Shown: positions 1-32,000, counted from the first letter of the stretch. The stretch: 32,000 nt of DNA from Lachnospiraceae bacterium (GCA_045576455.1 JAZNGM010000007.1:101287-133286), one strand, 5' to 3'. Numbers and translations: made by a program. Notes: generated from the sequence alone by a model not told the origin.

Positions 1-2
1 TT

Positions 3-1115
3 ACGCTTAGCGTATATCCTGCATCTACCCCAATTTATATGGAACTTGCTAAGAATGGCTGTCTTGCATCCTTAATCCAGACCGGTGCCATTGTTAAAAC
101 AGCATTCTGTGGTCCTTGTTTCGGCGCAGGTGATACACCGGCTAATAATGCCTTCAGTATCCGTCATTCAACACGTAACTTCCCGAACCGTGAAGGTTCT
201 AAGTTACAGAACGGACAGATTGCATCTGTTGCACTTATGGATGCCCGTTCAATCGCAGCTACGGCGGCTAATAAGGGTTACCTTACACCGGCTACGGATG
301 TACCTGAAAAAATCGGCACATACAAATATTACTTTGATAAATCAATCTATGAAAACCGTGTATTTGATTCACACGGTGTGGCTGACCCGTCAGTGGAAGT
401 TAAGTTTGGTCCTAATATCAAGGACTGGCCTGCAATGTCAGCATTAACAGATAACCTTGTATTAAAAGTAGTATCTGAGATACATGATCCTGTAACAACA
501 ACGGATGAATTGATTCCTTCGGGAGAGACTTCATCTTTCCGTTCCAATCCGTTAGGACTTGCAGAGTTTACGCTTTCAAGAAAAGATCCTGCATATGTAG
601 GTCTTGCAAAAGAAGTACAGGGTGCTGAAAACGCAAGAAAAGAAGCAGGTGCTGATCCTATCGCTAAGCTTCCTGAGTTACAGCAGGTAATGGATGAGAT
701 TAAGAAAACGTTCCCTGAAACAGCTTTTGATAATACAGGAATCGGAAGTACGATTTTTGCAGTAAAACCGGGTGATGGTTCTGCACGTGAACAGGCAGCT
801 TCCTGTCAGAAAGTATTGGGCGGCTGGGCTAATATTGCTAACGAGTATGCTACCAAGAGATACCGTTCCAACCTTATTAACTGGGGTATGCTCCCATTCG
901 TTATTGAAAAGGGTGAGCTTCCGTTCAAGAATCTTGATTATGTATTTGTACCGGGAATCCGTAAAGCAGTAGAGGAGAAGGCAGCAACCATTAAAGCTTA
1001 CACAGTTGTACCTTCAAAGGGACTTACCGAGTTTACACTTGCATTGGGTGACCTTACAGATAAAGAACGTGAGATTATCTTAAAAGGATGTCTTATTAAT
1101 TATAACCGTGTATAA
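3..1115 (+). CDS. aconitate hydratase, C-terminal ~370 aa (5' end lies outside the window)
   Basis: Frame 3 is open from base 3 with no upstream stop. Fe-S ligand motif FCGPCFGAGD and TRNFPNREG (aconitase RNFxGR-type motif) are present. A hairpin terminator follows. Confidence 0.85.
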   Translation, partial: TLSVYPASTPIYMELAKNGCLASLIQTGAIVKTAFCGPCFGAGDTPANNAFSIRHSTRNFPNREGSKLQNGQIASVALMDARSIAATAANKGYLTPATDVPEKIGTYKYYFDKSIYENRVFDSHGVADPSVEVKFGPNIKDWPAMSALTDNLVLKVVSEIHDPVTTTDELIPSGETSSFRSNPLGLAEFTLSRKDPAYVGLAKEVQGAENARKEAGADPIAKLPELQQVMDEIKKTFPETAFDNTGIGSTIFAVKPGDGSAREQAASCQKVLGGWANIANEYATKRYRSNLINWGMLPFVIEKGELPFKNLDYVFVPGIRKAVEEKAATIKAYTVVPSKGLTEFTLALGDLTDKEREIILKGCLINYNRV

Positions 1116-1132
1116 AATTATGAATGTACTAT

Positions 1133-1166
1133 AAAAAGCGGGTGGCAATGTGCCATCCGCTTTTTG
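1133..1166 (+). terminator. rho-independent terminator after the aconitase gene
   Basis: AAAAAGCGGGTGGCA / TGCCATCCGCTTTTT stem (10 bp GC-rich core, one G-U pair), 3-nt loop, T-run. Confidence 0.8.
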
Positions 1167-1231
1167 AATTATCTTCATTTAGATTGAATGTTTACGAAAA
1201 AATGATAGTTTCTTAAGATTGCCTGTTTTGT

Positions 1232-1259
1232 CTAAAGTAAATGATGAATAACCCGATAT
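1232..1259 (+). promoter_or_regulatory. sigma-D / sigma-28 (FliA)-type promoter candidate
   Basis: cTAAAGTAA-N11-CCCGATAT. TAAA at 1233-1236, a 16-nt gap, then CCGATAT at 1253-1259. This matches TAAA-N15-GCCGATAT (B. subtilis sigma-D) and TAAAGTTT-N11-GCCGATAA (enteric sigma-28) apart from G->C at the first -10 position. Confidence 0.55.
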
Positions 1260-1296
1260 TGACTATAGATACTTTTGCAAAAGTAAGAAATTTAGC

Positions 1297-1324
1297 GGTC
1301 AAGATACATGGAGGTACTTGAACC
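1297..1324 (+). promoter_or_regulatory. leader hairpin with GGA in the loop (CsrA-binding-site-like)
   Basis: GGTCAAG / CTTG(A)ACC stem, 7 bp with one bulge. The 13-nt loop AUACAUGGAGGUA matches 10 of 12 positions of the CsrA SELEX consensus RUACARGGAUGU. Confidence 0.3.
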
Positions 1325-1346
1325 CTTAAAGAAAGGGGGTCAAGAC

Positions 1347-2447
1347 ATGATCATTCAATCAAGCAATCTTTCATTTAATGCAAACCGTAACTATGCACAG
1401 TCCATAACACGACGTGCTTCAGTCAGCCATTCTACAAGTATTTTTGTTGTCCCTAACGGAAAAAAGGAATTATCCGAGGTTCTTAAGGGGGAAGAAAAGG
1501 ACGCACTGTTAACACCGGTGGATGAAAAAGATAAGCAACAGGAAGACTTGTCCATGAACGATTCTTTATTTGGATTGCGTTCATCCAAAAGCTCACTCAT
1601 TACCTCTAAAGATTACAGGGATGCCATGGAAAACATCCGTAGAAGATGTATTGAATTTCTCATGAAAATATTTTACGGGAGGAAGTATGATGAAGGAAAC
1701 CCGCCCGCTGAGCAGGGCGAAGTAACCGAAGCAAGTCTTGTTAATCAGGAAAATGCAAACGGCGTATTAATGCAGCGGGTTTCGACGGAATCCGTGGTAG
1801 AGGTGTCTTATTATGAAGAAGAGACCACTTCTTTTGGTGCGTCGGGAACGGTTGTAAATGCGGATGGAACCACACTTTCCATAAACGTAGGGGTTACCAT
1901 GAGCAGGAGCCTTTCAACGTATATGAAAGAGCATAATCTCCTTGAGCAGTATACTTTTGTAGATCCGCTTGTTATTAATCTCAATACCAATATTGCGTCG
2001 TTAAGTGACCAGAAATTTGAATTTGATATTGATAATGACGGAATACTCGATACGATTTCTTCCCTTAATGAAGGAAGCGGATATCTGGCACTTGATAAAA
2101 ACGCGGATGGTGTTATTAATGACGGAACAGAATTGTTCGGCACGGATTCGGGAGATGGCTTTAAGGATTTGGCGGCATATGATGCAGACGGTAACGGATG
2201 GATAGACGAAGCCGATCCTATTTTTGAAAAGCTGCTTATATGGACCAAGGATGAATGCGGACAAGATAAGTTGTATCACCTTACGGAAAAAGGTGTGGGT
2301 GCCATATGTCTTTCAAATGCTTCGACTGATTTTTCATTAAAATCGGTAAAAGATAATGCGACAAACGGAGCAATCAGAAGTACCGGCATTTTCCTATATG
2401 AAAACGGAACAGCAGGCACGTTGCAGCATTTAGATATCGCAAAATAG
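1347..2447 (+). CDS. hypothetical protein with a flagellin-like N-terminal motif and EF-hand-like DxDxDG calcium-binding loops
   Basis: ATG 1347 is preceded by SD AAAGGGGG at 7-nt spacing, whereas the track start 1308 has no SD. N-terminus is MIIQSSNLSFNANRNY. Loops are DIDNDGILD, DKNADGVIND and DADGNGWIDEAD. No signal peptide or TM segment. Confidence 0.8.
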   Translation: MIIQSSNLSFNANRNYAQSITRRASVSHSTSIFVVPNGKKELSEVLKGEEKDALLTPVDEKDKQQEDLSMNDSLFGLRSSKSSLITSKDYRDAMENIRRRCIEFLMKIFYGRKYDEGNPPAEQGEVTEASLVNQENANGVLMQRVSTESVVEVSYYEEETTSFGASGTVVNADGTTLSINVGVTMSRSLSTYMKEHNLLEQYTFVDPLVINLNTNIASLSDQKFEFDIDNDGILDTISSLNEGSGYLALDKNADGVINDGTELFGTDSGDGFKDLAAYDADGNGWIDEADPIFEKLLIWTKDECGQDKLYHLTEKGVGAICLSNASTDFSLKSVKDNATNGAIRSTGIFLYENGTAGTLQHLDIAK

Positions 2448-2454
2448 GAATAAA

Positions 2455-2483
2455 TCATTTTTTTATGATATCCGGCATACTAT
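2455..2483 (+). promoter_or_regulatory. sigma-E-like sporulation promoter candidate for spoIID
   Basis: TCATTTT (2455-2461), a 14-nt spacer, then CATACTAT (2476-2483). This resembles the B. subtilis sigma-E consensus (-35 ..CATATT, -10 CATACA-T). spoIID is sigma-E dependent in B. subtilis. Confidence 0.4.
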
Positions 2484-2500
2484 GTGTATCGGAGGCATAC

Positions 2501-3469
2501 ATGAAAAAAGTACAGGTTCTTATTACGTGCGTTACTCTTTTGCTTATACCGTATCTTTTATTAAAAGCATCGGGATATATAGGCAACCAAAATGAACAGA
2601 ATGAAATACATAATAAACTAAAGGATACCGTATACTATGTTTTGAAAGAAGAAAGTTACGGTATCCGTTTTGTGTCAATGGAAGAGTATTTGGTAGGACT
2701 TACGGCAGCAAATGCTCCCATAAGCTATGCGGACGAGATGCTAAAAGCACAGATTGTACTTATGCGGTCTTCCATTGTCCGGCATGCGGATGAAGTTAGG
2801 CGTGAACCTTACGGAAATGAAAAATATGTATATGCAAAAGAGGAAGAATTAGGGCTTGCTTATTACGATGATAAGGATATGAAACGCTTATGGGGAGACA
2901 AATATGTCGAAAACTATAACCGGATTGCTACCCTTGTATCGGCGACCAAAGGCATCTATGTCTCATACGGAAATAAAGCGGTGGAAGCGGCTTTTTTCCC
3001 TTTGAGTGGGGGAAAAACACGAGGGGATGTAGAAGGGTGTGACTATTTATGTCCCGTGGTATGCGAAAATGATATATATGCAGATGAGTTTGTACACAGG
3101 ATTACATATGATTCGGCAGAATTTGCAGCAATATTCCGTAAAATATTAAAAATAGATATTTCTGATGAACAGGATATCTCATTTGAAGATTTTGAAGTGG
3201 TAAGCCGGGATGAAGGCGGATATGTTACCAAGGTAAGAGTGGGGGAATTTTATATTCCGGGAGAAGACATACGGCTTGCGCTTTTATTGCCGTCGGCCAA
3301 CTACGAATTGGAATTTACTTTAACCGGGGTAACCTTTATTGTATATGGTAAAGGGCATGGTTTTGGTATGTCGCAGTATGAGGCTAATGTAATGGCAATG
3401 AATGGTAGTGATTATCAGGATATAATCAATTACTTTTTTTATAATACAGTAATTAAAAAAATTGAATAA
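2501..3469 (+). CDS. spoIID: stage II sporulation protein D (SpoIID/LytB-domain lytic transglycosylase)
   Basis: ATG 2501 follows GGAGG. N-terminal TM segment. C-terminal GKGHGFGMSQYEA motif typical of the SpoIID family. Confidence 0.85.
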   Translation: MKKVQVLITCVTLLLIPYLLLKASGYIGNQNEQNEIHNKLKDTVYYVLKEESYGIRFVSMEEYLVGLTAANAPISYADEMLKAQIVLMRSSIVRHADEVRREPYGNEKYVYAKEEELGLAYYDDKDMKRLWGDKYVENYNRIATLVSATKGIYVSYGNKAVEAAFFPLSGGKTRGDVEGCDYLCPVVCENDIYADEFVHRITYDSAEFAAIFRKILKIDISDEQDISFEDFEVVSRDEGGYVTKVRVGEFYIPGEDIRLALLLPSANYELEFTLTGVTFIVYGKGHGFGMSQYEANVMAMNGSDYQDIINYFFYNTVIKKIE

Positions 3470-3545
3470 AACCGCTTATATAGGAAAGACTATCTCTAAA
3501 GCCAATTTAAACAGGCATTTATTGACACGAAAGGAGATAGGAACC

Positions 3546-4469
3546 ATGAGAAAACGTGGTAAAGGTGGTTTGAATAGAGAACAAATAATTATGCTTTCTG
3601 CCTCCGGATTTGTAATTATGGCATTAACATTGACCGGAGTATATGTAAGCAAAAAGGCAGACAATAATAAAGGCGATGGCTATAGTATTGATTTTGGGGC
3701 ATTGGAAAAAAACAATGAGGATGTTGAAGAGCAACCCAAGGATATTACGGATATGAATCCTGCCAGTACGGAGTCGACTGAGAATCCGGGACTTACATCC
3801 AATACAAAGGATACTAACATAATTATCCCTGAACAGACAGACTTAGATGCGGACCCGGATTTTGCGGAGATAGAGGACAGCGGTCTTTTGGCAGAGGGAC
3901 CTATTGTGAATGAAGAACCGGAAGGTAATCAAGAACAGGGGCCTGATGATGTGGCACAGATTGAACAGCCGGTTTCTGAGCCGGTTGAGAAACCGGTTGA
4001 AAAAGAGCCGGTAAATCAAGTCAGTGGTGGCGGTATAAAAGCAGAGACTTTAAGCTTTGGTTCAAACAGCACACTTAAATGGCCGATAGTTGGGAACGTG
4101 TTGTTAAATTACAGCATGGATAAAACCATCTACTTCCCAACGCTTGATTTATACAAATACAGTCCGGCAATCGTGATTGAAGCAGTGGAAGGTACACCGG
4201 TAACTGCGGCAACCAATGCCATTATTACGGACGTATATTACGATGAAGAAATCGGAAATGCGGTTAAAATGAACATCGGTAGCGGATATGAACTTATTTA
4301 CGGACAGCTTGATAAGATTGCCGTATCTAAGGGTGAAGGTATTAAGGCCGGAGAAATTGTAGGGTATGTTGCGGCTCCGACCAAATATTATTCCATCGAA
4401 GGAAGTAATGTTTATTTTGAACTCACAAAAGATGGAACACCTGTCAATCCGCTGAGTATATTAGAATAA
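3546..4469 (+). CDS. membrane-anchored M23/LytM-domain protein with degenerate metal ligands (SpoIIQ-position homolog)
   Basis: ATG 3546 follows AAGGAG. One TM segment, an acidic low-complexity linker (PVSEPVEKPVEKEPV), and a C-terminal LytM fold. The canonical His positions read GYELIYGQL and NVYFELT, so the HxH motif is lost. The gene sits directly downstream of spoIID, as spoIIQ does in clostridia. Confidence 0.75.
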   Translation: MRKRGKGGLNREQIIMLSASGFVIMALTLTGVYVSKKADNNKGDGYSIDFGALEKNNEDVEEQPKDITDMNPASTESTENPGLTSNTKDTNIIIPEQTDLDADPDFAEIEDSGLLAEGPIVNEEPEGNQEQGPDDVAQIEQPVSEPVEKPVEKEPVNQVSGGGIKAETLSFGSNSTLKWPIVGNVLLNYSMDKTIYFPTLDLYKYSPAIVIEAVEGTPVTAATNAIITDVYYDEEIGNAVKMNIGSGYELIYGQLDKIAVSKGEGIKAGEIVGYVAAPTKYYSIEGSNVYFELTKDGTPVNPLSILE

Positions 4470-4550
4470 AGTCGCAATCGGGATTATTTACACTAGTTTT
4501 TCCCCCTCACGAATAAGGTACGCGCTTTACTCGATTGCTTTATGATAAAC

Positions 4551-4582
4551 GGTCTTCCATACATTGTGTGGAAGACCATTTT
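4551..4582 (+). terminator. rho-independent terminator
   Basis: GGTCTTCCA / TGGAAGACC stem, 9-nt loop, followed by ATTTTC. Confidence 0.75.
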
Positions 4583-4680
4583 CATAATGATATATGCTTT
4601 ACTTAAAACCGGCATTCGTGGTATTATCTTACTGTATGTATAATACGTGATGACAGGTTTTATTTATGTGAGGAACTAAG

Positions 4681-5997
4681 ATGTTACGTGGCTTTAAATA
4701 TATAGTTCTGCTGGCAGTTACGGTTGTTTTTTTGACTGGTTGCGGACAGGAAAAGAAGGAAGAGGAATATGTGCAGGAAACTGTGGAAGAAGCCTTTCAG
4801 GGAATGTGCGGAACCGAGGCTAATATATGTTATGAGCCGGTAACGCAGAAACCCAACATATCCGTGAACATGATAGGCTATGAGTCGGACGAGAAGAAGA
4901 TGGCAATTTTTAAGACGGAAGGTCTTGCGCGGTATTTTTATCTGCTGGATGTTGATACGAACGAAACCGTATACCGCGGAATGATAGAAGAACCGGTATA
5001 TAACGTATTAATGAATGCCTATATCAGTACCGGTGATTTTTCTTCTGTTACAAAAGAAGGAAAGTACATAGTATATACAGATTTTATTGGGGAATCCTAT
5101 CCGTTTGAAATTAAGAATAAGGTTAAAAGCACACTTTTTACAACAGGCTTACAGGAATTTTGCATGAAAATAGATGAGTATATGAATACGCCTTATGTAA
5201 AAAACAGTTTTTTTAAAAAGGCAGAAATGCTTAACTATATGCTGCTCAGCTATTCCTTATATCCTAAATCATATGCAGACGGTGTGGTGACGGATAGTGC
5301 CAATGAAATACCGGATATTTTAGATGAAACAAAAAAAGTAATTGAATGGTGCCGTGAAATACAGACAAGCGGGATGAGTGCAAATGACAGAATGGCGTTT
5401 ATAGGCCTTCTTGCCAAGTTCAGCCAGGTGTATAAACCATATGATAATGCATATGCCAACACGTGCCGTAAAGATGCGGAAGAATTTTATAAGGAAGCGG
5501 TAAAATCCGGTGCGGAAAAAGCGGATACCCAGATAGCATATTATGCGTCCTCTGTGCTTTATCATCTTACCGGTTATGTAAAATACCGTTCGGCGCTGTA
5601 TGAAGTGATGGATAGTGAAAAGTATACACATGATAACTGGGATTATGCCTTCCTAGCGGAAATGAATTATCTGATCGGCAAAAAGAACGTGGATATCGAA
5701 CGTTGTAATGTTATTATGAGAAATCTGATGGCATATGCAGAGGAGATTACCAGTACGTCGGGTAACGATGCATTAGGCATTACTTCCTACAAACCGGAAA
5801 GTATACTCCGCAAGATGCGCTATCTGGTAATCGCCAATTATGTGCTGGAAAGTAATGAATATAGGGAAATACTTCGAAATCATTATACCTATTTGGCGGG
5901 TGTCAATGTGGCGGGGGAAAACAGCCTTAAAGCATTGCAGGAGAAAGACAAAGTATTATTTTTGTTTATGCTTGCAGACATGAATGAAAATATATAG
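4681..5997 (+). CDS. lipoprotein with a cellulase-N-terminal Ig-like (CelD_N-type) domain and a degenerate GH9-like alpha/alpha barrel
   Basis: Lipobox LTGC. The segment ISVNMIGYESDEKKMAIF...GDFSSVTKEGKYIVYTDFIGESYPFEI resembles the Ig-like domain that precedes GH9 catalytic domains. The helical remainder ends in a HYTYLAGVNVAGEN-like motif, but I see no DAGD-type catalytic motif. Confidence 0.7.
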   Translation: MLRGFKYIVLLAVTVVFLTGCGQEKKEEEYVQETVEEAFQGMCGTEANICYEPVTQKPNISVNMIGYESDEKKMAIFKTEGLARYFYLLDVDTNETVYRGMIEEPVYNVLMNAYISTGDFSSVTKEGKYIVYTDFIGESYPFEIKNKVKSTLFTTGLQEFCMKIDEYMNTPYVKNSFFKKAEMLNYMLLSYSLYPKSYADGVVTDSANEIPDILDETKKVIEWCREIQTSGMSANDRMAFIGLLAKFSQVYKPYDNAYANTCRKDAEEFYKEAVKSGAEKADTQIAYYASSVLYHLTGYVKYRSALYEVMDSEKYTHDNWDYAFLAEMNYLIGKKNVDIERCNVIMRNLMAYAEEITSTSGNDALGITSYKPESILRKMRYLVIANYVLESNEYREILRNHYTYLAGVNVAGENSLKALQEKDKVLFLFMLADMNENI

Positions 5998-6007
5998 TAA
6001 ACAGCAT

Positions 6008-6040
6008 ATATAGAATAGATATAGAAAAGATATAGAAAGA
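6008..6040. repeat. 11-bp tandem repeat x3 (ATATAGAAnAG) abutting the ddl SD
   Basis: atatagaatag / atatagaaaag / atatagaaaga, followed by AGGATAATAATG, which is the ddl SD and start codon. Confidence 0.7.
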
Positions 6041-6049
6041 AGGATAATA

Positions 6050-7081
6050 ATGAATATAGTAGTTTTGGCTGGTGGTGTCAGTACGGAAAGAGATGTATCA
6101 TTAAGCTCGGGAAAAATGATTTATAACGCTTTGAAAAAGAAGCATAACGTAATGTTACTGGATGTTTACTTTGGATATGAGGGCGAAGTTAACGAGGATA
6201 TTTTTTCTCCGGAAATAGATTATGCCAAGGACATTTGTGCAGTATCTGCAGAAAATCCTGATATAGAAGCCATTAAGGCGCTTAGAAAAGATAATTCCAA
6301 CGGCTTCTTCGGACCGAATGTAATAAAGATTTGCCAGATGGCGGATATCGTATTTTTGGGATTGCATGGTGAAAACGGCGAAAACGGTAAAGTGCAGGCA
6401 GCATTTGACTTATTGAATATTAAGTATACCGGTACGGATTATGTAAGTTCAGCTTTGTCCATGGATAAAGCACTGGCAAAAGAATTGTTTATGCAGAACA
6501 ATATACCGACGCCGGCAGGAATTAAGATTTCTTCAGTTTCTGAATGGAACGGACAGATTGAAGTGCCTTGCGTTGTAAAAACTACCTGTGGCGGTTCCAG
6601 CGTCGGGGTATATATATCACACAACGGGGATAAGACGAAGCAATATATTGAAGAAGCCTTTAAATACGGTGACGAAGTTGTTGTGGAGCAATATATTAAG
6701 GGAAGAGAGTTTTCCGTAGGCGTAGTTGACGGAAAAGCGTTACCGATTATAGAGATTGCCCCTTTGGAGGGATTCTATGACTATAAGAATAAATACCAGG
6801 AAGGCAGTGCGATAGAAACCTGTCCGGCAGAATTACCGGAAGAAGTTACACTTAAAATGCAGCGTTGTGCCGAAAAGGTATATGAAGTTTTACGTCTCAA
6901 GGTGTATACGAGAATCGATTTCATGATGGATGAAGACTATAACATATATTGTCTGGAAGCCAATACCCTTCCGGGATTTACACCGACCTCCCTTCTGCCG
7001 CAGGAAGCAGCAGCAATCGGAAAATCCTATGAAGAATTATGTGAGTGGATTATTCAGTTATCCCTTGAAAAGGATATATAA
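6050..7081 (+). CDS. ddl: D-alanine--D-alanine ligase
   Basis: ATP-grasp protein with LHGENGENG, the GFYDYKNKY omega-loop and NTLPGFT motifs. SD is AAGAAGGA. Confidence 0.95.
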   Translation: MNIVVLAGGVSTERDVSLSSGKMIYNALKKKHNVMLLDVYFGYEGEVNEDIFSPEIDYAKDICAVSAENPDIEAIKALRKDNSNGFFGPNVIKICQMADIVFLGLHGENGENGKVQAAFDLLNIKYTGTDYVSSALSMDKALAKELFMQNNIPTPAGIKISSVSEWNGQIEVPCVVKTTCGGSSVGVYISHNGDKTKQYIEEAFKYGDEVVVEQYIKGREFSVGVVDGKALPIIEIAPLEGFYDYKNKYQEGSAIETCPAELPEEVTLKMQRCAEKVYEVLRLKVYTRIDFMMDEDYNIYCLEANTLPGFTPTSLLPQEAAAIGKSYEELCEWIIQLSLEKDI

Positions 7082-7118
7082 ATCAGATGCAATAAATTGC
7101 TCAGGAATGAGGAGTAGT

Positions 7119-8492
7119 ATGGTTAAAATGAGCTTATCCGACATAGCAAAAGCATGTCAGGGTGTATTATACGGAAAAGATACCGATAAGATTTCTTCTG
7201 TTACGATAGATTCGCGTCTGGTAGAAGAAGGAAGTCTTTTTATTGCTACAAAAGGAGAACGTGTTGACGGTCATTCCTTTATACCGGTTGCGATAGAAAA
7301 AGGTGCTGTGGCAGTAGTTTCAGAAAAGCCGTGTACAATCAGCGTACCTTATATTTTGGTAGAAGACAGTTTTGTGGCATTAAAGGCTATTGCAGAGTAT
7401 TACCGTATGTGTTTATCCATTCCGGTAGTTGGCATTACGGGCAGTGTCGGAAAAACCAGTACAAAAGAATTTATAGCTGCTGTTCTTTCTGAAAAGTTTT
7501 GCACTTTAAAGACACAGGGAAATTACAATAATGAAGTTGGTTTGCCGCTTACGGTTTTAAAAATCCGTAGGGAGCATGAAGCTGCTGTATTGGAAATGGG
7601 AATCAGTGAATTTAATGAGATGCACAGATTAAGCAAGGTAGCAAAACCGGATATTGCAGTTATCACAAATATTGGTATGTGTCATCTGGAAAACCTTATA
7701 GACCGTGATGGGGTGCTTAAGGCTAAGACAGAAATTTTTGATTATCTTAAAGAAGATGGAATCGTCTGCTTGAACGGCGATGATGATAAGCTTATTACCA
7801 TTACCGGGGTGAAAGGAAGAAAACCGGTTTTCTTCGGTATGGGTAACAATAATGACATTACGGTGAGAGACATAGTGTCTCACGGACTTACGGGAAGTGA
7901 ATGTGTAATTATTACGCCACAGGGAGAAGTTAAGGTAAATGTACCGTTACCGGGAGAGCATATGGTGCTGAATGCTTTGGCGGCAACAGCAGTAGGACTC
8001 TCTTTAGGTCTTTCGCTTTCAGAAATAGCTGAAGGAATCAGTAAGGTTAAACCGGTAAGCGGGCGCAGTAACCTTATCATGACAGATAAATATAACATTA
8101 TTGATGATTGCTATAATGCAAATCCGGTGTCAATGAAGGCAGCCATTGATTTGTTAAAGATGGCGGCAACCAGGACGGTAGCCGTACTGGGAGATATGTT
8201 TGAACTTGGCTCGGACGAAGTCAGTCTTCATACTTCTGTAGGAATGTATGTAGCTGAAAAAAATGTTGATGTGCTGATATGTGTGGGTAATCTTTCAAAA
8301 AATATGTACGAGGGCGCACTGGATTTTAAAAAGAATAATCCGGAATGTAAAACCCATGTATATTATTATGAAAATCAAGAGATGCTTTTAAAAGAGCTGA
8401 ATCAGATATTAATGGAAAATGATACGGTATTATTCAAAGCTTCGCATGGAATGCATTTTGATGAGATAATAAAAAAACAAGGCTTACAATAA
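7119..8492 (+). CDS. murF: UDP-N-acetylmuramoyl-tripeptide--D-alanyl-D-alanine ligase
   Basis: Mur ligase P-loop GITGSVGKTSTKE and the NANP motif (DDCYNANPVSM). ATG 7119 follows GAGGAG. The track start 6930 lies inside ddl in another frame. Confidence 0.9.
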   Translation: MVKMSLSDIAKACQGVLYGKDTDKISSVTIDSRLVEEGSLFIATKGERVDGHSFIPVAIEKGAVAVVSEKPCTISVPYILVEDSFVALKAIAEYYRMCLSIPVVGITGSVGKTSTKEFIAAVLSEKFCTLKTQGNYNNEVGLPLTVLKIRREHEAAVLEMGISEFNEMHRLSKVAKPDIAVITNIGMCHLENLIDRDGVLKAKTEIFDYLKEDGIVCLNGDDDKLITITGVKGRKPVFFGMGNNNDITVRDIVSHGLTGSECVIITPQGEVKVNVPLPGEHMVLNALAATAVGLSLGLSLSEIAEGISKVKPVSGRSNLIMTDKYNIIDDCYNANPVSMKAAIDLLKMAATRTVAVLGDMFELGSDEVSLHTSVGMYVAEKNVDVLICVGNLSKNMYEGALDFKKNNPECKTHVYYYENQEMLLKELNQILMENDTVLFKASHGMHFDEIIKKQGLQ

Positions 8493-8506
8493 AGCCTTGT
8501 TTTCTT
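8475..8506. terminator. bidirectional hairpin spanning the convergent murF and plsC stop codons
   Basis: ACAAGGCTT / AAGCCTTGT stem, 6-nt loop, with an A-run upstream and a T-run downstream. Both stop codons lie inside the hairpin. Confidence 0.6.
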
Positions 8507-9218
8507 CAAGCATTTCTGCAATAACATTTTGGAAATAAGTACCGATATTTTTTTGGTCTTCTTTAGAAAGCTCATTGATATAAATGGGTTTTCCGTACCG
8601 AAGAACAATTTTAGTCTTTTTGATTTTAGGAAAATGGTTTTCAAATATTTCTGCCGTATTACTAAGGGCAAACGGAAGAACCGGAACGCCTGATTTTTGG
8701 GCAATTTTAAAACTGCCGTCATGGAACGGAAGTAATGAGCCTTCTTCCTTGTTGCGGGTTCCTTCGGGGAAGATACAAATGGAGGTTCCCTGTTTTTCGA
8801 GTTCAATACATTTTAAAATAGTTACAAGACCCTTTTTTACATCTTTACGGTCAAGGAACTGACAGTTTACCAGTTTCATCCAGAAGTTTAACAGAAAGAC
8901 CTTACTCATTTCGGCTTTTGCAACATAGCCGGTTGGTCTTGGCACTCTGACATAAGTTATCATAATGTCAAAAAAGCTTCTGTGGTTACCGATATAGAGT
9001 ACGGGGGTGTCCTTGGGAACATTTTCTTCCCCAACGACGTTTATTTGAACGCCGCTTATGAAAAGAATAACCCGGAAGCCCCATAATACTATGGCGAGAC
9101 TGCTTTTGTCGCGGGCACTTCTGCTAAACTTACCTAATATCCATTCAAATATCATAATCGGAATGGTGAGTATAAGGAACAGCACCAGAAAGAGTGCAGC
9201 TAATATAAATCGTATCAT
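8484..9218 (-). CDS. plsC: 1-acyl-sn-glycerol-3-phosphate acyltransferase
   Basis: N-terminal TM segment, HX4D motif NHRSFFD, and FPEGTR motif. SD is AGGAGA. Confidence 0.85.
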   Translation of the reverse strand: MIRFILAALFLVLFLILTIPIMIFEWILGKFSRSARDKSSLAIVLWGFRVILFISGVQINVVGEENVPKDTPVLYIGNHRSFFDIMITYVRVPRPTGYVAKAEMSKVFLLNFWMKLVNCQFLDRKDVKKGLVTILKCIELEKQGTSICIFPEGTRNKEEGSLLPFHDGSFKIAQKSGVPVLPFALSNTAEIFENHFPKIKKTKIVLRYGKPIYINELSKEDQKNIGTYFQNVIAEMLEENKALL

Positions 9219-9352
9219 AAATTATCTCCTATTTTATGTGTTGCTTTTAACATTATACAGTTAGTGGCAGGGAAAAGCAAGAACAGCAATTATTGTAATG
9301 CCGGACGTCTTTTTTACATAGAATAGAGTAAAGAATTATGTAGCGGTATGAG

Positions 9353-9766
9353 ATGATTAACAGAATAGGTCAGATGATTTTTACGCTTATTTTGATGGCT
9401 GCGTTGCTGGCGGGTTGTACAATTATTGAGGATAGGACACAAAAGATAAAGGATATTGAATTTACGGTAGTGCCGGAGCAGGAGATTCCGGAAGAGCTCC
9501 TTTTACAAATAAGGCAGAGGCAGGATAATGTATTTAAAATGACGTATGCCGATGAAGATTATTTGTATATATGTGTCGGATACGGTGCGCAGGAAACCGG
9601 TGGTTATAGTGTAACAGTGGACGAATTGTACCTGACGGCGAATGCGATTTACATTAATACATCCCTTCTTGCACCACAGGAGAAAATAAATCGAAAAGGA
9701 ATGGCATCATATCCCTATATTTGTGTTAAGATGGAATATATAGACAAAACGGTTGTCTTTGAATAA
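9353..9766 (+). CDS. small lipoprotein, PrcB_C-like (protease complex subunit PrcB family)
   Basis: Lipobox LAGC. The segment GYGAQETGGYSVTVDELY resembles the PrcB C-terminal domain. The start codon is uncertain because the SD is weak. Confidence 0.6.
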   Translation: MINRIGQMIFTLILMAALLAGCTIIEDRTQKIKDIEFTVVPEQEIPEELLLQIRQRQDNVFKMTYADEDYLYICVGYGAQETGGYSVTVDELYLTANAIYINTSLLAPQEKINRKGMASYPYICVKMEYIDKTVVFE

Positions 9767-9802
9767 TAATGCATACAGCCGGTATGCAGAAATGAGGAAA
9801 AA

Positions 9803-11125
9803 ATGTTACTGATAGAAAATGGTTATGTAGTTGATCCGAAATCAGGAACGGCTAAAATACAAGATGTATTTATAAAAGAAGGACGTATTTTAAAGGTAGG
9901 GGAAAATCTGCGCGGTCAAAATGCACTTTGCGATTGTGAAAGCGGGATGCCGGAAGACATTACCATAATTGATGCAAAAGAGATGGTAGTAATGCCGGGA
10001 CTGATTGATGTGCATTCACATTTCCGTGATCCCGGCTTTACCTATAAGGAAGATATTTTGACAGGAGCAAAGGCGGCTGCGGCAGGCGGATACACTACGG
10101 TAGTGTTGATGGCAAATACAAAACCATGCGTGGACAATACGGAAACACTTAAGTATATCTTAGATAAAGGGCATGAAACCGATATCAGGGTGGAGACCTG
10201 CGCCTGTGTGACAATGGGACTTAAAGGACAGGAGCCGGTTAACTTTGATAAGCTTTATGCAGAAGGGGCTGTCGGTTTTACGGACGACGGAATACCGATT
10301 ACGGATTATGAAGTTTTAAAACAGGCAATGGTACATCTTGCCGGTAAGAAGATACCTATCAGCCTTCATGAAGAAGACCCGAAACTTATTGACAATAACG
10401 GTGTAAACCGTGGTACGGCATCTAAGCATTACGGAATTGGCGGTTCGCCGAGAGACGCAGAAATCGAACTTGTAAAAAGAGATATTGCGTTAGCGCTTGA
10501 AACCGGTGCGGTTGTTAATTTCCAGCATATCAGTACCAAAGAGGCAGTGGAATTAATAAGGGATGCAAAACTTAAGAGTGAAAATATCCATGCAGAAGCT
10601 TGTCCGCATCATTTTACCCTTACGGAAGAAGCGGTAATTTGGCATGGAACATTGGCGAAAATGAATCCACCGCTTAGAACTGAAGAAGACAGGGCGGCCA
10701 TTGTGGAAGGACTTATTGACGGTACACTGGATATTATAGCGACCGATCATGCACCGCACAGTGTCGAGGAAAAAGCAAAACCGATAACGGAAGCACCAAG
10801 CGGTATTATCGGATTGGAAACGGCATTATCGCTTTCTTATATGGAGCTTGTAGATAAAAACGGCATGGATTTTGTGACCCTGGCAAATAGATTATGTCTT
10901 GCACCTGCCGCAATGTATGGCTTAAAGGCGAGAGGATACCTTCAGGAAGGAGCCCTCGGGGATGTGGTTGTTTTTGATCCGAAGGCAGTATGGGTTGCAG
11001 GCAATTATTTATCCAAGTCATCCAATACACCGTTTACGAATAAAGAATTAAAAGGTGTTGTAAAATATACGATATGTAACGGACAAGTTGTATATGACAG
11101 AAATAAAAGAGAGGAGTTAAAGTAA
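9803..11125 (+). CDS. pyrC: dihydroorotase
   Basis: Amidohydrolase motifs DVHSHFRDPG and ATDHAPH. SD is GAGGAAAAA. Confidence 0.9.
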   Translation: MLLIENGYVVDPKSGTAKIQDVFIKEGRILKVGENLRGQNALCDCESGMPEDITIIDAKEMVVMPGLIDVHSHFRDPGFTYKEDILTGAKAAAAGGYTTVVLMANTKPCVDNTETLKYILDKGHETDIRVETCACVTMGLKGQEPVNFDKLYAEGAVGFTDDGIPITDYEVLKQAMVHLAGKKIPISLHEEDPKLIDNNGVNRGTASKHYGIGGSPRDAEIELVKRDIALALETGAVVNFQHISTKEAVELIRDAKLKSENIHAEACPHHFTLTEEAVIWHGTLAKMNPPLRTEEDRAAIVEGLIDGTLDIIATDHAPHSVEEKAKPITEAPSGIIGLETALSLSYMELVDKNGMDFVTLANRLCLAPAAMYGLKARGYLQEGALGDVVVFDPKAVWVAGNYLSKSSNTPFTNKELKGVVKYTICNGQVVYDRNKREELK

Positions 11126-11904
11126 TGAACCAGAAGAAGAAAGTAACAGCAACTGTTCATGAATCCAATAAACTTGCAGAAGGCATTTATGAAATGTGGA
11201 TTAATACGGATCTTGCACTTACGGCAAAACCGGGACAGTTTGTAGGAGTTTACCCTAAAGACAAGAGTACACTTTTACCACGTCCCATCAGTATATGTGA
11301 GGCAGACCGTTTCAAGAAGAGATTAAGACTGGTATATAGGATTGCCGGCAAGGGAACAGAGGAGTTTTCCGGATATAAGGCAGGCGATACCGTAACTATA
11401 TTAGGTAATCTTGGTAACGGTTATCCGCTCGATGAAATCAAGGATGCAAAAAGTGTAATGATTATGGGCGGCGGTATCGGTATTCCTCCGATGGTTGAAC
11501 TTGCCAAGAATTTATCCTGTGAAAAAACAATTGTAGTAGGATACCGTAATGATGATTTGTTTTTAAATCAGGAGCTTTATCAGAACGGAACTTTATATAT
11601 CGCAACAGAAGACGGAAGTATCGGAACGAAAGGAAATGTTCTTGATGCTGTCCGTGAAAAAGGACTTCATGCGGAAGTGATATGTGCCTGCGGTCCGATG
11701 CCGATGTTACGTGCCATTAAGCAGTATGCGAAAGAAAACGGCATTAAGGCGTACATTTCGTTGGAAGAAAGAATGGCTTGTGGTGTAGGCGCTTGTCTTG
11801 GCTGTGTATGCAAGACAAAAGAAACGGATCACCATTCGCATGTTAATAATACCCGTATTTGTACAAATGGTCCGGTATTTGATGCAGAAGAGGTTGAGAT
11901 ATAA
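11125..11904 (+). CDS. pyrK: dihydroorotate dehydrogenase (class 1B) electron-transfer subunit
   Basis: TAATG overlap with pyrC. FAD/NAD-binding fold and a C-terminal 2Fe-2S cysteine cluster, CGVGACLGCVC. Confidence 0.9.
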   Translation: MNQKKKVTATVHESNKLAEGIYEMWINTDLALTAKPGQFVGVYPKDKSTLLPRPISICEADRFKKRLRLVYRIAGKGTEEFSGYKAGDTVTILGNLGNGYPLDEIKDAKSVMIMGGGIGIPPMVELAKNLSCEKTIVVGYRNDDLFLNQELYQNGTLYIATEDGSIGTKGNVLDAVREKGLHAEVICACGPMPMLRAIKQYAKENGIKAYISLEERMACGVGACLGCVCKTKETDHHSHVNNTRICTNGPVFDAEEVEI

Positions 11905-11940
11905 ACGAGTAATAAACAACCTGATAAAGAAAGGTATGGT

Positions 11941-12849
11941 ATGAGAATGAATACAACAATTAATATAGCAGGCGTTGAATTTAAAAATCCGGTAATGACA
12001 GCTTCCGGTACATTTGGTTCAGGAATGGAATACAGCCAGTTTGTAGATTTAAATCAGTTGGGTGCAGTGGTAACGAAGGGTGTTGCCAATGTTCCGTGGC
12101 CGGGAAACCCGACGCCGAGAGTGGCAGAGGTTTACGGTGGTATGCTTAATGCTATCGGCTTACAAAATCCGGGTATTGATGTTTTTATCGAGAGGGATAT
12201 TCCTTTCCTTAAAAAATACGATACCAAGATTATCGTAAATGTGTGTGGAAAATCCGTACAAGATTATCTTGATGTAGTGGAAAAATTATCCGACCAGCCG
12301 GTCGACATGCTTGAAATCAATGTTTCCTGTCCGAACGTTAAAGAAGGTGCCATTGCTTTTGGACAGAATACAGAGGCACTTTCACAGATTACAAAAGAGA
12401 TTAAGAAGGTGGCAAAGCAACCGGTAATTATGAAGCTTTCCCCTAATGTGACGGATATTGCATTGATGGCAAAAGTGGCAGAAGAAGCCGGAGCCGATGC
12501 GGTTTCCCTTATTAATACATTAACCGGTATGAAGATTGACATTCACAGAAAGAAATTTGTATTGGCAAATAAAACGGGTGGTATGTCAGGACCTGCCATT
12601 AAACCGGTTGCAGTGCGCATGGTATACCAGGTAGCACAGGCGGTAAATATTCCGGTTATCGGAATGGGCGGTATCGCAAATGCCGAAGATGCCATAGAGT
12701 TTATGTTGGCCGGTGCAACAGCCGTGAGTGTCGGTATGATGAATTTTGTAAATCCTTATGCAACAACCGAAATCGTGCAGGGTATTAAGGATTATATGGA
12801 AAAATATAATGTAAATGATATAAAAGAACTGATTGGCGCCGTACAATAG
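11941..12849 (+). CDS. pyrD: dihydroorotate dehydrogenase (class 1B) catalytic subunit
   Basis: FKNPVMTASGTFG, NVSCPNV and GMGGI motifs. Immediately downstream of pyrK. Confidence 0.92.
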   Translation: MRMNTTINIAGVEFKNPVMTASGTFGSGMEYSQFVDLNQLGAVVTKGVANVPWPGNPTPRVAEVYGGMLNAIGLQNPGIDVFIERDIPFLKKYDTKIIVNVCGKSVQDYLDVVEKLSDQPVDMLEINVSCPNVKEGAIAFGQNTEALSQITKEIKKVAKQPVIMKLSPNVTDIALMAKVAEEAGADAVSLINTLTGMKIDIHRKKFVLANKTGGMSGPAIKPVAVRMVYQVAQAVNIPVIGMGGIANAEDAIEFMLAGATAVSVGMMNFVNPYATTEIVQGIKDYMEKYNVNDIKELIGAVQ

Positions 12850-12861
12850 TCATTTTTAAAG

Positions 12862-12910
12862 GCTCTTCCGAATACAATGAAATGAAAGTATTCGGGAGGG
12901 CTTTATTTTT
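12862..12910 (+). terminator. rho-independent terminator of the pyr operon
   Basis: GCTCTTCCGAATAC / GTATTCGGGAGGGC, a 14-bp stem with two G-U pairs, a 12-nt loop, then TTTATTTTT. Confidence 0.85.
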
Positions 12911-12935
12911 GGACTTACGTAAAAAAAATATACAT

Positions 12936-14459
12936 ATGGATTATGAAAAAAAGAGGACTATGGTACAAACAACGATTGAAGATGATGTAAATATATCGGA
13001 TTCCAAACCGGATGTTGCTTCCATCGTCTTTAAAAAGGGTGAGTTGTTTATTGATGAAACTAAAGTGACACAGGACCATCTGGTGATTAAGGGAAAAATG
13101 CAATTTAGCGTATTGTACGCATCCAACGAGGGGGAGCGTTGTCTGTATTGTATGAACGGAAGCATTCCGGTAGAAGAGCATGTCAATATGGATGGTATCG
13201 ATACCAATGATATGGTAGAAGTAAGCAGTATGATTGAAGATATATCCGTTACCATGATTAATTCAAGGAAAATCAGCGTACGCTGCCTGGTAGCTTTTTG
13301 TATTAGTGCGGATACCATGCAGAGTATAGCGGTGCCGGTAGCGCTTGAGAGCATGGAACCCATGGAGTACTGTCAGGAAGAACGGCGGCTTTTTGAAGCG
13401 GTGGTTATGAATAAGGATGTATACAGAATCAGGGAAGAAATTGATATTCCGAAAAGTGATCCGAATATCGGGGAGATAATATGGAGTGAAGTAAAAATTG
13501 CCGGATTGGATTTCAGGGTACAGAATGAAAAAATCATGTTGCAGGGTGAGATGAACGTATTTTTCCTGTATGTAAGTGAAGATGATAATCAGACCCTCAG
13601 ATACTATGAAAACATTCATCCTTTTAGTGGTTTTGTCAATTGCACGGAAGCACGCGAAGGAATGATTCCGGTTATTTCCAGTCGCGTATCGGCATATGAA
13701 CTCAATGCAAAGCCGGATTATGACGGTGAATTACGTGCAGTTTTGGTGGATGTTACCCTGGAGATGGATGTGCGGGTATATGAGGAAGGCAATTATCCGT
13801 TTATTAGTGATGTTTACGGCGTTACCAAGGAAGTGACAACGGTCAGGACAAAAGCATTATTTAACGAACTTATAGCACAGAATACACTTAAACAACGTTT
13901 GGTAGAAAGAATACGGATAGCAGAAGACGAGGGAAAAATATTACAGCTTATGCACAGCAAACCGGAAGTGATGCTGGATGAAACGGATCTTACGGACGAT
14001 GGTTTGGAGGTAAGCGGTAATGTACATGTGGATATATTATATATAAGTAACGATGACAAACAACCATATAATTCCATTAAAGGTGATATTCCGTTTTCCT
14101 ATACAATCGATATTCCGGGCATTACCGCGGAATGCTTATATGATGTAAAGCCGGATGTGGAGCAGATTGCAGTCGTTATGGTCGATAGTAATGAGGTTGA
14201 TGTTAAAATAGTACTCAATTTTAAAACGATAGCATTTTGTATGCATGAGGAAGAAATCATTGATGCGATAGATGTCAAAGAACCGGATGCGGATAAAATG
14301 AATGCATTGCCGGGAATGGCGGTATATGTTGTAGGAAATAATGATACCTTATGGCATATCGGCAAGAAGTATTATGTGCCGGTAAGCCGGATTAAAGAAA
14401 TGAATAATCTGACAGGGGATACTGTAAAAAAAGGCGATAAATTATTAATTGTGCGTTAA
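12936..14459 (+). CDS. DUF3794-repeat protein with a C-terminal LysM domain (SipL/SpoVID-like spore morphogenetic protein candidate)
   Basis: Three internal repeats end in FSVLYASNE, FFLYVSEDD and DILYISNDD. C-terminal LysM reads YVVGNNDTLWHIGKKYYVPVSRIKEMNNLTGDTVKKGDKLLIV. The track start 12882 lies in the pyrD terminator loop, so ATG 12936 is used; 12960 is also possible. Confidence 0.75.
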   Translation: MDYEKKRTMVQTTIEDDVNISDSKPDVASIVFKKGELFIDETKVTQDHLVIKGKMQFSVLYASNEGERCLYCMNGSIPVEEHVNMDGIDTNDMVEVSSMIEDISVTMINSRKISVRCLVAFCISADTMQSIAVPVALESMEPMEYCQEERRLFEAVVMNKDVYRIREEIDIPKSDPNIGEIIWSEVKIAGLDFRVQNEKIMLQGEMNVFFLYVSEDDNQTLRYYENIHPFSGFVNCTEAREGMIPVISSRVSAYELNAKPDYDGELRAVLVDVTLEMDVRVYEEGNYPFISDVYGVTKEVTTVRTKALFNELIAQNTLKQRLVERIRIAEDEGKILQLMHSKPEVMLDETDLTDDGLEVSGNVHVDILYISNDDKQPYNSIKGDIPFSYTIDIPGITAECLYDVKPDVEQIAVVMVDSNEVDVKIVLNFKTIAFCMHEEEIIDAIDVKEPDADKMNALPGMAVYVVGNNDTLWHIGKKYYVPVSRIKEMNNLTGDTVKKGDKLLIVR

Positions 14460-14480
14460 TAGAAAAACAGATGTGAAAAA

Positions 14481-14516
14481 CACCGATAACACAAATGGCG
14501 GTAAGTGTTATCGGTG
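14481..14516. terminator. hairpin between convergent genes, better suited to the minus-strand gene
   Basis: CACCGATAACAC / GTGTTATCGGTG, a 12-bp perfect stem with a 12-nt loop. The A-run on the plus side gives a U-run for the minus-strand transcript. Confidence 0.7.
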
Positions 14517-14534
14517 CTTCTCTTGAATGATATA

Positions 14535-15137
14535 TTATTGCTCGTTGGAGTCATTTAACAATTTGTCGAATTTGTCCATTACTGCGGTATGTGTATTCTT
14601 ACACAATTCCGGTAATTCGCCGCCCCATAAGCTTTCGGCTTTTTCATAACCTTTCTTAAAGGCGCTTTTCATATCGTTCAGCTTGTCAGGATCATCTCCT
14701 GCAAGGGCTACTGCGAAATCTATAATTCTGTCAGATGTCTGGTTAACACCCCAGTAACCGTTTTCTGAGATATCTTCCTTAGCCTGTGCAATGGCTGCTT
14801 CATCGACATTCTCATATTTTCCTTCGGCGAACATTTTCCATATGCCATCACCTAAGGTGCTTGCTTTTGCCTGTTTGCCAAGCATTTCAGTTACGATATC
14901 ACGTAACTGTTGTACGCGGGTATCTACTTCTGACTGTAACTGAGCTACTAAAGCCTTTCTGTCGGCTGCGCTCATTTTTGCTATTTCAGCACCATGCGGT
15001 TTACTTGATTCATAAACAACGCCGGTATCATTTTTCACAGGTTGTTCTGTCACCTTCTTGGCAGGCTGTGTATTGCTTGTGCCGTATGTGGAGTACAGAT
15101 CTGCTGCAGATACGTTGTTAATTCCATTTACACTCAT
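14535..15137 (-). CDS. hypothetical 200-aa soluble protein of unknown function
   Basis: Strong SD AGGAGGAAAGT precedes the ATG. The N-terminal ~45 aa are low-complexity (MSVNGINNVSAADLYSTYGTSNTQ...). The C-terminal helical region contains YWGVNQTSDRIIDFAVALAGDDPDKL and WGGELPELC. No signal peptide or TM segment. Confidence 0.8.
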   Translation of the reverse strand: MSVNGINNVSAADLYSTYGTSNTQPAKKVTEQPVKNDTGVVYESSKPHGAEIAKMSAADRKALVAQLQSEVDTRVQQLRDIVTEMLGKQAKASTLGDGIWKMFAEGKYENVDEAAIAQAKEDISENGYWGVNQTSDRIIDFAVALAGDDPDKLNDMKSAFKKGYEKAESLWGGELPELCKNTHTAVMDKFDKLLNDSNEQ

Positions 15138-15141
15138 ACTT

Positions 15142-15177
15142 TCCTCCTGTTATAAAGCATCGCTGTCCGTAGCTTTA
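15142..15177 (-). promoter_or_regulatory. leader hairpin with GGA in the loop plus GGA-containing SD (two-site CsrA-like arrangement)
   Basis: On the minus strand: UAAAGC (15177-15172) / GCUUUA (15158-15153) stem with the 13-nt loop UACGGACAGCGAU. A second GGA lies in ACAGGAGGAA, overlapping the SD, 21 nt downstream. Confidence 0.3.
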
Positions 15178-15204
15178 CGCATCTATTGTTATCTGTTACT
15201 CATT

Positions 15205-15233
15205 ATATCGGCAATATTAGCGTTTGCCTTTAG
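15205..15233 (-). promoter_or_regulatory. sigma-D / sigma-28-type promoter candidate
   Basis: The minus strand reads CTAAAG-GCAAACGCTAATATT-GCCGATAT. The -10 GCCGATAT is perfect (15212-15205). TAAA is at 15232-15229. The spacer is 16 nt against the consensus 15. Confidence 0.5.
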
Positions 15234-15242
15234 TAATAAAGT

Positions 15243-15271
15243 TTGATTTTTTTTAATGGATTGTATATAAT
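15243..15271 (+). promoter_or_regulatory. sigma-A promoter candidate for ispE
   Basis: TTGATT (15243-15248), a 17-nt spacer, then TATAAT (15266-15271). Confidence 0.5.
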
Positions 15272-15309
15272 AACCCTATAATGTATACAAAATGCAAAGG
15301 GGATACAAA

Positions 15310-16161
15310 GTGATTACTCGTGAAGCTTATGCTAAAGTGAATATCGGTTTGGATGTTATAAGAAAAAGACCGGACGGTTATCATGAAGTCCGGATGATTA
15401 TGCAAACAGTCAGTATACATGATACCCTTACTTTTGAAAAGACAGCGCAGGATTTTAGATTAACAATAGCCGGCAGCAACCTGCCGACGGATGATAATAA
15501 TTTGATTATAAAAGCAGCGAAGCTGTTTATGAATACTTACGGGATTGAGGGTGGTGTTAGTATCACACTTGAAAAAAGAATCCCGGTGGCAGCAGGCATG
15601 GCAGGCGGAAGTACGGATGCGGCAGCAGTATTTTTAGGTTTGCGTGATTTATTTGAGGTTGAAGCCGATGACGAAGAACTTAAGACGCTTTCCGTTAAAA
15701 TAGGTGCAGACGTTCCGTATTGTATTATGGGCGGTACGGCGCTGGCGGAAGGTATTGGTGAAAAGCTTACCCGCTTAAAAGATGTACCAAAGGCGTGGCT
15801 TCTTATCGCAAAACCGGATGTTGATGTGTCTACGGCTTTTGTCTATGGTAATTTGAAAATAGATACCGTTAAGATACATCCGGATATTGATGCGCAGCTT
15901 AAGGCAATTGAGGAATCCGATATATATACTCTTTGTGAAAAAATGGGTAACGTGCTTGAAACGGTCACCATACCGGCACATCCCATCATCGAACAGATAA
16001 AGGATGATATGAAAGAAGCCGGGGCATTAAATGCACTGATGAGCGGCAGCGGCCCTACGGTTTTCGGCGTTTTTGATGACTGTAACAAGAGAGACAGGGC
16101 ATACGAAATGCTTATAGATAAAAATTATGCAAAAGATGTGTTAAAAGCAGTTTTTGTATAG
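15310..16161 (+). CDS. ispE: 4-(cytidine 5'-diphospho)-2-C-methyl-D-erythritol kinase
   Basis: GHMP kinase motif PVAAGMAGGSTDAAAV. N-terminus AYAKVNIGL. GTG 15310 lies 6 nt after AAAGGGGA; ATG 15292 is the alternative start. Confidence 0.9.
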   Translation: MITREAYAKVNIGLDVIRKRPDGYHEVRMIMQTVSIHDTLTFEKTAQDFRLTIAGSNLPTDDNNLIIKAAKLFMNTYGIEGGVSITLEKRIPVAAGMAGGSTDAAAVFLGLRDLFEVEADDEELKTLSVKIGADVPYCIMGGTALAEGIGEKLTRLKDVPKAWLLIAKPDVDVSTAFVYGNLKIDTVKIHPDIDAQLKAIEESDIYTLCEKMGNVLETVTIPAHPIIEQIKDDMKEAGALNALMSGSGPTVFGVFDDCNKRDRAYEMLIDKNYAKDVLKAVFV

Positions 16162-16184
16162 TGAAGACAAAGGAGGCGGCAGGA

Positions 16185-16850
16185 ATGGATAATCTGTATG
16201 TAAACATGGATGAATATTTACCGTTACGTGATGTGGTGTTTAAAACTTTGCGTCAGGCAATTCTTCGTGGGGAATTGAAACCCGGTGAGCGATTAATGGA
16301 AATACACCTTGCTAATCGCCTCGGCGTCAGCAGAACGCCTATCAGGGAAGCTATACGTAAGCTGGAACTTGAGGGACTTGTAAATATGGTTCCGAGAAAA
16401 GGCGCAGAAGTAGCCAATATTACCGAAAAAAGTCTTAAGGACGTATTAGAGGTACGAAGAGCATTGGATGCGCTTTCCATAGAGCTTGCGTGTGACAGGA
16501 TTACCGATGAGGCAATGGATTCTTTAAAAACGGCAAAGCTTGCGTTTGAGGAAGCGACCAAAACGGGAGATACTACAGTGATTGCCAAGAAGGATGTGGA
16601 ATTCCACGACATAATAATTGCGGCAGCAGGTAATGAACGTCTTACCGCTATGATTAATAACCTGGCAGAGCAGATGTACCGGTATCGTTTTGAATATATA
16701 AAAGATGCCAAAAACCATCAGAGAATTATTGAGGAGCATGATACTATTTTTGAAAGTCTCAAAAATAAGGACAAAGCAGCGGCGGCAAAAGCAGTTATTG
16801 CGCACATTGACAGCCAGGAGAAATCCATAATCCAGTTATTGAATCCGTAG
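16185..16850 (+). CDS. GntR-family transcriptional regulator (FadR/FCD subfamily)
   Basis: Winged HTH LANRLGVSRTPIREAIRKLELEGLV plus a helical FCD-type C-terminal domain. ATG 16185 lies 8 nt after AGGAGG. Confidence 0.9.
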   Translation: MDNLYVNMDEYLPLRDVVFKTLRQAILRGELKPGERLMEIHLANRLGVSRTPIREAIRKLELEGLVNMVPRKGAEVANITEKSLKDVLEVRRALDALSIELACDRITDEAMDSLKTAKLAFEEATKTGDTTVIAKKDVEFHDIIIAAAGNERLTAMINNLAEQMYRYRFEYIKDAKNHQRIIEEHDTIFESLKNKDKAAAAKAVIAHIDSQEKSIIQLLNP

Positions 16851-16988
16851 TGAACAACATATAATATAGAAAATATACTTATATAAAAATATAGTTATAA
16901 AACAGGAAATATTTGGAATAATTTTCTAAATTAGAGGCAATGCTTTTTATATCCGATTGGAAATGAAAAAGGGTATGGAGTGATTGTT

Positions 16989-17297
16989 ATGAAAACTATT
17001 ACGGAACATAAAAAATATACCGGGAAGTTACGGGAATGGTTATGGCTTATACTGGCAACGGTTTCTTTCTGGGGCATATTTTATCCGAATTTTACATTAA
17101 CACAGGATGTGTGTAAAATATATACGCAGGTAAGCGAAGAAACCGTTGATGAAGAAGAAAAGCAACAGTTAGAAGAGGAGCTTAACGGGCATATAGATAA
17201 AGTTAAGAACGAAGGCATTAAGATTTCAGATTTAAAAAAAGGTAAAGTAAGAGTAAAAAGCCGCTTCTTAAATTTTATAAAAAAGTGGTGGAATTGA
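16989..17297 (+). CDS. small single-pass membrane protein, unknown function
   Basis: ATG 16989 follows GGAG. TM segment WLWLILATVSFWGIFY, followed by an acidic then basic tail. Confidence 0.55.
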   Translation: MKTITEHKKYTGKLREWLWLILATVSFWGIFYPNFTLTQDVCKIYTQVSEETVDEEEKQQLEEELNGHIDKVKNEGIKISDLKKGKVRVKSRFLNFIKKWWN

Positions 17298-17328
17298 TAT
17301 AACATAGTATCAGGAGTAAGGTAAAAAA

Positions 17329-18165
17329 ATGATTACACAGGACAGAGGATGTAATGATGCACCGATAGGAGTATTTGATTCCGGTGTAGGCGGTCTTACG
17401 GTTGTGCGTGAGATTATGCGTCAGATACCAAATGAAAGAATTGTATATTTCGGGGATACCGCAAGGGTGCCTTATGGTAGCAAGTCCAAGGATACGGTAA
17501 CAAGATATTCAAGGCAGATAGCCCACTTTCTTCAGACACAAAATGTTAAGACTATTGTGGTTGCCTGTAATACAGCGAGTGCATATGCGCTTGAAGAACT
17601 TGAAAAAGAAATAGATATTCCGATGTTAGGCGTTGTTAAACCCGGAGCGAAGGCAGCGGTGGAAGCTACCAGAAACGGCAAAATCGGTGTTATCGCAACA
17701 GAGGGTACCATTGGAAGTAAAATATATTCCCAGTACATAAATCAACTTAAGCAGGATGCAACAGTAATTGGAAAAGCATGCCCGCTTTTTGTGCCGCTGG
17801 TTGAGGAAGGACTGTTACAGGACCCGGTAACCGATGAGATTGCCAGACGCTATCTTTCAGAGCTTAAGGATATAGGAATAGATACATTGATTTTGGGCTG
17901 TACCCATTATCCGTTAATAACGGAGACAGTAGGTAAGATTATGGGCGAGGAAGTGACACTCGTTAATCCGGCTTATGAAACGGCACGGGAACTTAAGGAG
18001 CTTCTTATAAACCACAACCTGCTGAATGACCGTCCGATGGAATTGGGAAAAAGTGGACATAGCTTTTATGTAAGTGATGCGGCAGAAAAGTTTAAAACAT
18101 TTGCCAATTCCATACTGAAGTATGGTATCTTGTCTGCTAAAATAATAAATGCTGAAACATATTAA
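17329..18165 (+). CDS. murI: glutamate racemase
   Basis: FDSGVGGLTV, ACNTAS and GCTHYP motifs, which include both catalytic Cys residues. Confidence 0.93.
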   Translation: MITQDRGCNDAPIGVFDSGVGGLTVVREIMRQIPNERIVYFGDTARVPYGSKSKDTVTRYSRQIAHFLQTQNVKTIVVACNTASAYALEELEKEIDIPMLGVVKPGAKAAVEATRNGKIGVIATEGTIGSKIYSQYINQLKQDATVIGKACPLFVPLVEEGLLQDPVTDEIARRYLSELKDIGIDTLILGCTHYPLITETVGKIMGEEVTLVNPAYETARELKELLINHNLLNDRPMELGKSGHSFYVSDAAEKFKTFANSILKYGILSAKIINAETY

Positions 18166-18176
18166 TGAGGTAAAGA

Positions 18177-18620
18177 ATGACTAAGGATGTATTACTTTCT
18201 ATCCGGGGACTGCAGTTTGAAGTAGAGCCGGAGGGAGATAAAATTGAGACGATAACCCCTGCAGAGTATTATTTGAAAAACGATGGACATTATATCCTGT
18301 ATGATGAACTGGCAGAGGGATTTACGGAAAATACAAGAAATATTATACATATTAAAAACAATGAGTTGAGTATTGTAAAGAGGGGCGTTATCAATGCCCA
18401 GATGTTGTTCTCACAGGATAAGAAGAACATGACAAGCTATATGACACCGTTTGGAAGTATTATGATTGGTATTGATACGAGAAAGGTGGATATTGCCGAA
18501 ACCGAGGACAGCATTAAAGTGCACATTGATTATTCATTAGAGCTTAATTATGAGCATTATGCGGATTGTAAAATTGATATGAACATACGGTCAAAAGAAA
18601 CAGGAGGAATGTTATTTTAA
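18177..18620 (+). CDS. DUF1934 (YwiB-like) beta-barrel protein
   Basis: Size and sequence pattern are typical of DUF1934 (LSIRGLQF...DGHYILYDE...). It sits downstream of murI. Confidence 0.7.
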   Translation: MTKDVLLSIRGLQFEVEPEGDKIETITPAEYYLKNDGHYILYDELAEGFTENTRNIIHIKNNELSIVKRGVINAQMLFSQDKKNMTSYMTPFGSIMIGIDTRKVDIAETEDSIKVHIDYSLELNYEHYADCKIDMNIRSKETGGMLF

Positions 18621-18640
18621 CATTCCTCCCTAAATTTTTC
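18603..18640. terminator. bidirectional rho-independent terminator
   Basis: GGAGGAATGTTA / TAACATTCCTCC, a 12-bp perfect stem with a 3-nt loop. T-rich tracts follow on both strands. Confidence 0.8.
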
Positions 18641-18690
18641 ATATTACTATTTGATTTCTTATTATTGTATCAGATGCTTTGTAACAGATG

Positions 18691-19185
18691 TTACTTAAGT
18701 GGTTTTGCACCGGCCTTTTCCTGCATTCTCTCAACGAAACGTGCATAACGGCCTTTCTTCTTCGCTTTTTTCTTACCCTTTCCTTCAGGAACAGGAAGAG
18801 GACCACGAACGCCTCTTACTTCAGTAATGTACATACCACTGATAACGGCCTTAACTTCTTTCTTAACAGGAACCATGTCGAAAATCTTGCTGTCGCATAC
18901 CATAGACATAACCTGTGGACCAATCTTGGCTTTTACGATAGGAAGTTTGGAACGACGCATCATCTTAGGTGTCTGCTCAATAACGTTTTGTGGAAGACCG
19001 GAATCTTTGATTTTTAATTTCTTCTTATCAATAACCAGCATCGACACGGTTTGCTTGTGGGCTTCAATCTGAGCCTGCTGTGCATCCTGTCTCTTCTGCA
19101 ACTTACGTCCTATTATATAAAGAACAATTAATAATACTAAAATAACACCAAGAACAATTAATAAAACTGTAAAAAAAGTACCCAT
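18691..19185 (-). CDS. membrane-anchored protein with a lysine-rich C-terminal tail, unknown function
   Basis: N-terminal TM FFTVLLIVLGVILVLLIVLYII. C-terminus GKGKKKAKKKGRYARF. ATG 19185 lies 12 nt after AGGAGG, which is long spacing, so the start is uncertain. Confidence 0.65.
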   Translation of the reverse strand: MGTFFTVLLIVLGVILVLLIVLYIIGRKLQKRQDAQQAQIEAHKQTVSMLVIDKKKLKIKDSGLPQNVIEQTPKMMRRSKLPIVKAKIGPQVMSMVCDSKIFDMVPVKKEVKAVISGMYITEVRGVRGPLPVPEGKGKKKAKKKGRYARFVERMQEKAGAKPLK

Positions 19186-19340
19186 GTATAAATATAACCT
19201 CCTGAAACTAATGGCAATGCATATTTCGATTTGCATTGTCAGCACGAGTATTGTATCATTATTCTATACATCGTGCAAGCGTTTCCTGAATAAATAAGGA
19301 AGGATGTATTGTACGGATTTGTGGTAAGAAGGAGTAGAAA

Positions 19341-20813
19341 ATGGCTGATGTAATGCAGGTTTTAGGGGATATCGTAAAATTCATTTTAGACCATATTGTT
19401 TTTATTAATATACTGCTTTCCATCATAGTGGTTTTCTTTCAACGCAAGGAGCCGGCTAGTGCATGGGCGTGGTTACTTATTCTGTATGCCATTCCTATTA
19501 TCGGTTTTGTGTTCTACGTTTTGGCGGGTATGGACTTCCATAAGCGTAAGATGTTTAGGACGAAAGAGATTGAGGACAAGGTTAATGAGACTATAAGACA
19601 ACAGGAAAAAAGTATCCGGTCAAGTGATCTGGATGAATATGCACCGGAATTATCAAGATTCAAAGATTTGATGATGTATAATCTGGAAAGCAATGCCTCT
19701 GTTCTTACAAATGATAATGCTATAAAGATATTTAGTGATGGTAACGATAAATTTGATTCCCTTGTGGAAGATATTAAAAATGCCAAAGAGTATATCTTTT
19801 TACAGTACTATATCATTAAGAACGATCTCCTTTTTACAAGAATAAAAGACGAGCTTATTAAAAAAGCACATGAAGGCGTTGATGTAAAAATCCTGTACGA
19901 TGCCATGGGCTGCAGGACAATCCGTAAGTCCTATTGGAAGAAGCTTAGAAAAGAAGGCATTGAAACGGTAGAATTCTTTCCTGCCAAGATGAGAAGACTT
20001 CATGTCCGTATCAATTACAGAAACCATCGTAAGATTGTTGTGATTGACGGTAAAGTGGGTTATGTGGGCGGATACAATATCGGAAAAGAATATATCGGAC
20101 TGAGTAAGCGTTTCGGATATTGGAGAGATACGCATTTAAGAGTAGAAGGTTCGGCAGTATTCGATTTGATGGCACACTTTATGCTTGACTGGAATTATTC
20201 CTCCGGACAGAATATTTTTGAAAACGAGAAATACCGGTTTATACCGCCCGAGACGCCGGTTGGTAATAATCTGATGCAGATTATTTCTTCGGGTCCGGAT
20301 TCCAAGTATAAGAATATCAGAAATAACTATATTAAATTAATAAGTAAAGCGCGGAAATCCATATATATCCAGACGCCATACTTTATTCCGGATGAGGCAG
20401 TATTAAGTTCTCTGTTAATTGCATGCAATTCCGGTGTGGAAGTTAATCTGATGATACCATGCAAGCCGGATCATCCGTTTGTTTATTGGGCAACGTATTC
20501 CTACATGGGAGACCTGGTAAAAGCAGGTGCCAACTGCTATTTATATAATGACGGATTCCTGCATGCCAAAGGGGTAATGATTGACGGAAAAGTATTTTGT
20601 TACGGTACGGCGAATATGGATATACGAAGCTTCAGTCTGAATTTTGAAGTGAATGCCGTAGTGTATTCGGAAGAGGAAACGTTAAAAATGGAAGCCCTAT
20701 TTAACGAAGATGTGAAAAAGTCAACGTTAGTAACACGGGATGAATATTTGGAACGAGGCGTATTTTTGCGGTTTAAGGAGCAATGTTGCAGGCTTCTTTC
20801 GCCGATTTTATAA
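19341..20813 (+). CDS. cls: cardiolipin synthase
   Basis: Two N-terminal TM segments and two HKD motifs (HRKIVVIDGKVGYVGGYN and HAKGVMIDGKVFCYGTAN). Confidence 0.92.
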   Translation: MADVMQVLGDIVKFILDHIVFINILLSIIVVFFQRKEPASAWAWLLILYAIPIIGFVFYVLAGMDFHKRKMFRTKEIEDKVNETIRQQEKSIRSSDLDEYAPELSRFKDLMMYNLESNASVLTNDNAIKIFSDGNDKFDSLVEDIKNAKEYIFLQYYIIKNDLLFTRIKDELIKKAHEGVDVKILYDAMGCRTIRKSYWKKLRKEGIETVEFFPAKMRRLHVRINYRNHRKIVVIDGKVGYVGGYNIGKEYIGLSKRFGYWRDTHLRVEGSAVFDLMAHFMLDWNYSSGQNIFENEKYRFIPPETPVGNNLMQIISSGPDSKYKNIRNNYIKLISKARKSIYIQTPYFIPDEAVLSSLLIACNSGVEVNLMIPCKPDHPFVYWATYSYMGDLVKAGANCYLYNDGFLHAKGVMIDGKVFCYGTANMDIRSFSLNFEVNAVVYSEEETLKMEALFNEDVKKSTLVTRDEYLERGVFLRFKEQCCRLLSPIL

Positions 20814-20928
20814 ATGTGAAGTTTTTGTTAATTTCAATGAAACACTTTAAAAAAATCCAATTGTATGGTATAAGTGTTATGTTGTTTTAAAAATCCGCCG
20901 TGTAAGCGGACGAAGATGGGAGTATTTT

Positions 20929-22050
20929 ATGAAGAGAAAATTAGCATTATTGTTAGTGGCTATTATGACTATATCACTTTTTGCAGGATGTGGTGCTAAG
21001 TCAAACAATACGAAGAAAGATGATGAGACCAAGGAAACGCTCGCAGCGCTTGATACTTCATTATATGTTAAGCTGGGAGATTATAAGGGACTTACGGTTA
21101 ACGTAGGGGTAGAAGAGATTACGGACGAGTATGTGGATACTTATATTAAAGAGTATCTTTTGGCATCCTTTGGTGAGACAACAGAGCTTACTGCTGACGA
21201 TACCGTACAAGAGGGTGACAATGTTGAGTTTACCTGTGTTGGTAAAGTAGACGGAGAAGTATTTGATGGCGGTAGCACACAAGGCGATGATACATGGGAA
21301 GTAATCATCGGTTCGGATTCAATGATTCCGGGCTTTGAAGATGGCTTTATCGGAATGAAAATAGGTGAGACAAGAGATGTTAAGGCTACTTTCCCGGAAG
21401 ATTACGGTAAAGATGATCTTAATGGTAAAGAGGCGGTGTTTACCGTTGAACTTGTATCTGCATCCAGAACAGTCAGTCCTACCGAGTTAACGCAGGAAGT
21501 ACTTGATTATTATGAGTACGAGGATGAAGAAGCGTGCAGGCAGGGTGTAAGAGAACTCTTGGAAGAAAGCGCACTTTTAGAATATGAAGATAATCTTATG
21601 GCGGCTATTATCGCTGAAGTAAGAAAAAGCTGTGAGTTCCCTGATACACCACAGTTCTTAATCGACGTTTTTAAAGAAAGCCAGAAAGAGTATTATGAAT
21701 ATACTGCATCCTATTATGACATGGATATTAAGGAATTTGTTGAACAGGTATGCGGCATGACAATGGAAGATTATGAAACGGAAATTAATGACATAGCGGT
21801 TTCTTATGCAAATCAGTATGTAATGTATGAAGCAATTGCCGATGCTGAAGGAATTGAAATATCAGATGAAGAACTTGATAAGTATGCGGAAGAAACTGCT
21901 TCAGAATATCAGTATGATTCTATCCAGGCGTTGTACGAAGACTTCGGACGTGATGATTACAGAGATTTCGTAATGGTTCAGAAGGTTATGGATTTCCTTA
22001 AAGAGAATATCAGCAATCCGTCAGCACCTGCCAAGACAGCTACAGAATAA
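20929..22050 (+). CDS. lipoprotein with trigger-factor-like FKBP PPIase and C-terminal chaperone domains
   Basis: Lipobox FAGC. FKBP-type segment GDNVEFTCVGKVDGEVFDGG...IPGFEDGFIGMKIGETRDV. Acidic helical C-terminal domain. No ribosome-binding N-terminal domain. Confidence 0.75.
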   Translation: MKRKLALLLVAIMTISLFAGCGAKSNNTKKDDETKETLAALDTSLYVKLGDYKGLTVNVGVEEITDEYVDTYIKEYLLASFGETTELTADDTVQEGDNVEFTCVGKVDGEVFDGGSTQGDDTWEVIIGSDSMIPGFEDGFIGMKIGETRDVKATFPEDYGKDDLNGKEAVFTVELVSASRTVSPTELTQEVLDYYEYEDEEACRQGVRELLEESALLEYEDNLMAAIIAEVRKSCEFPDTPQFLIDVFKESQKEYYEYTASYYDMDIKEFVEQVCGMTMEDYETEINDIAVSYANQYVMYEAIADAEGIEISDEELDKYAEETASEYQYDSIQALYEDFGRDDYRDFVMVQKVMDFLKENISNPSAPAKTATE

Positions 22051-22103
22051 TGAAGAATAAAGAATGATATAGAGTAAAATATTAAAAATAATATATAAAA
22101 AGT

Positions 22104-22138
22104 AAGGATGTCCACATTAAGCGTGTGGACATCCTTTT
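22104..22138 (+). terminator. hairpin terminator overlapping the 3' end of the convergent murE
   Basis: AAGGATGTCCAC / GTGGACATCCTT, a 12-bp stem with a 9-nt loop, then TTTTGC. The murE stop codon lies in the loop. Confidence 0.75.
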
Positions 22139-23607
22139 GCATATTCTTCAATAATTTCACGTTCGTTAAACGGATATTTCTGTCCTTTGATTTCCTGATA
22201 GTCTTCATGCCCTTTGCCAAGAAGTATAATAATGTCTCCGTCCTCGGCATGATCCATGCAGTATATAATGGCTTCTTTGCGGTCTTCAATTTCAATGTAT
22301 TTACCATTGCTTTTATGAAGTCCGATCTTGATATCATCATTAATCGCTGAAATCTCTTCGTCCCGCGGATTGTCGCAGGTAAGAACACTTAAGTCGGCCA
22401 TCTTGCCGCATAACTCGCCCATGGCATAACGGCGGAGTCTGGAACGGTTACCGCCACAGCCGTAAACACATATAATACGTTTCGGATTGTATTGTAAAAT
22501 GGTACTTAGTAAGCTTTCCACACTGGCTTCATTATGGGCATAGTCAATCATGATAGTGAAGCGTGGACTTACCGGAACAATTTCAACGCGTCCTTTTACC
22601 TGAACATCTTTTAATGCGTTTAGGGTTATGCCGTTATCAATGTTAAGGGCGTGTGCAACAGATAATGCCACGAGGGAATTATATACACTGAAATACCCCG
22701 GTACATTCGTTGCAACATGCTCATTCATAAGACCGGTCACATCATATTCCATACCGAGAACACCCGGCTGATGGACGAAAGTTACGTTGGTTGCCTGAAT
22801 ATCTGCCGGCTGCTTAGCGCCATACGTCATTATGCTGCAGGTATGTTCTTTCGTTACGCCGATATGTGCTTCGTCATCAACATTAATGATACCCAGTTTA
22901 CAACGTTGGAACAAAAGACTCTTACAATACAGGTATTCTTCCATGGAAGCGTGTTCGTTAGGACCGATGTGATCGGAACTGAAATTGGTAAATACCCCGA
23001 TGTCAAAAGTAAAACCGGCAACGCGGTCAAGTTTTAAGCCTTGGCTGGATACTTCCATTACGCAGTATTTGCATCCTTCCTCAACCATAATGGAGAAAAG
23101 GCGTTGTAACTCATAGCTTTCCGGAGTGGTATTGGCCGTTTTGTGTAATTTCCCGTTAATAACGGCACCGATAGTGCCGATGATGCCTACTTTCGCGCCG
23201 GTCGCATTTAAAATTGACTGGAGCATATAGGAAGTAGTTGTCTTACCCTTTGTACCTGTTATGCCGATAGTCGTAAGCTTTTTTGCCGGATGGTCAAAAT
23301 AGGCAGCAGAACAAATTGCAAGGGAATAACGGTTATTTTTTGCCCGTAAAAAAGTGGTGCCAGGATTGCCGGAAATCCATTCCTTAGGAATGTCGTGGTC
23401 TGTAAGAACCACGGAAGCACCTTTTTCAATTACTTCCGGAATAAGTTCATGGGAATCTCTGGTAGTTCCCTGAATACAGATAAACATACAATCCGGAATA
23501 ATCTTACGGGAATCATATATAATATCACTTATTTCTATATCTTCAAAAGAAGAGGCCGCATTAAGTACGGTATATTCAAGTTCGGATATAATCTGATTTA
23601 ATTTCAT
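22117..23607 (-). CDS. murE: UDP-N-acetylmuramoyl-L-alanyl-D-glutamate--2,6-diaminopimelate ligase
   Basis: P-loop GITGTKGKTTT. DNPR motif (LTCDNPRDEE), characteristic of meso-DAP-adding MurE. ATGA overlap with the dapF stop codon. Confidence 0.93.
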   Translation of the reverse strand: MKLNQIISELEYTVLNAASSFEDIEISDIIYDSRKIIPDCMFICIQGTTRDSHELIPEVIEKGASVVLTDHDIPKEWISGNPGTTFLRAKNNRYSLAICSAAYFDHPAKKLTTIGITGTKGKTTTSYMLQSILNATGAKVGIIGTIGAVINGKLHKTANTTPESYELQRLFSIMVEEGCKYCVMEVSSQGLKLDRVAGFTFDIGVFTNFSSDHIGPNEHASMEEYLYCKSLLFQRCKLGIINVDDEAHIGVTKEHTCSIMTYGAKQPADIQATNVTFVHQPGVLGMEYDVTGLMNEHVATNVPGYFSVYNSLVALSVAHALNIDNGITLNALKDVQVKGRVEIVPVSPRFTIMIDYAHNEASVESLLSTILQYNPKRIICVYGCGGNRSRLRRYAMGELCGKMADLSVLTCDNPRDEEISAINDDIKIGLHKSNGKYIEIEDRKEAIIYCMDHAEDGDIIILLGKGHEDYQEIKGQKYPFNEREIIEEYAKGCPHA

Positions 23608-24455
23608 AAGGCAGGCACCTCGATTTCTGCTTCAAATACGGTATGGGATGGACCGGTCATAAGGACATGTCCGCTTTCTTCATCCCATTCAACAAGAAGA
23701 GGACCGCCAATCTGTTCAACCGTTACTTTGCGGTCACACATATCAAGTAAGATAGCCCCTACAACAGCAGTACAGCACCCGGTACCACATCCGATAGTTT
23801 CCCCTGTGCCACGTTCCCACTCGCGTATCTTAATGTAATCGCGGCTTACAAATTCCGCAAAGGTAACATTGGTGCGGTTAGGGAATAGGGTTGTCATATT
23901 TTCAAGTGCCGGACCGTATTTTGCCACATCAAGATTAGCAACGTCTTCAACGAAAGTTACCATATGGGGATTGCCCCATGACACGGCAGTTACATAAAAG
24001 GTTCTGTCGATAACTTCCACAGGCTGGTTGATAAATTCAGGTAAATCCGTAACCACCGGAATAATGGAGGTATTAAGTCTCGGAGCACCGATGTTAGCCT
24101 TAATATTAACGGCAAGACCATCTTGAACGGTTAAGAATACGTGCTGGATTCCACCGAGTGTTTCGATAAAGAGCTCCTCCTTATCCGTAAGCTTATGGTC
24201 GTACACATATTTTGAAACACTTCGTAAAGCATTACCACACATTTCGCCTTCCGAGCCGTCCGGATTAAATACACGCATCCTGAAATCTGCAACCTCAGAC
24301 GGACAGATGAGAATCATACCGTCTGAACCGACTGCAAAGTGCCGGTCGCTGATAAAGCGGGCAAGTTTGTTTAAGTCAGGCAAAGACTGGTGGATGGCAT
24401 CAATATAAACGTAGTCATTACCGTATGCCTGCATTTTCGTAAATTTTATTTTCAT
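23604..24455 (-). CDS. dapF: diaminopimelate epimerase
   Basis: MQAYGNDYVYID N-terminus. Both catalytic Cys contexts are present (GEMCGNALR and TIGCGTGCC). ATG 24455 follows AAGGA. Confidence 0.92.
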   Translation of the reverse strand: MKIKFTKMQAYGNDYVYIDAIHQSLPDLNKLARFISDRHFAVGSDGMILICPSEVADFRMRVFNPDGSEGEMCGNALRSVSKYVYDHKLTDKEELFIETLGGIQHVFLTVQDGLAVNIKANIGAPRLNTSIIPVVTDLPEFINQPVEVIDRTFYVTAVSWGNPHMVTFVEDVANLDVAKYGPALENMTTLFPNRTNVTFAEFVSRDYIKIREWERGTGETIGCGTGCCTAVVGAILLDMCDRKVTVEQIGGPLLVEWDEESGHVLMTGPSHTVFEAEIEVPAL

Positions 24456-24477
24456 AGTCAGTATCCTTTTTTGTATT

Positions 24478-25659
24478 TTATCCGTTAAGTGCCCTGTCAA
24501 GGTCTGCGATAATATCATCAGGATGTTCAAGGCCAATGGAAATACGGAGGAAAGTTTCCGTAATTCCTAACTTCTGACGGGTTTCTTCTTTTAATGATTC
24601 GTGTGTCTGGGTTCTTGGGTACGTAATTAAAGTTTCTGTTCCTCCAAGACTTTCCGCAAACATAATCATATCTACATCATTAAGTAACTTCTCTACGGTT
24701 TCAAAACTGTCTACGTTAAAAGAAATCATGCCGCCAAAACCGGTCGTCTGCTTCTTGGTAATCTCATACTGCGGATGATCTTCAAAGCCTACGTAATATA
24801 CTTTTGTAACCTTTTTCTGGCTTCGTAACCAATGGGCTACCTTCATAGCATTTTCATTGTGGCGGTCCATTCTTAACTGTAAAGTTTTAAGACCACGTAA
24901 CAGTAACCAGGAATCAAGGGAAGCAAGACCGTTACCATGGGACTTTAACTGTAATCTCATATGGTCTGCAAGTTCCTGTGTATTAACAACCACGATACCG
25001 GCAATAACGTCGTTATGACCACAGATGTATTTGGTCGCACTGTGTACAACGGCATCGGCACCCAGCTTGAGCGGCTTCTGGAAGTAAGGTGTTAAGAAGG
25101 TGTTGTCTACAATCGTAAGTGCACCGACTTCCTTGGCAAGCTTGGATATAGCTTCAATATCCGCTACCTTCATCATTGGGTTGGTAGGGGTTTCTATAAA
25201 TACAATTCTTGTCTTATCCGTAAGATTTGCTTTTACCTCTTCAATATTGCACATATCAACATAAGTAAAAGTACAACCGTATTTTGTGAAGATGTCCTCA
25301 CCGATACGGTAAGTGCCGCCGTATATATCGTCGGTTAAGAGTACGTGGTCACCCGGATTTAATATCGTAAAGAGTGCCATGTTGGCAGCCTGCCCACTGG
25401 AAAGGGCAAATCCTTCCAGACCTTCTTCCAAAATCGCCATGGTACGTTCAAGTTCCTGGCGGGTAGGATTTTGTAAACGGGAGTAATCATAGCCCGTGGA
25501 ATTAAAAAGACCTTTATGTCTGAATGTTGCTGTCTGATAAATAGGGAAACTAACGGCACCCGTTATAGGGTCGTTCCCCAATGCACCATGGATGGCACGT
25601 GATTCAAAATGTAAATTTTCTTTCTTGTCATAATCGGTAAAGTTACTGAAATTCTTCAT
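24478..25659 (-). CDS. Cys/Met-metabolism PLP-dependent enzyme (cystathionine gamma-synthase / beta-lyase / gamma-lyase family)
   Basis: PLP-lysine motif HSATKYICGHND and family-typical length. ATG 25659 lies 5 nt after GGAGG. Confidence 0.85.
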   Translation of the reverse strand: MKNFSNFTDYDKKENLHFESRAIHGALGNDPITGAVSFPIYQTATFRHKGLFNSTGYDYSRLQNPTRQELERTMAILEEGLEGFALSSGQAANMALFTILNPGDHVLLTDDIYGGTYRIGEDIFTKYGCTFTYVDMCNIEEVKANLTDKTRIVFIETPTNPMMKVADIEAISKLAKEVGALTIVDNTFLTPYFQKPLKLGADAVVHSATKYICGHNDVIAGIVVVNTQELADHMRLQLKSHGNGLASLDSWLLLRGLKTLQLRMDRHNENAMKVAHWLRSQKKVTKVYYVGFEDHPQYEITKKQTTGFGGMISFNVDSFETVEKLLNDVDMIMFAESLGGTETLITYPRTQTHESLKEETRQKLGITETFLRISIGLEHPDDIIADLDRALNG

Positions 25660-25693
25660 GTTAACCTCCATTCTCAAACCCTTTTATACTTGT

Positions 25694-25722
25694 ATTATAA
25701 CCAACATTTTTTGCATATTCAA
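25694..25722 (-). promoter_or_regulatory. sigma-A promoter of the PLP-enzyme/dapF/murE operon
   Basis: On the minus strand: TTGAAT (25722-25717), a 17-nt spacer, then TATAAT (25699-25694). The leader is only ~30 nt. Confidence 0.6.
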
Positions 25723-25743
25723 ACTAAAATAATGCTGTTTATG

Positions 25744-25773
25744 TTGCAAATAGTGCTATAAAGAGCGTATAGT
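25744..25773 (+). promoter_or_regulatory. sigma-A promoter candidate for the AraC-family gene
   Basis: TTGCAA (25744-25749), an 18-nt spacer, then TATAGT (25768-25773). Confidence 0.35.
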
Positions 25774-25813
25774 GGAACTAATAGAAATTTATGTACAAGG
25801 ATTAGGGTAAAAA

Positions 25814-26713
25814 ATGCGCAAATACGAGAAAAAAGGATACCTTACAGGGGACTTTAAAATATTCCATTTAAGTACCTGTGAGAAGAAGGATTTTGAATAT
25901 CACTATCATGATTTTGATAAGATAGTTATCTTTGTAAAGGGAAATGTTACCTATAGCGTAGAGGGAATGAACTATAAGTTGGCGCCGTATGATATTGTTC
26001 TTGTGCGTGCGGGACAGGTACATAGACCTGTCGTACATGATGCGTCGGAATATGAGAGAATTATTATATATATTTCTCCGCAGTTTATAGAGCACTACCG
26101 TAATGAAGAGTATGATTTGAGCGATTGTTTTAAAAAGGCGGAAGAGGAAAAAACCTCCGTATTCAGAAAACTTTCCATGAAGAAGAGTATCCTTTACCGG
26201 ACTATGGCGGAACTTGAGAATTCTTTTCATGATGAGGGGTATGCTTCAAAGCTGCATCAGGAGGTACTCTTTTTAAACTTTATGATACAGCTTAACCGGG
26301 CGGTCTTGGAGAATTCGATAGACTACCGTAAAACGGATGCTTCCAATATGCAGATTCTGAATATTGTTTCCTATATGAACCGTCACCTGACGGAGAGCTT
26401 AAGCGTGGAAACGATTGCCGAGCATTTTTATATAAACCGGTATTATCTGATGCATCTTTTTAAAGAGGAAACGGGGGACACCATCGGCAACTATATAACA
26501 AATAAACGTCTTATACTGGCGCGCCGGATGATTGCGGAAGGAAAGCCGGTGACGCAGGCATGCTATGAAGCGGGTTTTACCAGCTATTCCAATTTTTCGC
26601 GGGCATATAAAAAATGCTTTGGGGAAACAGCGGGACAAAAGACACGGGGCACCTTAAAAGAGGATGGCAGGGAATTAAGTGTGGTAGAAAAACAGGAGCT
26701 TATGGAAGAATAG
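25814..26713 (+). CDS. AraC-family transcriptional regulator (cupin sensor plus double HTH)
   Basis: N-terminal cupin (HYHDFDKIVIFVKG...VRAGQVHRP). C-terminal AraC HTH (ACYEAGFTSYSNFSRAYKKCFG). Confidence 0.9.
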   Translation: MRKYEKKGYLTGDFKIFHLSTCEKKDFEYHYHDFDKIVIFVKGNVTYSVEGMNYKLAPYDIVLVRAGQVHRPVVHDASEYERIIIYISPQFIEHYRNEEYDLSDCFKKAEEEKTSVFRKLSMKKSILYRTMAELENSFHDEGYASKLHQEVLFLNFMIQLNRAVLENSIDYRKTDASNMQILNIVSYMNRHLTESLSVETIAEHFYINRYYLMHLFKEETGDTIGNYITNKRLILARRMIAEGKPVTQACYEAGFTSYSNFSRAYKKCFGETAGQKTRGTLKEDGRELSVVEKQELMEE

Positions 26714-26759
26714 TATGCGTAAGATGAATAAAGGAGTATGCAACTTACCCGGTTTATTT

Positions 26760-26788
26760 GTAACTTGACGGTGGATTTTGGTAACTTG
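26760..26788 (+). promoter_or_regulatory. direct repeats with 21-bp phasing (LytTR-box-like)
   Basis: GTAACTTG occurs at 26760-26767 and again at 26781-26788. The flanks are also similar (atttGTAACTTGac versus tttgGTAACTTGcc). Confidence 0.45.
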
Positions 26789-26843
26789 CCGATAATCGCT
26801 TGAAACTATCCCGTTTTTTGTATAGGGTATAAAAGCGGACAAG

Positions 26844-26913
26844 AGAAAGGATATAACAGAAAGAATATAACAGAAAGAATATAAAAGAAAGAATATAGTA
26901 GGAAGGAAACGAC
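26844..26913. repeat. 14-bp tandem repeat, 4 copies plus a degenerate 5th that contains the SD
   Basis: agaaaggatataac / agaaagaatataac / agaaagaatataaa / agaaagaatatagt / aggaaggaaacgac. Confidence 0.9.
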
Positions 26914-26916
26914 GTG

Positions 26917-27861
26917 ATGGATAAAATGATAGAAGTTAAAAATCTCAAAAAGACTTTCGGTGACATAAGGGCTGTAGATGATATCAGCTTTTCTGTGGAA
27001 GCCGGGGAACTGTTTGGATTTCTTGGTGTAAACGGTGCCGGGAAGTCAACCACTATAAATATGTTAAGCACTATATATGAGCCGACAGAAGGAACGGTTA
27101 AAATATGTGGGTTTGATGTGAAAAAGGATGCCGATAAGGTCAGACGTAAAATTGGTGTGGTAGGACAGGGAAACAGTCTTGACAAGCTGCTTACGGTAAA
27201 AGAGAACCTTATGGTGCGGGGAAGCTTTTATGAGTCTGACAAGAAGGCGCTTAAGAAGCGTCTATTAGAAGTAGCAGAAATATTAGAACTTGGTGATGTT
27301 ATTGACAGAAGATACGGTATGCTCTCCGGTGGACAGAAAAGAAGATGTGAGGTGGCAAAGGCACTTATGAATACACCGGAATTACTGTTCCTTGATGAGC
27401 CGACAACGGGACTTGACCCGGCTACCAGAAAAAGTCTTTGGTCTTCTCTTACAGTACTCCGTAAGGAAACCAATATGACCATTTTCCTTACAACACACTA
27501 TATGGAGGAAGCGGCTAGAGCAACCAACATTGCCATCATAGATAAAGGCAAGCTGCTTGAGTACGGAACACCATTTGACTTAAAGGAAAGATTTGCCAAA
27601 GATAAGCTTTTCTTAATACCGGAGGATATGGAAAATGTAAGAAGAAAGCTTGATGCAAGCAACATTGTATATAAGGTAAAGGATAATAAGCTTTCCCTGA
27701 CCATAGAAAATACCATGGCATCGCTTCCAATTGTTGATATGTTAAAAGAGGATATCAGCGGTTTTGAAGTGATACAGGGTTCCATGGATGATGTGTTTTT
27801 AAATGTGACGGGAAGAAGCCTTGAGGGACAGGAGGAAAATAAAGATGAAAGCATTAACTAG
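26917..27861 (+). CDS. ABC transporter ATP-binding protein (ABC-2/DrrA-type exporter)
   Basis: Walker A GVNGAGKST, signature LSGGQKRR, Walker B LLFLDEP. ATG 26917 lies 9 nt after AGGAAGGA. Confidence 0.92.
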   Translation: MDKMIEVKNLKKTFGDIRAVDDISFSVEAGELFGFLGVNGAGKSTTINMLSTIYEPTEGTVKICGFDVKKDADKVRRKIGVVGQGNSLDKLLTVKENLMVRGSFYESDKKALKKRLLEVAEILELGDVIDRRYGMLSGGQKRRCEVAKALMNTPELLFLDEPTTGLDPATRKSLWSSLTVLRKETNMTIFLTTHYMEEAARATNIAIIDKGKLLEYGTPFDLKERFAKDKLFLIPEDMENVRRKLDASNIVYKVKDNKLSLTIENTMASLPIVDMLKEDISGFEVIQGSMDDVFLNVTGRSLEGQEENKDESIN

Positions 27862-28762
27862 TTTTGTAAGAAGAAATTGCATGAATTATTTCCGTGACCG
27901 TTCAGCAGTATTCTTTTCCCTGCTATCGATGTTTATTGTTATTATGCTTATGGTGGTATTTATTGGAGATATGAACGTCCAGTCTATCGTGAACCTGTTA
28001 GGTGAATACGGTGGGGAAGGAAGAGATGCGGCAGCGGATAAAAACAATGCACAAGTGTTGGAGATTATGTGGATGACAGCAGGTCTTGTAGTGGTAAATG
28101 CGGTTATGGTTACCCTTACCATGATAGGACATATGATAGAGGATGCCGCAGCAGGCAAACAGGCAAGCTTTTTTGTGGCACCGGTAAGCCGTTATACCAT
28201 TACCATGGGCTATATCCTTGCATCCGTGCTGGTAGGTATTTTTATGTGTGTGTTAACGGTTGTGGTAGCACAGATATACGTGGTTGCTATCGGTGGAAGT
28301 GTTCTTGGTGTCATGGACTTTATTAAGATATTGGGTATTATTGTGTTAACGGTATTTACATCTTCAAGTCTTATGTTTTTGCTGGCGGTATTTGTATCGA
28401 CGGAAAGTGCATGGGGCGGACTCGGAACTACAATAGGAACGCTGGTGGGCTTTTTTGGTGGTATATATCTTCCGATAGGAGCACTTCCTGGGGGCGTTGA
28501 TGTTGTGGTTAAAGCATTGCCGGTTCTGCATGAATGTGCAATGCTTAGGGAGATTTTTACGAAAGACATTATCGAGAAAACCTTTAGCGGTCCGGCAGCA
28601 CAGGTCATCCCTATGTATAAAGAGGAAATGGGAGTCACGGTTGAAATGTTTGGTAAGACAGCCACGCCGTTGTTCCAGACATTGTTTATATTAGGGTATG
28701 GTGTACTTGCATTTATTGTAGCTACTGTTATTATAAATAAAAAAGGGGCAAGAGACAGATAA
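27845..28762 (+). CDS. ABC-2 family transporter permease
   Basis: About 6 TM segments. ATG 27845 lies 8 nt after GGAGGA and overlaps the end of the ATPase gene by 17 nt. Confidence 0.85.
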   Translation: MKALTSFVRRNCMNYFRDRSAVFFSLLSMFIVIMLMVVFIGDMNVQSIVNLLGEYGGEGRDAAADKNNAQVLEIMWMTAGLVVVNAVMVTLTMIGHMIEDAAAGKQASFFVAPVSRYTITMGYILASVLVGIFMCVLTVVVAQIYVVAIGGSVLGVMDFIKILGIIVLTVFTSSSLMFLLAVFVSTESAWGGLGTTIGTLVGFFGGIYLPIGALPGGVDVVVKALPVLHECAMLREIFTKDIIEKTFSGPAAQVIPMYKEEMGVTVEMFGKTATPLFQTLFILGYGVLAFIVATVIINKKGARDR

Positions 28763-28809
28763 TAAGTTCCCGGTATCGGGATACATATCGGAACAGGAGT
28801 AAAGGGTAA

Positions 28810-29247
28810 ATGAAAATAATTATCGAAGAATGTATGCCCGGCGAAGAGGATAGCATTACTATACGTTGTGCACATATGGATGAATCCATGCTATCGCTGA
28901 TTAATTCCCTAAAGACCGGCATTAATAAGCTTGCGGTTTCAAAAGACGGACAAATCAGTTTCCTTGAATACAAGGAAGTCTATTATTTTGAAGCCGTGGA
29001 TAATAAGGTTTTTGTCTATACGCAGAATGAAGTGTATGAAACGCGCCATAAACTGTACGAGATTGAAGAGCAATATTGCCGCTACGGTTTTATACGTATT
29101 TCAAAATCCATTGTAGTGAGCCTTATGAAGATAAAGAGATTAAGTCCGGCATTTAACGGACGGTTTGAAGCACTTCTTAAAAATAATGAGAAGGTTATTG
29201 TCTCAAGACAGTATGTTCCTTCGTTAAAAGAAAAACTGGGAGTTTAG
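28810..29247 (+). CDS. LytTR-family DNA-binding protein without a receiver domain
   Basis: 145 aa. LytTR pattern ...ISFLEYKEVYYFEAVDNKVFVYTQNEVYETRHKLYEIEE...FIRISKSIVVSLMKIK. Only ~40 aa lie N-terminal to the domain. Confidence 0.85.
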   Translation: MKIIIEECMPGEEDSITIRCAHMDESMLSLINSLKTGINKLAVSKDGQISFLEYKEVYYFEAVDNKVFVYTQNEVYETRHKLYEIEEQYCRYGFIRISKSIVVSLMKIKRLSPAFNGRFEALLKNNEKVIVSRQYVPSLKEKLGV

Positions 29248-29256
29248 GAGGCCGCC

Positions 29257-29703
29257 ATGAGTAAAAAAGAAATAATTACGGATAAAATAAAAGAAATATT
29301 TTTTACCTTTGTATGTGTAACGACCTCTGTCGTATTTGCCAATGCGTTATATATACAAATTTTTTACGGACCGGGTACGCTTGTTGAAATGGAGAATTAC
29401 TGGATAATTCTTATATTATCTTTCCTTACTTCGCTTTGTAACCTGATATATCCTGCAAGAGAGGTTTCGAAAAAGACGGGTATAGTACTCACCCTTATAC
29501 ATTTTGTTTTGGTAACAGCTATTGTATTGGGATTTGGTTCCTATATGAAATGGTATGAGTTTAATGATCCGTTAATGTTCGTATCTATGGTGTTGTTTAT
29601 TGCACTGATTTTTGCTGCGGTATATGTAATGGTATATATAAGAAATAAAAAAATGGCAAACAGAATGAATGAGTGCCTGAAACAGTTTACGGATGAGCTA
29701 TAA
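29257..29703 (+). CDS. DUF3021-like 4-TM membrane protein (candidate LytTR partner or inhibitor)
   Basis: Four hydrophobic segments. The SD AGGAGG overlaps the LytTR stop codon, implying translational coupling. Confidence 0.7.
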   Translation: MSKKEIITDKIKEIFFTFVCVTTSVVFANALYIQIFYGPGTLVEMENYWIILILSFLTSLCNLIYPAREVSKKTGIVLTLIHFVLVTAIVLGFGSYMKWYEFNDPLMFVSMVLFIALIFAAVYVMVYIRNKKMANRMNECLKQFTDEL

Positions 29704-29763
29704 GCAATTTGCAATTAAGCAATAAACAATTGAGCAATAAACAATTGAGCAATAACCGTTGCG
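29704..29763. repeat. 15-bp tandem repeat, ~4 copies
   Basis: gcaatttgcaattaa / gcaataaacaattga / gcaataaacaattga / gcaataaccgttgcg. The two central copies are identical and each contains the CAATTG palindrome. Confidence 0.9.
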
Positions 29764-29780
29764 GATGAGTTATAAAGTTA

Positions 29781-29809
29781 TTGCAACAAAGCGTAAAAAG
29801 TGATACATT
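29781..29809 (+). promoter_or_regulatory. sigma-A promoter candidate for the MetRS-like gene
   Basis: TTGCAA (29781-29786), a 17-nt spacer, then TACATT (29804-29809). Confidence 0.5.
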
Positions 29810-29848
29810 TTCTTTATTGAGTGCACATTTTAGAAATGAGGAAAGACG

Positions 29849-31825
29849 ATGTACAATAAAAGAATCAGACCGGATGAAAGACCGGTTTTCCCAAAGCGTG
29901 CCATCATAACAGGTGGTATGCCATATGGTAATAAGGAACTTCACTTTGGCCACGTGGGTGGTATGTTTGTTCATGCAGATGTATTCGCAAGATTTTTGCG
30001 TGACCGTATCGGTAAAGAAAATGTTATTTTTGTGTCGGGAACAGACTGCTATGGTTCACCGGCTTTGGAAAGTTACAGAAAATTAAAAGAAACAGGATAT
30101 GACAAATCTATTAAGGATTATGTCCGTTCCAATCATGATAAGCAGACGGAGACGTTAGGTAAGTATGGAATAAGCCTGAATATTTTTGGTGCTTCAGCAT
30201 TGGATGATTCAGCTGTAATGCATAACAAGGTTTCCGGAGAAGTTTTTAGAAAGCTTTATGAAAAGGGATATCTTGAGAAACTGTCAACACCACAGTTCTT
30301 TGATGATGAGCTGGGCGTGTTCTTAAACGGAAGACAGGTTGTCGGTAAATGTCCTATCGAGGGTTGTCAGTCAGAAAAAGCGTATGCGGATGAGTGTTCT
30401 TTGGGACACCAGTATATGCCGAGTGAGTTGATTAATCCGGTGAGTGTTTTATCAGGCAAGAAGCCATCTTTTGTGGATGTAACGAACTGGTATTATAAGT
30501 TGGAAAATGATATCGATTCCTTAAAAGAATATATAGAAGATTTAAAGAGAAATTCCAATACGAGAAAATATTCTCTTACTATTATTGATGAATTCTTATG
30601 CAAGCCGCTTGTTCATATTCCTAAGAAATATTTGGAAGAATTGGATGTGGATGCATTACTGAAAGAATTCCCTCCACACGAGTTTATGGATGAAGAAAAG
30701 CGCAAGTCCATTATGTGTACTTTTGCAACCTTGGATGACAGGGATAAGGCAAGAAAGGTACTTGAGGCAAAGGGAATACATTATACGGCAGGTAAGACAC
30801 TTGTACCGTTCCGTTTATCGGGAAATGTAGAGTGGGGTGTTCCTGTACCGGATACGGAAGACCAGAAAGACCTTACTTTCTGGGTATGGCCGGAATCCTT
30901 ATGGGCACCGATTTCCTTTACAAGAACTTATCTTGCGCGTCAGGGTAAGGATGAAGATGAGTGGCAGAAATGGTGGAATGATGATGACGCCCAGGTATAC
31001 CAGTTCATCGGAGAAGATAATATTTACTTCTATGCGATTGCTGAAATGGGTATCTTTGATGCATTGGGTAATGTTAAGAAACCACACATTATTCCGAACC
31101 GCCATATTTTGTTTATGGATAGCAAAGCAAGCAGCAGTTCCGATATTAAGCCGCCGATGGCAGATGAACTTCTTCAGCATTACTCCAAAGATCAGTTGAG
31201 AATGCATTTCATCAGTCTTGGTTTATCCAATAAGAGTACAGGCTTTAAACCACAGGTATATATGCCGGAGAATGAGCGTCAGGGTGTTGACATGGTACTT
31301 AAAGAAGGAAATCTTCTTACCAATGTTTATAACCGCTTAATCCGTTCATGCTTCTATACAACACAGTCGGCTTTTGATGGTAAGATTCCTGAGGGAACAG
31401 TTTCCGATAAGATCCGTACACTTTGTGAGCAGAAGGCATATGAATATGAAAGACACATGTATAATCATGACTTCCATAGAATTTCTTATGTACTGGATGA
31501 ATTTATCAGAGAGGTTAATAAGTATTGGGCAGCGGTAAGCAGAGAGGCAGATAAGTCTGAAGATGTAGAGATGAAGAGACAGCTTCTTGTAGACACATGG
31601 TATGCATGTAAGGTAATGGCACTCCTTATCCACCCGATTGCACCGGACGGATGCGAGATGTTTGCAGACTATCTTAATGTCGATGAAAGCTTCTTTAGCT
31701 GGGACAATATCTTTGAGCCAATCAGCTTCTTCTTCAAAGATGGCGAAGCGCATGAACTTAAATTCCTTGAGCCGCGAGTAGACTTCTTCAAGAAACCGGA
31801 GTGGCAGTTTGGCGGCAATGAATAA
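29849..31825 (+). CDS. class I aminoacyl-tRNA ligase of the methionine--tRNA ligase family (divergent, non-canonical signature motifs)
   Basis: PYGNKELHFGHVGG (HIGH motif). Zn-knuckle CPIEGCQ...DECSLGH. By-eye colinearity with E. coli MetRS (FVHADVFARFLR, SELINPVSVLSGKKP, YQFIGEDNIYFY, DQLRMHF). The KMSKS position reads KASSS. Confidence 0.85.
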   Translation: MYNKRIRPDERPVFPKRAIITGGMPYGNKELHFGHVGGMFVHADVFARFLRDRIGKENVIFVSGTDCYGSPALESYRKLKETGYDKSIKDYVRSNHDKQTETLGKYGISLNIFGASALDDSAVMHNKVSGEVFRKLYEKGYLEKLSTPQFFDDELGVFLNGRQVVGKCPIEGCQSEKAYADECSLGHQYMPSELINPVSVLSGKKPSFVDVTNWYYKLENDIDSLKEYIEDLKRNSNTRKYSLTIIDEFLCKPLVHIPKKYLEELDVDALLKEFPPHEFMDEEKRKSIMCTFATLDDRDKARKVLEAKGIHYTAGKTLVPFRLSGNVEWGVPVPDTEDQKDLTFWVWPESLWAPISFTRTYLARQGKDEDEWQKWWNDDDAQVYQFIGEDNIYFYAIAEMGIFDALGNVKKPHIIPNRHILFMDSKASSSSDIKPPMADELLQHYSKDQLRMHFISLGLSNKSTGFKPQVYMPENERQGVDMVLKEGNLLTNVYNRLIRSCFYTTQSAFDGKIPEGTVSDKIRTLCEQKAYEYERHMYNHDFHRISYVLDEFIREVNKYWAAVSREADKSEDVEMKRQLLVDTWYACKVMALLIHPIAPDGCEMFADYLNVDESFFSWDNIFEPISFFFKDGEAHELKFLEPRVDFFKKPEWQFGGNE

Positions 31826-31851
31826 ACCACGGGAGTTTAAGTTATTAATGT

Positions 31852-31905
31852 CATAAAGAAAATAAAGAAAATAAAAAACATAAAGAACAAGTAAAATTGT
31901 AAAAA
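31852..31905. repeat. degenerate 9-bp A-rich tandem repeat, 4-6 copies
   Basis: cataaagaa / aataaagaa / aataaaaaa / cataaagaa / caagtaaaa / ttgtaaaaa. Confidence 0.6.
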
Positions 31906-31910
31906 GAAAA

Positions 31911-31956
31911 AGGCAGGTAATCATGAAAGAAAAGATTACCTGCCTATTTATTTTTT
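31911..31956 (+). terminator. rho-independent terminator
   Basis: AGGCAGGTAATC / GATTACCTGCCT, a 12-bp perfect stem with an 11-nt loop, then ATTTATTTTTT. Confidence 0.85.
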
Positions 31957-32000
31957 ATATGCAGGTACTGGGGTGGTGGGTGTTGAGGGTGTATGTTGAG

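Follow-up and report, generated by a model that had tools for sequence, protein, structure and literature searches.

An orphan Lachnospiraceae gene with a sigma-28-type promoter, a conserved leader RNA and a predicted self-processing module

Why should a gene at a housekeeping locus be preceded by a promoter of the flagellar type, and what would its product do? We addressed this question for a gene on the + strand of a 32,000-nt stretch of DNA from a Lachnospiraceae bacterium; the whole stretch analyzed is called the window here, and the gene under study occupies positions 1232–2447, including its promoter. The reading that we prefer, with a probability of roughly 55%, is that the gene is driven by sigma-28, may be gated by CsrA, and encodes an exported protein that would cleave itself when triggered by Ca2+. 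An earlier sequence-only reading of this DNA is partly supported: its view of the regulation largely stood, whereas its assignment of the protein had to be corrected.

The upstream ORF 39–1115 matches Aconitase / Aconitase_C and ends at a hairpin that forms the 5′ boundary of the unit of gene 1347–2447:

1132–1166, + strand: intrinsic-terminator-like hairpin (16-pair stem, then a T-run), closing the upstream aconitase-family gene

The order aconitase, gene 1347–2447, spoIID-like gene, M23 gene, CelD_N/GH9 gene, ddl, and murF was kept in all loci examined. Flagellar, fliA, and csrA genes were found neither in the window nor within 6–10 kb of any orthologue, and the orthologues always lie away from flagellar genes, as had been supposed for the gene itself. 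The promoter consists of two elements:

1233–1236, + strand: −35 element TAAA, within CTAAAGT, of the sigma-28 (SigD/FliA) type
1252–1259, + strand: −10 element CCCGATAT, of the sigma-28 type, 15 nt after TAAA

The promoter previously proposed at 1232–1259, cTAAAGTAA-N11-CCCGATAT, is thus present and can be written as TAAA (1233–1236)-N15-CCCGATAT (1252–1259). Searching the window for TAAA-N15-SCCGATAT with at most one mismatch gave one match, with 0.55 expected by chance and at least one in 39 of 100 shuffles; this window-only match is not significant, and the evidence therefore lies in conservation among orthologues. The −10 motif CGATA[AT] occurred in 53 of 60 orthologue upstream regions versus 13.7% of background windows, and the full promoter motif in 22 of 60 versus 0.4%. 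Across 1.03 Mb of related loci, both strands included, approximately 34 of the 43 full-motif matches lay directly upstream of orthologues of gene 1347–2447. From 47 orthologue promoters, the consensus CnTAAAGTAT was recovered around the −35 element, and the position weight matrix built from them placed the site at 1233–1259 second among all window positions, the window's two sigma-28 sites taking ranks 1 and 2. The form TAAA-N15-GCCGATAA/T is correctly positioned 5′ of the gene, the motif is conserved specifically there and not 5′ of its neighbors, and no sigma-70-like site was found on the + strand of the intergenic region. Membership of a late-class flagellar regulon, as the sequence-only reading had it, is consistent with this motif, which is conserved across dozens of Lachnospiraceae and has the same form as the promoters predicted for the flagellin (fliC) genes of Roseburia and Eubacterium (taaa-N16-ccgatat; PMC3720852). 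The promoter is very probably of the sigma-28 type, judging from these alignments, and would depend on sigma-28 in vivo. We lean slightly toward regarding the gene as a monocistronic late-flagellar-class unit at a fixed housekeeping locus of Lachnospiraceae.

Between promoter and coding sequence lies a leader with two competing hairpins:

1260–1346, + strand: 5′ leader, with transcription predicted to start at about 1266–1269 from the promoter position
1297–1324, + strand: hairpin A, GGUCAAG / CUUGAACC, with the 13-nt loop AUACAUGGAGGUA; GGA at 1310–1312, a candidate CsrA site
1317–1344, + strand: hairpin B, CUUGAACCC pairing with GGGUCAAG; mutually exclusive with hairpin A
1332–1339, + strand: Shine-Dalgarno sequence AAAGGGGG, ending 7 nt before the ATG

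Hairpin A and its GGA-bearing loop were found as described before, the loop agreeing with RUACARGGAUGU at 10 of 12 positions. Such 10/12 matches number 14 in the window against 8.6 expected, and the predicted fold of the whole leader is not better than that of shuffled sequences (z = −1.6); these window statistics are not significant, and hairpin A draws its support from being conserved in the closest orthologues. There, the loop ACAYGGAGGUAC is invariant in four aligned sequences (the window and loci L209–L211), as is the GGGGG of the Shine-Dalgarno sequence in the closest orthologues, and 89% of cells pair in four orthologues, with one compensatory change from A-U to G-C. Hairpin B, which is the centroid structure of the predicted leader fold and would bury the Shine-Dalgarno Gs 1335–1339, pairs in 94% of cells in four orthologues, with one compensatory change in the same column that it shares with hairpin A (n = 4, weak statistics). 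No Rfam family matched the window or seven orthologue loci, and a permissive scan of one long leader returned noise.

Orthologue leaders range from 55 to 280 nt. In the wider family, they carry an invariant CCAnGGAyGG, GGA-containing loops, and the Shine-Dalgarno sequence AAAGGAGG, which bears GGA and is found in most other orthologues. The GGA elements are similar to the predicted CsrA sites of C. difficile fliC, TGACAAGGATGT and CTAAGGAGGG, and it is in this respect that the CsrA-like leader of the sequence-only reading is borne out. Likewise, the flagellin genes under SigD and FliW-CsrA (B. subtilis hag, C. difficile fliC, Roseburia/Eubacterium fliC) combine TAAA-N15/16-CCGATAT with a long leader (PMC3720852), and, like gene 1347–2447, carry leader GGA motifs, with GGA also at the Shine-Dalgarno sequence in most orthologues of that gene. 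Taken together, the leader fits control by CsrA without proving it, and we put such control at slightly less than an even chance on the strength of these motifs.

A competing explanation, less probable but still a serious contender, is that the leader is no CsrA target and acts as a self-contained or otherwise controlled switch, its trigger being another protein, a small molecule, or temperature. In the window, hairpins A and B competing with each other would make up the switch; most orthologues would instead rely on a hairpin and U-run that attenuate transcription. The two mutually exclusive, covarying hairpins with one shared arm would suit such a switch, as would the long leaders, whose predicted fold is much stronger than that of shuffled sequences (z = −4.9) and includes a hairpin that shows compensatory changes (CG 15 / UA 12 / GC 1; AU 22 / GC 6) and is followed by a U-run. 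However, a simple terminator scan passed over this long-leader hairpin, and 'terminator-like' is our interpretation of its branched stem and U-run. The long leaders also have an invariant GGCC loop, needless for CsrA, and an invariant GGA located in a stem and not in a loop, and at the window Shine-Dalgarno sequence, which lacks GGA, there is no classic second CsrA site. Moreover, when metagenomes were scanned with the leader motif GACCANGGAYGGTATTT, no flagellin leader appeared among the at least 120 matches listed; unlike the features shared with flagellin genes, this motif was specific to the gene 1347–2447 family among those matches. The genuine ones listed were all leaders of the same gene, most others being chance matches in unrelated coding DNA, and the scan thus revealed no other regulon members. 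Against the switch without CsrA, each leader has approximately seven GGA, 1.35 times the Markov expectation, and GGA is displayed in the apical loops AAGGA and AGGGAA of the long leaders as well as in the window loop. The likeness to the C. difficile fliC sites also speaks for CsrA, as does the presence of csrA in the motility loci of Roseburia and Eubacterium (PMC3720852).

The coding sequence begins at ATG 1347, behind the Shine-Dalgarno sequence, because the N-termini of the orthologues fix it there; an in-frame ATG at 1308, where ORF calling had put the start, was rejected. Among 61 orthologues, 47 start with TTG or GTG. The protein and its parts are as follows:

1347–2447, + strand: coding sequence, 366 aa plus stop
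1347–1964, + strand: N-domain, aa 1–206, a new family fused to the self-processing module (SPM) only
1962–1967, + strand: Asp206-Pro207 (GAT CCG), predicted autocatalytic scissile bond
1965–2444, + strand: SPM (PF26745), aa 207–366, with sequence and fold homology to the FrpC module
2025–2042, + strand: EF-hand-like loop 1, D227-I-D-N-D-G232, aligned to FrpC 'FDHNRDG'
2094–2111, + strand: EF-hand-like loop 2, D250-K-N-A-D-G255 (DxNxDG), aligned to the FrpC D462-E474 site 'DLNGNGIIDNGAE'
2181–2216, + strand: EF-hand-like loop 3, D279-A-D-G-N-G-W-I-D-E-A-D290 (DxDxNG at D279-G284), aligned to the FrpC D499-D511 site
2250–2267, + strand: degenerate fourth loop, D302-E-C-G-Q-D307, aligned to FrpC 'DLNQDG' of the D521-E532 site

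The local Pfam copy, which lacks PF26745, and NCBIfam gave no significant match for the 366-aa protein, and it had not been assigned to a characterized family. Profile and structure searches, which the sequence-only reading had proposed, changed this: the C-terminal 160 residues are an FrpC-type SPM. phmmer matched the FrpC SPM 6sjw with E = 1.6e-7, or 2.7e-8 with the family profile; Foldseek matched the AlphaFold2 (AF2) model, whose pLDDT is about 90 over residues 207–366, to 6sjx with E = 3.4e-10 and TM(target) 0.69 over 181 of 182 columns, 6sjx and 6sjw being the sole significant matches of the SPM region. Precomputed Pfam annotation assigns PF26745:SPM to all full-length relatives listed. 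Asp206-Pro207 is invariant in alignments of 26 and of 94 sequences and stands in register with FrpC D414-P415 (6sjx reads 'DALALDLD', with the A415 mutation, and 6sjw begins 'PLALDLD'). We consider it highly probable from this homology that the domain is an SPM with a functional Asp-Pro bond, at which the chain would be cut.

The three DxDxDG loops noted earlier are indeed EF-hand-like loops, although only D227-G232 is a strict DxDxDG, and they are sites of the SPM and not just those of an effector or adhesin-like Ca-binding domain. The C-terminal half being an SPM with an invariant Asp-Pro, the calcium loops are best read as the switch for self-cleavage. Loop 2 corresponds to a Ca2+ site defined in FrpC (D462-E474; PMC7078468), and D302, G305, and D307 of the degenerate fourth loop are at least 90% conserved. 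The first FrpC Ca site, D419-G424 (DLDGDG), is replaced in the family by N211-L-[DN]-x-N215 (NLDxN), and the DxDxDG at 227–232 is an extra one beside the loops aligned to FrpC sites. FrpC W519 aligns with W299; in contrast, D478 and W451 are not conserved, D478 aligning with T266 and W451 having no counterpart. In FrpC, D579A abolishes cleavage; an invariant D363 lies at the offset expected for D579, although the C-terminal 74 residues alone gave no FrpC match by sequence.

The relationship to FrpC and ApxIVA extends to a module of approximately 160–177 residues running from the Pro of Asp-Pro with EF-hand-like Ca2+ loops. These RTX exoproteins, however, exceed 1000 aa and are type I secreted by Gram-negative bacteria, whereas the present protein has 366 aa, and its relatives belong to Lachnospiraceae, which are Gram-positive and live in gut and rumen. 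It has no RTX nonapeptide repeats (no Pfam match to an RTX-repeat family) and no C-terminal type I secretion signal, and no type I secretion genes were found in the neighborhood of the window gene or its orthologues. Furthermore, the SPM is internal in FrpC but stands at the very C-terminus here, and the gene lies behind a flagellar sigma-28-type promoter. SPM has been reported as exclusive to Gram-negative RTX proteins (PMC7078468). The Lachnospiraceae family, with at least 1650 clusters at 50% identity and at least 590 species genomes, contradicts this confinement.

The two-domain architecture is fixed: nearly all of the 1650 representatives have 340–430 aa, with the N-domain at residues 1 to about 200. 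The conserved parts of the N-domain are a strand M-x-I-x-S-S-x-x-x-M-x-S-x-R-x-Y, a helix containing the invariant Cys101, and a long beta hairpin at aa ~139–205; AF2 predicts an unusually long three-stranded beta sheet and one helix. Foldseek matched it to MACPF and gasdermin pore proteins with E down to 6e-5, but with TM-scores of 0.1–0.28 and rmsd of about 40 Å; homology to these was rejected, and we treat the matches as a likeness of long beta hairpins in the predicted models.

On the preferred reading, the gene would be transcribed from the sigma-28 (FliA/SigD)-type promoter late in flagellar assembly, and hairpin A would show the conserved ACAYGGAGGUA loop while hairpin B would hide the ribosome-binding site. 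An RNA-binding factor would probably gate translation, the best candidate being CsrA of the FliW-CsrA-flagellin checkpoint. The SPM, by analogy with FrpC and ApxIVA (mechanism in PMC7078468), would be unfolded in the cytoplasm at low free Ca2+, and the protein would be exported unfolded, most likely through the flagellar type III apparatus. Outside the cell, the four EF-hand-like loops would bind Ca2+ and the SPM would fold, straining Asp206-Pro207 such that Asp206 attacks its own carbonyl. The chain would then be cut, leaving the N-domain with a reactive C-terminal aspartyl anhydride, which may be hydrolyzed or be caught by a nearby amine (a lysine, possibly a peptidoglycan amine) and so link the N-domain covalently to a target.

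How might the protein leave the cell? No Sec signal or TM segment was found, in agreement with the earlier reading (maximum Kyte-Doolittle 19-residue mean 0.73); taken with probable membership of the sigma-28 regulon and the flagellin-like first residues, this makes the flagellar type III apparatus the likeliest route, although we hold flagellar export itself only tentatively, somewhat below even odds. Known non-flagellar proteins exported by this apparatus are FlgM and the Campylobacter proteins FlaC, Cia, and FspA. The 366-aa protein resembles them in having no Sec signal, in predicted late-class expression, and in a need for unfolded export, if it is indeed exported; unlike it, none has a self-cleaving module, and none is homologous to it. 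The protein starts MIIQSSNLSFNANRNY, and in the family the first residues vary as in Lachnospiraceae flagellins (MKIN / MVVN / MIIQ ... M10 ... R14), agreeing with flagellins in M-[KRVI]-[IV]-[NQD], a hydrophobic residue 10, and R14. The flagellin-like N-terminus described previously is real but confined to residues 1–16, and the protein, unlike flagellins, has no Pfam match to Flagellin_N or Flagellin_C at E up to 1; the motif RIN.A.DDAAG is also absent.

It is on the exit route that the next alternative, which we consider unlikely, departs: the Ca2+ clip-and-link chemistry would be the same, but the protein would leave by lysis, a holin-like route, or an unrecognized system, and sigma-28 would set only the timing, as with the autolysins of B. 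subtilis that depend on sigma-D. Besides the shortness of the flagellin likeness, those very residues form part of a structural beta strand within the N-domain in the AF2 model, and the gene lies outside motility loci, always adjoining the spoIID-like and M23 cell-wall genes. Export through the flagellum, however, accords better with the missing signal peptide and TM segment, with a conserved orthologue neighborhood in which no other secretion-system genes were found, and with the flagellin-like variation of the first four residues, and a Ca2+-dependent domain in its unfolded state is well suited to passing a narrow export channel (PMC7078468).

Less probable still, and in our view improbable, is that the protein never leaves the cell and serves there as a Ca2+-responsive motility regulator, for instance one that self-cleavage would inactivate when Ca2+ rises or one that would not be cleaved in vivo. 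Late flagellar regulons do include cytoplasmic regulators, no export signal of any known type was found in the protein, and the N-domain has a helix with an invariant Cys. Nevertheless, the SPMs studied require Ca2+ at about the millimolar level and become active once secreted (PMC7078468; PMC12538545), and the strict invariance of Asp-Pro and the Ca ligands in 94 sequences points to real cleavage, which cytoplasmic free Ca2+ would not support. Finally, a role alongside the spoIID-like lytic transglycosylase and the M23 peptidase in sporulation or cell-wall remodeling, with Ca2+ from spore Ca-dipicolinate and a sigma-28-like motif that is incidental or read by another sigma factor, is very improbable: the conserved aconitase-to-murF order and the lack of a strong terminator 3′ of the gene in the window would favor it, but the gap to spoIID varies from 54 to 346 nt in the window and orthologue loci, CCGATAT with TAAA 15–16 nt upstream is a sigma-28 signature that only this gene of the neighborhood conserves, and the window contains another orphan gene with this type of promoter.

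In its boldest form, which we think rather unlikely, the preferred reading would have Lachnospiraceae flagella export a Ca2+-armed clip-and-link protein late, the freed N-domain being fixed covalently to flagellum, peptidoglycan, or host mucus, or assembling into a beta-barrel-like oligomer; the anhydride might be relayed through Cys101, and the leader would represent a regulatory RNA, driven by sigma-28, of a kind not described before. With it, an SPM would be known for the first time beyond Gram-negative RTX toxins and type I secretion, and a covalent-attachment chemistry would for the first time be tied to a flagellar regulon, in abundant gut commensals. Gram-positive bacteria have other covalent surface proteins, namely thioester-domain adhesins, isopeptide pilins, and those anchored by sortase; they resemble the present case in the possible outcome, a fragment held covalently on a host or cell-wall amine, but differ in that the chemistry here would be that of an aspartyl anhydride, with no LPXTG, signal peptide, or sequence relationship. 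To our knowledge, SPM clip-and-link is a rare chemistry whose study has been limited to a few toxins of Neisseriaceae and Pasteurellaceae. It has already been adapted as a protein-ligation tool (NeissLock), and the small SPM family offers compact natural variants for engineering. If the reading is true, flagellated commensals would release, besides the flagellins that are major immune antigens, a protein able to bond itself covalently to a surface. Our literature search found no work linking SPM with flagella or naming PF26745, and no usable literature on Acetatifactor motility.

The second sigma-28-type site of the window, at 15205–15233, had also been pointed out earlier; it is real but belongs to the minus strand, where it serves ORF 15137–14535. 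An ispE-like gene on the + strand had been considered as its target and was dropped, since the minus-strand reading puts ORF 15137–14535 behind the site. This ORF is the second orphan gene in the window with a sigma-28-type promoter, and with gene 1347–2447 it would add two unannotated members, together with a conserved leader RNA, to the scarcely studied flagellar regulon of Lachnospiraceae. A chemoreceptor gene lies near the homologue of ORF 15137–14535 in locus L208.

The C-terminal part (aa 207-366) of the 366-aa protein encoded at 1347-2447 (the SPM gene) is a self-processing module (SPM) of the type found in the Neisseria meningitidis RTX protein FrpC. The domain is already known and catalogued by Pfam; what is new, as judged from sequence, is its setting: Gram-positive commensals carry it in a short protein of two domains, behind a sigma-28-type promoter and a conserved leader RNA that has not been described before. 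The observation that singled out this gene in the sequence-only reading is confirmed, and its interpretation is supported only in part. The relevant features are as follows.

Ends at 1115: aconitase-family gene, upstream of the SPM gene
1132-1166: terminator-like hairpin between the aconitase-family gene and the SPM gene
1233-1236 (TAAA) and 1252-1259 (-10), + strand: sigma-28-type promoter, TAAA-N15-CCCGATAT
1332-1339, + strand: Shine-Dalgarno sequence AAAGGGGG, 7 nt before ATG 1347
1347-2447, + strand: SPM gene, 366 aa, beginning MIIQSSNLSFNANRNY
14535-15137, - strand: second orphan sigma-28-type gene, 200 aa, beginning MSVNGINNVSAADLYSTYG
15205-15232, - strand: promoter of the second gene, TAAA-N16-GCCGATAT, ~60 nt upstream of its ORF

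An automatic ORF listing contained a longer variant of the SPM gene from an in-frame ATG at 1308. We place the start at 1347 because of the Shine-Dalgarno sequence ahead of it and because orthologues begin at the equivalent residue, in several cases immediately after a stop codon. Downstream follow a SpoIID-like gene, an M23 peptidase, a CelD_N/GH9-like gene, ddl, and murF. As had been described, the gene sits among housekeeping and sporulation genes, and no flagellar or chemotaxis gene was found in the window.

Local Pfam and NCBIfam scans of the full protein returned nothing significant. A PDB sequence search matched the FrpC SPM (6sjw, E = 1.6e-7), a profile of 26 family members matched it at E = 2.7e-8, and all full-length relatives listed carry a precomputed hit to PF26745 ("SPM"). 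In the profile alignment, the family-invariant D-P-L-V-I-N-L falls exactly on FrpC D414-P415-L-A-L-D-L; the 6sjw chain begins at P415, and the precursor mutant 6sjx reads D-A-L-A-L. AlphaFold2 (94-sequence alignment) modeled residues 207-366 at pLDDT ~90, and the only significant Foldseek matches in the PDB were the two FrpC SPM entries (E = 3.4e-10, TM(target) 0.69, 181/182 columns). The view of the sequence-only reading that the protein could not be assigned to a characterized family no longer holds. The Ca loops it counted as three DxDxDG are EF-hand-like sites of the SPM, one of them strict:

D227-G232: strict DxDxDG
D250-G255: DxNxDG, corresponding to FrpC D462-E474
D279-D290: DxDxNG, corresponding to FrpC D499-D511
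D302-D307: degenerate, corresponding to FrpC D521-E532

The FrpC module is disordered until Ca2+ folds it, which twists the amide of Asp-Pro; the Asp attacks its own carbonyl, and a lysine then captures the aspartyl anhydride so formed, yielding an isopeptide bond (PMC7078468). All 94 aligned sequences have Asp206-Pro207, and most Ca ligands are likewise invariant. The first FrpC Ca site, DLDGDG, is replaced by NL[DN]xN in the family, and FrpC D478 and W451 lack counterparts in our protein, whereas W519 is matched by W299. Judged by its offset, the invariant D363 may correspond to FrpC D579, which is essential; the sequence alignment gave no confirmation of this. A later SPM survey for engineering covered Neisseriaceae only (PMC12538545), and we found no paper joining the SPM to flagella or to Gram-positive bacteria.

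Residues 1-206 (the N-domain) matched no known family. Their profile retrieved 1650 proteins from 1.84 billion representatives (491 at E<=1e-10), nearly all 340-430 aa in length, of which the domain occupies residues 1 to ~200. An indexed search also found the N-domain only together with the SPM; therefore, this is a fixed two-domain protein. Conserved features are the N-terminus M-x-I-x-S-S-x-x-x-M-x-S-x-R-x-Y (R14 invariant), a helix with I-R-x-Q-C-x-x-Y-L (Cys101 >=90% conserved), and Y-Y-x-E-x-E-x-T-S-F ... G-T-V-x-T-A-D-G-R-E-I-x-F-x-L-x-L-x-M-S-R-S-F directly ahead of Asp-Pro. AlphaFold2, run on the full length and on the N-domain alone, predicted three ~30-residue strands (3-36, 139-171, and 176-205; pLDDT ~90) and a helix at 87-110, with residues ~37-86 and 113-138 disordered. 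The only Foldseek matches were MACPF and gasdermin chains in their pore form, with E-values as low as 6e-5; as their TM-scores are 0.1-0.28, we do not take them as evidence of homology and read them only as "very long beta hairpin". In the model, such a hairpin may hint at oligomerization, and, speculatively, a thiol such as that of Cys101, if close to the nascent anhydride, could form a thioester.

The proposed flagellin-like N-terminus holds for its very beginning. The start MIIQSSNLSFNANR resembles that of Lachnospiraceae flagellins (MVVQHNMTAMNANR): the first four residues are MKIN, MRIN, MVVN, or MIIQ in the SPM-gene family and MKIN, MRIN, MVVN, or MVVQ in the flagellins, and both have a hydrophobic position 10 and Arg at position 14. 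Flagellin_N did not match the protein, and the RIN.A.DDAAG motif is absent from it. The flagellin-like residues form a strand in the predicted model, with an alternating conserved face (S6, I8, M10, S12, R14, and Y16). A shared export signal would fit this likeness, which is no evidence for such a signal.

Within the window, TAAA-N15-SCCGATAT at <=1 mismatch matches only the SPM-gene promoter, which alone proves little because 0.55 matches are expected by chance and 39% of shuffles contain at least one. The decisive support came from orthologues. In a genome scan, at least 590 species genomes contained an orthologue, and 80 loci were kept, almost all labelled Lachnospiraceae (names include Acetatifactor, Kineothrix, Roseburia, Butyrivibrio, and Eubacterium). 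CGATA[AT] lies <=260 nt from the start in 53 of the 60 usable upstream regions (13.7% in random same-locus windows), and the full TAAA-N14-17-CGATA in 22/60 (0.4% of background windows). Among 43 matches to TAAA-N14-16-[CGT]CGATA[AT] on both strands of all loci (1.03 Mb), ~34 are immediately 5' of the SPM gene. With the window left out, 47 orthologue promoters gave a PWM (consensus CnTAAAGTAT-N9-CnTCCGATATATAAAnTACA) that ranked both sites noted in the sequence-only reading on top among all positions of the window, both strands included: 19.5 at 15238(-), the promoter of the second gene, and 13.9 at 1226(+), followed by 8.4 (mean maximum in shuffles, 7.0). Predicted flagellin promoters of Roseburia, E. 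rectale, and E. eligens share exactly this form, taaa-N16-ccgatat, at distances of 47-375 bp to the start codon, and the Butyrivibrio fibrisolvens sigma-28 consensus is TAAA / MCGATAa (PMC3720852). Orthologue conservation, PWM ranking, and these published promoters lead us to assign, with high confidence on sequence grounds, a sigma-28-type promoter to the SPM gene. No sigma-70-like promoter was found on the + strand of the intergenic region upstream of it, nor in the upstream regions of two orthologues.

The product of the second gene had no Pfam match. Its more than 2000 homologues are all Lachnospiraceae "hypothetical proteins" of ~195-215 aa; CGATA[AT] lies 52-93 nt upstream in 4/4 homologue loci, where the Shine-Dalgarno context CCAAGGAGGG is conserved. 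About 4 kb from one homologue lies a gene (L208, 1-1083) for a dCache-HAMP-MCPsignal chemoreceptor (methyl-accepting chemotaxis protein), the only chemotaxis-related gene among all loci examined. The second gene, with its conserved sigma-28-type promoter, and this chemoreceptor indirectly favour a motile host; no flagellin signature was found in 1.09 Mb of loci covering 6-10 kb around each hit.

As previously noted, the protein has no Sec signal peptide or transmembrane segment. Its chemistry needs Ca2+ at extracellular levels, and its promoter is of the late flagellar class. Taken together, these points are most simply read as describing a product that would leave the cell unfolded via the flagellar type III channel; outside, Ca2+ would drive folding of the SPM, D206-P207 would be cleaved, and the N-domain would be covalently captured by a nearby amine. 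Departure by another export route is rather unlikely. An intracellular Ca2+ switch would suit the lack of a signal peptide, but we regard it as improbable for a module of this Ca2+ demand. A role in cell wall or sporulation with the neighbouring genes is very improbable.

The leader of the SPM gene matches no Rfam family, and comparative sequence analysis indicates that it is a conserved, undescribed regulatory RNA. The hairpin described at 1297-1324 (hairpin A) is present, and its loop AUACAUGGAGGUA fits 10 of 12 positions of the CsrA consensus RUACARGGAUGU, a match weak by itself (14 in the window vs 8.6 expected); the folding z of this leader is -1.6. The three closest orthologues (L209-L211) share ~51% protein identity, yet the last 60 nt of the leader are 82% identical, and the loop ACAYGGAGGUAC is invariant. 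Alternatively, CUUGAACCC (1317-1325), which forms the 3' side of hairpin A, can pair with GGGUCAAG (1337-1344); this hairpin B is the centroid structure and would bury the Shine-Dalgarno Gs. A U to C change in the common arm in L209 is accompanied by A to G in each alternative partner, so that both helices are kept. This is suggestive of a switch between predicted hairpins, for which shuffle controls on the four sequences were not significant (144/500 and 115/500).

In most of the other orthologues, the leader is longer, at 200-280 nt, and follows a common plan (e.g., L009 5801-6000, upstream of the match at ~6001; also L003, L022, L024, L035, L057, L059, and others):

5' hairpin whose GGCC apex is invariant
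invariant CCAnGGAyGG, the 5' base of the second hairpin
AAGGA apical loop
U-run after the second hairpin
third hairpin with an AGGGAA loop, in one clade
Shine-Dalgarno sequence AAAGGAGG

Compensatory changes are clear in the second hairpin (CG 15 / UA 12 / GC 1 at one pair; AU 22 / GC 6 at another), and one long leader folds at z = -4.9. The long leader could be an attenuator or the origin of a short GGA-rich RNA. CsrA is our leading candidate partner, at a probability of about 0.45 on these sequence features. The long-leader elements resemble the predicted CsrA sites of C. difficile fliC (BS1 TGACAAGGATGT, BS2 CTAAGGAGGG; PMC8523840), GGA occurs ~7 times per leader (1.35-fold over-represented), and csrA lies within the flgM-csrA motility locus in all six genomes studied (PMC3720852). 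Set against these likenesses, control by another partner is a possibility of some weight: the invariant GGA of the long leaders sits in a stem, GGA is missing from the Shine-Dalgarno sequence of the window gene, a simple CsrA model does not account for the GGCC loop, and, among the metagenome matches listed, the genuine motif always precedes the SPM gene and never a flagellin gene. In addition, 47/61 orthologues start with TTG (36) or GTG (11) instead of ATG, several of them necessarily because an in-frame stop directly precedes, and orthologues carry the strong Shine-Dalgarno AAAGGAGG; this unusual bias suggests tuned or regulated initiation.

The spacer to the SpoIID-like ORF (2448-2501) is 54 nt if the latter starts at ATG 2502 (MKKVQV...). 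A search of this spacer for terminator-like sites found none. It contains CATACTAT at 2477-2484, which we take to resemble a sigma-E-type -10 element; on this likeness, spoIID is probably under its own sporulation promoter. One orthologue locus (L081 5536-9939, L082 87-3457) has, in place of the aconitase gene upstream of the SPM gene, a Tn916-like module with Xis and integrase, and after it genes for an ECF-type sigma factor and for a 395-aa protein without a family assignment; synteny downstream is intact.
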